64,000 nt of DNA from Alphaproteobacteria bacterium (GCA_965261735.1 OZ253470.1:3296001-3360000); one strand, 5' to 3'. Positions 1 through 64,000 are shown, counted from the stretch's first letter. The notes: generated by a model from the sequence alone, not told the origin. A program made the numbers and translations.

Positions 1-216
1 TTCTACACCAAGCGCGCACTGCTCGCCGCGGTCTACAGCTCGACCCTGCTCTACTGGTTCGACGACCGCTCGCCCGACTGCGCCGACACCTGGGCCTTCC
101 TCGACCGCCGCATCGCGGAAGTGATGAAAATCGGCGCGCTCAGGGGCCGCCTCGAACGCTTCGCCAAGGCCGTGACACCGGCACCGCGACGAGGCCGCGG
201 GCGCGGGCGCGCGTAG
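1..216 (+). CDS. COQ9 family ubiquinone biosynthesis protein, 3' part (runs off window start)
   Basis: Frame 1 reads FYTKRALLAAVYSSTLLYWFDDRSPDCADTWAFLDRRI..., the COQ9 C-terminal signature; TAG at 214-216. Confidence 0.85.
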   Translation, partial: FYTKRALLAAVYSSTLLYWFDDRSPDCADTWAFLDRRIAEVMKIGALRGRLERFAKAVTPAPRRGRGRGRA

Positions 217-234
217 CGCTGCGTCGCAGGCGCC

Positions 235-720
235 CTAGTCCGGGGTTTGGGGGACGGCCGCCGCCTGGCGGTCGCGCCACGCATCGAGCGCGGCCGCCGT
301 CTTCTCGTCGCCGAGCGCGAGCACCGCGGCGGCGAGCAGAGCCGCATTGATGGCCCCCGCCTTGCCGATCGCCAATGTACCGACCGGAATGCCGCCCGGC
401 ATCTGCACCGTCGACAGCAGGCTGTCCATGCCCCCGAGCGCCTTGGTCTCGATCGGCACGCCGAGAACGGGGAGCGGCGTGTGCGCCGCCGTCACGCCGG
501 CGAGGTGGGCAGCGCCCCCGGCACCGGCGATGATAATCTTGAGGCCGCGCTCACGCGCGCTTGTCGCGTAGGTGCGCGCCCGCTCCGGCGTCCGGTGGGC
601 CGATGCGACGCGCACCTCGTGAGGGATGTCGAGCGCTTCGAGGGTCTCCGCCGCATGGCGCATGGTGTCCCAGTCCGAGGCGCTTCCCATGAGGATGCCG
701 ACGAGTGCTTCACCGGCCAT
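235..720 (-). CDS. purE: N5-carboxyaminoimidazole ribonucleotide mutase
   Basis: [23 protein letters not shown] and VQMPGGIPV motifs. Confidence 0.97.
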
Positions 721-862
721 GATGCGGGGCTCCCAGCCGAAAAGAGCGGCGATTATAGGCGTGCGCCCCGACGGTGCAAGGGAACGTGACGGCGCTCACC
801 TGACCCGAGCCGCGCGCTGTGGTACACTGGCGTGAGCCTTGATCTCCACGGGGGCCTCGCAC

Positions 863-1588
863 ATGAAGATCGGCGATTCGCCACGGATCTCCCGCAACAC
901 CGAGATTGGCCGCCCCGCGGCCCGGGCGCGCGCGCCCGAGTCCGTCACCCCACCGCGCCCGATCCAGGACACCATGTCAGTCATGGGCATCCCCGAGCCG
1001 GAGCTCACGCCCAAGGTGCGTCAAGCGCTGGTCACGCTGATGGAGGAGGTCGGCCGGCTACGCGGCGATCTCGAGCGCACGCGCGAGCGGCGCGCCCACC
1101 TCGAGCGCCTGGCCGACCAGGATACCCTGATCCCGATCGCCAACCGACGTGCGTTCGTGCGCGAGTTGTCGCGCGTGATGTCCTACGTCGAGCGCTACGA
1201 GACGCCCTCGAGCCTCGTTGACTTCGACGTCAACAGCTTCAAGGGAATCAACGACACCTACGGCCACGCGGCCGGCGACGAGGCGCTGCACGTGGTCTCC
1301 AACATCTTCTTGCAGAGCATCCGCGAGTCCGACGTTGTCGGACGGTTGGGGGGTGACGAGTTCGGCATCATCCTCGCCCACACCGACCGCGCTGGGGCGA
1401 TCGAGAAGGCCGAAGCGCTCGTCGAGTCGATGCGCCGCGCGCCCTTTACCTGGGCCGGGAAGCGTATCCAGCTCGAAGTCGCCTACGGCATCTACACCTT
1501 CCAGGCGGGCGAGGACCCGGGACGAGCGCTGGCCGAGGCCGACCGCGCGATGTATGCGCACAAGCAGAGCATGAAGGCCGGCGGCTAA
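863..1588 (+). CDS. Diguanylate cyclase (GGDEF domain)
   Basis: DTLIPIANRR, FKGINDTYGHAAGD, RLGGDEF; ATG 863 preferred over upstream TTG. Confidence 0.93.
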   Translation: MKIGDSPRISRNTEIGRPAARARAPESVTPPRPIQDTMSVMGIPEPELTPKVRQALVTLMEEVGRLRGDLERTRERRAHLERLADQDTLIPIANRRAFVRELSRVMSYVERYETPSSLVDFDVNSFKGINDTYGHAAGDEALHVVSNIFLQSIRESDVVGRLGGDEFGIILAHTDRAGAIEKAEALVESMRRAPFTWAGKRIQLEVAYGIYTFQAGEDPGRALAEADRAMYAHKQSMKAGG

Positions 1589-1656
1589 GTCAGAACCGGC
1601 GGCGCCCGAGCCGAATCGCGCCGGGCGTTGGGCCCCCTGTCCACGCCTGTGCCCGA

Positions 1657-1857
1657 CTACGCGATGATGTCCGGCAGGAGCTTGCTTTCGAGCCGCGTGA
1701 TGTGGTCTTTCAGCGACAGCTTCCGCTTTTTCAAGCGTTGCACCTGGAGCCGGTCGTAGTCGGCCGCAGCGGTCAGGGCCGCAATCGCCTGGTCGAGGTC
1801 GCGATGCTCGGTCTGCAGATCGACCAGCTGTTTCGCCATTTCCTCTCGGGTCGCCAT
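1657..1857 (-). CDS. YdcH/DUF465 family small coiled-coil protein
   Basis: EHRDLDQAI...QRLKKRKLSLKD...LPDIIA; real start ATG at 1857. Confidence 0.9.
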   Translation of the reverse strand: MATREEMAKQLVDLQTEHRDLDQAIAALTAAADYDRLQVQRLKKRKLSLKDHITRLESKLLPDIIA

Positions 1858-1901
1858 CGGTCTCCGCGGTCGGTCTGTGGCTGTCGTCATGATAGCAGAA
1901 A

Positions 1902-2513
1902 GTGGCTGAGGCCGGCACGACAATCGCCGCCCGGGCGGGCCGGGCCGCCGTGAGTCCGACGTTTCCCGACCACCCCTTCTGGGACTACTCGCTGGTGCTT
2001 TACGCCAAGCCCGAGGCGGCCGCCGCCTGCCTCGGGCTGCAGCGCCGACGCGGCACCGACGCCAATCTCCTGCTGCTGTGCTGCTGGTGCGCGGCGACCG
2101 CCCGCGGCGTGCTCGGGGTGCGACGGATCGAGCGCCTGGTCGCCGAAGTAGCCGCGTGGCGGACCGAGGTGTTGGAGCCGCTGCGTGCGGTCCGGACTCG
2201 CCTCGGGCAAGCGACCGCGCCAGGCGACCTCGCGGCCGCCTTGCGCGGGCGCGTACTCGCGGTCGAGGTCGACGCCGAGCACGTCGAACAGCTGGCGTTG
2301 GCCGCGGGCGTCGAGCCCCTCGCCGAGGCGCAATCACGGGCCGGGCCCGCCGCCACCGCCGCGCGCAACCTCGCCGACTACCTCGCCGCGACCGGAATCG
2401 CGGTGGATGAGGCGGATCGCGCGGACCTCGCCGCGCTGGTGCGTGCCGCCTTCCCGGAGCTCGGCGAGGCGGAGACCGCGGCCCTGATCGGCCGCGCCGC
2501 TGCTAGGCCCTAG
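1902..2513 (+). CDS. TIGR02444 family protein
   Basis: FWDYSLVLY...CLGLQ...ANLLLLCCW...VLEPLRAVR...AEHVEQ pattern. Confidence 0.8.
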   Translation: MAEAGTTIAARAGRAAVSPTFPDHPFWDYSLVLYAKPEAAAACLGLQRRRGTDANLLLLCCWCAATARGVLGVRRIERLVAEVAAWRTEVLEPLRAVRTRLGQATAPGDLAAALRGRVLAVEVDAEHVEQLALAAGVEPLAEAQSRAGPAATAARNLADYLAATGIAVDEADRADLAALVRAAFPELGEAETAALIGRAAARP

Positions 2514-4138
2514 AGCGCGCCCGCGCGCTCGCGCAGCTTGAATTTCTGGATCTTGCCGGTCGAGGTTTTCGGCAGCTCGCCGAAGACCACCGTCTTCGGC
2601 GCCTTGAAGTGGGCCATGTTGTCGCGGCAATGGCCGATGATATCGTCCGCGGTCACCGTGCCGGCGTCCGCCTTGAGCGTCACGAAGGCGCACGGGGTCT
2701 CGCCCCAGGTCTCGTCGGGCCGCGCCACCACGGCCGCCTCGAGGACCGCGGGGTGCTTATACAGCGCCTCCTCGACCTCGATGCTGGACACGTTCTCGCC
2801 GCCCGAGATGATGATGTCCTTGGAGCGATCCTTGAGCTCTATGTATCCGTCGGTGTGCACGACGCCGAGATCGCCGGAGTGGAACCAGCCCCCGGCGAAG
2901 GCCTCCTCGCTGGCGCTGGCGTTCTTGAGGTAGCCCTTCATGACGATGTTGCCGCGAAAAAAGACCTCGCCCATGGTGGCGCCGTCGGCGGGCACCGGTT
3001 CCAACGTCGCCGGGTCCGCGACCATGAGCTCCTCGAGCACCGGGTAGCGCACGCCCTGGCGGGCCTTGGTGGCTGCGCGCTCGGCATCGGGCAGCGTATC
3101 CCACTCGCGGTGCCAGGCGCTCACCACCGCCGGCCCGTAGGTCTCGGTCAGGCCGTAGACGTGGGTGACGCCGATGCCCTCGCGATCGAGCCCCGCCAGG
3201 ACGGTGCTCGGCGGCGGCGCGCCCGCGGTCATCGCGCTGATCGTGTGCTCGATCTTGCGCTTGTGCTCGGCGGGGGCGTTGATGAGCGCGTTCATGACCA
3301 CCGGAGCGCCGCAGAAGTGGCTCACCCGGTGTTCAGCGATGGCGTCGTAGATCGCCTTCGCCTCGACGCGCCTGAGGCAGACGTGGGTACCGGCCGCGGC
3401 GCACACCGACCAGGTGAAGCACCAGCCGTTGCAGTGAAACATCGGCAACGTCCACAGGTATACCGGGTGGGCCGGAGCGTGCCAGACGAGCAGGTTGCCG
3501 AGTGCGTTGAGGTAGGCGCCGCGGTGGTGGTAGACGACGCCCTTGGGATTGCCGGTCGTGCCCGAGGTGTAGTTCAGCGCGATCGCCTGCCATTCGTCCT
3601 CGGGCAGGCGCCACGGATGGTCCGCCGGCCCTTCGTCGAGAAGGGCCTCGTAGTCCTTCTCACCGAGGAGCTCGCCGGCGTGCGCGAGTGGATCGTCGAT
3701 ATCGATGACGACGGGCGGGCGCTCGAGCAGCGCCAGCGCCTCCTTGACCACCGGGCTCAGCTCGCGGTCGGTGAGCAGCAGCTTGGCGCCGCCGTGCTCG
3801 AGGATAAAGGCGACGGTGCGTGCATCGAGGCGGGTGTTGATCGCACACAACACGGCGCCCGCGGCCGGCACCCCGTAATGCGCCTCGAGCAGGGCCGGGA
3901 TGTTGGGCGCTATCACCGCCACCGTGTCGCCCGCGGCGATGCCGCGGCCGGCGAGCGCGCCGGCGAGCCGGCGGCAACGCGCGAAGAACTCAGCATAGGT
4001 GAAGGACTGGGAGCCGTGAATGACGGCCGTATGATCGGGGAAGACGGCGGCGCTGCGCTCGGGGAAGCCGAGAGGCGACAGCGGCTGAAAGTTGGCCGCT
4101 ACCTTGTCGAGGTCGGTATCGTAGGGGTGCGAGGCCAT
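2510..4138 (-). CDS. Acyl-CoA synthetase (AMP-binding)
   Basis: YTSGTTGNPKG, YGLTETYGP, GWFHSGDL, LPKTSTGKIQK. Confidence 0.95.
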   Translation of the reverse strand: MASHPYDTDLDKVAANFQPLSPLGFPERSAAVFPDHTAVIHGSQSFTYAEFFARCRRLAGALAGRGIAAGDTVAVIAPNIPALLEAHYGVPAAGAVLCAINTRLDARTVAFILEHGGAKLLLTDRELSPVVKEALALLERPPVVIDIDDPLAHAGELLGEKDYEALLDEGPADHPWRLPEDEWQAIALNYTSGTTGNPKGVVYHHRGAYLNALGNLLVWHAPAHPVYLWTLPMFHCNGWCFTWSVCAAAGTHVCLRRVEAKAIYDAIAEHRVSHFCGAPVVMNALINAPAEHKRKIEHTISAMTAGAPPPSTVLAGLDREGIGVTHVYGLTETYGPAVVSAWHREWDTLPDAERAATKARQGVRYPVLEELMVADPATLEPVPADGATMGEVFFRGNIVMKGYLKNASASEEAFAGGWFHSGDLGVVHTDGYIELKDRSKDIIISGGENVSSIEVEEALYKHPAVLEAAVVARPDETWGETPCAFVTLKADAGTVTADDIIGHCRDNMAHFKAPKTVVFGELPKTSTGKIQKFKLRERAGAL

Positions 4139-4302
4139 GGTCTTCTCCCAACTGCCGGGCGCCCGCGCTGGCGCGGGTGGATCAAAGCTACGCGAACTGG
4201 GCGCGCCCGATCAACGGCGGGGCGGGCCGGTTGACAAACGAAACGCAAGGGTAGTTTGGTTGTGATCACGTTGCGCCACCGTGCAGCCGGCAGGGGGACG
4301 AG

Positions 4303-6204
4303 ATGACGAGTACCTACGACAGGGTCTACACGAGCTGGCAGGAGGACCCGGAGGGGTTTTGGGCCAGGGCGGCCGAAGACATCATGTGGACCAAGAAGTG
4401 GGACAAGGTGCTCGATTCGAGCGCGACCCCGATCACGCGCTGGTTTGCCGGCGGCATCCTCAACACCTGCTACAACGCGCTCGACTACCACGCCCATACC
4501 GGGCGCGGCGACCAGCCGGCATTGATCTACGACAGCCCGATGACGGGCACCATCGAGTCCATCACCTACCGCGCGCTGCGCGACCGCGTGTCGCTGTTTG
4601 CGAGCGCGCTCAAGGGCTTGGGCGTCGTCGCCGGCGACCGCGTCATCGTCTACATGCCGATGGTCCCGGAGGCGGTAATCGCCATGCTCGCCTGCGCCCG
4701 CCTGGGTGCGATCCACTCGGTGGTGTTCGGCGGCTTCGCCGCCAACGAGCTCGCGACCCGCATCGACGACGCGGCACCCAAGGTGATCGTCGCCGCGAGC
4801 TGCGGCCTCGAGCCGGGCCGGATCGTGGCCTACAAGCCGCTGCTCGATGCGGCCATCGACCTCGCCACCGCCAAACCCGAGGCTTGCATCGTCCTGCAGC
4901 GCCCGCAGGCGGAGGCCACCATGGTCGAGGGCCGTGACCACGATTGGCACGAGGTCACCGCCAACGTGCTGCCGACGTCCTGTGTCGACGTCGCCGCCAC
5001 CGACCCGCTCTACATCCTCTACACCTCCGGTACGACGGGTATCCCCAAGGGCGTGGTGCGCGACAATGGCGGCCACGCGGTCGCGCTCAAGTGGTCGATG
5101 TCGAACATCTACGGGATCGAGCCCGGCGAGGTGTTTTGGGCGGCCTCGGACGTGGGCTGGGTGGTCGGCCACTCCTACATCGTCTATGCGCCGCTGATCC
5201 ACGGCTGCACCACGATTCTCTATGAGGGCAAGCCGGTGGGCACGCCCGACCCCGGCGCCTTCTGGCGCGTCATCTCGCAGCACAAGGTCTCGGCCCTGTT
5301 CACCGCGCCGACCGCCTTCCGCGCCATCAAGCAGCAGGACCCCAAGGCCGAGTACGTCAAGAAGTACAATCTCGACCATTTCCGTACGCTGTTCCTGGCC
5401 GGCGAGCGCGCCGATCCCGACACGCTCGAATGGGCGGAGCGCGCGCTGGGAAAGCCGGTCATCGATCACTGGTGGCAAACCGAGAGCGGCTGGCCGATCG
5501 CCGCCAACTGCGTCGGGCTGGGTGCGCTGCCGGTCAAGCACGGCTCGCCGACCAAGTCGGTGCCGGGCTACGACGTGCGCGTGGTGAACGAGGACAACCA
5601 GGAGGTAGCGGCGGGCGAGACCGGCGCCATCGTCCTCAAGCTGCCGCTCGCGCCGGGCTGCCTGCCGACGTTGTGGAACAACGACGACGGCTACAAGGAC
5701 TCCTATCTGTCCCAATACCCCGGCTACTACATGACGGCGGACGCCGGCTACCTCGACGAGGACGGCTATCTCTACGTCATGAGCCGCACCGACGACATCA
5801 TCAACGTCGCCGGTCACCGGCTGTCGACGGGGGCGATCGAGGAGGTGCTGGCCTCGCACGCCGACGTCGCCGAGGCGGCGGTGATCGGCGTCCATGACGA
5901 CATCAAGGGGCAGGTGCCGGTGGGCTTCGCCGTTCTCTCCGCGGGCGTTAACCGCGAGCACGGCGACATCGTCGGCGAGGTCGTGCAACTCGTGCGCGAG
6001 CGCATCGGGCCCATCGCCTCGTTCCGCACCGCCGCGGTGGTCAAGCGCCTGCCCAAGACGCGCTCGGGCAAGATCCTGCGCGGCACCATGCGCCAGATCG
6101 CCGACGGCGAGGAATACCGGATGCCGGCGACCATCGACGATCCCGTCATCCTCGACGAGATCACCGAGGCACTCAAGGGCGTCGGCCTGGCCAAGGCGGG
6201 CTGA
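4303..6204 (+). CDS. prpE: Propionyl-CoA synthetase
   Basis: YTSGTTGIPKGVVRDNGGH, DHWWQTE, LPKTRSGKILR. Confidence 0.88.
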   Translation: MTSTYDRVYTSWQEDPEGFWARAAEDIMWTKKWDKVLDSSATPITRWFAGGILNTCYNALDYHAHTGRGDQPALIYDSPMTGTIESITYRALRDRVSLFASALKGLGVVAGDRVIVYMPMVPEAVIAMLACARLGAIHSVVFGGFAANELATRIDDAAPKVIVAASCGLEPGRIVAYKPLLDAAIDLATAKPEACIVLQRPQAEATMVEGRDHDWHEVTANVLPTSCVDVAATDPLYILYTSGTTGIPKGVVRDNGGHAVALKWSMSNIYGIEPGEVFWAASDVGWVVGHSYIVYAPLIHGCTTILYEGKPVGTPDPGAFWRVISQHKVSALFTAPTAFRAIKQQDPKAEYVKKYNLDHFRTLFLAGERADPDTLEWAERALGKPVIDHWWQTESGWPIAANCVGLGALPVKHGSPTKSVPGYDVRVVNEDNQEVAAGETGAIVLKLPLAPGCLPTLWNNDDGYKDSYLSQYPGYYMTADAGYLDEDGYLYVMSRTDDIINVAGHRLSTGAIEEVLASHADVAEAAVIGVHDDIKGQVPVGFAVLSAGVNREHGDIVGEVVQLVRERIGPIASFRTAAVVKRLPKTRSGKILRGTMRQIADGEEYRMPATIDDPVILDEITEALKGVGLAKAG

Positions 6205-6337
6205 GGCAACGGGCAGCCGGGGGCAGGCGGCGCGGCCACTGGTCGCCGGAGGCGCCCGGTCGCACGCGCGGTCTACACTCCAAAGGCCCGGGTTCGCGCG
6301 GTCATGGGGTCTACTTGCTTGCGCAATCCGCCGCGTT

Positions 6338-6461
6338 CACCCCCTCCCAACCCTCCCCCATCAAGGGGGAGGGCCAACAAACCGACTTAGCCCCACAATC
6401 TCCCATTCTTGTGGGAGGGCTAAGAAACCAACATCGCACCATCATTTCCCCTCCCCTTGTG
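6338..6461. repeat. REP-like palindromic repeat cluster (left part)
   Basis: CCCTCCCCCATCAAGGGGGAGGG hairpin plus CCCTCCCCTTGTG half-unit that is completed after the IS at 8106-8133. Confidence 0.7.
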
Positions 6462-8105
6462 GGGTGCGAGTCTCGCATGGCAGTGATGTCTGCGGCTTGG
6501 TTCGTTGAGTTCAGGCAGCGATTGCCATGGCTGCTGCACGTGGACTGATGTTGTCGTTGGCCGGTGTGTCGGTTGCGCTGATCAGGGCCTTCCATGCGCG
6601 CTCGAAGCGGCCGGATTTGATCAGGGCGCGGAAGGTCAGAACAGCCTGTCCGCCGACGATCCGCCAGCGCATGCCGGAGCGCTTCATGCGCTGTGTCACC
6701 AGGGATCTTGTTGGCAGCCTCGACCACGCCTGAGCCGATGGCGATGCCCTCTTCCTTCAGGGCGTGGTAGCGCATGCGATGGCGATGCTTGCGGAAGAAG
6801 GCGAGTTCCCGCTCGGTCTCGGCCCGGTCCGGCGCAGCGGCGGCATCGCGAAGGTGGCGCAGCGCCCGGATCACCTTGGCGACGCCACGGGGATCGTGAC
6901 GGAGGATCTCGCGGTACTTCTCGAACCAGCCGGGCGCCACGGCATGGTCGGACGCGGTTTGCAGATGTTCGCAAGCATGCCAGAAGTCGATCACCTCGGT
7001 TTCGGGCGACAGGGTCTCCAGGAAGGTCCAGTTGTCGGCGGCACCATCGGCGATAGCGACGATCTCGATCTCGGGGCGTGCTCGCCTGATGTGTGCGACT
7101 TCGCTTGCAAGCTGCGCCTTCAGCGTGAGCTTGCCGCTCTCCGGCATGGGGCCGAGATAGAGGGTCTTCAGGCGCTTGCCCTTGGCGTCGTGGAAGGAGA
7201 CCGTGCCGCAGGCGGCCTCGCGCCAGGAGGCCTTGGCGCGACCGTCCTCGCCGGGTCTCAGCGGCACCATGACGCCGTCGAGGGAGACCGAGGCGGTGGT
7301 CGCGTCCTGCGGTATGCCCTCGGCCTCACGGATGCTGCCCAGCGTCTCCGGGCCGAGGCTCTCCCAGCATTCGTGCATGCTCAGGGTCAGGCGCTCACCG
7401 ACGGCGTCATGGCGCCGGTCTTCGCAAAGAACGCCGCCGCTTCCCGGGCCGTGCAGCGACCCATCATCAGCAGACCGAGTTCGGCCGCCGGCCGCGTCAG
7501 GTAATCGTCGACGAGGCCCAGGCTCTCGTCGACCGGCCACCCGCGATGCCCCGCTCGCGCCGCTGCGGTAACGCGCTCGCCGGTAGGTCACCGGACCGAG
7601 CGAGGTCATGATCGTCTTCGGCGTCACCGCGACCCGGAACCAGCTCTGCCCGTCCCGCTCGATCCGGGAAGCGCCATCGTCCCGGTTCTCGATGACGGCG
7701 CCCATGACATCGCGAGCGAACTCGTTCGTGGCCTCACGCACCCGCAACTCGACCTCCTCGGGCGCCTCGGGGCGCGGCTCGGAACGAAGCTCCTCGCGAC
7801 ACAGTGCGAGCACCCGGGCGGCCGCCTCGACGACCCGAGGAGGCAGGCCGGAAAGATCGATGGACGAAGGCGCCGGAGGCGGGATACTGCCATGGGAATG
7901 CTCCCGATGTTGGGTTTCGAGACACGGCATCGTACCGCTTCTGGCGGTGCGGAGCGTTCCCACCTTCCCCTGCTCGACCCTGCCGTCGTGACAAAATCCT
8001 GCCTTGGAGCGGCCCATTGTCACGAATAGCCGTTTTCGGCCGTTCGTCTCGACACAAAAACGCACTAAATCAATGACTTAGATTTTCCATACCAGACCCA
8101 CACCC
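6462..8105 (-). mobile_element. ISKra4-family IS, copy 1, frameshifted transposase
   Basis: Imperfect IRs GGGTGCGAGTCTCGCATGG / GGGTGTGGGTCTGGTATGG; 8-bp TSD CCCTTGTG (6454-6461, 8106-8113); motifs SLDGV, IADGAADNW, IDFWHACEHL, IGSGVVEAANK. Confidence 0.9.
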
Positions 8106-8185
8106 CCCTTGTGGGAGGGGGTAGGGGGAGGGGTACGAACAAGAGGAGGAGGCCGGCAGTGAGTCGCCTTCCTCCGCGGCCGAGT

Positions 8186-9073
8186 TTAGGTGGGCGGCGG
8201 TTCGGGGGCTTTCGGTGCCTCCTCACCGGCCTTGTCGGCCACGGGCTCCGGGGCGGGGGCGGGCTCCACGGGCGCGACGCCCCACGACGCCGCGGCAGGC
8301 TCCTCGGGCGCGGGCTCGGCGCTCACGACGCTCGCCGGCTCCGCGTCCTCGCCACGCTCCTCCGCCGGCGCGTTTACTGATTCCCCTGTCCGCTCGTCGG
8401 CGGCCGCCTCCGCCGGCACGTCCAATGGATCCGGCTCCGGCTCGTCCACCGGCATCTCCGTAGACGCAGCGGACGCGCCCTCTTCGGCTTCGGCGAGCTT
8501 CGCCTTTTCCGCCCGCCGCGCCGCCTTGCGCTCGCGTGCTTCCGCCGCGCGCAACCGGGCGGCGGCCCGGCCGACCGCCTCGTCGAGCTCGATTTGCGAG
8601 CACATGCCGAGCGAGACCGGGTCCTGCTGCTTGATGTTGGTAATGTTCCAGTGGGTGCGGTCGCGGATGGCGTTGATCGTCGGCTTCGTGGTGCCGACGA
8701 GCTTGACGACCTGGCTGTTGGTGAGTTCGGGGTGGAACCTGAGCAGCCAGCTGATGGCGTTGGGGCGGTCCTGGCGCTTGGCGACGGGCGTATAGCGCGG
8801 GCCCTTGCCGCGCGCCTGCGGTATCGGCACCCGCGACTCGGCCAGCGTCAGCCGGCGCTTCGGATCGGCCTCGCAGGCCACGATTTCGTCCTTCGTGAGC
8901 TGGCCGTTGGTCATGGGATCGAGGCCGACGATCCCGATCGCGACCTCGTCGTCGGCGATCCCCTGAATCTCGAGCGGATGCAAGCCGCAGAAGGCGGCGA
9001 TCTGCTCGAAGGTGAGCGACGTGTTTTCGACCAGCCACACGGCGGTGGCCTTGGGCATGAGCGGAAGGGTCAT
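8186..9073 (-). CDS. trcR: DUF1013 family cell-cycle transcriptional regulator TrcR
   Basis: PLMPKATAVWLVENTSLTFEQIA, RYTPVAKRQDRP, IRDRTHWN; long Pro/Glu/Ala tail. Confidence 0.9.
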   Translation of the reverse strand: MTLPLMPKATAVWLVENTSLTFEQIAAFCGLHPLEIQGIADDEVAIGIVGLDPMTNGQLTKDEIVACEADPKRRLTLAESRVPIPQARGKGPRYTPVAKRQDRPNAISWLLRFHPELTNSQVVKLVGTTKPTINAIRDRTHWNITNIKQQDPVSLGMCSQIELDEAVGRAAARLRAAEARERKAARRAEKAKLAEAEEGASAASTEMPVDEPEPDPLDVPAEAAADERTGESVNAPAEERGEDAEPASVVSAEPAPEEPAAASWGVAPVEPAPAPEPVADKAGEEAPKAPEPPPT

Positions 9074-9185
9074 CAAGTCTCCTCGGGAGGCCGGCACCCA
9101 TCGCCGGCCCTCCTCTCGAATGGCGCCGAGTTAAACACGATTGCGGCCCGCGGAAAAGAACGGCGCGCGGGCCGGGGCCGGCGGA

Positions 9186-10163
9186 TCAGGCGGTCAGCAC
9201 GATCTTGCCGGTATGGGTACCCGCTTCCATGCGCGCGTGCGCGCCCGCCGCGGCGGCGAGCGGGTGCGTCGAGTCGATGACCGGCCGCAGGCGGCCGGCC
9301 TCGAACAGCGGCCACACGCGGGCGCGCAAAGCATCGGCGATCTCGGCCTTTTCGGCTAGGGGGCGGGCGCGTAGGCGCGAGCCCGTGATCGTCAGGTGCT
9401 TGAACATCAGCGGCAGGAAGTTGACGGTGACCTTGTGGCCCTGCTGGAGGGCGATGTGCACGAGCCGACCCTCGGGCGCCAGCGCCTCGAGGTTGCGCTG
9501 CACGTAGTCGCCGCCGACCATGTCGAGGATGACGTCGACGCCCTCGCCGCCGGTACACTCCTTGACCACGGCGACGAAGTCCTCGTCGCGGTAATTGATC
9601 GCGCGCTCGGCGCCGAGCGTCTCGCACACGGCGCATTTCTCCGGTGTGCCGGCGGTGGCGAAGACGCGCGCGCCGAGGGCCTTGGCGAGCGCGATCGCGG
9701 CCGTGCCGACGCCGCTCGCCCCGCCATGGACGAGAAAGCGTTCGCCGGCGGTCAGGCGCGCGCGGTCGAAGACGTTGGTCCACACCGTGAACGTAGCCTC
9801 GGGCAGCGCCGCGGCGGCGACCATGTCGAAGCCGCTCGGCACCGGCAGCGCGAGCTCGGCTGGAACGGTGCAATACTCGGCGTAGCCGCCCCCGGTGAGC
9901 AGCGCGCACACCGGATCGCCAACGCCCACGCCCGCGACACCGGGCCCGAGCGCGGCCACGGTGCCCGCCGCCTCGAGGCCGGGGATGTCGGAGGCGTCCG
10001 GTGGCGCCGGATAGGTGCCCGCGCGCTGCATACAGTCGGCACGATTGATGCCCGCGGCGGCCACCTTGATCAGCACCTCGCCGTAGGCCGGATCGGGCAC
10101 CGGCCGCTCGCCGAGCTGCAACACCTCCGGGCCGCCGGGCGCGCTGATGAAAACGGCCTTCAT
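9186..10163 (-). CDS. NAD(P)H-quinone oxidoreductase (PIG3/MDR family)
   Basis: GGPEVL, GINRAD, LVHGGASGVG, HTGKIVL; start ATG 10163. Confidence 0.93.
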   Translation of the reverse strand: MKAVFISAPGGPEVLQLGERPVPDPAYGEVLIKVAAAGINRADCMQRAGTYPAPPDASDIPGLEAAGTVAALGPGVAGVGVGDPVCALLTGGGYAEYCTVPAELALPVPSGFDMVAAAALPEATFTVWTNVFDRARLTAGERFLVHGGASGVGTAAIALAKALGARVFATAGTPEKCAVCETLGAERAINYRDEDFVAVVKECTGGEGVDVILDMVGGDYVQRNLEALAPEGRLVHIALQQGHKVTVNFLPLMFKHLTITGSRLRARPLAEKAEIADALRARVWPLFEAGRLRPVIDSTHPLAAAAGAHARMEAGTHTGKIVLTA

Positions 10164-10286
10164 GCTTTGGGCCCGGGTCGGTCTCCGTCGTCGCGTTCGG
10201 GGTTGGGGCGGGTTGCCGCGAGAGGTTGCAGGTCTAGTACGAACGCCGCACACTGGCAAGGCCGCAAGCCCCTGAGGGGAAGCCGC

Positions 10287-10461
10287 ATGGAAGAAGAAGA
10301 GGTCAAACCGGCGCCGGCCCCACCGGTCCTCGAAACGATGTCGATCGAGGCGCTCTATGAGCGCATCGCGGAGCTCGAAGCAGATGATCGCCAAGGCGCG
10401 GGAGATGATCGCACAAAAGGAAGCCGCGCGTAGCGACGCCAATTTGGTGTTCCGGAAGTAG
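10287..10461 (+). pseudogene. DUF1192 family small protein with a 1-bp frameshift (possibly sequencing error)
   Basis: LETMSIEALYERIAELEA, then shifted frame IAKAREMIAQKEAARSDANLVFRK*; one extra base near 10385. Confidence 0.75.
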
Positions 10462-10493
10462 CGCGTACCAAAATGCAATCCCTGCTTGCGGCG

Positions 10494-10508
10494 CTAACCA
10501 TTTATTAA
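10494..10508. promoter_or_regulatory. CtrA-box-like site
   Basis: CTAACCATTTATTAA = TTAA-N7-TTAG on the minus strand; AT-rich patch in GC-rich DNA. Confidence 0.45.
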
Positions 10509-10578
10509 TACTTATACGCGATATTCGATGCACGGTACGTTTTGCGAATGAACTACCGTCGTATCCTCCAGTCTGTTC

Positions 10579-11626
10579 CTTGCCTATCCGGTTTACACCC
10601 ACACCCACTAGGGCTAGAATGGGCGCAACCCGGATATAGGGGAGCGCGCCATGGATGTTCTCGACCGCGCCGATCTCCCATTCCCGCATTCGCTACCCGA
10701 GTTCCAGCGACTTTTCCCCGATGATGCGGCCTGCGCCGCCTACCTGGAGAAAGCCCGCTGGGGAGACGGCTTTGCCTGCCCGCACTGCGGCACGACGGGA
10801 GAGCCGTTCCACTTTGAAAACCGCCCTGGCGTCCTGCGCCACACTCCGCTGAACGTCTGGTTCTGGGCCGCTTATCTGGTCGCCAGTCAGACGCCCGGCA
10901 TGTCCGCCGTGCAGTTTCAGCGGCAACTTGGTCTTTCGCGCTACGAGACGGCCTTTCAAATTCTCCACAAGCTCCGCTCGGGCATGGTGCGGCCCAACCA
11001 AGACAGGATCGGTGGACAGCCCAAGAACCATGTTGAGGTGGACGAAACCTGGGTTGGCGGGCGAACGCGTGGGGAAGGCCGTGGTGTTCACCACAAGGTT
11101 CCCGTCTCCTGTGCCATCGAGGTGCGTCATCGAAAGCCGGGCACCAAGCTCGACAACCGGAAAGACGGACGCTATGCCGGACGCGTTCGGCTCGCCGTCG
11201 TGCTCGACCGTAGCGCCGAGTCGCTCTGTGGGTTCGTCGAGAGCACCGTCGCGCCGCGATCGCTGATCGTTACTGACGATTGGAGCGGCTATGCTGGCCT
11301 CGGTAAGCGCGGCTATGAGCACTTCGCTGTTGCCGAGTGTGGTGATCCAGAGGTTGCCGAGCAATACCTGCCGATCATCCATCTGGTTTTCGCCAACCTG
11401 AAGACGTGGCTGATCGATATCCACCACGGCGTTAGCCACCAGCACCTACAAGCCTACCTCAACGAGTTCACCTTCCGCTTCAACAGGCGGTTCTACCCGT
11501 TCAACGCCTTCCGCTCATTGCTCGGCATCGCGGGCGACACCTCTGCTCCAACCTATGCCGAGCTTTACTCGGGAGAGTGGCGGCACCCTACATGTAGCGG
11601 TCATGGACGTTAACCGGATAGCCAAG
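10579..11626 (+). mobile_element. IS1595-family IS
   Basis: IRs CTTGCCTATCCGGTTTAC / CTTGGCTATCCGGTTAAC; 8-bp TSD GTCTGTTC (10571-10578, 11627-11634). Confidence 0.9.
10651..11613 (+). CDS. IS1595-family transposase (Zn-ribbon apparently shortened by an internal deletion)
   Basis: CPHC, VEVDETW, TDDWSGY, HLQAYLNEFTFRFNRR; second CxxC of the Zn ribbon is missing. Confidence 0.88.
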   Translation: MDVLDRADLPFPHSLPEFQRLFPDDAACAAYLEKARWGDGFACPHCGTTGEPFHFENRPGVLRHTPLNVWFWAAYLVASQTPGMSAVQFQRQLGLSRYETAFQILHKLRSGMVRPNQDRIGGQPKNHVEVDETWVGGRTRGEGRGVHHKVPVSCAIEVRHRKPGTKLDNRKDGRYAGRVRLAVVLDRSAESLCGFVESTVAPRSLIVTDDWSGYAGLGKRGYEHFAVAECGDPEVAEQYLPIIHLVFANLKTWLIDIHHGVSHQHLQAYLNEFTFRFNRRFYPFNAFRSLLGIAGDTSAPTYAELYSGEWRHPTCSGHGR

Positions 11627-11652
11627 GTCTGTTCGATACCTCCCTGTTGACT

Positions 11653-11681
11653 AAAGCCGCCCTCCGGGGCGGCTTTTTTTT
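11653..11681 (+). terminator. Rho-independent terminator
   Basis: AAAGCCGCCC-TCCG-GGGCGGCTTTTTTTT. Confidence 0.9.
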
Positions 11682-11756
11682 GCGTGGCCCCGGACATCGC
11701 CGCCGTCGGCCGCCGGCTCGCCCGGCGAGGGTCCGGGCGTGTATGCTTGGGGTGCG

Positions 11757-13052
11757 ATGGCCGATCCCAAGAACCTCAAGCTCGAGACCCTGAGCCTGCA
11801 CGCGGGCCAGCAGCCGGACCCGACCACGGGCGCGCGCGCGGTGCCCATCTACCAGACCACCTCCTACGTCTTCCGCGACACCGAGCACGCGGCCTCGCTG
11901 TTCAACCTGGAGCGCGCAGGCCACATCTACTCGCGCATCTCCAACCCGACGACGGCCGTCCTTGAGGAGCGTATCGCGGCGCTCGAGGGCGGCGTCGGTA
12001 CCGTGTGCACCGCGAGCGGCCAAGCCGCCGTGCACCTCGGCGTCGCCACCCTGATGGGTGCGGGTGGACACATCGTGTCCTCGGCTGCCGTTTACGGCGG
12101 GACGCACAACCTCTTTACCCATACGCTGCCACGCTTCGGCATCACCACGACTTTCGTCGATCCTCGTGATGTCGCCGCCTTTTCCGCCGCCATCCGCCCC
12201 GAGACGCGGCTCCTGTTCGCCGAGACGCTCGGCAACCCGGGCCTCGAGGTGCTCGACATCGCGGCGGTCGCGGACGCAGCCCACGCGGCGCGGGTGCCGC
12301 TGATGATCGACTCGACCTTCACCACCCCGTACCTGTGCCGCCCGTTTGAGTTCGGCGCCGATATCATCATGCACTCGGCGACCAAGTTTCTCGGCGGCCA
12401 CGGCGTCGCCATCGGCGGCGCGCTCGTCGATTCGGGCCGCTTCGACTGGGAGGCGTCGGGCAAGTTCCCGACGCTGACCGAGCCCTACGCCGGCTATCGC
12501 GGGCTCGATTTCGTCGAGGAGTATGGACCCTCGGCCTTCATCATGCGCGCCCGCGCCGAGGGCTTGCGCGATTTCGGGGCGTGCATGAGCCCGACGACCG
12601 CGTTCCACATCCTCCAGGGCGTGGAAACGCTGCCGCTCCGGATGGCGCGCCACGTCGAGAACACGCGCCACGTCATCGCCTTTCTCCGCGCCGCCGAGGG
12701 CGTCGCCTGGGTCAACTACCCCGAGCTCCCGGACCACCCCGACCACGAACTCGCAGGCCGCCTACTGCCGCTGGGCTGCGGCGCCATCTTCAGCTTCGGC
12801 ATCGCGGGTGGACGCGTCGCCGGCCGGCGCTTCATCGACGCGCTGCGGCTGTTCTCGCACCTCGCCAACGTCGGCGATGCCAAGTCGCTCGTCATTCATC
12901 CGGCCAGCACCACGCACCAACAGATGGACGCGGCCGCGCTCGAAGCCGCCGGTGTTGGCGAGGATCTGATCCGCCTGTCGATCGGCCTCGAGGACGCCGA
13001 CGACCTGACCGACGACCTCGGCCAAGCGTTGCGGGCCTCGCAGCGGGGATGA
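11757..13052 (+). CDS. metY: O-acetylhomoserine aminocarboxypropyltransferase (MetY-like)
   Basis: [27 protein letters not shown] (PLP lysine), [19 protein letters not shown]. Confidence 0.88.
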
Positions 13053-13053
13053 G

Positions 13054-13842
13054 GTGGAGCTGAGCGTCGCCGGCAAGCACGTCTACGCGGCGACCGGTGG
13101 GCGGGCGCCGGCGCCTGACGCGCCGACCATCCTCTTCGTTCACGGGGCGGGGATGGACCACAGCGTGTGGGCGCTGCAGGCACGCTACTTCGCCCATCAC
13201 GGGCGCAACGCGCTCGCATTCGACCTGCCGGGACATGGACGCTCCGAGGGTCCGCCGCTCGCCTCGGTGAGTGAGGTCGCCGCGTGGCTCGCGCAGGCCA
13301 TGGCGGCGGCCGGGTTCGACAAGGCGGCCGTCGTCGGCCACAGCTTCGGCGCGCTCGCCGCCCTCGAGCTGGCCGCGCGCGAGCCCGCGCGCGTCTCGGC
13401 GCTGGCGCTGCTCGCGGCCGCCGCCCCGATGTCGGTCCATCCCGATCTGCTCGCCGCCGCCGCAGCCGACCGCCCGCTCGCCTGCGAGTTGATGGCCGAT
13501 TGGGGGCACAGCCGGCGCGCCCATATCGGTGGCGCCCTGCCGCCCGGCACCTGGCTGAAGGGCGCGAGCCAGCGCCTCCTCGAGCGCAGCGCGGCCGGCG
13601 TCCTGTACGCCGACCTCCTCGCCTGCAACGCCTATGAGGGCGCCATGGCGGCGGCCGCGGCCATACGTTGTCCGGCGCTGGTGCTGCTCGGCGAGGGCGA
13701 CCGGATGACGCCGCCGGAAGCCGCCGGCGCGCTCACGCGGGCGATTCCGGGCGCCGAGACCGTCGTGCTGGCGGCGTGCGGCCACCTGATGATGAGCGAA
13801 CAGCCGGCGCGCGTCCTCGACCGGCTCGCCGACTTTATCTGA
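13054..13842 (+). CDS. Alpha/beta hydrolase
   Basis: FVHGAG, DLPGHGRS, GHSFG nucleophile elbow, CGHLMMSE. Confidence 0.9.
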   Translation: MELSVAGKHVYAATGGRAPAPDAPTILFVHGAGMDHSVWALQARYFAHHGRNALAFDLPGHGRSEGPPLASVSEVAAWLAQAMAAAGFDKAAVVGHSFGALAALELAAREPARVSALALLAAAAPMSVHPDLLAAAAADRPLACELMADWGHSRRAHIGGALPPGTWLKGASQRLLERSAAGVLYADLLACNAYEGAMAAAAAIRCPALVLLGEGDRMTPPEAAGALTRAIPGAETVVLAACGHLMMSEQPARVLDRLADFI

Positions 13843-13854
13843 TGACCAACGAGC

Positions 13855-13883
13855 GAGGCCCCGCCGTGCCAGGCGGGGGCCTC
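13855..13883. terminator. Hairpin between convergent genes
   Basis: GAGGCCCCGCC...GGCGGGGGCCTC. Confidence 0.5.
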
Positions 13884-13901
13884 ATCGATAGGCTTGGTCG
13901 A

Positions 13902-14396
13902 CTAGGACCGCTTGATAGCGATCTTCTTGACGCGCTTTTGCGCCGCGACCGCCTTGGGCACGCCGACCGTGAGCACGCCGTTGCGAAAGGCGGCCGAGAC
14001 CTTGCCCGCGTTGACCTCGTCGGGCAGCTTGAACGTCCGGCGGAAGGCACCGTAGGCGCGCTCGCTCAGATGACGGTCCGCGCCCCCGTCGCCCACCTTC
14101 TTCTCGCCGCTGATCGTCAGGCGATCGCCGACGACGTTAACCTCGACGTCCTTGTCGTCCATGCCCGGCAGCTCGACGGTGATCTCGTACGCCTTGTCGG
14201 TCTCGCTCACGTCGACCTTCGGGGCGAGGTCACCGAACTCGCCGACCCCGAATGGCTCGGCATCGAGGATCCGCCAAGGGTGCGCGAACAGCGTCGCGAA
14301 CGGATCGCGAGTGGCGAACATCGGGTGAAAGATCTTGGAGCTCGTGGGGGCGACCCGGCGCGCGTGCCGGGGGACCAGGGATGTTCCGAATACCAT
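13902..14396 (-). CDS. Hsp20/alpha-crystallin small heat-shock protein
   Basis: PKVDVSET, ELPGM, ERAYGAFRRTFKLP, FRNGVLTVGVPK; SD AGGAG before ATG 14396. Confidence 0.9.
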   Translation of the reverse strand: MVFGTSLVPRHARRVAPTSSKIFHPMFATRDPFATLFAHPWRILDAEPFGVGEFGDLAPKVDVSETDKAYEITVELPGMDDKDVEVNVVGDRLTISGEKKVGDGGADRHLSERAYGAFRRTFKLPDEVNAGKVSAAFRNGVLTVGVPKAVAAQKRVKKIAIKRS

Positions 14397-14506
14397 GACG
14401 CTTCTCCTTTTGGTTCGATGCGGTGCCGGCGCTGGGCGCGCGTTGGGCCATGCGCTGCGCGCGGCGGCGCTGGGCGGGGCGGTGTGGCGGCGCCGAGGCG
14501 CCAGCC

Positions 14507-14971
14507 TCATGCGGCGTTTGCGGTGGGCTTGCTGCGGGACGGGGCCTCGCCCGCGTGGATCGAAACCCGTCTCGGCTTCAGGGCCTCCGGCACCTCGCGC
14601 GCGAGGTCGATGTGCAAGAATCCGTACTCGAGGCTCGCGCCGCTCACCTTGACGTTGTCGGCGAGCTCGAAGCGACGCTCGAAGGCGCGCCCGGCGATGC
14701 CGCGGTGCAGGAAGACCCTACCGTTCTCGCTCGTCTGCGCCTTGCCGGAGACGACGAGCAGGTTCTCCTGCTGGGTCACGTCCAGGTCTTCGGGCGGAAA
14801 GCCCGCGACCGCCATCGTGATGCGGTAATCGTTGTCGCCCGAGCGCTCGATGTTGTACGGCGGGTAGGCGACCTCGTCGTCGCTGACCCGGCTCGCGGCA
14901 TCGAACAGCCGGTTGAAGCGGTCGAAGCCGACCGTGGAGCGCAAAAGTGGGGTGAGATCGTAGGTTCGCAT
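14507..14971 (-). CDS. ibpA: Small heat-shock protein, IbpA type
   Basis: MRTYDLTPLLRSTVGFDR, YPPYNIE, LHRGIAGRAFERRFELAD. Confidence 0.92.
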   Translation of the reverse strand: MRTYDLTPLLRSTVGFDRFNRLFDAASRVSDDEVAYPPYNIERSGDNDYRITMAVAGFPPEDLDVTQQENLLVVSGKAQTSENGRVFLHRGIAGRAFERRFELADNVKVSGASLEYGFLHIDLAREVPEALKPRRVSIHAGEAPSRSKPTANAA

Positions 14972-15075
14972 GTGCAGATCCTCCGTGAAGCAATCTGGCT
15001 CTATCGCGGCCCGCCGCAAAGGGCCGGGCTGCTCGGTTCGTGAACCGGGACCCTCGACAGGCGTCCCGCTCACAA
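14972..15075 (-). promoter_or_regulatory. ROSE-type RNA thermometer in the ibpA leader
   Basis: Minus strand GC hairpin then CAGATTGCTTCACGGAGGATCTG: UUGCU opposite the SD GGAGGA. Confidence 0.7.
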
Positions 15076-15076
15076 C

Positions 15077-15108
15077 TGAGATGTAGTCATTCTGGTTGCG
15101 GCTGCAAG
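15077..15108 (-). promoter_or_regulatory. Putative RpoH promoter
   Basis: CTTGCA...CTACATCT on the minus strand upstream of the Hsp20 pair. Confidence 0.5.
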
Positions 15109-15228
15109 AGGTCGCACGAACGTAAAGAGAGGCACGACGCGGGCGCCGTACCGTCCTCGCGCGACATGTTAATCTTCTTCGCCGACAATCGCCCGCGCAC
15201 GCCGACGCCGAGAAGGAGATGCGGCGCA

Positions 15229-15660
15229 TGGCCGATGACGGCCGGGACGAATCCGCGGGCGTGGCCGAAACGGTCTTCTTCGCGAAAACGTTCGACGACA
15301 CGCTCGCCCTTGTCACGGACGCCCGCGACTACTTGGCGACGCAGGCCGCGGCGGAGATGCGCCCCCTCCCCGGCACCACGGCGCTCGCCTATACCCACGA
15401 AGCGCTGCGACTCACCTGCCGGCTGAGCCACGCGATGGCCTGGCTGCTGGTTCAGCGCGCGGTGCTTGCCGGCGAAATCACGCGGGCGGACGCGGGGCGA
15501 GAGGAATTTCGCCCGGCCGACCTCACGAGCGTGCTGTGCGAGCCGCCGCTGCTCGCGGCCGGCATGCCGCCAGCGCTGAGCGCGCTGCTCGAACGGGGGC
15601 CGCGCCTTGTCGCTCCGCATCGCCCGGCTCGACGAGCTAGCGATGCGCGACCAAGCGTGA
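15229..15660 (+). pseudogene. rcdA: DUF1465 / RcdA regulator of CtrA degradation, 1-bp frameshift in a G-run near the 3' end (possible sequencing error)
   Basis: TFDDTLALVTDARDYL, EALRLTCRLSHAMAWLLVQRAV; shifted frame continues RALSLRIARLDE...*. Confidence 0.75.
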
Positions 15661-15776
15661 GTCGCGGCCGCCCGCCTCCCCGAACCATTTCCACGCCTGC
15701 GCTCAGCCGGAGGTTGCGAACGGGGATGCATCGTGGATGAAGGCCGTCGTAGGATGGCTTTGTGAAGCATGGGGTG

Positions 15777-16556
15777 ATGCAATCGGCAAAGTTACTCGCC
15801 GCCGCAATGACAGCGGCGCTGGCGGCCTCGCACGCGGCGGCCGAGGAACCGAATTACCCAGTTTGGTGATCGCCGGTGCTCGAGCTTGAAAGCATCGACG
15901 ATATCGATGCCCGTCTGTCGAAGCGCTTTGTGGACAGCGGCAAAGGCGCGCCCGTTCACAAGGGCAAAGGGGCCGACCGTAAGACCGAATACGTGGACAG
16001 TTGCGCCTCTCTCGCCCGGTGGTCAGAGCACGGCTACAGCGCCCTCGCGAATGTGTACCTGAAGTTTTTGCACTATCAAGAGGCCACTTGCCGCATCATT
16101 GAACTGCTGCGGAGCGCGAAGCCCGCGCGCACGAGCTTTGTGCGGGAGTTCGCGCTCGACGGCGACGCCCTCGACTACCTGCCGGACATGGTCAATCTCT
16201 CACCCTCGTGCGAGGGGGCAGGCTGGCAATTCCAGGCCAACGAAAAGAGCATCCCGCTTACGCAACACTCTGAGATCAGCGAGCTGCAAGTGGTGGGCTC
16301 TAACCGGATCGAGTTCGACACGGATGGAGACTTCACGAGTGTAGAAGCGATGGCGCGGGCCGATTTCAATGGCGACGGGCTTGATGATCTGGTGGTGCGA
16401 GTATCGGTGGAGCTTGCGCACGGAACATGGGGGGCGACCACCGATTTAGTGCTGTCGCGCGCCTCGCCTCGCGCCGTCCTCAGAGTCCTCGATGCCGCCA
16501 AGGAACTCTGCCCCGGTTACGACTATCCCTTCGACCACCCCGACCCTGGCGGATAG
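15777..16556 (+). pseudogene. Secreted hypothetical protein, paralog 1 (in-frame TGA at 15867)
   Basis: Signal-peptide-like MQSAKLLAAAMTAALAASHAAA; YPVW*SPVLEL vs YPVWWS in the paralogs; DFNGDGLDDLV loop. Confidence 0.8.
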
Positions 16557-16561
16557 GCCCG

Positions 16562-16660
16562 CTAGACGTACCACTGTTTGAGGGCGTCTCGCTTGCCGGT
16601 GGGGTGGACGAAATGGGGCTCCCTTCTTGGCCGCCTCCTCGAATCACTTCCGCACTTGAG
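16562..16660 (-). repeat. Orphan copy of the lysozyme 3' end (degenerate)
   Basis: Near-identical to 19629-19725; encodes ...EPHFVHPTGKRDALKQWYV*; 1-bp insertion and TGG>TGA upstream. Confidence 0.88.
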
Positions 16661-16735
16661 CTCAGCCAGTGGTTGCGAGTGAGGATGTATCGTGGATGAG
16701 GACTGCCGTAGGATGTCTTCATGAGGCGTGGGGCG

Positions 16736-17482
16736 ATGCAATCGGCAAAGCCAGCTATGGCCGCGGTGATCGCGGCGCTGGCGGGCTTGCCCGCGTCGCG
16801 GCCGGTGGCCGCAAACGAACTTTACCCCGTGTGGTGGTCGCCGGTGCTGGAGCTTGAAAGCCTCCACGACATCGACGAGAGGCTTGCGCGGAAGTTCAAG
16901 TACCCCTTCACCGCCTACAAGGGCAGGGGCGCGGAGCGCAAGAGCGCCCACGTCGACAACTGCAACTCCCTCAAGCACTGGTGGGCCCAAGGCTATGCCG
17001 ACGCGGTGAGCTCGGACCGGTTGATTTCGCTCTATGATTTGGTTGGCTGCCGCATCATCGAACTGCTGCGCCGGGCGAAGCCCGCGCGCACGAGCTTTGT
17101 CCGAACGTTCATGCTCGACACCGAAGCGGTCAACTACCTTCCGGCGATGGTCGATTTGGAGCCGTTTACCAGTCGAGTAAAATGGCAATGCGAGGCTAAT
17201 GAAAAGGGCATCCCGCTGGCCCGCGCCTCCAACGTGAGCAAACTAAAGGTCATCGGCCCAAATGAGATGAAGTTCGAGTCGCCAGGAATGAGCGTCGGTG
17301 TTGAGCTGATGGCGCGCGGCGACTTCAATGGCGACGGGCTCGATGACCTGGTAGTGCGGGTGAGGGGGCGCGCGACGGGGGGAACTTGGGGGGCGACGCG
17401 GCACTTCCTATTGTCGCGCGCGACTTCGCAAGCCGTATTGCGAATCCTGAATACCGCCGAGATAAGGGCTTGCCGAACCTAG
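16736..17482 (+). CDS. Secreted hypothetical protein, paralog 2
   Basis: Signal-peptide-like N-terminus; YPVWWSPVLELES, CRIIELLR, MARGDFNGDGLDDLVVRV, GTWGAT. Confidence 0.85.
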   Translation: MQSAKPAMAAVIAALAGLPASRPVAANELYPVWWSPVLELESLHDIDERLARKFKYPFTAYKGRGAERKSAHVDNCNSLKHWWAQGYADAVSSDRLISLYDLVGCRIIELLRRAKPARTSFVRTFMLDTEAVNYLPAMVDLEPFTSRVKWQCEANEKGIPLARASNVSKLKVIGPNEMKFESPGMSVGVELMARGDFNGDGLDDLVVRVRGRATGGTWGATRHFLLSRATSQAVLRILNTAEIRACRT

Positions 17483-18561
17483 TGGATTGATTCCAACGTT
17501 TGGAACCCTCTGTTTCGTGCGGCGATGATATGATCGGGGTCGGCTTTCCAGATGAAGGGTTTTGGGTTTGCGTCATTGTATTCGCGGACAAATCGGTTGA
17601 TGGCGTCCTGAAGGTCGACGACGGATTGGAAGACGCCGTATTTGAGCCTGCGCCGCGTTAGTTTGGCGAAGAAGCCCTCGACGGCATTGAGCCACGAGCA
17701 CGAGGTTGGCGTGAAGTGGAAGGTCCAGCGTGGATGGCGGGCGAGCCAGGCGCGGACCTTGTCCTTCTTGTGCGCGGCGTAGTTGTCGAGGATGACGTGG
17801 ACGGCCTTGTCCGTCGGCACCTCGCGCTCGATGCGGTTGAGGAAGCGGATGAACTCCTGATGGCGGTGGCGCTGCATGTTCTGTGCGATGACCGTACCGT
17901 CCAGCACGTTGAGCGCGGCGAACAGCGTCGTCGTGCCATGCCGTTTGTAATCATAGGTCATCGTACCGGCGCGGCCCTTCTTCATCGGCAAGCCGGGTTG
18001 GGTGCGGTCGAGCGCCTGGATCTGTGATTTCTCATCAACCGACAGCACCACGGCATGGGCCGGCGGATCGACATACAAGCCGACGATATCTGTGAGCTTC
18101 TCGGCGAAGGCGGGATCATTGGAGAGCTTGAAGTGCCGCCAGCGGTGCGGGCTGAGGCCATGGGCCTTCCAGATCGCTTGGACCGTCGACGCCGCGACGC
18201 CAGCAACCTTCGCCATCGCGCGCAGCGTCCAGTGGGTCGCCTCGTGCGGCGGCGCTTGCTGGGTCAGGCGGACGATCTCGGCGACGCGCTCCGGCGGGAT
18301 CGGCGCTTTGCCAGGCGGACGGGACCTGTCGCGAAGCAAGCCGTTGACACCCTCGTGCATGAACCGCTCCTGCCAGCGCCAGACACAGGTCTTGGACTTG
18401 CCGGTCTCGGCCATGATCGACGAGTTCCCGAGCCCCTCGTCGCTCTTCAGGATGATCCGCGCCCGCCAGACATGTTTCTGCGAGCTCTTCGGGTCCGCGA
18501 CGATAGCTTGCAATCGCTGACGGTCGCCAGACGTGACAGTAAAATGGATGCCGGTGCGCAT
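17479..18561 (-). CDS. IS630-family transposase (appears intact)
   Basis: VDEKSQIQAL, YKRHGTTTLFAAL, ILDNYAAHK, SWLNAVEGFF. Confidence 0.95.
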   Translation of the reverse strand: MRTGIHFTVTSGDRQRLQAIVADPKSSQKHVWRARIILKSDEGLGNSSIMAETGKSKTCVWRWQERFMHEGVNGLLRDRSRPPGKAPIPPERVAEIVRLTQQAPPHEATHWTLRAMAKVAGVAASTVQAIWKAHGLSPHRWRHFKLSNDPAFAEKLTDIVGLYVDPPAHAVVLSVDEKSQIQALDRTQPGLPMKKGRAGTMTYDYKRHGTTTLFAALNVLDGTVIAQNMQRHRHQEFIRFLNRIEREVPTDKAVHVILDNYAAHKKDKVRAWLARHPRWTFHFTPTSCSWLNAVEGFFAKLTRRRLKYGVFQSVVDLQDAINRFVREYNDANPKPFIWKADPDHIIAARNRGFQTLESIH

Positions 18562-18630
18562 AGCACAGACTCGCATGACACCGCACAATACGGAATCTCA
18601 AATCGGACTCTTTCGTTCCGATCAATCCAC
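17482..18630 (-). mobile_element. IS630-family IS
   Basis: IRs GTGGATTGAT / ATCAATCCAC flanked by duplicated TA (17480-17481, 18631-18632). Confidence 0.92.
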
Positions 18631-18673
18631 TAGGACTGCCCCGCCGGCCAGGCCGCCATACGGGGCTCTTGAA

Positions 18674-18772
18674 CTAGACATACCACTGCTTGAGGGCGTC
18701 TCTTTTGCCGCTGGGGTGAACGAAATGGGGCTCCCTCTTAGCCGCCTCCTCGAACCAGTGGCGTACCTGGTC
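18674..18772 (-). repeat. Orphan copy of the lysozyme 3' end (open frame)
   Basis: Encodes DQVRHWFEEAAKREPHFVHPSGKRDALKQWYV*; no start codon. Confidence 0.88.
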
Positions 18773-18845
18773 TCAGCCAGGGGTTGCGGACACCGGCAGG
18801 CGGGAGATAATTAGCCTCGAGGATCACCGGTAGAGGACTCCGGTA

Positions 18846-19622
18846 ATGCGAGCAGCAACGGCCGGGGCGGCAGCGTTAGCCGCGATGCTCGTGGCAGCGC
18901 CGGCGCTGGCGACCGAGCGCTACCCCGTGTGGTGGTCGCAGGCGCTGGAGCTTCAAAGCCTTGACGACATCGATACCCGTCTGTCGAGGCCCTTTGTGAC
19001 CAGGGGTAAGGGCGCCCCCGTCTACAAGGGTAAGGGGGCGGACCGCAAAACCGAGTATGTAAACAGTTGCGCCTCTCTCTTCCGGTGGTCAGAGCAAGGC
19101 TACAGCGCCTTCGCGAACGTTTATCTGAAGGCCTTGAATTATCAGAAGGCCACATGCCGCATCATCGAGTTGCTGCGCGACGCCAAGCCGGCGCGCATGA
19201 GCCATGTGCGCACGTTCACGCTCGACGCCGAAGCGATCAACTACCTGCCGGCGATGGTCGATCTGCATCCGCTGTGTGGCGCGGTGGGCCCGCAATATTT
19301 GGCTAACGACAAAGGCATCCCGTTGGCTCAGTTTTCAAAGGTCGGCAAGGTCGAGGTTATCGGACCCCACGAGATGCGGCTCGACTCGGTCGGATCGCGC
19401 GTCCGAGTCGCGACGATGGCACGCGGCGACTTCAACGGCGACGGGCTCGATGATCTGGTCGTTCGGGTTTCTGCCCACGTGACGGACGGCACTTGGGGGG
19501 CGACCACTTATCTAACGTTGTCACGTGCCTCGCCCGGCGTCGTCCTCCGGGTTCTCGATGCTGCCAAGGAATTGTGCCGGGATTACGACTACCCCTTCGA
19601 CCACCCAGAACCTGGCGGATAG
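18846..19622 (+). CDS. Secreted hypothetical protein, paralog 3 (candidate cognate lysozyme inhibitor)
   Basis: Signal peptide MRAATAGAAALAAMLVAAPALA; same family motifs; convergent with the lysozyme, 6 bp apart. Confidence 0.85.
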   Translation: MRAATAGAAALAAMLVAAPALATERYPVWWSQALELQSLDDIDTRLSRPFVTRGKGAPVYKGKGADRKTEYVNSCASLFRWSEQGYSAFANVYLKALNYQKATCRIIELLRDAKPARMSHVRTFTLDAEAINYLPAMVDLHPLCGAVGPQYLANDKGIPLAQFSKVGKVEVIGPHEMRLDSVGSRVRVATMARGDFNGDGLDDLVVRVSAHVTDGTWGATTYLTLSRASPGVVLRVLDAAKELCRDYDYPFDHPEPGG

Positions 19623-19628
19623 GTCGGG

Positions 19629-20522
19629 TTAGACGTACCACTGTTTGAGGGCGTCTCGCTTGCCGGTGGGGTGCACGAAATAGGGCTCCTTCTTGGCCGC
19701 CTCCTCGAACCACTGCCGCACCTGCGTGTTACGCTCTTCGGGCGCCTGCCTGCGTCCAGATTCCTTAGCCGCCCTTTTCCAGTCCCGCATGGCAACGGCT
19801 TTTCTGAATTCCGGGAATCCATACTCTTCAGCCGACATGAAGATTTTTTCGACGCCCGCATTGTAGGCGATGTCCAGGAGGCCGAGCTTGGCCGTGGGCG
19901 GGAAGGTGTCGAAGCCCGAGAACTCGGTCTTCTGCTTGAGCGCCCCTATCGTTTGCCAGATGTCGAGCACCGCGAGGTCGCCGACGTCGTTCTTCGACAT
20001 CCTGATTTCGGTCAGGGGTTCGAACACGGTGAAAATCCTGTCTTTTAGATCCTGTCTCTTCTTGACCGCTTCATAGGCCTGTCTGATGGCCTCTGCCGTC
20101 GCCGGCTCCTCGTAGTCAATCCCCGGCCGCGCCCAATAGAAACGCAGTTGCTGCGCCGCCTGCGCGCTCTCGATCAGGTGGCCGAGGCCCACGGTCACGT
20201 TGCCCTCGCTATCGAGATACATATACTGGACGCGTCCTTCGGACCTTTCCAGCTGATCGAAATATTCCTTCTCGATGTCCTTCCACGGGAAGGGCGGCCG
20301 CAGCCCAGTGTTGAAAATCTGCTTGAGCTTGGCGTCGCGAACGACGTAGCCCGTACCGCGCTCGACCAGGATGTGTTTGTGCCACTTCCAGTGGTAGGCC
20401 CAGGCGGCAAGCTTCTTCAGGCGCTCGGCGATGTAGTCCGGCTTGACCTTGAACTTGGTGAAACCGGCGTGGCGCGCGTCTTTCTTCTCGATGTTCCGGG
20501 CCTCGATCATGAAGCTCATCAC
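19629..20522 (-). CDS. T4-lysozyme-like muramidase with unknown N-terminal domain
   Basis: EGRVQYMYLDSEGNVTVGLGHL has E-x8-D-x5-T spacing as in T4 lysozyme E11/D20/T26; LLDIAYNAG and DWKRAAKES helices. Confidence 0.85.
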   Translation of the reverse strand: MMSFMIEARNIEKKDARHAGFTKFKVKPDYIAERLKKLAAWAYHWKWHKHILVERGTGYVVRDAKLKQIFNTGLRPPFPWKDIEKEYFDQLERSEGRVQYMYLDSEGNVTVGLGHLIESAQAAQQLRFYWARPGIDYEEPATAEAIRQAYEAVKKRQDLKDRIFTVFEPLTEIRMSKNDVGDLAVLDIWQTIGALKQKTEFSGFDTFPPTAKLGLLDIAYNAGVEKIFMSAEEYGFPEFRKAVAMRDWKRAAKESGRRQAPEERNTQVRQWFEEAAKKEPYFVHPTGKRDALKQWYV

Positions 20523-20687
20523 CGCTCTCCCGCGTTTGATGCGTTACGCATCATTATACGATACGTTAGGAGACGTGTGAATTCATAACGAATTGGGGAA
20601 TACGGGCGCGGGAGGGCGCGTCGATGAGCGCGATTGTTGGCGGGCGGGCGTCGATTCAGCCGAGCTTATGCGGAGGGACGCGGCGAG

Positions 20688-20832
20688 GCCCACCCTTCGA
20701 CAGGCTCAGGGTGAGGCGGAGTCTGGTGCCGGCCTCACCCTTCGACAGGCCCAGGGTGAGGAGCCGCACCAACCCTCATGCTGAGCTTGTCGAAGCAGGA
20801 GCGCCAGCAGGCCCACCCGTTGACAGGCTCGG
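20688..20832. repeat. REP-like repeat cluster
   Basis: CCCTTCGACAGGCTCAGGGTGAGG x2, an inverted CCTCATGCTGAGCTTGTCGAAG and a degenerate fourth unit. Confidence 0.8.
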
Positions 20833-20943
20833 CCAATCGTGGGGTGTGGCGCGCGGCGTCGCCACCTGTGCGAGGATTAAGGTAGGGGCGGGTTTGAAAC
20901 CTGCCGTTGCGGGCCGGCTCGGGGCCGGCGGCCGAATGGACGC

Positions 20944-21168
20944 CTATTTGAGGCCGAAGCCCTCGAAGCGCTTCTGGAACTTGGCCACCTGGCCGCCGGT
21001 GTCGACGAGGCGCAGGCCGCCGCCGGTCCAGGCCGGGTGCGACTTGGGGTCGATGTCGAGCTTGAGCACGTCGCCCGCCGCGCCCCAGGTCGAGCGGGTC
21101 GTGAAGGTGGTGCCGTCGGTAAGCACCACCGTGATTTCGTGGTAGTCCGGGTGGGTGTCTTTCTTCAT
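20944..21168 (-). CDS. rpmE: 50S ribosomal protein L31
   Basis: [10 protein letters not shown]...[14 protein letters not shown]...KFQKRF. Confidence 0.96.
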
Positions 21169-21300
21169 CGGGCGAGCCTCTTGTGGACGGCGCACGGTTT
21201 ATAGGCGACGCCGCGCGCGCTGGCAAGCGCCGCCGACTTGTTGGCGGCACCCAGGATTGCTAGGCTCGCGCTCCTTGGACTGCGGCAGCGGGATCGCCAT

Positions 21301-21630
21301 ATGGCGCTCGATGAACGAGCCTTCGCAACACTCGCCGACGAGACGCTCGCGCGCATCGCCGAGCGCATCGAGGCCGCAGACGACGATCTCGAGGTCGATC
21401 TCGAGGGCAGCGTCCTGCAGATCGAGACGCCGTCGGGCGAGATCTTCGTCCTCAACAAGCATGCGCCGCTGTGCCAGCTGTGGCTCTCCTCGCCGATGAG
21501 CGGGGCCAGCCACTACGCCTGGGACGCGGCCCGCGCCGGCTGGTTCTCGACCCGCGGCGGCGCGGCCCTCGGCACAGTCCTGAGCGGCGACCTGAGCTCG
21601 GTCGCCGGCCTCGACGTGAGCTTCGACTGA
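21301..21630 (+). CDS. cyaY: Frataxin/CyaY iron donor
   Basis: GSVLQIE, FVLNKHAPLCQLWLSSPMSGASHY. Confidence 0.9.
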   Translation: MALDERAFATLADETLARIAERIEAADDDLEVDLEGSVLQIETPSGEIFVLNKHAPLCQLWLSSPMSGASHYAWDAARAGWFSTRGGAALGTVLSGDLSSVAGLDVSFD

Positions 21631-21653
21631 GCGCCCATGCCGACGGTGACAGG

Positions 21654-23468
21654 GTGAGCGTAACCGGCGCGTCCGAGCGCAGCGCCGAGCCGCGCGCGGG
21701 CGCCGGCCTCGGCAAGCTGCGACGCCTGCTGCCTTTCGTCGCGCCCTACCGGCTCGTGGTCCTAGGCGCAGTGCTGGCGCTCACGGTGGCCGCGGGCGCG
21801 ATGCTGGCCATCGGCCAGGCCCTGCGCCGGGTCGTCGACCTCGGCTTTCGCGCCGAGAACGCCGAGTTCCTCGACCAGTACTTCATCGGCCTGTTCGGTG
21901 TGGTCGCGGTGCTGGCGGCCGCCACCTACGGCCGCTTCTTTCTCGTCTCGTGGCTCGGCGAGCGCGTCGTCGCCGACCTCCGCAGCGCCGTCTACGACCG
22001 CGTGATCGGGCTCGACCTCGCCTATTTCGAGGTCACGCGGACGGGCGAGGTGCTCTCGCGCCTGACCACCGACGCGACGTTCATCGAATCGGTAGTCGGC
22101 TCGACCGCCTCGGTGGCGCTGCGCAACGTGCTGCTGTTCCTCGGCGGCACGGTCCTGCTCGTCGTCACGAGCCCCAAGCTCGCGGGCCTCACCTTCCTCA
22201 TCGTCCCGGTCGTCGTGCTACCGATCGTGGTCTTCGGACGGCGCGTGCGGCGGCTGTCGCGCGCGAGCCAGGACCGCATCGCCGACGTCGGCGCGCTCGC
22301 CGGCGAGACGCTCAACGCCGTGCAGACCGTGCAGGCGTTCACCCACGAGGACGTCGACCGCCGCCATTTCCGCGCGCGCGTCGACGCCGCGTTCCGCACC
22401 GCCATTCGCCGCATTCGCATGCGCTCCGGGCTCACGGCCGCGGTCATCCTGCTGGTGTTCGGCGCCGTCGATGCGGTGCTGTGGATCGGCGCCACCGATG
22501 TCGCCCGCGGCGCGATGAGCGGCGGCGAGCTTGCCGCGTTCGTCTTCTACGCCATTGTCGTCTCCGGCGCCGTCGGCGCGCTGAGCGAGGTCTACGGAGA
22601 GTTCCAGCGCGCAGCGGGCGCGGCCGAGCGCCTCATCGAGCTGCTCGAGACCGAGCCCTCGATCACCCCACCGGCGCATCCGGTGGCGCTGCCCGAGCCG
22701 GTGCAGGGTGCGCTGGTGATGGACGACGTGACGTTCTGCTATCCCTCGCGCCCCGAAACCCCGGCGCTGGCCAACTTCTCGCTCACCATCGCGCCGGGCG
22801 AGCGCGTGGCGCTGGTGGGCCCTTCGGGCGCCGGTAAGAGCACCGTGTTCCAGCTCATCTTGCGCTTCTTCGATGCGACAGCCGGGACCCTCTCGCTCGA
22901 CGGCGTGGCGCTTGCCGACGCCGATCCCCGGGTGCTGCGCTCGCGCATCGGCCTGGTCTCCCAGGAACCCGTCATCTTCGGCGGCGATGCCACCGAGAAC
23001 ATCCGCTACGGCCGGCCCGACGCGAGCGAGGACGAGGTTCGCGCGGCCGCGGTGGCCGCCGCGGCCGACGGATTCCTCGATAAGCTCCCGCAGGGCTACG
23101 CCACCTATCTCGGCGAGCGCGGCGTACGTCTCTCCGGCGGCCAGCGCCAACGTATCGCCATCGCCCGCGCGATTCTGCGCAACCCGGCGCTGCTCCTGCT
23201 CGACGAGGCGACCAGCGCGCTCGACGCCGAGAGCGAGCGCAAGGTGCAGGCGGCGCTCGAGCCGCTGATGGTGGGCCGGAGTACGCTGGTCATCGCCCAC
23301 CGCTTCGCCACCGTGCTCAAGGCCGACCGCATCATCGTCATGGATAAGGGCCGCGTCCTCGCCCAGGGCAGCCACGCGGAGCTCATGGCCGAGGGTGGCC
23401 TCTACGCCCGCCTCGCCGCGCTCCAGTTCGATATGACCGAGGCGAGCATCGGAGCGGCGGCGCAGTAG
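21654..23468 (+). CDS. ABC exporter, fused TMD-NBD (MsbA-related)
   Basis: SWLGERVVADLR, GPSGAGKST, LSGGQRQR, LLLDEATSALD; GTG start inferred. Confidence 0.93.
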   Translation: MSVTGASERSAEPRAGAGLGKLRRLLPFVAPYRLVVLGAVLALTVAAGAMLAIGQALRRVVDLGFRAENAEFLDQYFIGLFGVVAVLAAATYGRFFLVSWLGERVVADLRSAVYDRVIGLDLAYFEVTRTGEVLSRLTTDATFIESVVGSTASVALRNVLLFLGGTVLLVVTSPKLAGLTFLIVPVVVLPIVVFGRRVRRLSRASQDRIADVGALAGETLNAVQTVQAFTHEDVDRRHFRARVDAAFRTAIRRIRMRSGLTAAVILLVFGAVDAVLWIGATDVARGAMSGGELAAFVFYAIVVSGAVGALSEVYGEFQRAAGAAERLIELLETEPSITPPAHPVALPEPVQGALVMDDVTFCYPSRPETPALANFSLTIAPGERVALVGPSGAGKSTVFQLILRFFDATAGTLSLDGVALADADPRVLRSRIGLVSQEPVIFGGDATENIRYGRPDASEDEVRAAAVAAAADGFLDKLPQGYATYLGERGVRLSGGQRQRIAIARAILRNPALLLLDEATSALDAESERKVQAALEPLMVGRSTLVIAHRFATVLKADRIIVMDKGRVLAQGSHAELMAEGGLYARLAALQFDMTEASIGAAAQ

Positions 23469-23509
23469 GCGGCCGCCGGGCCGCCAGGCCCCGAGCGGCC
23501 GACCCGCGC

Positions 23510-24565
23510 TCAGATTGCGTCGGCGATGGCGCGGCCCGCGTCCTCGGTCGAGGCGCGCCCGCCGAGGTCGGGCGTCAGTGCCCGCCCCCCCACAACCACG
23601 CGCTCGATGGCCGCGACGATGGCGGCGGCAGCCTCGGGGTGGCCGAGGTGGTCGAGCATCATGGCGCCCGACCAGATTTGCGCGATCGGATTGGCGATGC
23701 CCTGGCCGGCGATATCGGGCGCCGAGCCGTGCACGGGCTCGAACATCGACGGTGCGGTGCGCTCGGGATTGAGGTTGGCCGAGGGCGCGAGGCCCATGCC
23801 CCCGGCCACCGCCGGGCCGAGGTCGGAGAGGATGTCGCCGAACAGGTTGCTACCGACGACGACGTCGAACCAATCGGGATGGCGCACGAAATGCGCCGTC
23901 AGAATGTCGATGTGAAACTTGTCGACGCGCACGTCGGGGTAGTCGGCAGCCGAGGTCTCCATGCGCTCGTCCCAGTAGGGCATGGTGTGGATGATCCCGT
24001 TGGACTTGGTCGCGGACGTCAGGTGCTTGCGCGGCCGCGAGCGCGCGAGTTCGAGGGCGAAGCGCTGCACCCGATCGACGCCGGTGCGCGTGAACACCGA
24101 CTCCTGGACGACCATCTCCTGCGCCGTGCCGGCGTAGAGCCGACCGCCGATCTCGCAATACTCGCCCTCGACGTTCTCGCGCACGACGATGAAGTCGATG
24201 TCCTCGGGCCCGCGGTCGCGCAGCGGCGATGCGAGGCCCGGCAGCAGGCGAACCGGGCGCAGGTTGACGTACTGGTTGAAGGCACGGCGAATGGGGATCA
24301 ACAGTCCCCACAACGACACGTGATCGGGCACGCCGGGATAGCCGACGGCGCCGAGGTAGATGGCATCGAAGGGCGCCAGACGAGCCAGGCCGTCCTCGGG
24401 CATCAGGCACCCGGTCGCGGCATAGTCCTCGCACGACCAGTCGAAGGTCTCGACATCGAACTCGACGCCGAAGCGCCGGCCCGCAGCCTCGAGGGCGCGC
24501 AGGCCCTCGGGCATGACCTCGCGCCCGATCCCGTCGCCCGGGATTACGGCGATGCGGTGGCTCAT
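23510..24565 (-). CDS. Tartrate dehydrogenase/decarboxylase
   Basis: IPGDGIG, PDHVSLWGLL, SATKSNG, NLFGDILSD, FEPVHGSAPDIAG. Confidence 0.9.
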   Translation of the reverse strand: MSHRIAVIPGDGIGREVMPEGLRALEAAGRRFGVEFDVETFDWSCEDYAATGCLMPEDGLARLAPFDAIYLGAVGYPGVPDHVSLWGLLIPIRRAFNQYVNLRPVRLLPGLASPLRDRGPEDIDFIVVRENVEGEYCEIGGRLYAGTAQEMVVQESVFTRTGVDRVQRFALELARSRPRKHLTSATKSNGIIHTMPYWDERMETSAADYPDVRVDKFHIDILTAHFVRHPDWFDVVVGSNLFGDILSDLGPAVAGGMGLAPSANLNPERTAPSMFEPVHGSAPDIAGQGIANPIAQIWSGAMMLDHLGHPEAAAAIVAAIERVVVGGRALTPDLGGRASTEDAGRAIADAI

Positions 24566-25059
24566 GAGGCGGTGGCGGCTGGCGCCGCGTCGCCGTCGAG
24601 GCGCAGCTCGAAGAACATCACGCCGGGCAGCGGATTGTCGTTGTAGGCCGGGATTTGCGTGAAACCCAGGTCGCGGTACAGCGTGAGGGCGGCGGCCAGA
24701 TGCGGCAAGGTATCGAGGCGCATGACGCCGTAGCCCAGGTCCCGCCCCTTGTCCACGATGGCGGTGGCGAGGCGGCGCCCCAGGCCCGTCCCGCGAAAGC
24801 GCGGCCGGACATAGAGCCGCTTCATCTCGCATGCGGTGCCCATCAGCGGCCGAAGCCCCACCGCGCCGGCCGCCCAGCGAGGTGCGCGCGCCAGCAGGAG
24901 ACAGCCGCCGGTCGATGCGTAGGCGCCGGGAAAGCCGGCGATTTCCTCATCGAACCCCTGAAAGCACAAGTCGACGCCAAGCGCGTCCACGTACTCGACG
25001 AACAGCGTCTTCCCCGCCTCGATATCGGGTGCGGACCGTGCCTCGACGATATCGGCCAT
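24562..25059 (-). CDS. GNAT N-acetyltransferase
   Basis: LCFQGF, CEMKRLYV, RGTGLGRRL, MRLDTL. Confidence 0.9.
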   Translation of the reverse strand: MADIVEARSAPDIEAGKTLFVEYVDALGVDLCFQGFDEEIAGFPGAYASTGGCLLLARAPRWAAGAVGLRPLMGTACEMKRLYVRPRFRGTGLGRRLATAIVDKGRDLGYGVMRLDTLPHLAAALTLYRDLGFTQIPAYNDNPLPGVMFFELRLDGDAAPAATAS

Positions 25060-25105
25060 GGCGCGACACTAGTAGTCCGCCGGGCCCGTGGCCAGCGCCA
25101 CGGCA

Positions 25106-25897
25106 TCAGACGGTGATCGTGCCCTCGAGGTAGAGCACACAGCGACCCTCGATGACGACGCGATCGCCCGCTAGCCGGCATTGAAGCTCGCCGCCGCGCC
25201 GCGATATCTGCGCCGCGGCGAACTCGCTCTTGCCGAGCCGCGACGCCCAATAGGGCGCCAGCGCGCACTGCGCCGAGCCCGTCACCGGGTCCTCGGGCAC
25301 CCCGAGCGCGGGGGCGAAGAAGCGCGATACAAAGTCGTGGTTGCGCCCGGGTGCGGTGACGATGACGCCCGGGCGGTCTAGGCGCGCGAGCGCGGCCATA
25401 TCGGGGGCGAGGCGCGCGAGCGTGTCCTCGGTCTCGACCACCGCGAGATAGTCGCGCTCGCCGGCGCTCAGCACCTCCAGCGGCACCAGCCCCAGAGCAT
25501 CCTCGAGCCCGGCGGGAGGGGGGCAGGGCTGCGGCACCAGCGCCGGGAAATCCATCGCCAGCCGATCGCCGACCTTGTCGACGCTGAGGGTCCCACTCTC
25601 GCGTGTCGTGAAAGCAACCTGGCTCAGTCCGCGTTCGAGCAGCTCGAACAGGACGAAGGCCGAGGCCAGCGTCGCATGGCCGCACAGGGCAAACTCGGCG
25701 ACGGGCGTGAACCAGCGCAATGCGTAGGCGCCGCCCTCGCCGGCAACGAAGAAGGCCGTCTCCGAAAGATTGTTCTCCGCCGCGATGCCCTGGAGCAGCG
25801 AATCGTCGAGCCAGCCCTCAAGCGGACACACGGCGGCGGGGTTGCCCGCGAACACGGCGCTCGCAAAGGCATCGACCTGGTAAAGCGGCAGCCGCAC
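25106..25897 (-). CDS. PhzF family isomerase
   Basis: VDAF, GNPAAV, NLSETAF, LCGHATLA, EDPVTGSA. Confidence 0.92.
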   Translation of the reverse strand: MRLPLYQVDAFASAVFAGNPAAVCPLEGWLDDSLLQGIAAENNLSETAFFVAGEGGAYALRWFTPVAEFALCGHATLASAFVLFELLERGLSQVAFTTRESGTLSVDKVGDRLAMDFPALVPQPCPPPAGLEDALGLVPLEVLSAGERDYLAVVETEDTLARLAPDMAALARLDRPGVIVTAPGRNHDFVSRFFAPALGVPEDPVTGSAQCALAPYWASRLGKSEFAAAQISRRGGELQCRLAGDRVVIEGRCVLYLEGTITV

Positions 25898-25901
25898 GAG
25901 C

Positions 25902-26838
25902 CTACGGAGTTTTGGCGGCGGCGAAGGTGCCGGAGGCGTCGTAGCCGGAGCCGGTCAGGCTGATGTGCCCGCCGGTCTCGGCGACCTTATCGGTACCGGT
26001 GGAGTTCTGCACGAAGGAGCCGAGGAAGGAGCCGGTCCGGCCCGAATGCACGCCGGCGCCGGTGACCGAGCCCGAGTACTTGTGGCCGGCACTCGCAGAG
26101 ACGATGGAGATGCCGAAGCCCGAGAAAGAGCCGCCGTCGAAGTCGGTGACGTTGAAGGTCGAGGCGGCGGGGTTGCCGAAGTTGGCGACAAAGGCCAGGT
26201 TGCCGGCGGCGAAGTAGGAATCGCTGCCGTTGAGGACGCTGGTCGCGATGTGGCCAGAATAGGTCGCGGTGCCGGTCGACGGAATATCGGCGAGGTCCGG
26301 GATGCGCCCGGCAACCCACGTTGCGCCGTGAATGCGCTCGAAGGTCAAGCCGCCGCTCGGTTGCAGCTCGCCGCCCCAGAAGCCCCATTTGAGGAAGTTG
26401 CAGTCGCACAGCGTGATCGTCGACGAAAGGCCGGGGATGCTCTCGGTAGTGAACATGTAATGGTTGGAGATGCTCACCGTGACGCCGTCGAAGCGCGATT
26501 TGGTATCGGGGTTCGCGACGGCACCGAAGGCATCGTCGTCGATGAAGGCGCTGTGTTCAGCGCCGTCGAACGAGGTGCCGAAGGCGGTCACGTCTTCATC
26601 GCCGAACTGCGCGATGATCGGCGTGAAGGGCGAGACGATCTGGTTGACGGCGATGGTGGCGAGCACCTTGTTCGCCTCGGCGCTGGTCTGCACCCTGATG
26701 TCGATCAGATCGTTAGTGTTGTTCTGGAACAGCTTCTCGGAAATGAGCGCCCCGGTGCTGGTGTTGATCGACTGGACGGCGCCGCCGGAATAGCCGTGTA
26801 GCGCGTTCGAAGATACTTGGGTCGTGCGCGTACCGAGA
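25902..26838 (-). pseudogene. C-terminal part of a large secreted/surface beta-rich protein, 5' end removed at ISKra4 copy 2
   Basis: Frame stays open up to the IS end (LGTRTTQVSSNALHGYSGG...); CDCNFLKWGFWGG, IPSTGTATYSGH, ASGTFAAAK resemble TbpB-like barrel C-termini. Confidence 0.7.
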
Positions 26839-26839
26839 G

Positions 26840-28483
26840 GGGTGCGAGTCTCGCATGGCAGTGATGTCTGCGGCTTGGTTCGTTGAGTTCAGGCAGCGAT
26901 TGCCATGGCTGCTGCACGTGGACTGATGTTGTCGTTGGCCGGTGTGTCGGTTGCGCTGATCAGGGCCTTCCATGCGCGCTCGAAGCGGCCGGATTTGATC
27001 AGGGCGCGGAAGGTCAGAACAGCCTGTCCGCCGACGATCCGCCAGCGCATGCCGGAGCGCTTCATGCGCTGTGTCACCAGGGATCTTGTTGGCAGCCTCG
27101 ACCACGCCTGAGCCGATGGCGATGCCCTCTTCCTTCAGGGCGTGGTAGCGCATGCGATGGCGATGCTTGCGGAAGAAGGCGAGTTCCCGCTCGGTCTCGG
27201 CCCGGTCCGGCGCAGCGGCGGCATCGCGAAGGTGGCGCAGCGCCCGGATCACCTTGGCGACGCCACGGGGATCGTGACGGAGGATCTCGCGGTACTTCTC
27301 GAACCAGCCGGGCGCCACGGCATGGTCGGACGCGGTTTGCAGATGTTCGCAAGCATGCCAGAAGTCGATCACCTCGGTTTCGGGCGACAGGGTCTCCAGG
27401 AAGGTCCAGTTGTCGGCGGCGCCATCGGCGATAGCGACGATCCCGATCTCGGGGCGTGCTCGCCTGATGTGTGCGACTTCGCTTGCAAGCTGCGCCTTCA
27501 GCGTGAGCTTGCCGCTCTCCGGCATGGGGCCGAGATAGAGGGTCTTCAGGCGCTTGCCCTCGGCGTCGTGGAAGGAGACCGTGCCGCAGGCGGCCTCGCG
27601 CCAGGAGGCCTTGGCGCGACCGTCCTCGCCGGGTCTCAGCGACACCATGACGCCGTCGAGGGAGACCGAGGCGGTGGTCGCGTCCTGCGGTATGCCCTCG
27701 GCCTCACGGATGCTGCCCAGCGTCTCCGGGCCGAGGCTCTCCCAGCATTCGTGCATGCTCAGGGTCAGGCGCTCACCGACGGCGTCATGGCGCCGGTCTT
27801 CGCAAAGAACGCCGCCGCTTCCCGGGCCGTGCAGCGACCCATCATCAGCAGACCGAGCTCGGCCGCCGGCCGCGTCAGGTAATCGTCGACGAGGCCCAGG
27901 CTCTCGTCGACCGGCACCGGCGATGCCCCGCTCGCGCCGCTGCGGTAACGCGCTCGCCGGTAGGTCACCGGACCGAGCGAGGTCATGATCGTCTTCGGCG
28001 TCACCGCGACCCGGAACCAGCTCTGCCCGTCCCGCTCGATCCGGGAAGCGCCATCGTCCCGGTTCTCGATGACGGCGCCCATGACATCGCGAGCGAACTC
28101 GTTCGTGGCCTCACGCACCCGCAACTCGACCTCCTCGGGTGCCTCGGGGCGCGGCTCGGAACGAAGCTCCTCGCGACACAGTGCGAGCACCCGGGCGGCC
28201 GCCTCGACGACCCGAGGAGGCAGGCCGGAAAGATCGATGGACGAAGGCGCCGGAGGCGGGATACTGCCATGGGAATGCTCCCGATGTTGGGTTTCGAGAC
28301 ACGGCATCGTACCGCTTCTGGCGGTGCGGAGCGTTCCCACCTTCCCCTGCTCGACCCTGCCGTCGTGACAAAATCCTGCCTTGGAGCGGCCCATTGTCAC
28401 GAATAGCCGTTTTCGGCCGTTCGTCTCGACACAAAAACCGCACTAAATCAATGACTTGGATTTTCCATACCAGACCCACACCC
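26840..28483 (-). mobile_element. ISKra4-family IS, copy 2, frameshifted transposase, no TSD
   Basis: Near-identical to 6462-8105; flanks ACCGAGAG / GGCAGCTT differ. Confidence 0.9.
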
Positions 28484-28744
28484 GGCAGCTTTCGGTTCCA
28501 GTTCGATTTGTGAACAATTTCGGATATCTCAATCTATTTCGACCCAGATACCTCTATAACACGCTGTTATTATTTAATATTATATCCACTCCAGAGACTC
28601 GTCGCACAAACGCCCTCAAATATACGTAATCATTTCGCAAGAGGATTCGTTCTAATTCAGGCGCATTCAAGCGCACATTTGTCGTAACGTTTCACCAACA
28701 TCCCAACATCGGGGGTAACCGTTCCACCGTTCCCCCGAGGCGTG

Positions 28745-29159
28745 TACGCACGCAGAGCTTGTAGCCGTGTTCGATACGCACTCCGGCGAGATCCGTCGCT
28801 GGACCGGTAAATCCTATCCAGTGGATGGGCAGCAGCACACCCTGGACCACGTGAAGGACCTCGGCACGCATTTCCTCGAACTCGGCTCCGAGCGCCTCCT
28901 CCTTCTCGGCTGCCATGATCTGTTGCTCTTCGCCGCTCGAGGCAGGCCGTCGGTGCACGGTCCCACGCCCAAGGAAGAACGGTGCCGGCGCATGATTGGA
29001 CTAGCCCGGGAGTTCGAGCCGACGATGATCCTCCATCATCCCCACACGACCTACTCGCCGAGAGTCTGGGCAGGCGCATGGGGCGCAATGCCGAAGCACA
29101 TCGCACGGAGCCCGACGTCCCGGCAAACCGCTGAGGCAGTACCGCCCTGGAGGGCTTGA
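28745..29159 (+). pseudogene. Fragment of a hypothetical protein (possibly nitrilase-like fold)
   Basis: AELVAVFD...WTGKSYP...LLLGCHDL...ILHHPHTT; 5' part missing. Confidence 0.4.
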
Positions 29160-29194
29160 AGCGAATCCGCGCAACCCCGCGCACCATCGAGCCA

Positions 29195-29419
29195 GACACA
29201 AGTATCTCAGCCACGTTCCGGCGCTTCCGCGCCTCGCTCCAGCGACGGTGACGACGGCGAACCCGACCGTCGCCCCCGGTGCCTGACTGCTCCGCTTCGT
29301 CCGACATCCTTACAAGTGTCCACTTATCCTCGATGGACACTTACAACGCGCCCACCTCCGAGCGCGCACCCTCCTCGATCCCGGACAAATGCGACAGACG
29401 GCCTACGCCGAATGCCTAC
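29195..29419 (-). mobile_element. IS66 remnants (left end with TnpA N-terminus; probable second end)
   Basis: GTAAGTGTCC end at 29344 (-), RRRHRRWSEARKRRNVAE TnpA-like; CGCCGAATGCCTAC end-like sequence at 29419. Confidence 0.6.
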
Positions 29420-29525
29420 GGGTCTGCAGAGCTCAGGCGGAGGGAGCGCGGATGTGGAGGGAGACGGGTAGGGGGCCTTCTGAGCGCTCCCACAATACTC
29501 CACGAAAGCTCTGCCTTTTTTGGTG

Positions 29526-29554
29526 TTGACATGGAGTTATGGGGAGAATATAGG
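29526..29554 (+). promoter_or_regulatory. Sigma70-type promoter
   Basis: TTGACA-N17-TATAGG upstream of the 29612 ORF. Confidence 0.55.
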
Positions 29555-29611
29555 AGATTTACCGAAGCATTATTAAGGTGCTTCATTTACCTATGAAGAA
29601 GGAGCAGGGAC

Positions 29612-30094
29612 ATGAAAATGTTCGTTTTCGAAGGGACTCAAAAGGAGATCCGCGAGGTAGCTCAATCCATGCTGCCGATGGCCTCGGACCACACCGTCTC
29701 GGTCAAGATACCAGAAGAGCGCCGGTCCACCAGCCTGCGGGAACAGAGTTCAGAACAACCGAAAAAGTTCGTCAGCGAGGAGTTTGCCCACCGCGTGTTG
29801 ACGCGTCGACCGCCGCTTTCCGCGCCAGTCAAAGCTGTGTTCAAAGCGCTGAATGACGCCTACCCGGGCTGGGTGCCGTTGACCGACCTGCACGTCGCTG
29901 CAGATTATACCCCCCAGCAGTTCGCGGGACTGATGGGGGCCTTTGGCAGGCGGATGTCACATACCGACGACTATGATGCGGACGCTCACTTCTTCGACTA
30001 TCGGTGGAACGACGAGCGAGAAGCATGGGGCTATGCCCTGCCGGATTCCGTGTACCAGGTGTACCAGGTGTTGAATGCAGACGAAGGCGATTGA
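29612..30094 (+). CDS. Hypothetical protein (possible winged-helix C-terminus)
   Basis: SD AAGGAG, promoter upstream, natural amino-acid composition. Confidence 0.7.
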   Translation: MKMFVFEGTQKEIREVAQSMLPMASDHTVSVKIPEERRSTSLREQSSEQPKKFVSEEFAHRVLTRRPPLSAPVKAVFKALNDAYPGWVPLTDLHVAADYTPQQFAGLMGAFGRRMSHTDDYDADAHFFDYRWNDEREAWGYALPDSVYQVYQVLNADEGD

Positions 30095-30182
30095 CGAGCC
30101 TACGCTGAGAATTGCTCGCCGGTGCAGTGGCGTCGGCGAGCGTTCTCCATGTGCCCTGGAGCTAGTTCACAGACTTCAGGGG

Positions 30183-30274
30183 TGTTGATCGGCGTCGAAT
30201 GTTGACCCCTCACAGTCACGCAATATCAACGCGTTAGAGCGCCGATCGGCGTCGAATCGGCGCGCCGATCAACA
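30183..30274. mobile_element. 92-bp miniature IS21-type element
   Basis: TGTTGATCGGCG...CGCCGATCAACA terminal IRs, internal GATCGGCGTCGAAT repeats and TTGACCCCT motif. Confidence 0.65.
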
Positions 30275-31264
30275 CCATAGCCAGCTGAGCTGGATCATCA
30301 TCGTACGAAGCCGAGCGTTTCCGGCTTTGGAGACGCCTTGCTCCCGAGCGACGGCGCCGCTCTGCCAAGGCGTCGGAGCCAGACCGGCGTAAGAGGCAAG
30401 CTGCCGTCGGTTGGCGAAGTGTCGGAAGAGCCCTTCAAACCAAAGGACCATGGTGAACTCGGGACCGATGCCCCTCAAAGTGTGCAGAACCGCCGCCGGG
30501 GACCGCGGGTCCTCGGCTTGTGACGCCAGAAGCGCATCGCGCTGCTTCTCTACCGTCCTTACCTGTTCGAGAAGGAGTTCCAGACGGTCAAGTTCGCGGC
30601 TGAGCTGTTGCTTCAGGCAGATCGGGAGAGGTCGTCCATCGCCAGTTCTGAGCGCCTCCAGCTTTTGGCGCCGATCGCGCCGAACAGGCTCGTATTCCGT
30701 GATGCCCTGTGCGAACAGAAGCCCCTTTATGCGGTTGACATCCTTAACCCGTTCGGCAGTCAGAGACCGGCGCTCACGGCTGATCTGACGACGGTCCTCC
30801 TGTTCAGGCGTGGGCGCCTTAGCCATGGCGCAGACCCGCGGCTCGCCCCGCTTATGGGCCAGCAAGGCTCTGACCAAGGCTTCGCCGTCGACCCCGTCCG
30901 TCTTGACACGCCGCCGCCGGCGCGACGTGGCTATGGAAGCCGGATCCACAACGTGGCTCTCGATGTTTGCATTCTGAAGGGTCCGATGAATCCAGAACCC
31001 GTCCAGGCCAGCCTCATGGATCACAATCAGACGGTACCGCCGCCCTGTCCGCGTCTGGCACTTTGCCTGCAGTTGGGAAAACCTCGCAAAAAGGCCCGCG
31101 ACATCGCCGCCACGCACCTGGTGCTTGGACATCTTCTCCCCGCTGCCCGGTGACAACGACGTGACGTGCCACGTCGTCAGGCTGAGTTCTAGCGACACGA
31201 AAATCGCGCTTAGATCACTGTGGACAGGAGCCCGCTCTTCAGACACTTGTTTAATCGATGACAT
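30275..31264 (-). pseudogene. IS110-family recombinase, C-terminally truncated
   Basis: FVSLELS, HEAGLDGFWIHR, VKTDGVD, LASYAGLAPTPWQSG, SKAGNARLR; cut by the mini-IS21. Confidence 0.88.
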
Positions 31265-31327
31265 GGTTACCTCCACAGAGTTATGTTGCGACACCACTCT
31301 CAAAAGTGGATCACAATCCATCCCATG

Positions 31328-31571
31328 GATCCTCGACGAGCTCGGGATCAGTCAGTACCGGTTGGCGAAAACGATCGGCGTATCGCCACGCCGCATCAAC
31401 GAAATCGTCCACGGCCGCCGATCCATCACGGCAGACACTGCGCTACGCATGGGGCAAGCCCTCGGAATGACACCGGAGTTTTGGTTGAATCTGCAAAACT
31501 TCTACGACCTGGATGTAGCGCGAGGTTCAAACGAAATCGGCACCATCGAACCGCTTGTTGCCGCAGGCTAG
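31328..31571 (+). pseudogene. higA: HigA-family antitoxin, N-terminus lost at the IS110 end
   Basis: ISQYRLAKTIGVSPRRINEIVHGRRSITADTALR...PEFWLNLQ..YDL. Confidence 0.85.
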
Positions 31572-31622
31572 AGAGAGTGCTCCTGTCGGCGGTCTGCCGC
31601 ACAAGGTCGATCATAGTCTCGC

Positions 31623-32327
31623 TTAGACGCTTGCGTTTGCCCCCGGCTTAGCCTCAGAAGCCAACCGTTCCATCGCCAGGTCAGCCATCACGCGGAGCGC
31701 GACGGCGCCGTTGTGGATGTCGAGCTTCGACTTGACCGCAATGATGGTGTCGAACAGGCGGGAGAAGTCGTCGTAGTGGGCGACGAGCCAGCGCGCTTCC
31801 GTCTTGGCTTGCTGCATGCGGTCGAGCAGCGCAACGAAGGCTTCCTTTTCCTCCGGCAGAAAGGCTAGGTTGATCTCCTCGTACTTCGGCGCCGCGACGC
31901 TGATCGGCGTCGTGTCGATCTCGGTGATGCCCGCGAGGTCCTCCTCGGTGAGCCCTGAATATTCCTTGAAGGCGAAGTCGAGATCGGCCCATAGCTCGGT
32001 CAGGATGCTGGGGTCGTCCAGACCGGCGATGGCATTGTGCGAGAGCTGAATCGCGATCCGCCGCTCACGGTTGAGCGGCGTCGTGATCTCCATGACATCC
32101 ACTTCCTCAAGACCGGCCTTGATCGCCGCCATCACCCGGTGATTGCCGGACAAGACCTCGAGCCTGCCGTCCTCCGTCTCACAAACCAGCGGCACGCTGG
32201 TGAGACAGCCATCGCGGCGGATGTTCTCGACCAGTTGCGAGAACATGGCATCGGTCATATAGCGCGCGTTCTTCTCCAGCAGTGCCAGCTCACGCAGCTT
32301 GACGCGCCGGCTTCGGGTCTTGAGCAT
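31623..32327 (-). CDS. ParB/Srx N-terminal domain protein
   Basis: NARYM, LVENIRRDG, EVLSGNHRVMAA, IQLSHNAIAG. Confidence 0.8.
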   Translation of the reverse strand: MLKTRSRRVKLRELALLEKNARYMTDAMFSQLVENIRRDGCLTSVPLVCETEDGRLEVLSGNHRVMAAIKAGLEEVDVMEITTPLNRERRIAIQLSHNAIAGLDDPSILTELWADLDFAFKEYSGLTEEDLAGITEIDTTPISVAAPKYEEINLAFLPEEKEAFVALLDRMQQAKTEARWLVAHYDDFSRLFDTIIAVKSKLDIHNGAVALRVMADLAMERLASEAKPGANASV

Positions 32328-32420
32328 AGCGCCGGAACCAGTCGCGGTAGATGTCTGTTGTTCGGCGCGCAGGTTCGACGCCGATTGGCGCGCCAAATCT
32401 TTGAGATCCCTTGATTCTAG

Positions 32421-32447
32421 GGGGTCAAACTTACGCGCCGAATAACA
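32421..32447. mobile_element. Isolated IS21-type end
   Basis: GGGGTCAAACTTACGCGCCGAATAACA. Confidence 0.5.
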
Positions 32448-32847
32448 GTACGAGAACGACAAGCCCCTCAAGGTGGCATCGGAGATCCAGCCCGAGAGCG
32501 TCATCGGCCTCCAGGTCGACACCGCAGTGCACGACCCGGCCGAGTACTCCGTCTCCGACCTCCCCGACGGGTTCGCGCTCAAGATCACAGCCTCACGGTG
32601 ATTGGCAAACTCCCCAGCCACTGTCGGCCCCAGACCACCGTCCGCTGTCCCACCTTCCACGGCACTCGGTGAGAATCGTCGCCGCCAGGATTGCGGAAAC
32701 TCTTCTCGCCGACGTCAACACTTCCCCCGGAGACGGCCCCCGTCGACGATGTGGACACAGCATAGCGCCAGTGGTTATCGTCTGTTGTTCAATTCTTCGG
32801 GCCGCAGAATGGTTGCTTGCGCACCCAGTCCACCGACAAGGGTACCG

Positions 32848-33171
32848 ATGACCAAATCCGATCCGAAGGTCGCCGACGAAGTCCCCTGGTCCGATGGCAT
32901 CACCGCGTACGACGACCGGCACCACGAAACGTACCTTCACCTTCTCGACGCTGAAGCGGAAGGCGTCGGAAAGCACGAGATGGCCCGGCTCATTCTCGGT
33001 TTTGACCCCACCGGCGAGCCGGAGCGAGCCCACAAGGCCGTAAACAGCCACCTTGCGCGGACTCGTTGGATGACCAAGGTCGGCTATCGCCACTTCCTCG
33101 TTGGCCGCCACCCAGCGCCGAGCGCGAGCGGGACGAACAGGCCGACCTCCTCCGGTCGCTCGGCATGTTGA
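32848..33171 (+). CDS. DUF2285 protein, QseM-like antiactivator
   Basis: DEVPWSDGITAYD...YLHLLDAEA...EMARLILGFDPTGEPERA...SHLAR.RWM...GY matches the QseM pattern. Confidence 0.75.
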   Translation: MTKSDPKVADEVPWSDGITAYDDRHHETYLHLLDAEAEGVGKHEMARLILGFDPTGEPERAHKAVNSHLARTRWMTKVGYRHFLVGRHPAPSASGTNRPTSSGRSAC

Positions 33172-33241
33172 CTCGTCCGCCCGACGGCCGGACCAGCTAC
33201 TGAAAGGCCGGCACCAGCGACAACCGACCAATGGATCTACA

Positions 33242-33964
33242 TTGAGATACGCACTCGTCAACGGCAATCGCACTGAGCCCCAGCCAAAGCTCACCGGGAT
33301 CTGCAATTTCTGCGGACTTGAAATGCTCTCAAAATGCGGTCGCTTTGTCTCGTGGCACTGGGCGCACAAACGCAAGTCCAATTGCGATCCATGGTTGGAG
33401 GGTGAAACTGACTGGCATCTTCAGTGGAAAGACCGCTTTCCGGCGGACTGGCAGGAGATCTTACAAGTCGATAACCAAACGAAGGAAAGACATATCGCCG
33501 ATGTCAAGACGCCGGCCGGGCTGGTCGTAGAAATCCAACATTCCCCGATTTCCGAACAGGAGTTGCAAAGTAGGGAATGCTTCTACGGAGACACGATCTG
33601 GATCGTCGATGCCCGAGATCTCGAGGGATATTTCTCTATCGGCATGACTTATGGCCTCGCTTCTATCGAGCCTATTTCGTATCACATCCGCTGGTGGAGC
33701 AGCAGCAAGCTACTTCAGCGGTGGTCGGCAGCGACAAAACCTGTCTACTTCGATATTCACTCGCAGGAGAATTCAAACCTTCTGAGATTGATGGATTTCA
33801 ACTCCGTCGAAAATTCTGGAATCCTCTCCCCCATCCCCTCCGATGCTCTCGTAAACGCCGCGCGCAATGGCGACCCCTTGCCCGTGATGCGATGTGATGA
33901 AGCGGATGCGAAGCGCTACAGTCGGTACCGGCAGATGGTTAAAGCTCCCGGAATTGGCGACTGA
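33242..33964 (+). CDS. CoiA-family nuclease-like protein
   Basis: CNFC, KCG...WHWAH, CDPW.EGETDWHLQWK, HIADV, EIQHS. Confidence 0.82.
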   Translation: MRYALVNGNRTEPQPKLTGICNFCGLEMLSKCGRFVSWHWAHKRKSNCDPWLEGETDWHLQWKDRFPADWQEILQVDNQTKERHIADVKTPAGLVVEIQHSPISEQELQSRECFYGDTIWIVDARDLEGYFSIGMTYGLASIEPISYHIRWWSSSKLLQRWSAATKPVYFDIHSQENSNLLRLMDFNSVENSGILSPIPSDALVNAARNGDPLPVMRCDEADAKRYSRYRQMVKAPGIGD

Positions 33965-34034
33965 AGCAACAGGTAATACCTGAGACAAGAGGATTCGGAC
34001 GGTGCACACAGAAGCCTGACGCATTGGGGGTCTC

Positions 34035-34241
34035 ATGCCGACATACAAGCAAATTCAGACTTGGGTTCGCTCCCGTTACGGCTGGACGCCCGAGACATGC
34101 TGGATTGCCCATTGCAAGGAACTATCCCGCATTCCTGTTGGTCGCGCTTGGAACCGCCAGGACGGAGGGCGGGCCAAGCCCTGCCCGCCCGATAGACAGG
34201 AGGCAATCTTCGAGGCATTCCGCCACTTCGGCATAACTTGA
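34035..34241 (+). CDS. Small conserved hypothetical protein
   Basis: TYKQIQ.WV...CWIAHCKE...KPCPPDRQEAIFEAFRHFG; G-rich SD. Confidence 0.7.
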   Translation: MPTYKQIQTWVRSRYGWTPETCWIAHCKELSRIPVGRAWNRQDGGRAKPCPPDRQEAIFEAFRHFGIT

Positions 34242-34391
34242 GCGAATTCCCGGCGCACTCGCCCTTGACTGCCTTCGAACATTGGCCTTGAACCCGCGTC
34301 GCTACGAGGGCTGATTGATCACTTCCGGCGGACTTGGCACGTGTTCGTGCCAGTCAGAACCGAGTTCCACGCCCGACTTCTCTCCGTTTCT

Positions 34392-35312
34392 CTATGGTGG
34401 CCACCCGCGCATTCGAGTCGTCTCTTCAAACCGCACTGGATCATCGTCTCGGCGAAGCTTGTCCAGATTCAAGAACTCGAGCGGTCGGTTGTCGACGTAA
34501 ATCACCATACTGACAAAGCTTGGCGCAATGTCCCAAACTCTGCTCGCTACAGTCTCGTACAGCCTCGACTTCGCTTCATCGAGCGTGTCTCCCCGCAGCC
34601 GATAGCCGTTCCTATGCATCCTCATTCCGGGAATTTCCGGTTGCGTCCTGAACCAGTGCGTCCGTCTCCTTGCCGTCCACCACTGTTTCGCAATTCTTCG
34701 ATTGCGACCTGGCATGAGCACTTCAAATGCGTCGACAACGAACCCCACAGACCCAGCAATTGCTTCACCTACATTGACTGCCCAACCTATGCTGTTGGAC
34801 ATGATCGCATCCACCAACCCCCATTTGAACCGCTGCCGAATGGCAACCACTCTGCGTTTGTGTCTGGCGTCCTTTTCTCGCAGCGAATCGAGAAATTCAC
34901 ATTCGGCCGAAAACGTCACGGTATCGTCCTTGCTCTCATACGAGACTATCCTGCCTGTATTGATGCAAACCCTCCGCATTACGTTGCCGTTCGCATCCAC
35001 CGCGCAAATCATCCACTGCATTTTGCGGTCTCTATAGTATTCTTCAGACAGAACCTCCCGCATTTCCTTGCTCATCGGGAGCGAGGCAGACATTCTGCCT
35101 CGCTCGCTGGTCTCCGAAGACAAAACACTCCACATGCTCGACGCATCCTGTCTCAAGACATTGCCGATTCCGTGCCATTCGTGACCTTCCCACTCTAATG
35201 AACCTTGGCCGGAATGAACCCGCATGGGAAAGAACATGAAGTCAAAATGGACGAACAGGTAAGCTCCGTTCTTCTCCCAGCTATCGACGGCCTTGCCGTA
35301 CGCGCTCTGCAT
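34392..35312 (-). CDS. Hypothetical protein (N-terminus resembles phage tail hub proteins)
   Basis: Long ORF; FDF...RVHSGQGSLEWEGHEWHGIG motif. Confidence 0.6.
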   Translation of the reverse strand: MQSAYGKAVDSWEKNGAYLFVHFDFMFFPMRVHSGQGSLEWEGHEWHGIGNVLRQDASSMWSVLSSETSERGRMSASLPMSKEMREVLSEEYYRDRKMQWMICAVDANGNVMRRVCINTGRIVSYESKDDTVTFSAECEFLDSLREKDARHKRRVVAIRQRFKWGLVDAIMSNSIGWAVNVGEAIAGSVGFVVDAFEVLMPGRNRRIAKQWWTARRRTHWFRTQPEIPGMRMHRNGYRLRGDTLDEAKSRLYETVASRVWDIAPSFVSMVIYVDNRPLEFLNLDKLRRDDDPVRFEETTRMRGWPP

Positions 35313-35447
35313 CAATGGCCTCCATAACCGCAAGCCCAGTGGATACCGAATGTGCGGGCTCAGCTTCGCCCCTCCCATCGGTGCTGAAGCGTTTGCCGAA
35401 TACGCTTCATGACGTTGCGTCCCTCGGCTCGTACTCCTTCCGCCGAC

Positions 35448-35990
35448 CTTTCAAATACCCACATCGTTGATTTTCAGAGTGGCCCCAAGGGCTTTGTCGT
35501 TCAACCGGGAGAGGCCGCGCCACATGACGATATTGCCCGGCGGCGGATCCTTGGTGAGTGCGAGATAGCCGCCAAGCCTTGCGACCTTGATGAGATAGAA
35601 CGAGAGCGTTCGGGCAGGGGAAGGATCGGCGGTTGGATCGGGGATCAGGCGATCGAGGATGTTCGTATCCAACTTGGTCAGCACCAGGGCCGGTTCAAGG
35701 TCCGGCTTGGCTCGGTTGAGCATCGTCAACCAGAACACGCGCCAACTCAGGATACAGAACACCGCGAGCAACCGGACCAGCCGCTCAGCAGTGCGCAGTC
35801 GTGCCTGCTCGGCCCGACAGCCCGATTTCAGGATCTTGTGAAAGACCTCGATCTTCCAGCACATAGCATACCATTGCAGCTTTTCCACGGCATTAGCGTG
35901 GCTAACGGCGGCGTCGGGGCCGAAGACAGAATTCTGGCCCACGATACCCTCATCGTCGATCGCTTGCGCACGCCAGTCGCGGGCTCCATC
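35448..35990 (-). mobile_element. IS4-family transposase C-terminal fragment with right end
   Basis: WYAMCWKIEVFHKILKSGCRAE, ARLGGYL...DPPPGNIVMWRG; end TGTGGGTATTTGAAAG. Confidence 0.8.
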
Positions 35991-36780
35991 GTTCCCGCCA
36001 CAATCGAGACGCTCGCAACAAGCCGGCCGCCACCGGAGCCAAATGTAACGGACTTTTGAACGCGCCCCAACGATAGCGCCGACGGCGGTGCAATCCACCC
36101 GCTCGGCGTCCTGCCGGAAAGTTCGTCACTACGCCACCCGAGCCCCGGCCACCGTTCGAAAAATCCGTCCCGCGCACCCTCCGCGTCAAGGCCCCGATGC
36201 TTCCAAACCCGAAACCCGTGCCGCGGCCCACCGCGACGACACTCTTCGTCGCGGTTTCCTTTGCGAGCAGCGCGCCGCAAAGAGTTCGAGTTTGGCCGGG
36301 AGGCGGGCGGTGGATGGGCACTCGAGAGAGCGCGCCCCGCCGTTCGCAACCACGGAACCATGGGAGACGGCACAAATGCAGATGGCCACAATGCTTCGTC
36401 GCAGCACGCGCACTTTCCTCACACACTTATTCGGCCCGGGCCTCGATGACGACCGCTACGTGATTGAGCGGTTCCAGTCGAAGGCCGACGGCGAGATCCT
36501 CCCCCGGCACGGCAGTGGGGCCTCGAAGAAGGGCCGGGGCAAGGCTTCCCGCGAGATCGTCTCCCTGAGCACCGTCCAGCGGATGAGGCCCGAGCGCGAC
36601 GAGATCATCATCTGCACGGGCCTCAACTGCTCCAACCTCGGCGTTCAATATTGGGGTGACCGAGCGGTGGGCCTGTTCGTAAACGCCAAATATCGCTGAC
36701 CTGCGGTCGCCTGGGACGTCCAGCAGGGCTTCGCCGGCCGGACGTCCTTCGCCGGGACTACAACCGCGGAAAGGAGAAAC

Positions 36781-38224
36781 ATGCCATACAAAGATCCCGA
36801 GCAAGAACGAAATCCAGAGCTCTGGATTTCGTTCTTTATGCCGAGTAGTTGTTAATGCCGAGTCGCCTGTGGAAGATGGCTGATTCATGCGGTTATTCCT
36901 CACTTTCACTCGGCATTAATTCCAGGCATCCCCGCCCGCCGAGAACTCTCATCGGGCTGTCCGTCGCACCGGGGAAAGTCCCTGGCCGGATGGAGGGCGG
37001 TACGTTGGTCTCAAGGATTCGCAGTTTTTCGGCCGGGCTGGCCCGGAGGTACGCTTCGGTGGTTTTGATGTCCGCATGACCGAGCCAGAGCGAGACCTTC
37101 CGGATATCCCCGGTTGCATGCAGGATCGTCATCGCCGTGGAATGACGGAGCACATGCGGGGTAACCCGCTTGCCCTCGATCGACGGAATCCCTTCACGAA
37201 CGCGGAGATCGTCGATGAACGCAAAAATGATTGGGTCGAAGCCGGCCAGTGCCGTGATCCCCGGAAGGGACTGGTGGTCGGGTCTTGAAGCCATTGTCGT
37301 CCTCCATTTCATTGAAAGGGAGAACGACTCTATCGAAGCGGGGACGCCTGGAATTGAAGCGGGGATGCCTGGAATTAATGCCGAGTGAAAGTGAGGAATA
37401 ACCGCATGAATCAGCCATCTTCCACAGGCGACTCGGCATTAACAACTACTCGGCATAAAGAACGCGCATGCGGGCGTCGGCGTTATGAACGCATCACCGC
37501 CGAGCGGATCGCCCGCGGCATGTGTCCGAGGTGCGGAAAGGCGAAGCCCGCGCCCGATCGGACCTTGTGCCGGCACTGCGGCGAAAAGCGTCGCAAGGCC
37601 GAGCGCGCAAGATGCGCCAGGGCCAAGGCGGCCGGCATTCTTTACGGCGGCAGAGACCCGGAACGGTGCCGAGAGTTTGCGCGCGACAGGAGCAGGCGGC
37701 GTGATCGGGCACGGCGGGACGCTCGCACGTGCACGCGCTGTGGCACACATCCACCCATTGAAGGCGGCACGGTATGCGAACCGTGCCACGTGGCACGGCG
37801 TGACAGGGAGCGGGAACAATATGCCGCGCGGCGAATCGCCGGCTTGTGCGGCCGGTGCGGGACGCCCGCGCCCAGCGATACAGCGTATTGCGACCGGTGC
37901 GCCAGGAGCGCGGCCAAACGCTCAAGGAAAAAAGCGAAGAATACAAGAAGCCGCCAGCGTTACGTCCAGCGGCGAGTACGAAGGCTTTGTATAGATTGTG
38001 CCGCACCGTCCCAGGGCGCGTCCCGGTGTCCCCCGTGCGCCCGCCGGTCCTGGGCACGTTCGGGAGAGCATCGCGGTCTGCCGGTTCTGCCACCTCGAGT
38101 TACGGTCATCGAGATCGCCTCGGGGGTCAATCATGGGACATGGGACCGGTGGGAAGATGTAGTGGTCTGCCTGGCCTTCGCCAAGCTTTCCCGGGACCAA
38201 GTGGAGCTGATCCCGGATATGTAG
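36781..38224 (+). pseudogene. Cys-rich multi-CxxC protein split by a RIT-like insertion
   Basis: SD AAGGAG + MPYKDPEQER (36781-36809) rejoins in frame with ACGRRRYE at 37465; eight CxxC motifs. Confidence 0.75.
36830..37464. mobile_element. RIT-like remnant: 106-bp perfect inverted repeats around a tyrosine-recombinase C-terminal fragment
   Basis: 36830-36935 is the reverse complement of 37359-37464 with TTATGCCG/CGGCATAA motifs; TPHVLRHS...WLGHADIKTTEAY on minus strand. Confidence 0.75.
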
Positions 38225-38546
38225 AGCACCGCCCGGTATGCGGCGCGGGCGTCCGAAAGCTCGTTGCCGCACGCTGCGCACGCTTCCGGGAATTTGCGCC
38301 TTTGCGCCTTGCGCGGCTCACCGGCACGAACCGTCAAAACCGCCATATTGGGGAAATGCGTCGCGACGTTTCACGTGCTTCCCGACGCCTCCATATATGT
38401 GTGCCCGGCAACATGGACCCGACATGATCCTCCCCGCCTCGCGGCGCGGCACATAGAGAGTCAAAGGACGGCTCAGCCGGGGTGATTCAGGAGATGCGCG
38501 GAGGGCGTCATTTCCCCCGGCGTCCCCGCCAACCTGCTTTGCACCC

Positions 38547-38873
38547 ATGGAGGCCCACATGCTCGATGCGCTCACAGCTCCACGCGACGAAGACGATCTC
38601 AACACAGGCGCGGGATGCCGGCCGGATCCCGGCGGGTTCCAGCCGGAAGCACGGACCGGCGCACGCGAGGCTGCCGGCCACATGAAGGATCTGGCTGAAC
38701 GCTTCGCCGAACTGCGGAACGCGATCATGCGCCTGCCCGGCAATCCGTCCCGCGACGATCGCGCCGGGCTCCGCCACCGGCTTCTCCATCTGGAACACAC
38801 CTTGATGAGCGCGAGGGGCAGCCTCGACGACGTCATCATTGCCATTGCCGACGCAAACGACGCGGCCCTGTGA
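38547..38873 (+). CDS. Hypothetical protein
   Basis: ORF with SD GGAGG; helical composition. Confidence 0.5.
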   Translation: MEAHMLDALTAPRDEDDLNTGAGCRPDPGGFQPEARTGAREAAGHMKDLAERFAELRNAIMRLPGNPSRDDRAGLRHRLLHLEHTLMSARGSLDDVIIAIADANDAAL

Positions 38874-39089
38874 TCACAGCTAACCGGCCGCGGTGACTCA
38901 ATTCCGCCTTGGTTGGCCAGCGCAAGGCCCGGTGACGAAGACCGCGGACACGACATGCCGCCAACGTTCCGGCCTTCCTCAACCAATGCGCAATGAGAGT
39001 TTGAGGAAGGCAAAGAAAAGGGCAAGGCGCCGGAGGCGACAAAGAGAGTTCCGCCGGTGGCGTCCCAACCCCACACACAGGAGGCGCAG

Positions 39090-39281
39090 ATGTTCAATTC
39101 CATTTTCACAATTGCAAACTCCTTCGACACCCAGCCGGACCCCGGCAGCATCGAAGATACCGATCCACCCTTCATCGCACCGTTGCCCGACACCGGCGAA
39201 CTACTGGCCGCGGCCGGATTGCCGGCCCACGCGATCCGCGAAGTTCTCGCCTCCCGGACTTACACCGGCGCGGACGGCTGA
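39090..39281 (+). CDS. Hypothetical protein
   Basis: SD AGGAGG before ATG (MFNSIF...). Confidence 0.45.
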   Translation: MFNSIFTIANSFDTQPDPGSIEDTDPPFIAPLPDTGELLAAAGLPAHAIREVLASRTYTGADG

Positions 39282-39387
39282 ATAGAGGAAGAGAAGGGCT
39301 TGTAGAGAATGAACGGAGAAGGGATCGAGAGAGACCGGTTCCCGTTCGCTAACCCGATGTCATAACCCGGATCATAGGAGATTGATC

Positions 39388-39825
39388 ATGTTCGGACTGA
39401 ATAACGCGCAGTTGATCGGACGCCTCGGCGCCGACGCCACCATCAGCCATCTCACCAACGGCGGCCGCGTCGCCAACGTTTCGATCGCGACCGACGAGAG
39501 TTTCCTCGACAAAAATTCGGGCGACAAGGTGGACCGCACCGAATGGCACCGCATCGTCACCTTCCAGGACGGCCTGGTGGAGATGATGGAGAAGCACGCG
39601 AAGAAGGGCCGCCTGGTCTACGTGTCGGGCAAGCTGCAGACCCGCAAGTGGCGCAAGGACGGCGAGGACAGCGACCGTTTCTCGACCGAGATCCTGCTGG
39701 TCCCCGGCGGCCGGGTGCAATTTCTCGACAAGCCGAAAGGAAACGGCACGCCGTCGATGAACGGCGACTCCGTGCCTTCCGCCCAAACCGCCGCGACGGT
39801 GCATGACAGCGAAATTCCGTTCTAA
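39388..39825 (+). CDS. ssb: Single-stranded DNA-binding protein
   Basis: LIGRLGAD, RTEWHRIV, GKLQTRKW, C-terminal EIPF. Confidence 0.95.
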   Translation: MFGLNNAQLIGRLGADATISHLTNGGRVANVSIATDESFLDKNSGDKVDRTEWHRIVTFQDGLVEMMEKHAKKGRLVYVSGKLQTRKWRKDGEDSDRFSTEILLVPGGRVQFLDKPKGNGTPSMNGDSVPSAQTAATVHDSEIPF

Positions 39826-39852
39826 ACGGCTTCCTCCCTCCCGCATAACTCA

Positions 39853-39896
39853 GGGCCAGTCCCCGCCAAATGGCACGGGGCTGGCCCCTTTTTTTG
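39853..39896 (+). terminator. Rho-independent terminator after ssb
   Basis: GGGCCAGTCCC...GGGGCTGGCCCC followed by a T-run. Confidence 0.7.
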
Positions 39897-39997
39897 GAGT
39901 CCCGTTCGAGGCGGGACTGAAGGGGCGTCCCGCAAAAGGCACGGAAGATTCCCCATGAAACCACTTCACGCCATCGCTCCCCAAAGAAATCGCTCCC

Positions 39998-40815
39998 ATG
40001 AACGCCACTGAAATTGCCGCTACGCTGAGTGTACGAGCCGCAGACGTCTGCCGCCGCTACCTTCCCCGCGGCCGCAAACAGGGCAGATACTGGACAGTCG
40101 GCGACACAAACGGCGCCAAGGGGCGCTCGCTCTTTGTGCGCCTGGCCTTCCAGGCATACCCGAGAAATGGACCGGCGCCGCGACCAACAAGCATGGCGAT
40201 CTGCTCGATCTCATCCGTCTGCGCACCGGCTGAGCATCGCTGCGCCGCGCCATGGAGGAGGCCCTCGCGTTCCTCTCATTGCCGCCGTCCACCCCCGCCA
40301 ATGGCGCCGCCGCCGAGGGCGTGCAGCGCACCTGGATCGACCCCAAGCGACCCGCCAAGGCCAACCTCGCCCGCCCCCGTAAAGCACTTGGGCGTGTCCA
40401 CGGCAGGGCTGTGCGATTCGGCGGGTCCGCCTCCGGCGCGACCCTGCTTGCCGGCGAGGGCATCGAAACCGTGCTGTCACTGGTCACCGCCGTCCCCGGC
40501 ATTCATGCCGCGGCGGCTCTATCAGCGGGCAGCCTCGGCGCCTTCGAACCGCCCCAAGACCTCGTGCTGTTGGTCATCGCCCGCGATAAAGACATGGAAG
40601 GCGGGCACGCCGCAAACCGTCTTCAGAGCCGTTGCGTGGAACGCGGCATTCCCTCAATCGTGATTGTCCCCGAACACTCCGATTTTAATGACGACCTCGT
40701 TGCCTTCGGAGAAGAAACCCTTGCGGCCCGGATCGCGCCCCTTATTGCAAGCATAGAGTCCGGGGGAACGGTGGAAGAGAGGCGTGGGAGTGGGAGAATA
40801 ATTAGCCCGTCATGA
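39998..40815 (+). pseudogene. Toprim/primase-like mobile-element protein, frameshifted and internally deleted
   Basis: VCRRYLP.G...GRSLFVRL, HGDLLDLI, GEGIET.LS, DFNDDL spread over several frames with a TGA. Confidence 0.75.
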
Positions 40816-41103
40816 TGTCTCATTGTCCCACACGTTCTCACTGCGCCAACCCCTGCGGGGTCCTCCACTCCGCTCACGCTCCGTTACGGCGATAGCGCGC
40901 AATGCCACGCCGCTGCGCGGCTAGCGCCGGTTGAATACGCGACCGTGGCTCAGTCGCTCCGCTCCCTGCGCCCGCACCACTCGCGCATCCCCCCGGCGCA
41001 GGCATTCCGGCCATCGTGGCTCCGCTGCGAGCGCGTGAAACAAAGAGTCATCACGACGGGGCAGCCCGCCTCGGAGGATAGAAACATTGCATTGGAGAGA
41101 ATC

Positions 41104-42021
41104 ATGCAAGAGTTCATTAGCACCGAAACGTCGTCACAGACCGCAATGGCTTGCGAACAGGCCGCCCTGTTCGGCGCGACCCCTGGTCCCGAAGAGTTCG
41201 ACAATCGAGAGATCTGGAACGAGGACGAGGCGCTTGCCGGGATCGAGGAAGCGATCCACATACTGGCCGGCGCCGTCGCACCGGACGGCACGCAACTCGC
41301 CGACGAACGCGAGAGCCTGCTCTGGGGCTTCGTGAATACGCTGCACGCACAGGTCCGGCGCCTCGACCGCGGTATCGACAAGATCGCGCCCGAGATGAAA
41401 GACCTCGGCCAGGAACAGGACGGCTCCGAGATCAAGTCGCGCGAACTGGAACTCCTGACCGACCGGGTCCAGAACCTCGGCGACCGCCGCGACGCCTTCG
41501 AGGCCATGCGCGACCTCGCCGCCGAGGGATACCGCACCGAGACCGGCGATACTTGGCGCCCGCGCAACGGATCGCACAGCAGCCAGACCGGCAAACTCAC
41601 CTCCGCCGCCATCGACGCCCGCGACTACCTGCGCGCACGAAAGGACCGCGAGACCTCCGCGCATCTGCCCGAAGGCACCCTGGTCGCCTTCACCGGCGGC
41701 AAGGACTTCGGCGACGTCACCGCCATCTGGCGCTCCCTCGACAGCATCAAAATCAAGTACGACGATATGGTCCTGCTGCACGGCGGCGGACCTGGAGCGG
41801 AGAAGATCGCGGCAAGCTGGGCCGAGAAGAACGGCGTTCACCAGGTCGTATGCAAACCCAATTGGGACCGGGACGGCAAGGCCGCACCCTTCCGGCGTAA
41901 CGACGTCCTGCTCAACTTCCTGCCGAAGGGCCTCCTCGCCTTTCCCGGTTCTGGCATCACCAACAATCTAGTCGACAAGGCACGCAAGATCGGAATTCCC
42001 GTACTTGTCGCCGCCGCGTAG
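41104..42021 (+). CDS. DUF2493 / SLOG-family protein
   Basis: VAFTGG, LLHGGGPGAEKIA..WA, KAAPFRRND, AFPGSGI. Confidence 0.82.
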   Translation: MQEFISTETSSQTAMACEQAALFGATPGPEEFDNREIWNEDEALAGIEEAIHILAGAVAPDGTQLADERESLLWGFVNTLHAQVRRLDRGIDKIAPEMKDLGQEQDGSEIKSRELELLTDRVQNLGDRRDAFEAMRDLAAEGYRTETGDTWRPRNGSHSSQTGKLTSAAIDARDYLRARKDRETSAHLPEGTLVAFTGGKDFGDVTAIWRSLDSIKIKYDDMVLLHGGGPGAEKIAASWAEKNGVHQVVCKPNWDRDGKAAPFRRNDVLLNFLPKGLLAFPGSGITNNLVDKARKIGIPVLVAAA

Positions 42022-42361
42022 CGATACCCCTCAGGGTCGGCCTCCGCCATCACTCGGTAGAGGTCGACCCCTTTTTTTGCCGGTTGGTTAGAGAAACAAA
42101 CCATGGCGGGGCGCTTCGCGCCACCGCCAACCGCGCGAGCTTACGCTCGCTGGCGGCTCCTCGTTCTTCGAACGATCCATCGCCGCCGATCGGCTCGCCG
42201 CTTCGCGCCATCGCCGTACGCGGGCGCTGATGCGCCACGCCAGCGCCCGGCCATCCCCCATTGCAACTTCATTATCCGCATCCCGAAAATAGCCACGACG
42301 GACCGCCATTCTTCGAACGCCGCTTCCTTGCTTTGCGAACCCACATGCACCTCCGTTCGGC

Positions 42362-42664
42362 TCAGAACGGATCACTGCTTTCTTCCGACACCATGGACCT
42401 CGTGGCCTCGGCAACCTCCCTTCCCGGCAATACGCCCTTGTCCAGAAACGTCAGCAGACTGCGCTCCGTGATATCGATGCCGCCCGATCTCAACACCTCA
42501 TGCATTTGAGCCACCGTCACTCCCTTCGCCTGTTGCTCGATCAGCCGCTTCCGCAAACGGTCCAGCACATCCGTCAGGCTCAGCTTAGGCAGCACAAGTT
42601 TCGCCAATTCACCGTCTATGGCATCGAAGTCGATATCCGCTTCATTGAAGCGTTTCGCCGGCAT
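42362..42664 (-). CDS. Small protein divergent from the relaxase (probable relaxosome accessory protein)
   Basis: 100-aa ORF with SD GGGAGATGG; position opposite the relaxase across an AT-rich spacer. Confidence 0.6.
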   Translation of the reverse strand: MPAKRFNEADIDFDAIDGELAKLVLPKLSLTDVLDRLRKRLIEQQAKGVTVAQMHEVLRSGGIDITERSLLTFLDKGVLPGREVAEATRSMVSEESSDPF

Positions 42665-43068
42665 CGTCCATCTCCCGGCTGTTTACAGAATCCGCGATCA
42701 GGCCCGGATTCTGCCATTGGCCCGACAGCCGGTCAATTCCGCCGTTCGAACGGCCATTTCAAGTGTGCCGCCACGTTCCAAGGCAGGGCCAAATTCCTCT
42801 TGATCTCCGACGATGCAGTCTATATCATCTCGCGAAACATCAGATAGAGCATAAGCCGTTTCACACCTCTGCACCTTTGGTGCCATGATTTCGATAAATG
42901 TAATGAAGTTTGCCCTGATTTGTAAAGATCGCCTGAACGTTTCGGTAAGTGATTGAAAAATAATTGAATTTCTAAGGCTGGAATCGTGAGAGCTACAACA
43001 GTCATAATCCAGCTGTACTCCGGGCAGGTTGTATCCCTACCCGGCAACGTCGTTACCGAGCTCGTGTC
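42665..43068. other. Candidate oriT region
   Basis: AT-rich non-coding interval between divergent accessory gene and relaxase; nic site not identified. Confidence 0.45.
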
Positions 43069-46000
43069 ATGGTAGCCACTCTGGCTCAGGCCGCGTCGGC
43101 CGCCTATTACCTGGAGAGCCAGCGCTCCTTTCGTCATCCCAACGAGTACTACACGGCAGGAGAAGAACCGGATGGCGTCTGGTTCAATCCGAAGGCTCTG
43201 TTCGGCCTTGCCGACAAAGGTAAGGTCGACAGTAGTGACTTTCACCGGCTGTATAGCGGCTTCGCACCTAACACTGGAGGCAAGCTTACACAGAACGCGG
43301 GCAGCGAGCGGCGGTCAGCGGGTCTCGACATGACGTTCAGCGCAGACAAGAGCGTTTCAGCCTTGTGGGCTGTCGCCGATCCGGAACTGCGTTCGGAGAT
43401 CGAGCGGGCGCATAATGATGCTGCCCGGGTAGCACTTGAGGAGACGATGCTCCGTCATTGCGCCTATACCCGCATCCGCAACCGGGACGGTGAGATCGAG
43501 GTGCTGCCCGCCGATATATCGGCGGCAATGTTCCAACATGGAACCAGCCGGGACAACGACCCGCAACTGCATACCCACTGCGTGATCTTCAATGCGGCCC
43601 GGACACACCGGGACGGCAAGTACCGGGCGCTGCATCAGCACCCGGTCTACACCTGGATGAAGGCAGCGGGAGCGGTCTACCGCAATACAATGGCCTGGAG
43701 CCTGCAAGAGCGTCTCGGTATCCGCATGGAACAGTATGGGAAGGATGGAGAGTTCACGCGGATCGCAGGCATGCCCGAGGATCTGATCGGACACTGGTCC
43801 AAGCGCCGGGCGGCGATTATCGACGCGGCCCGGGAGATGGGCTTTACAGTCGAGGGCAACGCGCCACGGGCAGCGGCGGCGAACAAGATCACACGGGCCG
43901 GCAAGTCACCAGATAATGACCCGGAAATTCGGCATCGACGCTGGCGCGGCGAAGCGGACGGCTTTATCGAACGCGAGGCGCTGGTCGTCTCGCTTTTGGG
44001 TAAGGCGGAGGAGATTACCCAAGAGCAGATTCGGGCGCTGACAGAAGTCCTGGAAGACTTGCCGTACCGCCTTACGCGCGAGGAAGCAGTCTTCCGCCTG
44101 CCGGATATCGTCGAGCGGGTGGGCAATGCAACCGCCGGATTGCTCGGCCGGGACGCGGTGGCGACAAGCATAGAGCGTGTCCTGCTGAGCCCGGAGGTGG
44201 TGCGCCTGACCCGCCCGCCGCGTTCGGCCGAGGGCCGGGCCGACATGGCGCACACGAGACTGTATTCAACCCGTCACAACCTGCAGATGGAGCAGGAAGT
44301 CCGGGATATGGCGGAAGGCATGACCGCCGATACGGGAAATTCCCTGTCTGCCCAGGCCATCGAGGCAAAGGTGACGGGGCTGCTGAAGGCGGGCTATCCG
44401 CTGAGCGAAGAACAGATAACGGCAATACGGTCGGTCACCTCATCCGCGGGCCGGGTCGCCATCATCGAGGGAGCGGCGGGCTCGGGTAAAACCACGACAT
44501 TGCGGCCCATCGCCGATCTCTACCGTGAACACGGACAGAGCATCATCGCCACCGCCGTGGCCTGGCGCACGGCGGTGGCGCTCGGCAACGACGTCGACGC
44601 GCGTCCCTTCTGCGTCGACAAGCTGCTGCGCCTCGCCGCACGGGGCGGGATCGAGATTAACAAGGACACCACCATCATCGTCGACGAGGCGGGGATGCTG
44701 TCGACCCGCCAGGCGCATCACATTCTCCAACTCTCCGAGCGCCATGGAGCGAAGATCGTCTTCGCGGGCGACACCCAACAACAGCAGCCCGTTGAGGCGG
44801 GACCGGGGCTGAGGCTGATCCGTGACGCCGTTGGCAGTGTGCGGGTGGACCGCATACGGCGCCAGAAGGCGGACCTGGAGGATATCCTGACCCATATCCA
44901 GGGGGAGACACCTGAGAGGGCACGGCTCCTGGCGAGTTCGATGGGAGAGGAGAGGCGCACCAGACTTCTTAACTACTACGAGAACATGAAGGGAAAACTT
45001 GTATTTACGCCCTGGCAGGTCGCTGCATCCGAGGCGCTGCGCGACGGCGATGCGGCATCGGCCATTGCAGCGCATCATCTGCGCGGGCGGTTCCATATCG
45101 GGTATGACGAAGAAAAGACGCTGACGGGCTTGGTCGACGACTGGGACCGCTACCAGCGGGTGAACCCCGGCAAGTCCAGCGTGGTGCTGGCGCGCACACG
45201 GGCCGAGGTGAGGGCACTGTCGCATCTGATGCGGGAACGCCGGTTCGCTGCACCGTCGGATGGAGAGCGGGCCGATGCGGACCGGGTCACGGTGATCGTC
45301 AGCAGGGGCACCGAAGACGATCGGACAACCTCGCCGCTGGAGATCGTACGCGGCGATTGCTTGCGCATCGGCGCCACCCACTGGGAGAAGCAGCTGTTCA
45401 ACGGCACCGTGGTCACGGTGGAAGACTTCAAGGTTGAAAAAGCTGAGGCCGGTACGGAGCCGAGTGTCCTGATATCGGCGCGCACCGAAGATGGGCGAGC
45501 CGTATCGTTCCATCACGACGAGATCCGCGACTGGTACGGCAATATCCGTCTCGATCACGGCTATGCCCTCACCATCACATCGGCCCAGGGGCTGACCGTG
45601 GACCGGACGTTCCTGCTGGCCGACGCAAGGCCCTCGCGAGAAACGATCTATCCGGCGGCTACGCGCCATCGCGAGGCACTGGATATATATGTCAACCGGG
45701 CGCCGCTCGCCCTCGATATCGCCGACAGGCGGGCCGACAACGACCGGGAAGCGGCGGTGACGGACACCGAGATCCGGGCGTATCTGGCCGAACGCTGGTC
45801 GCGCTCGCAGCCGAAGGAGGCGGCGCTCGACTACATGGCCGATGGCGTATGGGAAGACCGCCGGGAGAATGTCCGGGAGGACAAGGCCCGGTTTGTTGGA
45901 GAAACACAGGGAGAACCATCAGAAGCCCGGGCGGCGGCGAACGACAACGCCCTGGCCCGCATCGCGCGGGATGTCCGGCGCACCGCCTTCGCCTGGCGCC

Positions 46001-48600
46001 ATGCCCAAACGGTGTCTTCGTTTGCCGACGGCCGCAGGCAAGTTCTGGCGGCTTACGACGATCTCCGCGAACGGACCCGCATTGAAGGCGACACAGTAGC
46101 CCTCGGAGGGGCTTTCCAGGAGACCCTCACCCGTCATGCCATATTGCTGAAACAAGCGGAGACCTTCCGCGCCCGGCCGGACGATTTCGCGTCCCTGCTG
46201 GCCGAACGCGGCGGCATCGCCCGCAAGGACCTCGACGTCTTCGAGGACCTCCATGCCCGGGCGCGGCGCCACCGGCGCGCGGCCACGATGCGGCACCTGC
46301 ATCGGATCAAGCGGGAGGCGGAACAGGAAGCGCAACATCCGAAACCCGAATTGCAGCAAGGGGAGCTGGCGCTGGAGGGCGGCCGCGCCGAAGCGCCCAG
46401 GCGCGCCGATACGGTGACGCGGGACACGGCCGGGATGCAGTCTCCCGTTCGTGACGCGGCGCCGGCCCAGTACCTCGACACCGTCCCGCCGGTCGAAGCC
46501 GAAGATTACCCCTGGGCACACGCCGCGGCCGCGCAGGAGGATGTGCCGCCGCCCATGCCGTCCCACGATCGTGCCACGGTGCAACCCGAAAGCGCCGTTA
46601 CGCCACCCGATGCGGCGGCGCCCCTCACCGATGCCGAACCCGCAAATCCGGACTGGCTGGCGCCTTACGAAGCCTTTCAGCGGGACTGGAATGAACTGAT
46701 CGAACGAGTCCAACAAACCGGGGAGCCGTTATTCTACGCCAAGGGATACGCGGCCATGATCCCGCGCATCCGGGCGCTGGCGGAGAACCCGGATATCCCG
46801 GCCGGGACACGGGCGCCGATGATCGAGGCATTCGAAAAGTACCAACGGGATCTCTCGGCGCGCCAATACGTCGAGGACTTTCTTGACGCCGCCGAACGGC
46901 ACATGAACACGCATGCTTCCCTCCAGCGCGTCGCCGACAGGCTCGGTGTTCGGATCGTTGAGGTATCGGATCACCTGGGCTGGAGGCAGGAAGCGGACCG
47001 TCTGACAGAAGTGGCCGAGGCCATCCTCGCGGACGGCGAGAGGTATGGCGTTCATCTCGACAATATGGAAACCGGTAGGGTGCGCATGGAAGGGGAACTG
47101 TCACGGCTGCGCCGCATCATCCGGGAGGATGGTGAATTTGCCGCCGTAGGCAGGAAACCGGAACCGCGCAGCGAACCCGTGGATACACGGGAGGAAGTCG
47201 AACAACCGGAGCCTGGGGAGGCGGCCTGGATCCCCGCCTACAAAGCCCTGCGGCAGGACTGGAACAGCCTCATCGAAGACGCCCGACAAACCGGTGTCCC
47301 ATTATTCTATGCCAAGGGCTACATGGACATCATCCCGCGCGTCTGGGAATTGATGGAGAACGGGCAAATCCCGGCCAAGTCACAGGCGCCCTTGATCCAG
47401 GTGCTTGAGAACCACCAGCACTATCTCTCTACCCGCAAACATATCCTGGACTATCCGGGCGAAGTGGAACGCCACATGGATGCACGAGCCTCTCTCCATG
47501 ACGTTGCGGCGGATCGGGAAATCGAGCTGACAGCGGTTTCGACCTATCCGGACTGGCGGCAGGAGGCCGAGCGCCTGACGGCGACCGGCAAGGCCATCCT
47601 CTCCGGCAAGGAAACATACGGCGCCCATCTTGAGAGACTCGTCACGGCCAGGACGCACATGACAAGGGCGCTCTCGGCGCTTCGCGAGGTGATTGGGCAT
47701 GATGACAAGGAGCTGGCCGAACGGCAGGCGCGTGAACTGCGGCGTTTGCGAAACCGCCACTGGGTCGGTCCCCGGTTCGCTTTGGATGACGGCACCGCGC
47801 TGGACGCGGCGCGGGCCATGTCCCCCAGCGCATCGCCTGTGCAGGCGGCACTCTCCGGGCTCGGCCGAGCCATCGGCTACCTCGTCAGCGGGCAGGACTA
47901 CCAAAATCGGCTGCGGGATGCGAGGTTCGCGCGGCAGGCTCTGGAGCGCTCGGAGGCATTGAAGCGGGACTGGAACCGCCAGGTGGATCGTGCCGCGGAG
48001 GAGGGCGTCCATGTCATCTACACGGATGGCTACGACCGTCTGCACAAGGGGCTGGACAAGGTCTCCCAGAACATGCTCCTGGATCGGGGCGTCAAATCGG
48101 AGATCAGTACGGTGCTCGCTCAAATCGGCAAGGTCGTGTCAAGCCGCGACTACTTCGACGATTGCCGCGAACACATGGTGTGCCAGATGGACCGCCGAGA
48201 GGCGCTGGTGGCCAAGGCGGCCGAGCGGGGCATGGCGGTTCCCGACCTTGGGCCCTATGACACATGGCGGGACGTGACTGACTTTGCGGTGGGCCGCTGC
48301 GAGGAACTCATGGACGACCCGGGGAATTACGGCATCCACCTCGATTACATTGCACACACGCAAGAGAGCCTCGACTCAGCACTCGCTTGGGTTCGCGAAG
48401 TGCTTGAAGACGACGACCGGCACTTAGCTGTGACCCTAGCAGGGCAACAAGAGGGTGAGGACATCCGAATGCGCGAGCAGCGCGTCGCCCGACTCCTCGA
48501 CGATCCGGAGAAGCTCCGGGAGTTGCGGCAACAGCGCGCCGAGCGCAAGGCCGAAAAGCAACAACAGAGCAAGGGCCGCCATTGGAGCATGCGAATGTAG
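43069..48600 (+). CDS. MobF (TrwC/TraI-like) relaxase-helicase with long repeated C-terminal extension
   Basis: N-terminal YY..YY, DMTFSADKSVS, HGTSRDNDPQLHTH, GAAGSGKT, DEAG, SAQGLTVD. Confidence 0.95.
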   Translation: MVATLAQAASAAYYLESQRSFRHPNEYYTAGEEPDGVWFNPKALFGLADKGKVDSSDFHRLYSGFAPNTGGKLTQNAGSERRSAGLDMTFSADKSVSALWAVADPELRSEIERAHNDAARVALEETMLRHCAYTRIRNRDGEIEVLPADISAAMFQHGTSRDNDPQLHTHCVIFNAARTHRDGKYRALHQHPVYTWMKAAGAVYRNTMAWSLQERLGIRMEQYGKDGEFTRIAGMPEDLIGHWSKRRAAIIDAAREMGFTVEGNAPRAAAANKITRAGKSPDNDPEIRHRRWRGEADGFIEREALVVSLLGKAEEITQEQIRALTEVLEDLPYRLTREEAVFRLPDIVERVGNATAGLLGRDAVATSIERVLLSPEVVRLTRPPRSAEGRADMAHTRLYSTRHNLQMEQEVRDMAEGMTADTGNSLSAQAIEAKVTGLLKAGYPLSEEQITAIRSVTSSAGRVAIIEGAAGSGKTTTLRPIADLYREHGQSIIATAVAWRTAVALGNDVDARPFCVDKLLRLAARGGIEINKDTTIIVDEAGMLSTRQAHHILQLSERHGAKIVFAGDTQQQQPVEAGPGLRLIRDAVGSVRVDRIRRQKADLEDILTHIQGETPERARLLASSMGEERRTRLLNYYENMKGKLVFTPWQVAASEALRDGDAASAIAAHHLRGRFHIGYDEEKTLTGLVDDWDRYQRVNPGKSSVVLARTRAEVRALSHLMRERRFAAPSDGERADADRVTVIVSRGTEDDRTTSPLEIVRGDCLRIGATHWEKQLFNGTVVTVEDFKVEKAEAGTEPSVLISARTEDGRAVSFHHDEIRDWYGNIRLDHGYALTITSAQGLTVDRTFLLADARPSRETIYPAATRHREALDIYVNRAPLALDIADRRADNDREAAVTDTEIRAYLAERWSRSQPKEAALDYMADGVWEDRRENVREDKARFVGETQGEPSEARAAANDNALARIARDVRRTAFAWRHAQTVSSFADGRRQVLAAYDDLRERTRIEGDTVALGGAFQETLTRHAILLKQAETFRARPDDFASLLAERGGIARKDLDVFEDLHARARRHRRAATMRHLHRIKREAEQEAQHPKPELQQGELALEGGRAEAPRRADTVTRDTAGMQSPVRDAAPAQYLDTVPPVEAEDYPWAHAAAAQEDVPPPMPSHDRATVQPESAVTPPDAAAPLTDAEPANPDWLAPYEAFQRDWNELIERVQQTGEPLFYAKGYAAMIPRIRALAENPDIPAGTRAPMIEAFEKYQRDLSARQYVEDFLDAAERHMNTHASLQRVADRLGVRIVEVSDHLGWRQEADRLTEVAEAILADGERYGVHLDNMETGRVRMEGELSRLRRIIREDGEFAAVGRKPEPRSEPVDTREEVEQPEPGEAAWIPAYKALRQDWNSLIEDARQTGVPLFYAKGYMDIIPRVWELMENGQIPAKSQAPLIQVLENHQHYLSTRKHILDYPGEVERHMDARASLHDVAADREIELTAVSTYPDWRQEAERLTATGKAILSGKETYGAHLERLVTARTHMTRALSALREVIGHDDKELAERQARELRRLRNRHWVGPRFALDDGTALDAARAMSPSASPVQAALSGLGRAIGYLVSGQDYQNRLRDARFARQALERSEALKRDWNRQVDRAAEEGVHVIYTDGYDRLHKGLDKVSQNMLLDRGVKSEISTVLAQIGKVVSSRDYFDDCREHMVCQMDRREALVAKAAERGMAVPDLGPYDTWRDVTDFAVGRCEELMDDPGNYGIHLDYIAHTQESLDSALAWVREVLEDDDRHLAVTLAGQQEGEDIRMREQRVARLLDDPEKLRELRQQRAERKAEKQQQSKGRHWSMRM

Positions 48601-48785
48601 TCCGGGCTGGTCGCGCTGGCGACAGGATCGCGATAGCGTCGTTCATCGGACGAAGGGAGTCCACGACACGACCAAGGTACGTGGGGTGCGCGCTGCACGC
48701 ATGACCGGGGCTCGCGTCCTCGCTGCGGACAGTAAATCTGCACGAATGCTTGCACGCTGGGCAATGCTCGACCAGAACGGGATTG

Positions 48786-51700
48786 ATGGCGGGAACGAAC
48801 ACAAAGTTGTCGACGGCGGTTGAGGCGTATTTTGCCGACCTCGAACGGGTGCGCGCGTCGGGCGGCGCAACCGGGGAACGCTCTTCGTACGGGCCGCTCG
48901 CCAATCTGCTGAACGCCGTCGGCGCGTCGCTCAAGCCGAAGGTGTTCTGCGTAGGCGAGCTTGCTGATCAGGGTGCGGGCCATCCCGACTTCGGCCTTTA
49001 TTCGGCGAAGCAGGTACAGCGGGGTCGGCCTCGCAAAGGCCAAGTACCGGAACGCGGTGTCGTCGAGGTGAAGGCGGTGGACGACGATGCCTGGCTCACG
49101 GCGGCGGGCGATCAGGTCAGCCGCTACTGGGGGCGCTATCGGCTGGTGCTCGTGACCAACACGCGCGATTTCGTGCTGGTGGGCGAGGACGCGGCGGGCC
49201 GCCCGGCGAAGCTCGAAACCTTCCGGCTTGCAGACAGCGCGGATGACTTCCGGCACCAACTGGAAAAGCCCCGCGCATTTGCCCGCGCGGCCGGTGCTGG
49301 CCTCGGAGAATATCTCGGCCGTGCGTTGTCGCACCGGGCCGCGCTGGCGGAGCCGAAAGATCTTGCGTGGCTCCTTGCCTCATATGCGCGCGACGGGCTG
49401 GCGCGGGTCGAGGCGGCGGGCGATGCACCGGCGCTTGCAACGGTGCGCGCCGCGTTGGAAGACGCCTTGGGCGTGCGCTTCGAGGGCGAGCGCGGCGCGC
49501 GCTTCTTCCATTCGACGCTTGTGCAGACGCTGTTCTACGGTGTCTTCTCCGCGTGGGTCCTGTGGGCGCGGCAGAGTCCGCCTCCCGTTGGCGGGTTCGA
49601 TTGGCGCACCGCGGTCTGGCATCTGCGAGCGCCTGTGCTGGCGGCGCTGTTCCAGCAGCTATCGCAGCCGGGACGACTGCAACCGCTCGGACTCGTCGAA
49701 GTGCTTGACTGGACGGCCGCTGCGCTCGACCGGGTAGACCGGGGAATGTTCTTCTCGCGGTTCAACGAAGGCGAAGCGGTTCCTTATTTTTGCGAGCCGT
49801 TTCTGGAAGCCTTCGATCCCGAACAGCGCAAGCAGCTGGGGGTCTGGTACACGCCGACGGAAGTTGTTCGCTACATGGTCGCTCGCGTTGACAAGACGTT
49901 GAGGGACGATCTCGGCATCCCGGAGGGGCTGGCGGCGGAGAATGTTTATGTGCTCGATCCCTGTTGTGGCACGGGGGCCTATCTGGCCGAAGTACTGCGT
50001 CGTATCGCGGCCAATCTTGAAGGTCTGGGCCTCGGGGCGCTCTCTGGCGCGCGGGTGAAACAGGCGGCGACCGAAAGAGTGTTTGGCTTCGAGATCATGC
50101 CCGCACCTTTTGTCATCGCGCATTTGCAGGTCGGTTTGACGATGCAGGGCCTCGATGCAACGCTTGCCGAGGACGGAACTGAGCGCGCCGGGATATTCCT
50201 GACCAACGCGCTGACCGGCTGGGAGCCGCGCGCGACCAAACCGTTACCATTCCCGGAACTGGAGGAAGAGCGCGACCGCGCGGAGAGAGTGAAGCAGGAA
50301 ACGCCGATCCTCGTGATCCTCGGTAATCCGCCATACAACGGCTTCGCCGGGATGGCGGTGGACGAGGAAAGGGAACTGTCGGAAGCCTACCGCACGACGA
50401 AGCGGGTGCGCCAACCGGAAGGTCAGGGGTTGAACGACCTCTACGTTCGCTTCTTCCGCATGGCCGAACGGCGGATCGCGGAGAAGACGGGCCGAGGTGT
50501 TGTCTGCTTCATCTCCAACTATTCCTGGCTGGACGGCCTGTCATTCACGGGGATGCGGGAACGCTATCTTGGAGTCGTTCGATGCCATCCGCATCGACTG
50601 CCTGAATGGCGACAAGTACAAGACAGGCAAGGTCGCGCCGGACGGTACGCCGGACCCCAGCATCTTCTCGACCGGGGGCGATCCGGTCGGCATCCAGGTC
50701 GGCACCGCCATCGCTACCCTGGTGCGCAAGGCAGAGCACGCGCCAGCGGAGACAGAGTCGCTCTACGGAACCGTGGAGCCCATACTGCCGCTCGGTCTGC
50801 CCTTTGTGCGGACGGCGGTGAGCGCGGGCTGGTTCGACTGGCCATCGCTGCCCGATCTTTTTCCGGTGTCCTTCCCCGGAGTCCAGACCAAGCGCGACTC
50901 TTTCTTGATCGACGTCGATTTTACCCGGCTTAAGGAACGGGTAAGCGCTTACTTCGACCCGGATCTGAGACACGAGGAAATTGTGCGGCGTTATCCGGTA
51001 TCGATTAAAAGTTCGTCCGGCTTCGTGGTTCGTGACGCACGTGCTGTTCGAACTGCGCTGCTGAGCCGCGGAGGTCCAAATGAAGGCGGGTTTGTCCGGT
51101 TCGCGTATCGGCCATTCGATGATCGCTGGCTCTACTGGGACGCGGGGCGTGGTCTACTTGGTCGCCCGAGCTCGGATTATTGGCCGCACGCGTTTCCAGG
51201 AAACCCGTTCATCGAGGCACGCGAACGCGACACCAAGGAAACATTTTCAAGGGGCACCTTGGTTCGGACTCTTGCTGACAATTTCGGAAACGGCTTTTCA
51301 AGCTTCTATCCGATGCAACTCCGCGACAACGGAATCGGGAACGATGGCGCCGCCACGCACCGCCCCAATCTTTCCGCCACCGCGCAACGATATCTCGACT
51401 GCCTTGGCCTCGGCATCGAAGACTTGTTCCATCACGTCCTCGCTACCTTGCATGATCCCGCCTATCGCGAGGCCAACGCCGGGGCGCTGCGCATGGAATG
51501 GCCGCGCATCCCGCTGCCGGGCTGGCCGGAGGGCGGAGCCGACGGCGCGGCTGAGGCAATCGCGGTATCAGCGGCACGCGGTCGCGAGCTCGCCGCACTG
51601 CTCAATCCCGAAGCGCCCGTCCGCGGCGTGACGCAAGCGCCCCTGCGCCCGGAGTTCGCCGCCATCGCCGTCCCGGCTACCGTGGACGATCGCAACATGG

Positions 51701-52089
51701 CGGGCGACGATTTCGCAGTCACTGCGGGCTGGGGTCATTACGGCCAAGGCGACGCCGTGATGCCGGGTCACGGCCGCACCGCCGAACGAGCCTTCTCGGC
51801 CGCAGAGCGTGCGGCCTTGAACGACGCCTCCTCCGTGCTTGGAGAGAGGACAATCGATATCTACCTGAACGCTGATGCATTTTGGCGCAACGTGCCGGAG
51901 ACCGTTTGGAACTATCGCCTCGGCGGCTACCAAGTCCTCAAGAAATGGCTCTCGTACCGCGAACGTCCCATCCTTGGCCGTCCGCTCAAGCTTGAGGAAG
52001 TCCAGTATTTCTCTGACATGGCACGGCGTATTCAGGGAATCATCTTCTCGATGCCCCACGACTTATCTATACGGGAGGGCTCTCATTGA
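48786..52089 (+). pseudogene. Type ISP/IIG-like restriction-modification enzyme (nuclease-N6-MTase-TRD), frameshifted near 50570
   Basis: GHPDFG..EVK nuclease, GVWYTP, DPCCGTG, GNPPY, YRPFD, GGYQVLKKWLSYRE split over two frames. Confidence 0.88.
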
Positions 52090-53561
52090 CAGACCTTACC
52101 GAAGACTCTCCGCGACACGGCATATTTTCTGTTGCTCCTAACCAACGGGCAAATGGTTCGTTGACACTGGCAGGTCGAGAATCCAAATTGCAATTGTGGT
52201 CAGACAGTCCACTCGATATATCTACAAACTCAACTATTACCGGGGTACTGGATAATCTTACAAAAATTTCATTGATTGGATGCAATGTCAGAAGCGAAGG
52301 CCATGTGGGAAAGGGAGTGCAGATACGATACAACTATTTTGTATCAACACAATGTGTTCTTTTTGGGAGCCACCATATTTCGGCTAATGAGAGCGTTGTG
52401 CATGAAATTTTATTTGTTCTAAAACACGCAGTAGCATTGTTTCATGACTCCGATGCGTACGGCACAATCTTTAATAATGCCGCAGCTACCGCAATGGTAG
52501 CCAAATTTGACAACCCTGACACAGCAGTCGATATCGAAGACTCAAATTGGATATCCTATTACACCGGCAAGAAATCCGTATTCACCTCCGACACAGTGAT
52601 TGGTCGGGTATCGGCAAATCATACTCCCGTCTTTACGATCGACAATGACCGTGATCATGGACTGGAAAAAGTTACCGAACTGAGCATCAAATTCGATGAG
52701 CCACAGCCAGTGATTGAGTCATTGCATAGAATGGGGAGGGTACTACAGTTCTTCGATCTGGTTGTCGGGTATGCTCAAAATGTATCGTCGATAAGGGTCC
52801 ATACTGGATACGATGACCCATCTCATTCCTTTGAGTTGTATGCAATAGGCTATGCAGAATGGCGTTCCACCGGAGAGGAACCGGAAAGCGGAAACATTCT
52901 GCGCACGACGGTTCTAATTCATCCGGTCGACGATCCGACACAATTCTCGAATGTCCTTAATTCTTGGTTGGACAGGGATGTTGGGTGGCGCACCGCTCGG
53001 GTTAGACTGGCTCATGATTGGGGCAAACGGTTCTACCATTACAATCGTATAATAGCGGCGGCCAACGTGTTTGATCTTGTTCCAAATGAGGTCTATGGGA
53101 ACAAGCCACCTTTGGCTTCAAATTTGTCTGCTGCCTTGGACGCTTCGAGACAAATTTTCTGCGGCTTGACACCGAGCGACGAACGCAACGACATTCTTGA
53201 ATACTTGGGAAGAGTCGGCGGCTGGAGACTCAAGCGAAAGATTGCTTTCAGGGCGAAGAACATTCGCGATTCGATAGGTCAACTATTACCAGAATTCGAA
53301 ACTGTAATATACGAAGCAGTCAACCTGCGGAATCATTACGTTCACGGATCTCCGTCCCGCATGAGGAGTGATCAGAGATTACCATTGCTGCATTTTCTGA
53401 CAAATTCTCTGGAATTCATTTTTTTCGCGTCGGACTTCATAGACGCTGGATGGAACATTGCTGATTGGTGTAGCAAGGGCAGGCCAATCGGGCATCCATT
53501 TCATAATTACCTCGTCCATTACAAAGAAGATTTGAAGGTGTTGAAAGACGCGCTCGAATAA
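52086..53561 (+). CDS. ApeA-family HEPN domain protein (putative anti-phage RNase)
   Basis: Beta-rich ApeA-like N-terminus, C-terminal RNHYVH (RxxxxH); low GC. Confidence 0.8.
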   Translation: MTDLTEDSPRHGIFSVAPNQRANGSLTLAGRESKLQLWSDSPLDISTNSTITGVLDNLTKISLIGCNVRSEGHVGKGVQIRYNYFVSTQCVLFGSHHISANESVVHEILFVLKHAVALFHDSDAYGTIFNNAAATAMVAKFDNPDTAVDIEDSNWISYYTGKKSVFTSDTVIGRVSANHTPVFTIDNDRDHGLEKVTELSIKFDEPQPVIESLHRMGRVLQFFDLVVGYAQNVSSIRVHTGYDDPSHSFELYAIGYAEWRSTGEEPESGNILRTTVLIHPVDDPTQFSNVLNSWLDRDVGWRTARVRLAHDWGKRFYHYNRIIAAANVFDLVPNEVYGNKPPLASNLSAALDASRQIFCGLTPSDERNDILEYLGRVGGWRLKRKIAFRAKNIRDSIGQLLPEFETVIYEAVNLRNHYVHGSPSRMRSDQRLPLLHFLTNSLEFIFFASDFIDAGWNIADWCSKGRPIGHPFHNYLVHYKEDLKVLKDALE

Positions 53562-53581
53562 TGCTCTTCTAGGGTTGCAGT

Positions 53582-53990
53582 TTAGGGGTCTAAAGGGGAC
53601 GAAGAACTGTCATCGTTGGACATAGCCCGGTGGATGATATATGCGACCTTCTCCGCCGCTTCGACAAGGTGCGCATCGGAAAGGTGGGCGTAACCCGCCG
53701 TGGTTCGGTGCCTCCGATGACCAAGTAGCTTGCCGACCAGTGGCAGGTTCTCACCCGCCATGACCGCCTGGCTGGCCGCCGTGTGGCGCAGATCGTGCAG
53801 GCGCAGGCTGCCGAGCCCGGCAGCGGCGCAGACCATCCGCCAGCACGTTGCAAGGCTGTAGGTGCCCCTGCCTCTGCGTGGCGCGGGAACAGGGACGCAT
53901 CCGCCTTGTGCGCGCCGGGCAACGCGGCTGTTATTCGGCGCGCAAGTTTGACCCCACAGAATCGTGCGATATCAAGGGCTTGGCGTGTCG
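53582..53990 (-). pseudogene. Tyrosine integrase C-terminal fragment
   Basis: LRLHDLRHTAAS...LLGHRRHRTTAGYAH. Confidence 0.85.
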
Positions 53991-54014
53991 ACCGGCGTCG
54001 AACCCTCGTGCCGA

Positions 54015-54270
54015 ACAACACCCTCAAGTCAGAACTCGGCCTGCGCCCCATCTTCCACCGCACCCAGGGGCGTTCCGACGGGCATCTGTTCATCACCGTG
54101 ATCGCCTACCAGATGGTGCAGACCATCCGCCGGCGTCTCGGCGAGCAGGGAGAATACGCCAGCTGGGCCAGCCTCAGAGCCATCCTCGAAGGCCAGCAAC
54201 GCGTTACCGCGACCTTCCAGCGCAAGGACGGACGCACCCTTCACGTCCGCAAGGCCACCCGCGCCGAGCC
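54015..54270 (+). mobile_element. IS1634-family transposase C-terminal fragment
   Basis: LKSELGLRPIFH...GHLFITVIAY...TLHVRKATRAEP. Confidence 0.75.
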
Positions 54271-54725
54271 CCTTCCCTCGACCGGCATTACCCGGCGTCG
54301 TCGGTAGTACGGGCCCATCCGCCACCCCGCCGGCCCGGCCTGGCCCTCACGGGCTGCCGGTTTGGTCCGTGCAAGACCACAGCCGGGGCTTCCCATGTTG
54401 CCTCTTCTCTCATCTTCCATGCGTGCCGGCACCACTACCCCGGCGGAAATGAACCGATGCCCGCGAGGCTCGCTTCCCGATCCACCATCCGCCTTCCCCT
54501 TGTTTAAGGTGGGTCGGCTTCCGCAACTACCGTTTCGGGGCCTGCACAGTGCTCGCTTGCGCTCCGGCCCGCATGGTCGCTGAACTGCTCACGCGGCCCT
54601 TTGACACCAGGGTGCTTCAGTCCATGTCGTTACCTCCATAAACCGCCCTGCCTGCTACCAACCGGAGCCTCAGGTGTTGGGCGGGGTTCGCACCCGCCAG
54701 AGAGAAGCGCCTTACCATGGCGCAC
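54270..54725 (-). ncRNA. Group II intron 5' fragment (domains I-III, no RT ORF)
   Basis: Starts GTGCG at 54725; AAGCCGAC...GGGGAAGGC, AACATGGGAAGCCC and GTACTACC...GGGTAATGCC...GGGAAGGG motifs. Confidence 0.8.
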
Positions 54726-54816
54726 TTAAACTTGGGTTAACAACACGCTGGCCTCACCGCACATCTTCGGGAACAATGGATCATCGACATCGTCACCGAC
54801 AATGGGGTTGATGCGT

Positions 54817-55845
54817 ATGACCAGATTTTTTGATCGCTTGTTCCGGTTTCGTGCGGGCGAGGGTAGAGACCAGCAGGAGGATTTCTTTACCGAGGTCTTC
54901 AGCGGTGTTTTGAAGCTGTGCCCGGAGCTCGCAACCGACTTTTCGGCTCATCTTATAGGTAGAAGTTCCACGCTAACTGCACTGGACATTTCGACACTAA
55001 AAACCCAGAAGTCTTTCCCAGGAGGCCGTCTCGATATGTGGATCGAGGCCAGTTGCACCGGAAATCGCCACGTTGTCGCTGTAGAAAACAAGATCGCTTC
55101 CAGTGAAGGTCCTTGCCAACTTCGCAGATACGAGAATTATCTGGCGGAGCAGGATGCAGTCAGCAAGACCCTCGTTTACATCACGCGCGCATCGGGAACG
55201 AATTTCTCCGGTGGGCAGAAGGGCGTGCGTTTTGTCTCCTTGACATGGAACGACGTGTATGACTGGATCAAGGATTGGATGAGAAACTGTGCACCAGACG
55301 GGTGCTGCGGCCGTTTGTTGATTGAACAACTGTTGGCACTAATGGTAGACTGGAGAATGACTATTTCACTTACCGCCAGCGACCTTTCAGGTGCGACCAC
55401 GTATTGGGCGTCAACTCATGAAACGCTTTGGCACATACTCGAATTGGCTTGGGGCGACAGCAAGCTCAGCGACGTTGCGGATGGCCTGCAATGGAAGAAT
55501 AAGATGCAAACAAACCTCTACTATGAATCCCTCCCGATCCCGAATGTTGGTGTCTGCCTGTACTACGGTTTTGATTTTGACCGTACCGACGAACGCTGGA
55601 ATGTGAGAGAACTCCTGATACCTTCCGCATATGTAGCACTTTATCTGGGCGAAGATCAAACCCTCCAAGGCCAGATAGATCTTTCTGATGACTGGAAATC
55701 ACCAGAGCAAGGGGAATTGAACAGCTGCACTCATGTACGACAGCTCAGCGAGCTGGTTCAGCTCAGTCCTTCCCTTGGTCATGTGTACCTTAGGTTTTTC
55801 ACAGAATCGCTCAACGAACTTGTCTGTCTGTTTGATCGCACCTAG
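54817..55845 (+). CDS. PD-(D/E)XK nuclease-family protein
   Basis: EDFFTE, RLDMWIE, VENKI, QLRRY. Confidence 0.8.
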   Translation: MTRFFDRLFRFRAGEGRDQQEDFFTEVFSGVLKLCPELATDFSAHLIGRSSTLTALDISTLKTQKSFPGGRLDMWIEASCTGNRHVVAVENKIASSEGPCQLRRYENYLAEQDAVSKTLVYITRASGTNFSGGQKGVRFVSLTWNDVYDWIKDWMRNCAPDGCCGRLLIEQLLALMVDWRMTISLTASDLSGATTYWASTHETLWHILELAWGDSKLSDVADGLQWKNKMQTNLYYESLPIPNVGVCLYYGFDFDRTDERWNVRELLIPSAYVALYLGEDQTLQGQIDLSDDWKSPEQGELNSCTHVRQLSELVQLSPSLGHVYLRFFTESLNELVCLFDRT

Positions 55846-56049
55846 TGTTCCGTCGAGAAATATAGTCCGGCTGAAATCTCTTGAAGAATGGGCGAGACGA
55901 GCGAATTGTTCGCCTGATTTGACGCTGTTGCGGTGGGACAGAGCCACCCTCATAAGTATCATCAGATCGTGGCTATCCGCTTGTCTCACACACCCACTAG
56001 GCCGAACTTCCCCGGCAGATATTGATCTACGTCGTTGCGGTAGCTCTTG

Positions 56050-56383
56050 AGCGCCGAGGGTGTGACCACGAGACAGTCCAGAAGCGGGCGGCGCCCGCCG
56101 CGCCACGGGAAACGCGCGGTCTCTTCGAGCGGCAGGCGGGCCAAGACAAGTCGGTGCAACCAGGCAAAGTTGGCAGCGCCTGCGGCCGGTAGAGAAAGAA
56201 GCCGAAGGCTTTGGCGGCGAGTGCGGCGGAGGACTCCGGGCTATCGAACTTGCCGCTGGCGGTCTCGTTGCCGGGCCCAGCGTTGATGACTCGTTCGATG
56301 TCCGCACCCGGAACGCCTGCTGGTAGAAACCTGTTCCCCGGTGCCGTAGCTGCGGGCGCCGAGCCGCGACCTGCGAAAGGCAA
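56050..56383 (-). pseudogene. Fragment of a PGN_0703-like putative restriction endonuclease
   Basis: GNETASGKFDSPESSAALA..AFGFF motif. Confidence 0.55.
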
Positions 56384-57201
56384 GTCGCTGGCGAAGCTCT
56401 CGAATCCGGTGATGAGGCCAAGGAAAGCCTGCCGTGGTCACGAGATTGAACCCGACCGGCTACGGGACGATCGACGTCGCGCTGGGCAGCCGTCTAGCAT
56501 GGCTCGGGTGGACGAGAGGGGAAGGCGTACCCGACGGGTGATGGAACGGCGGCTGGGCGAAGGCATCGCGGGACTTTCGGCCCCAGGTCTAGAATGCCCA
56601 TACGGGAAAGGTGTACTGATTTCGTGCAAGGTGGACACGGTTGACAAGGCTGGCATGTTGGACATGGAATTTGTCAGCGCATTCGAAGGAGTGAGCACCA
56701 TCACTCCCCGATGACGAGTCGAGAGATTGTGGCACAAGAGGGAGTGAATTGTTGAACGAGCTATTGGAGCATATCAACGGAATCGATGATGTTCGAGACT
56801 TATTATACATCTTCTTGGCAATTCCTGTTCTTATTTTGCTCGTTTGGCGGTCTGTTAGCGCCAACAGGCAGGCCAATGCAGCGTTGGATCACGTAAAGTC
56901 CGTTCAGGAACAAGTTGCGTTAACGCAAAGGGATTCGCTCAATCAACGATTTCAGTCTGCGTCCGATATGTTGGATAGCGAAGTTCTATCGACCCGGATC
57001 GGAGCAGTGTACTCCTTGATGCGTCTAGCAGAGGATAGGCCGGAAGAGTTTCATATTCAGACCATGATTCTCTTGTGTGCGTTCTTGAGAAATCCTCCAT
57101 CATATGCGAGCGAGAGCGAGAGGGTCGCTTTTCGTGACGATGTGCATACCATATCGCGATTATCAAGTTGACATAAGCCGTACGACCAGTACGCTGCTGG
57201 C

Positions 57202-57936
57202 ATGGGCATTGAAGTGCCGATCAGCCTCTCGGGCGTGGTTGCGCCATTGGTCTCCTTCGTGGTGCGCGTGATGCCGAAGTGTGTGCGGAAGTGCCGCCCT
57301 TTCAGCGTCTTGGGGCTGTGGGCCGCGGCTCGGGAGCTGCGACGCCACTTCGACGCTACAGACGCCAAATACGACAGGTACGTTCATTTGATAGCCGTTG
57401 AAGGAGCGTCCGCTGTTCTTGGGCGCTTTGACATCCCTCATCCGGAGAAGAAGGTGGGGCCGAGTGTATGGCGGGCCTTTCTTGCACCTATTGTTTCCGC
57501 TGCGGAACAAGGAGATATCAAAAAAGCAAGGGCGGTAATGTCGAACGAAGAATGGGGCTTCATATGGGCACGCCCCAACTTCGGCACAGCATCGGCGCCG
57601 CCGCCCTCGATAGAGCCAACCGCAAGCGTCCCCGATGATGTAGAAGCCGTAAAACTTAACCCTGGCAATGGACGGCGCGTAGTCCGTCTCATCATGAGTG
57701 CATCAACGGAGAGAGAGGTCGAAGACCTTTACGGGGATTTTAGGAGCGCGTCACACAAGACATCGGAAAGCGAAGTCTTTGCTGCCTACGCCCTGGAAAA
57801 AGATCGCCTACTCAACGGTGATCAAGATGAAGATTGGTGGTGGGATTTCTACGAGGCGGCCGGGAAACTCGAAGACCCAGATGAGGTGATACGGGCGCTC
57901 TATAGGTTGGAGAAGGAATACCCGGATGAAGGATGA
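57202..57936 (+). CDS. Hypothetical passenger protein inside IS1595
   Basis: 244-aa ORF convergent with the transposase. Confidence 0.6.
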   Translation: MGIEVPISLSGVVAPLVSFVVRVMPKCVRKCRPFSVLGLWAAARELRRHFDATDAKYDRYVHLIAVEGASAVLGRFDIPHPEKKVGPSVWRAFLAPIVSAAEQGDIKKARAVMSNEEWGFIWARPNFGTASAPPPSIEPTASVPDDVEAVKLNPGNGRRVVRLIMSASTEREVEDLYGDFRSASHKTSESEVFAAYALEKDRLLNGDQDEDWWWDFYEAAGKLEDPDEVIRALYRLEKEYPDEG

Positions 57937-57992
57937 CACCTACCCGCCAGAGATCGCGTGGCGACGCTTCGACGCGCTTCTGCGCCGAGCCC

Positions 57993-58847
57993 TTAGAAGC
58001 GGGCCACCAGATCGGCGAAGATCGAAGCAGGACGCTTCCGGCGATTGTAGCGATACTCAAACTCCTTCACGTACTTCTGAAGGTGTTTCGCCGAAACGTG
58101 AACGTGCGTCCCGCGAATCGACAGCTTCAGACGCGCCCAAAAGCCCTCGATCCCGTTAACGTGGCAGTCGCCGTCCACATATTCCCCTGCTCCATGGTTC
58201 ACCGTCTCGTGCTCAAAACCGGCCTTAGACAGCCCGCTGTAGGACTTCAGTTCGTCGGTATGGATCGTGCTACCTTTCTCGACATTCTCTTTGATGATCG
58301 GTTGAAGGGTTTTCTTGCGCACGTTCGGCACCACGTTCGCCATCACGTCGCCGTTGCGCTCCAACATTCCAAACACAACAGTCTTGTTCGGAGCGCCCCG
58401 CCCGCGCTTGCCGCCAGTCGTTCGACCGCCGACATAGGTTTCGTCGGCCTCGATATCGCCGTCCAACGGCCACTCGCCGTCCGTATCGGCCATGTGTTTG
58501 CGAATCTCATGCGCCATACGCCACGCCGTCGGATAGGAAATATCCAACTGGCGCTCCAGTTCCTTTGCGGGCACGCCGTGCCGGGATATCGAGAACATGA
58601 ACATCGCATAGAACCACTTGTGAAGCGGCAAGCGCGTGCGGTGCATGAAGGTGCCGGCGGTTGGGTGAAGATGATGGCCGCAATGCTGGCAAACGTAGCC
58701 GCGCTCTTTCGTCATGCGATAGAACTTGCCGAATGCGCCACACTTCGGGCAGTCCAACTCGGTTCCACCGTAGCGCGTCACCAGCAAGTGATGCAGGCAC
58801 GCCTCATCATCTGGGAACTGCTTCTGGAATTGGTAGAACGTGGTCAT
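57993..58847 (-). CDS. IS1595-family transposase
   Basis: CPKC..CQHC, EADETYVGG, HTDE, NGIEGFW, YVKEFEYRYN. Confidence 0.95.
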   Translation of the reverse strand: MTTFYQFQKQFPDDEACLHHLLVTRYGGTELDCPKCGAFGKFYRMTKERGYVCQHCGHHLHPTAGTFMHRTRLPLHKWFYAMFMFSISRHGVPAKELERQLDISYPTAWRMAHEIRKHMADTDGEWPLDGDIEADETYVGGRTTGGKRGRGAPNKTVVFGMLERNGDVMANVVPNVRKKTLQPIIKENVEKGSTIHTDELKSYSGLSKAGFEHETVNHGAGEYVDGDCHVNGIEGFWARLKLSIRGTHVHVSAKHLQKYVKEFEYRYNRRKRPASIFADLVARF

Positions 58848-59700
58848 GGCGATCTCCTATTTCCAATATATGGGGAGCGTCTCCTCTTATGTCAAGTTGA
58901 TAATCGCGTACCATATTGCAGGCACTGAAGCGACGATCGAAGTATGCCATCAATCTTGAGAAGGATCAAAAGTTTTACATGGATCTTACGGGAGTAAGAC
59001 TTGTTGGAGATGCCCTGAGACATTCCCAATTCAGCCGCGCGCAGTTTACGGGTGCCGACTTGTCAGAGGCGTATTCTGAGGGGACAAATTATTCACACTC
59101 TCACTGGGAGCACTGCAATCTGAGGAAGGGTCGGTTTGTGGGGGCAAATTTCTTTCTAGCAGGCATGTTCTCCTGTGATGTCTCGAGCGCAGATTTGCAG
59201 GGCGCGAATTTACACCGATCGCATTTTCACCGCTCCACAATGTGTGGCACCAATCTAAAGTACGCGCGAATGACTGGAGCATCATTGAGTGCGACCAATC
59301 TGACGGGTGCTTGTCTCTATCTTTGTGACTTGTCTGGAGCGCGAATTGAGTCCAGCAAATTACACCGGGACGGGACGGTGGACGAAATAGAGACCTTCTG
59401 TACGGTTACTCAAGCGCAGTTAGACGAGGCAACCGCCGATACCGAGAATCCACCGAAAATTGCACCGGGTACCATTGACATCGAGACGGGACAGGACGTG
59501 GCATGGAACATGAGCAAGAGTGAAGAAAACTGGGAGAAGCTTACGGCTCTGAAGCAGCAGGGAGCGGACCGCGACAATCGGGACACGACGTGAGGCAGCG
59601 GTCCGAAACTGTTGTTCAATGCGGGACTTCGACGTTGACCAGCCCTCCAGAGCGTCGATTACTCATGGTTAGGAGAGGTCAAGGACCTGGGTCGGTCAGC

Positions 59701-61945
59701 GTACGGGTGCAGCATGAATGTCGGTGTCCAGAGAGACGGTCAGCTTAACGATGATGCGAATGGCTATCCGGCGGATCCGATCCGTGAGGAAATTGGGCTG
59801 CCGCGCAACGAGTCGGCGGTGCTGGTGGAGACCGTTCTTGCCGAATTCCGCTGGACGCTGGCTGCGGAGATCAAGCCCGCTTCGTTCGGCGGATTCCATC
59901 AGCGCTGCGAAGATCTGCGCCGGGCAGAGCGTGATGCCCGTTCGCTTGCGAACTCGCTGACGAGACAGCTCGACACCTGCCGGTTCAAGCTCAAGGCGGC
60001 CGTCGCTGAGGCGAAGGAGGCTCGCCGCCCGATGCACTTCCGCGCCGAAGATCGGGTCGCGGGCCACGAAGGCGTTGGAGCGCAGGGTCAAGTTCCAGGA
60101 CGATGAAGTCGCCGATCTTCGCCTGTCGTTGCGCAGGTCTCACGAGCACCGGGAGTGGACCGCGGCGGGGCACCAGGACGAGATCAACTGGCTGAAGAAG
60201 GACATCGATCGAGGGAGCTCGCAGATTGTGAATGTGTCCCGAAAGGGCGACCGTGCGGCTGAGTCGCTGCGCAAGCAGTTCGACTGGCGGCTCGCGGCGG
60301 CCAGGCGGTTGGTGGGGCCCGGGAGGGCACGATCGCGTGGATGCGCGAACGCAACAACCGGCTGCGAGTGGCGATCATGCGGGCCACGGAGTTGATCGCG
60401 TCGCTGCGGGAGAAGAATGTCCGGTTGCGCGCCAAGGTGCGGGATCTGACGGGCGAGAACGCGGCGCTCGCCTCACGGGTCTAGACGCTGCAAGCCCAGC
60501 TCGATAAGACGCGGTCGACCCGGAGCGTCCTGTCGAAGGCGATCTACGGCAGCAAGAGCGAACGGCAGAAGAAGCCGGGCACCGGGCGCAAGCGCGGCCA
60601 GCAGCGCGGCGCCGCCGGACACGGGCGCACCCAACGCCCCGGCCTCGGGGAGAAGAAGGAACGGCGCAACCCGCCGAAGGATGCGCGCGTATGTCCGCGT
60701 TGCGGCAAGCCCTATGTCGCCAACGGCGAGCGGTGCACCACTCTTTTCGATATCGATGTCGTGGCCCACGAAAACACCATCGTCCGGCCGCGCTACCGCC
60801 GCGGTTGCGACTGCGCCTCCTCGCCGCGCGATGTGACCGCGCCTGCGGTGGCGCGGCTGTTCGACAACACGCCCTACGGGATCAGCGTCTGGGTGTGCAT
60901 GCTCTACGAGCGCTTCGTCTGCTGCCGACCCTTGCATCGGGTCGCGGCCTAGCTGGCCGATATGGGGCTGGCGATCTCGCCGGGGACGCTGGCCGACAGC
61001 ATCAAGCGCTTTGAGCCGCTGTTCGAGCCGCTGGCCAAGGCGATCCTCGCGCACCAGAACACAGCGGCGCTGCGCCATGCCGACGAGACGACATGGCGCG
61101 TTCAGGCGTATCGCGAGAAGGGGCGCTCGAGCCGGGCCTGGCTGTGGACCTCGGTGAGCACGGACGCGGTCTACTACCAGATCGACCACTCGCGCAGCGC
61201 CGAGGTCGCGAAGGTTCTGTTCGGTTCCCCGCGCGGATGTCGCCCGCCATCGACGCAAGCGCCTCGAACCCCAGTCGGCCCTGCGCCGCGTAGCCAGTCA
61301 GCACATCAAGCGCGGCGCGCCTGACCCCCTCCTTCCAGCGCCCATCGCGCACTGTCTCCTCCAGTGCACCCGCAAGCGTGGGCAACGGCTCACCGGCCGC
61401 CAGCAGCTGCATCAGCAGCATCACGTAGGACTGGTGCTCGTCGTCGCGCGCGGGGTCCGACAGGATCTCCAGGAATGTCCCTTCGAGGTCGGGCGACACG
61501 ATCACGCCGATGCCGGACACCTTCCTCGTCCCGGGCGAGCACCACCGGTTCCAGCCGACCTCCTGGCGTAGATTCCGCACGATCTCGCGCTTCTCGTCGA
61601 CCGAGTACGTCCCGGCCTCGCCGGTGTAGATCAGCCCGCTCGCGTGGTACCGGCTGAGCCTCTTCCGCGACGGCTTGCTGTGCACCGCCAGCCAGGACAC
61701 GAAGTTCTGAAACGACGGCAGCAATTCGCCGTCGAACCCGGTGATCAGCGCGAGCACCCGCCCGAGCGGCAGGCCCGTGTCCAGCAGTCCCGAGACGTGG
61801 CGGGCCGCCAGGAACTCAGCGATCTGGCTGTGCGCCGGCGCCAGCAGTCCCGGGGACACGCCCTCGAACAGACGCGTCCCCAGCACTTGCCGTTCGGGAC
61901 CCCGTGGGTTACCGAGAACGCAGACGGGATCGGCGCACCCGTTAC
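59701..61945 (+). mobile_element. Degenerate IS66-family element
   Basis: Ends GTACGGGTGC (59701) / GCACCCGTTAC (61945); TnpC fragments RKRGQQRGAAGHGR, CPRCG, HADETTW with stops and frameshifts. Confidence 0.7.
61228..61890 (-). pseudogene. Internal fragment of a large NTPase-type (NACHT-like) protein
   Basis: HSQIAEFLAARH, LPLGRVLAL, WLAVH; no start or proper end. Confidence 0.55.
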
Positions 61946-62293
61946 CCCGCGGTCAGTCGAGCCCGACCTGAGAACCGAGTCTGGCGTGGCGCACCGCCGT
62001 GATGCCGGAGCCGGGGAAGGCAGTGGCGCTCTTCGGTAGGAGCTTCAACAGGTCGATGTATTGCCGGAATGGTGCGGCGACCGTCCGCGCCTCTTCCGGC
62101 CGGGCTTGAAAACGTCTGGCGCACGCCGTTCTGCTCGGCCACTGCGCGGTGATCTTCTCGAAAGCCTGAGCCGCCATGCGGGAGTGCCCAGAAGAGCTTC
62201 GGCCATCAGCTGAGGAAATGCTATGAAACTTCCAATCTTTAACTCGACCATCAGACATCCGCAGTGGTCAAAGCACAGACTATAAAGCACAGA

Positions 62294-62794
62294 CTATAAT
62301 GGCTGACGCCCTCGCGATCGTATTTTGTTATCAGCCGTTTCTACCGTAATGACGTCTCCACAGAAGGCAAAGCAAAACGCTTTCTCGGATGACCCCATAG
62401 CATCGAAGAGAGCCTTCGAATAAATTCCCTTGACCCGCCGCATGGTGACAAGGGGCGCGACGAGCAATACAAGCCACCACCAATTCTCTGTGAAAATGGC
62501 TGACCCGATTCCGAGGACCGGTGCCAGATAGCCACCAGCAATGATCATCGTTGCCAAGTTCCGCTGATACGAACTGGCGAATAAGGAGAACATTTCACTG
62601 GATATTCGTCTACCAAACGGAGAAAGGCGGACAATGGTCCGACCGGAATACAGGTCGTTTTGCAAATCTTTAAAATGCGTGTAGGGAACCTCCACTAGGT
62701 CTGCAACATTGAGGACGACGGCATGTTTGTCAACAAAACCCGATGGGCCAAGATCGTCGATTCTCTTCTCAATCTCTTCTGTGAGTTCGTTCAT
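62294..62794 (-). CDS. Hypothetical membrane protein
   Basis: Two hydrophobic segments; follows the ankyrin gene on the same strand. Confidence 0.65.
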   Translation of the reverse strand: MNELTEEIEKRIDDLGPSGFVDKHAVVLNVADLVEVPYTHFKDLQNDLYSGRTIVRLSPFGRRISSEMFSLFASSYQRNLATMIIAGGYLAPVLGIGSAIFTENWWWLVLLVAPLVTMRRVKGIYSKALFDAMGSSEKAFCFAFCGDVITVETADNKIRSRGRQPL

Positions 62795-62835
62795 CTTTCG
62801 CCCCAGCTTGCCCTTCTGAGTGCACCGTCGACCGC

Positions 62836-64000
62836 TCACTCAAAGCGCGCATCGTTGAGCCGCCAATATGCGTCTGTTCCCTTGAGTGCCTTGTTCTTTT
62901 GAGCGTTGTCCCAAGGTATCTCACCTTTCTTGTTGCGTGCCTTGGGGTCGGCCCCAGCATCAAGCAGCGCCATAATCAACGCCGGAGATATTCTGTACGC
63001 CGCCCAGTGCAGAGGCGTCTCGCCGAAGCTGTCTCGGGGGTCCGCCGCTGCGCCGAAGGCCAGGAGCACCTGAACCGCAGCGACAGACTCATTGTCCACG
63101 GCGAGGTGCAGTGGCGTGAGGAGGAGGTCGTTGCTGCGCGCATCGAGGCTGGCCCCGGCGTTCAATAGCGCCGTGATCACCTTAGAATGCTTGTTATTCG
63201 ACGCCGCCAGGTGAAGGGGGGTCAATCCACCTTCGGCCCGCGCTTCCAAGCTGGCGCCGACATTGAGAATTGTCTCCACCACCGGAACTGTACGACTCCC
63301 TGATGCTGCAACATGCAGAGGTGTCCAGCCTCGCTTGCTCCTTGCCTCTAGCTTCGCCCCAGCTTCCAGCAAAACCGTGATCATTTCTGCAGAAACACTG
63401 TGGTGTGCTGCCGCGTGGAGCGGTGTCCATCCATCGTCATCCCGCGCTTCCAAGTTTGCTCCGGCATCCAATAGCATTGCGATCGTCTTGGGTGAGTCGC
63501 CGAAGCCTGCGACCGTGTGGAGTGGTGTCCATCCGCTTTCATTCCGCGCCTCTAGGCCCGCCCCAGCGTTGAGTAGCGTTGCGAGTACTGCGGACATCTG
63601 ATTGCTTGACGCGGCTTTATGCAGCGGCGTCTGGCCGCCCATGTCGTCACGTGCCTTCAGATCCGCTCCGGCATCCAGAAGCACCTTGACCACCGCAGGG
63701 GAAATGCTGCCCTCCGCAGCTTGGTGAAGGGGTGTCCTGCCGAAACGATCCCGCGCCGCGAGGTCCGCGCCGAAATTCAGGAGTGCTGTCACAACCGCAG
63801 GCACGGTGTTGATCGCCGCCGCATGGTGCAGAGGGGTCTGGCCGAATTTGTCTCGTGCTTCTAGTTCCGCGCCCGCATCCAGGAGCGATGTGACCAATGC
63901 AGGGGACTTGGTTAGCGCTGCTGCGTTGTGGAGGGGCGTCTCCTCATAACCGTCGCGGTCACTCACGTTAGCTCCCGATGCGATGCAGCTCACCACGTCC
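62836..64000 (-). CDS. Ankyrin-repeat protein (5' end beyond window)
   Basis: About 10 repeats of G.TPLH.AA...LL.AGA.L.AR. Confidence 0.96.
   Translation of the reverse strand, partial: DVVSCIASGANVSDRDGYEETPLHNAAALTKSPALVTSLLDAGAELEARDKFGQTPLHHAAAINTVPAVVTALLNFGADLAARDRFGRTPLHQAAEGSISPAVVKVLLDAGADLKARDDMGGQTPLHKAASSNQMSAVLATLLNAGAGLEARNESGWTPLHTVAGFGDSPKTIAMLLDAGANLEARDDDGWTPLHAAAHHSVSAEMITVLLEAGAKLEARSKRGWTPLHVAASGSRTVPVVETILNVGASLEARAEGGLTPLHLAASNNKHSKVITALLNAGASLDARSNDLLLTPLHLAVDNESVAAVQVLLAFGAAADPRDSFGETPLHWAAYRISPALIMALLDAGADPKARNKKGEIPWDNAQKNKALKGTDAYWRLNDARFE

Follow-up and report, generated by a model that had tools for sequence, protein, structure and literature searches.

A T4-lysozyme-like gene convergent with secreted paralogs in an alphaproteobacterium: a candidate toxin and a putative new immunity family

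Organization of the islet

The window analyzed here is a stretch of 64,000 nucleotides from an Alphaproteobacteria bacterium (GCA_965261735.1 OZ253470.1:3296001-3360000). A T4-lysozyme-like gene, Lys (19629 to 20522, minus strand), lies in it tail to tail with three paralogous plus-strand genes, P1 (15777 to 16556), P2 (16721, or 16736, to 17482), and P3 (18846 to 19622), and 6 bp separate the end of P3 from the Lys stop codon. The islet is bordered on the left by a DUF1465 gene (15219 to 15660, plus strand; Pfam PF07323, E = 5.8e-22), whose family we take to be that of RcdA, and on the right by rpmE, which encodes ribosomal protein L31 (20944 to 21195, minus strand; Pfam PF01197, E = 9e-25). 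An earlier note on this DNA, made from the sequence alone, had placed the islet between rcdA and rpmE with no phage structural gene nearby, and both points agree with the Pfam assignments of the flanks and with the neighboring genes, which are housekeeping genes and include none of phage type. In the flanks read, no holin, the partner expected of an endolysin, was found beside Lys. The final ~20 codons of the DUF1465 gene are open in a different frame only, as judged from the C terminus of the orthologue in the sister genus (G002), and this places a frameshift or assembly error near 15595. Because rpmE and the DUF1465 gene are only ~100 bp apart in the sister genus, the islet is an insertion. 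The GC content falls from ~0.70 outside to ~0.60 within the islet, and the repeat unit is 959 nt.

The genes and layout of the array are as first described apart from three corrections, one being that an IS630-family insertion sequence had been overlooked (17478 to 18634, minus strand; 21-nt inverted repeats; Pfam DDE_3 and HTH domains). Its transposase occupies 17479 to 18588. The element is inserted at the P2 stop codon and so separates P2 from the lysozyme remnant that follows, and an IS-free contig in run X18 joins 17478 to 18630.

Minus-strand remnants of the lysozyme 3' end precede the P genes. Two are copies of a 95-nt repeat whose counterpart in intact Lys lies at 19630 to 19724, the copies being 85 to 94% alike. 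The copy before P2 (16563 to 16658, with the 95-nt repeat ending at 16657) is 94% identical to the 3' end of the gene itself and carries one 1-nt indel, with the last 21 codons remaining in frame, and the copy before P3 (18675 to 18769) is 87% identical, with 31 codons remaining open. The claim that an orphan lysozyme piece precedes each paralog holds fully for P2 and P3 but only in part for P1, where alignment recovers just the last ~40 nt (15661 to 15702). This piece, which forms the left edge of the islet, matches the corresponding 40 nt of the other copies at ~60% identity and breaks off at the DUF1465 stop codon. The junction is identical across all units of the array. No terminator-like site was found in the remnants, and their RNA folds were no better than those of shuffled sequences (z, +0.4 to +1.3). 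The array probably grew by copying or recombination of a cassette in which a P gene is joined to the ~95 conserved nucleotides that end the lysozyme gene.

The lysozyme

The gene at 19629 to 20522 encodes a 297-aa protein, and its identification as T4-lysozyme-like is supported by the predicted fold. The AlphaFold2 model (pLDDT, 85.1; pTM, 0.81) has the two lobes of T4 lysozyme, and a Foldseek search with this model retrieved 255 entries from the PDB (E ≤ 1e-3), with T4 lysozyme itself matched at a target-normalized TM score of 0.6 to 0.7 and a probability of 1.00. A catalytic-type triad is formed by Glu95, Asp104, and Thr110, which are invariant or nearly so in alignments of 19 and 11 relatives. 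The spacing of 9 and 6 residues is like that of E11, D20, and T26, the catalytic residues of T4 lysozyme. Lys scored below the gathering cutoff of Pfam PF00959 (14.9 versus 22.3 bits; E = 0.035), and both PF00959 and PF16754 (Pesticin) are carried by relatives at 36 to 40% identity. The protein lacks a signal peptide but has, in addition to the lysozyme fold, a folded N-terminal extension of ~85 aa and a C-terminal tail that is conserved. From the fold and the triad, we infer that Lys is a muramidase.

A sigma-70-like promoter match lies upstream of Lys (20553 to 20581, minus strand; TTCACA-17-TATAAT, 11 of 12 consensus positions), as one of three such sites in the region, where 1.0 was expected. 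In four RNA-labelled runs, analyzed as assembled contigs, coverage fell mostly on the IS and a repeat; two low-depth pieces of 150 to 280 nt on P2 and the Lys 3' end may reflect DNA carry-over.

The secreted paralogs

All three plus-strand open reading frames are present, with pairwise identities of 52 to 65%, but only two of the genes are intact. P1, which is 65% identical to P3, is a pseudogene because an in-frame TGA (15867 to 15869) replaces the second Trp of YPVWW. P2 encodes 253 aa and P3 encodes 258 aa. The traits reported as shared by the paralogs recur in each: a hydrophobic signal-like N terminus, Cys75, Cys104, and Cys244, and an RGDFNGDGLDD loop. Their sequences suggest Sec-dependent or lipoprotein-type secretion.

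The description of the paralogs as belonging to no recognized family was borne out, since Pfam and NCBIfam were empty beyond one FG-GAP-like loop. Seven proteins searched against NCBIfam gave no match, Lys and P gave none in PHROGs, and the ESM Atlas neighbors fell in unnamed clusters. Pfam FG-GAP scored 22.1 to 23 bits on the P loop, against a cutoff of 22.1. An integrin-type beta-propeller was considered on this basis and rejected: the motif is a lone one scoring at the cutoff, and the AlphaFold2 model of P3 (pLDDT, 81.5) consists of a helical half and a single antiparallel sheet, with no propeller. A Foldseek search for a solved fold gave no significant PDB match (best E = 0.21). The best hit of a wide VIA-align search among 48,161 chains was 9jdd_B, a Bacteroides type VI immunity protein, and was set aside because its Z score of 4.7 is in the chance range. 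Cluster representatives of the family number at least ~200 when the threshold is E ≤ 1e-30 and at least 2,717 when it is E ≤ 1e-10, and P is 230 to 290 aa long. Against the curated families and solved folds compared here, P is most likely a new immunity family.

Linkage of the lysozyme and the paralogs

A tally of gene neighborhoods confirmed the linkage, as Lys-P adjacency recurs over loci, genera, and phyla. Within this genome, a Lys copy neighbors a P copy at each of loci A, B, C, D, E, and F, and with this genome and the sister genus counted, the adjacency is found at about six further loci. The remaining P loci of the genome either consist of P alone or no longer contain Lys. Four Lys copies are intact; that the copies at loci B and F are broken counts against a toxin/inhibitor reading. 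In G002, Lys is followed by P genes arrayed convergently to it, together with a remnant of the lysozyme 3' end, at a position beside gpmI that is syntenic with locus B.

Among 60 P-seeded loci from species-representative genomes, Lys was the direct neighbor in 14 (7 convergent and 7 co-directional). Among 45 Lys-seeded metagenome loci, P adjoined Lys in 11 (7 convergent, 3 co-directional, and 1 divergent). Every long-form Lys at the loci examined is adjoined by P, and short-form pairs adjoin Hcp (L063), VgrG and DUF2169 (L066), or TagH (L082). The flanks of 46 P-seeded loci contained no Lys and 34 Lys-seeded loci had no P, both of which also count against a toxin/inhibitor reading. No partner gene recurred in the 46 P-only loci, where only housekeeping synteny among related MAGs was seen.

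Predicted complex and divergence of the interface

Structure prediction of the lysozyme-paralog complex placed P3 over the catalytic cleft of Lys. The complex score was 0.85, compared with 0.10 for the best of three controls; in calibration sets, 58 of 80 solved complexes attained this mark but only 2 of 110 mismatched pairs did, a calibration that holds only roughly here because the alignments used for the Lys-P3 model were unpaired. The model runs share at least 86% of contacts, with a partner pLDDT of at least 90, and the predicted interface includes Lys residues 93 to 96 and 104 to 106. According to this model, P most likely binds and inhibits Lys.

Pairwise comparisons of the P paralogs gave dS values of 0.90 to 0.99 and omega values of 0.26 to 0.43. 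Between P2 and P1 or P3, the predicted interface residues are 30 to 34% identical, in contrast to 56 to 60% elsewhere in the sequence, so that no part of P evolves faster than the predicted interface. A P pseudogene beside the broken lysozyme at locus B shares 74% identity with P2, whereas P1 and P3 share 52 to 55% with it. The A-type and B-type lysozymes are 66% identical. Because P2 matches the partner of this second, broken lysozyme, it is a candidate B-type orphan immunity gene, which is in line with the proposal that inhibitors are kept in several copies.

Proposed explanation and delivery

In the explanation that we consider probable, Lys is a toxin with a periplasmic site of action, P proteins are exported to inhibit it by covering its cleft, and the array arose by cassette copying or recombination. 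Lys would cleave peptidoglycan in the periplasm, and exported P immunity proteins would bind over its catalytic cleft; the periplasmic location of both is suggested by sequence features. Intact Lys of the window would have P3 as its cognate partner, P2 would have been kept as an orphan immunity gene directed at another lysozyme type, the locus of which has decayed, and P1 would be a dead copy. The earlier note had proposed an interbacterial muramidase with a new secreted inhibitor family. Apart from the word interbacterial, this proposal is supported by the linkage across loci, genera, and phyla, by the cleft-covering complex model, and by the lack of a known family or fold for P.

The word interbacterial remains unproven. 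TssC (PF05943) had no match in this single-contig genome, which is 98% complete, and neither VirB4 nor a phage sheath gene was found in it; some relatives lie among phage structural genes. TssC was likewise absent from 4 of the 5 other genomes in which convergent pairs occur, or from 5 of 6 when this genome is counted. No Hcp, VgrG, PAAR, or adaptor gene was found in the flanks in the window. Because TssC, VirB4, phage sheath, and Phage_tail_2 are missing here, there is no visible path for Lys into another cell. Delivery in this genome is by neither a type VI nor a VirB-type IV system; our leading guess is a route derived from phage tails.

A broader idea, which we put forward tentatively and regard as unlikely, is that P constitutes a large family of periplasmic anti-lysozyme immunity proteins, hitherto undescribed, which serves T4-lysozyme-type toxins that travel by quite different means (on type VI spikes, on phage tails, or by an undescribed route), that long-form Lys, with an N-terminal extension and a C-terminal tail of its own, is exported and imported by a new route, and that the immunity repertoire is shuffled by recombination where the 3' end of the toxin gene is conserved. 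Such shuffling would be the mirror image of that in Rhs and CDI orphan arrays, where the conserved region is the 5' one.

Alternative explanations

A phage-derived pair is possible, although we consider it doubtful. Lys would be a virion or tail lysozyme for DNA entry, at present or formerly, and P a periplasmic anti-lysozyme blocking related phages or tail-like particles, in the way that Spackle of T4 acts on gp5; the islets would be relics or morons, and the P arrays a defence stockpile. Long-form Lys does occur among phage genes, namely, directly after a portal and Mu-F fusion gene with a 4-nt overlap (L037) and embedded in phage structural genes that include a Phage_tail_2 tube gene and one assigned to a tail-protein PHROG (L030). 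In addition, a viral contig from IMG/VR carries a convergent pair not far from a central-tail-fibre J-like gene (L091). However, the phage genes of L030 and L037 had no tblastn match in this genome, in which no Mu-F or Phage_tail_2 gene and only two weak portal matches, distant from the Lys/P loci, were found. The window locus and most other convergent loci (L031, L032, L033, L038, and L041) lie amid housekeeping genes with phage-free flanks, and neither P3 (E ≤ 1e-3) nor Lys (E ≤ 1e-5) was matched by tblastn in 50,697 GenBank phage records. A 334-aa protein with the lambda tape-measure C-terminal domain (PF09718; 23.9 bits versus a cutoff of 23) is encoded immediately upstream of the Lys copies of loci D and E and also at locus I, where Lys is lost, but no other locus examined has this tape-measure-like gene beside Lys. 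A phage origin would also fit the scarcity of TssC in genomes with convergent pairs and the decay of Lys (loci B, F, and I) while P copies remain; the four intact Lys copies and the good promoter match of the window copy speak against it.

We regard as improbable that Lys is a diffusible bacteriocin of the pesticin type, released without dedicated secretion and imported via an outer-membrane receptor and its N-terminal extension, with P as the periplasmic immunity protein. The tail-to-tail layout, which the earlier note had thought unusual, is also that of the pesticin immunity gene and pst, which converge with a gap of 34 bp on pPCP1, compared with 6 bp here. Pesticin combines a T4-lysozyme-like activity domain with a periplasmic immunity protein (PMC3390615). 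PF16754 on Lys relatives, the additional ~85-aa N-terminal domain, and the lack of an injection machine in the genome point the same way. However, the long-form N termini vary in length and sequence and by eye share no TonB-box-like motif or disorder, P and Pim are unrelated (hhalign probability, 0.06%; E = 0.76), and the match between Lys and pesticin is weak and confined to the C-terminal lobe (probability, 25%). Less plausible still is the absence of any functional pairing, with P as a secreted family with a role of its own, such as calcium-dependent surface binding, duplicated beside a leftover endolysin. The lysozyme 3' end would then have been clipped because the genes abut and any duplication of a whole P gene must include it. 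The common junction of all units fits such simple tandem duplication, neither a terminator nor a stable fold explains remnant retention, and Lys is missing from most P-seeded loci. This account is opposed by direct adjacency recurring in two orientations at many loci across phyla, by a complex score far over the controls with the interface on the catalytic cleft, by the rapid evolution of that interface, and by the lack of a holin partner in the flanks read.

Significance and comparison with known systems

Immunity proteins reveal which toxins are important to a community, and nature has made them into enzyme inhibitors of high affinity. No name, solved fold, or curated model exists for the P family, and yet it lies beside T4-lysozyme-type enzymes in several phyla. 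If the proposed explanation is true, P would be a marker for lysozyme-type toxins and orphan immunities in genomes without type VI systems and a new scaffold for lysozyme inhibition, and the system would be a test case for toxin exit and entry without a known machine.

The pesticin/Pim pair of Yersinia pestis pPCP1 is similar in that a signal-less T4-lysozyme-like muramidase and an exported immunity protein are encoded tail to tail (PMC3390615). Like Lys/P, it has no lysis gene. In contrast to Pim, P is twice the size and unrelated, and its genes occur in arrays at many chromosomal loci; unlike pesticin, Lys has only its ~85-aa N-terminal extension, with no apparent receptor-binding and translocation region and no evident TonB box.

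In type VI muramidase pairs, a periplasmic glycoside hydrolase is neutralized when the Sec-exported product of an adjacent immunity gene binds in its active groove (PMC9620997, PMC9927483, and PMC3792639). The predicted Lys/P arrangement resembles those of Tse3-Tsi3 and of two pairs with pesticin-domain VgrGs, TssI2-TsiI2 and VgrG3cp-TsiV3cp, and short-form relatives of Lys/P adjoin Hcp, VgrG, or TagH. However, this genome lacks TssC, the 230- to 290-aa P proteins have no family match, in contrast to TsiI2 (127 aa), and Lys is a stand-alone protein rather than an extension of VgrG as in pesticin-domain VgrGs.

Orphan immunity arrays formed by sequential effector displacement are described for Vibrio cholerae T6SS clusters and a Pantoea hcp island (PMC5361080 and PMC9796082). 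The idea of such arrays is therefore already established, and of the new effector/immunity system that had been proposed it is the family that is new. In those arrays, as here, several diverged immunity paralogs lie beside one effector, effector remnants are left, and an orphan matches the cognate immunity protein of another effector type. The P arrays differ in being convergent with the effector, in keeping its conserved 3' end rather than a 5' constant region, and in lying outside any secretion cluster. P also differs from the LprI-type lysozyme inhibitors named for Pantoea.

T4 Spackle (gp61.3) is a periplasmic inhibitor that binds the T4-lysozyme-type domain of the gp5 tail lysozyme, which arrives from outside the cell (PMC7677548). 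P may be likened to it in this respect, but the P genes are chromosomal, in arrays, and mostly outside prophages. Altogether, with no known delivery machine, we judge the islet to be a known kind of system with a new immunity family.

Organization of the islet

The T4-lysozyme-like gene (Lys) and its three secreted paralogs (P1 to P3 of a family here termed P) occupy a ~5-kb islet between a DUF1465 gene (RcdA family) and rpmE. The GC content is ~0.60 in the islet versus ~0.70 in the flanks. In the sister-genus genome G002, rpmE and the DUF1465 gene are ~100 bp apart; thus, the islet is an insertion in the window. It begins with a truncated remnant of the last ~40 nt of a lysozyme gene (~15661-15702, -), followed by P1 (15777-16556, +), in which an in-frame TGA (15867-15869) replaces the second Trp of the YPVWW motif seen in the paralogs. 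A 95-nt lysozyme 3'-end remnant (16563-16658, -) precedes P2 (16721-17482, +; 253 aa), and an IS630-family element with 21-nt inverted repeats (17478-18634, -) is inserted at the P2 stop codon. A second 95-nt remnant (18675-18769, -) and P3 (18846-19622, +; 258 aa) follow, and Lys (19629-20522, -; 297 aa) lies 6 bp beyond the P3 end, with a sigma-70-like site 30 bp upstream of it that fits the consensus at 11 of 12 positions. The repeat unit spans 959 nt, and a single junction between the remnant and the spacer upstream of P is common to all units. The earlier note, which described a lysozyme facing three paralogs each preceded by a lysozyme 3' end, was right about this layout overall, but it missed that P1 is dead, that IS630 is present, and that the first remnant is merely partial.

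Three further features were observed in and around the islet. Within 15585-15660, the DUF1465 gene changes frame near a G-run at ~15595, and its conserved C terminus (...RIARLDELAMRDQA, TGA at 15658-15660) is readable in another frame only, which reflects a genuine frameshift or else a mistake in the assembly. The IS630 element is polymorphic, as one contig of sequencing run X18 links 17478 directly to 18630 and skips 1151 nt; near-identical transposase genes are found at other Lys/P loci of this genome (G000). Between Lys and rpmE (20686-20830), there are three copies of a ~22-26-nt palindromic, REP-like element (CACCCTTCGACAGGC.CAGGGTGAGG), where RNA and DNA contigs of several runs stop or branch.

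Properties of Lys and the P family

The Lys model has a T4-lysozyme fold (pLDDT 85.1, pTM 0.81; 255 PDB matches at E ≤ 1e-3). Residues E95, D104, and T110 are conserved among relatives and are spaced as in the T4 catalytic triad. The window protein falls under the Pfam cutoff for PF00959, and its relatives carry PF00959 and PF16754. No signal peptide was found on Lys. Its N-terminal extension (~85 aa) and conserved C-terminal tail are both absent from the short-form relatives of ~195 aa. In the alignment of long-form relatives (A2), a Cys in the extension (GTGC) and a Cys in the tail (NPxC) co-occur in six relatives, and both are missing in two sequences, the window Lys and the database relative P0008. 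Because the two residues are present or absent jointly, their co-occurrence suggests a disulfide and hence existence outside the cytoplasm. A stand-alone short-form relative (~200 aa) without a nearby P gene, possibly a prophage endolysin, is located at 4566002-4566633 of contig C1 of G000.

The P proteins start with a Sec-type or lipobox-type leader (judged by eye), followed by the YPVWW motif, and contain three conserved Cys residues and one RGDFNGDGLDD loop. P3 was modeled with a pLDDT of 81.5 and a pTM of 0.77, and no convincing match was found among solved structures; no curated family matched P apart from the single FG-GAP-like loop. Against 1.84 billion representatives, the P profile matched 198 proteins at E ≤ 1e-30 and 2,717 at E ≤ 1e-10, while the 16,894 matches at E ≤ 0.001 are an inflated count because giant FG-GAP repeat proteins match the loop only. 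At the fetched locus L031 (5911-8448), three P copies are fused as one 845-aa ORF beside Lys, and the profile matched several representatives of 759-786 aa (P0043-P0045) in three to four stretches. The predicted immunity array also occurs as a single putative polyprotein.

Predicted inhibition of Lys by P3

The complex of Lys and mature P3, a structure prediction proposed in the earlier note, scored 0.85, compared with 0.10 for the best control, and the catalytic Glu and Asp lie in the predicted interface. A score this high was obtained for 58 of 80 solved complexes and for 2 of 110 mismatched pairs, a calibration that is approximate here, with our own alignments used. Three runs shared at least 86% of contacts, with a partner pLDDT of at least 90. 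The interface includes residues 93-96 and 104-106 of Lys and segments 87-100 and 140-147 of P3, where the P paralogs vary most. Identity of P2 to P1 and P3 is 30-34% at the interface and 56-60% in the remainder, and the paralogs show an overall omega of 0.26-0.43 at a dS of about 0.9-1.0. Such variability at the predicted interface would be expected of specificity-determining surfaces.

Linkage of Lys and P

Lys and P copies adjoin at several loci of G000. At locus B (1.353 Mb), Lys is frameshifted and P carries two TAG stops; locus C (0.976 Mb) consists of a P fragment, P, and Lys; and loci D (1.41 Mb) and E (2.916 Mb), each of which carries Lys with P copies, arose by recent duplication (dS 0.075). 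At locus F (0.778 Mb), two P copies flank a lysozyme remnant and are followed by an IS and a broken Lys, locus G (1.70 Mb) has P only, and locus I (3.94 Mb) retains a P fragment with an IS where Lys is expected. In addition, a ~253-nt element at 1410632-1410884 of C1, a possible MITE or IS end, has at least 19 further copies at ~99% identity across the genome. Among 61 genomes sampled around G000, P was present in two, G000 itself and G002. In G002, an intact long-form Lys faces an array of P genes, within which lies a lysozyme remnant, and adjoins gpmI, as at locus B. This common position indicates, from gene order, that the system predates the divergence of the two genera.

The homology search and neighborhood tally suggested by the earlier note also linked the two families in other genomes. 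In a P-seeded survey with one genome per species, Lys was the direct neighbor in 14 of 60 loci (seven convergent and seven co-directional), and the other 46 showed no recurring partner gene. P adjoined Lys in 11 of 45 Lys-seeded metagenome loci (seven convergent, three co-directional, and one divergent), and one contig from this search carried four to five P segments together with Lys. P was found beside every long-form Lys seen. Altogether, the comparative and modeled evidence supports the earlier proposal of a muramidase with a new secreted-inhibitor family, and a periplasm-acting lysozyme with exported inhibitors that include an orphan copy is well supported as the predicted system.

Orphan P2 and the lysozyme remnants

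P2 shares 74% identity with the dead P of locus B and only 52-55% with P1 and P3; the lysozymes of locus B and the window share 66%. Since P2 is nearer to the locus B protein than to its own neighbors, it is a putative orphan immunity gene belonging to another type, which has stayed intact as its home locus degenerates. The lysozyme remnants show 85-94% identity to one another, though silent sites in the adjoining P genes are almost saturated. This 3' block also ranks with the best-conserved parts of the Lys gene when loci A (the window) and B are compared (0.85-0.92 versus about 0.75 overall). No RNA fold or terminator accounting for the remnants was found; they represent either distinct lysozyme alleles with a conserved 3' end or copies homogenized by gene conversion. 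We infer that a cassette would consist of a remnant and a P gene and would recombine with the 3' end of the resident lysozyme. Such recombination would add immunity genes while retaining a single junction, as observed.

Delivery and role

Pfam searches on chosen neighbors covered five (L035, L063, L066, L074, and L082) of the seven co-directional loci and found type VI families in three. For the short-form relatives, Hcp is directly upstream in L063, VgrG and DUF2169 are directly downstream in L066, and TagH is present in L082; in at least a subset of relatives, the short form is thus a predicted type VI cargo. The long form presents a different picture: G000 lacks genes for TssC, VirB4, phage sheath, Phage_tail_2, and Mu-F, its only two portal matches are weak and lie away from the Lys/P loci, and TssC was not found in four of five other genomes with convergent pairs. 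There are hints that the long form is of phage-tail origin: in L037, the start of Lys is overlapped by a portal plus Mu-F fusion gene, in L030 Lys is found within a structural block, a J-like tail-fiber gene is near the Lys/P pair of the viral contig L091, and loci D, E, and I have a lambda tape-measure-C-like gene upstream of Lys. However, most Lys/P loci, the window among them, are bare islets amid housekeeping genes, and no match was found among GenBank phages. The tape-measure-like gene at locus I (3943492-3944496 of C1; L096 2493-3497, -) encodes a 334-aa coiled-coil protein with a lambda tape-measure C-terminal domain (PF09718, barely above the cutoff); copies or fragments of the gene directly precede Lys at loci D and E, with no further tail gene nearby. 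No common import motif was seen at the Lys N terminus among relatives. The pair may serve as a weapon between bacteria or, alternatively, as a phage-entry enzyme with an exclusion factor.

Comparison with known systems

The kind of system is already known; the immunity family is new, and the variant is unusual, being convergent and independent of type VI secretion. The layout of the pesticin immunity gene and pst equals that of P3 and Lys, whereas the pesticin immunity protein Pim is unrelated to P. The proposed cassette scheme parallels the sequential-displacement model of Vibrio immunity arrays (PMC5361080) and the arrays of Pantoea (PMC9796082).
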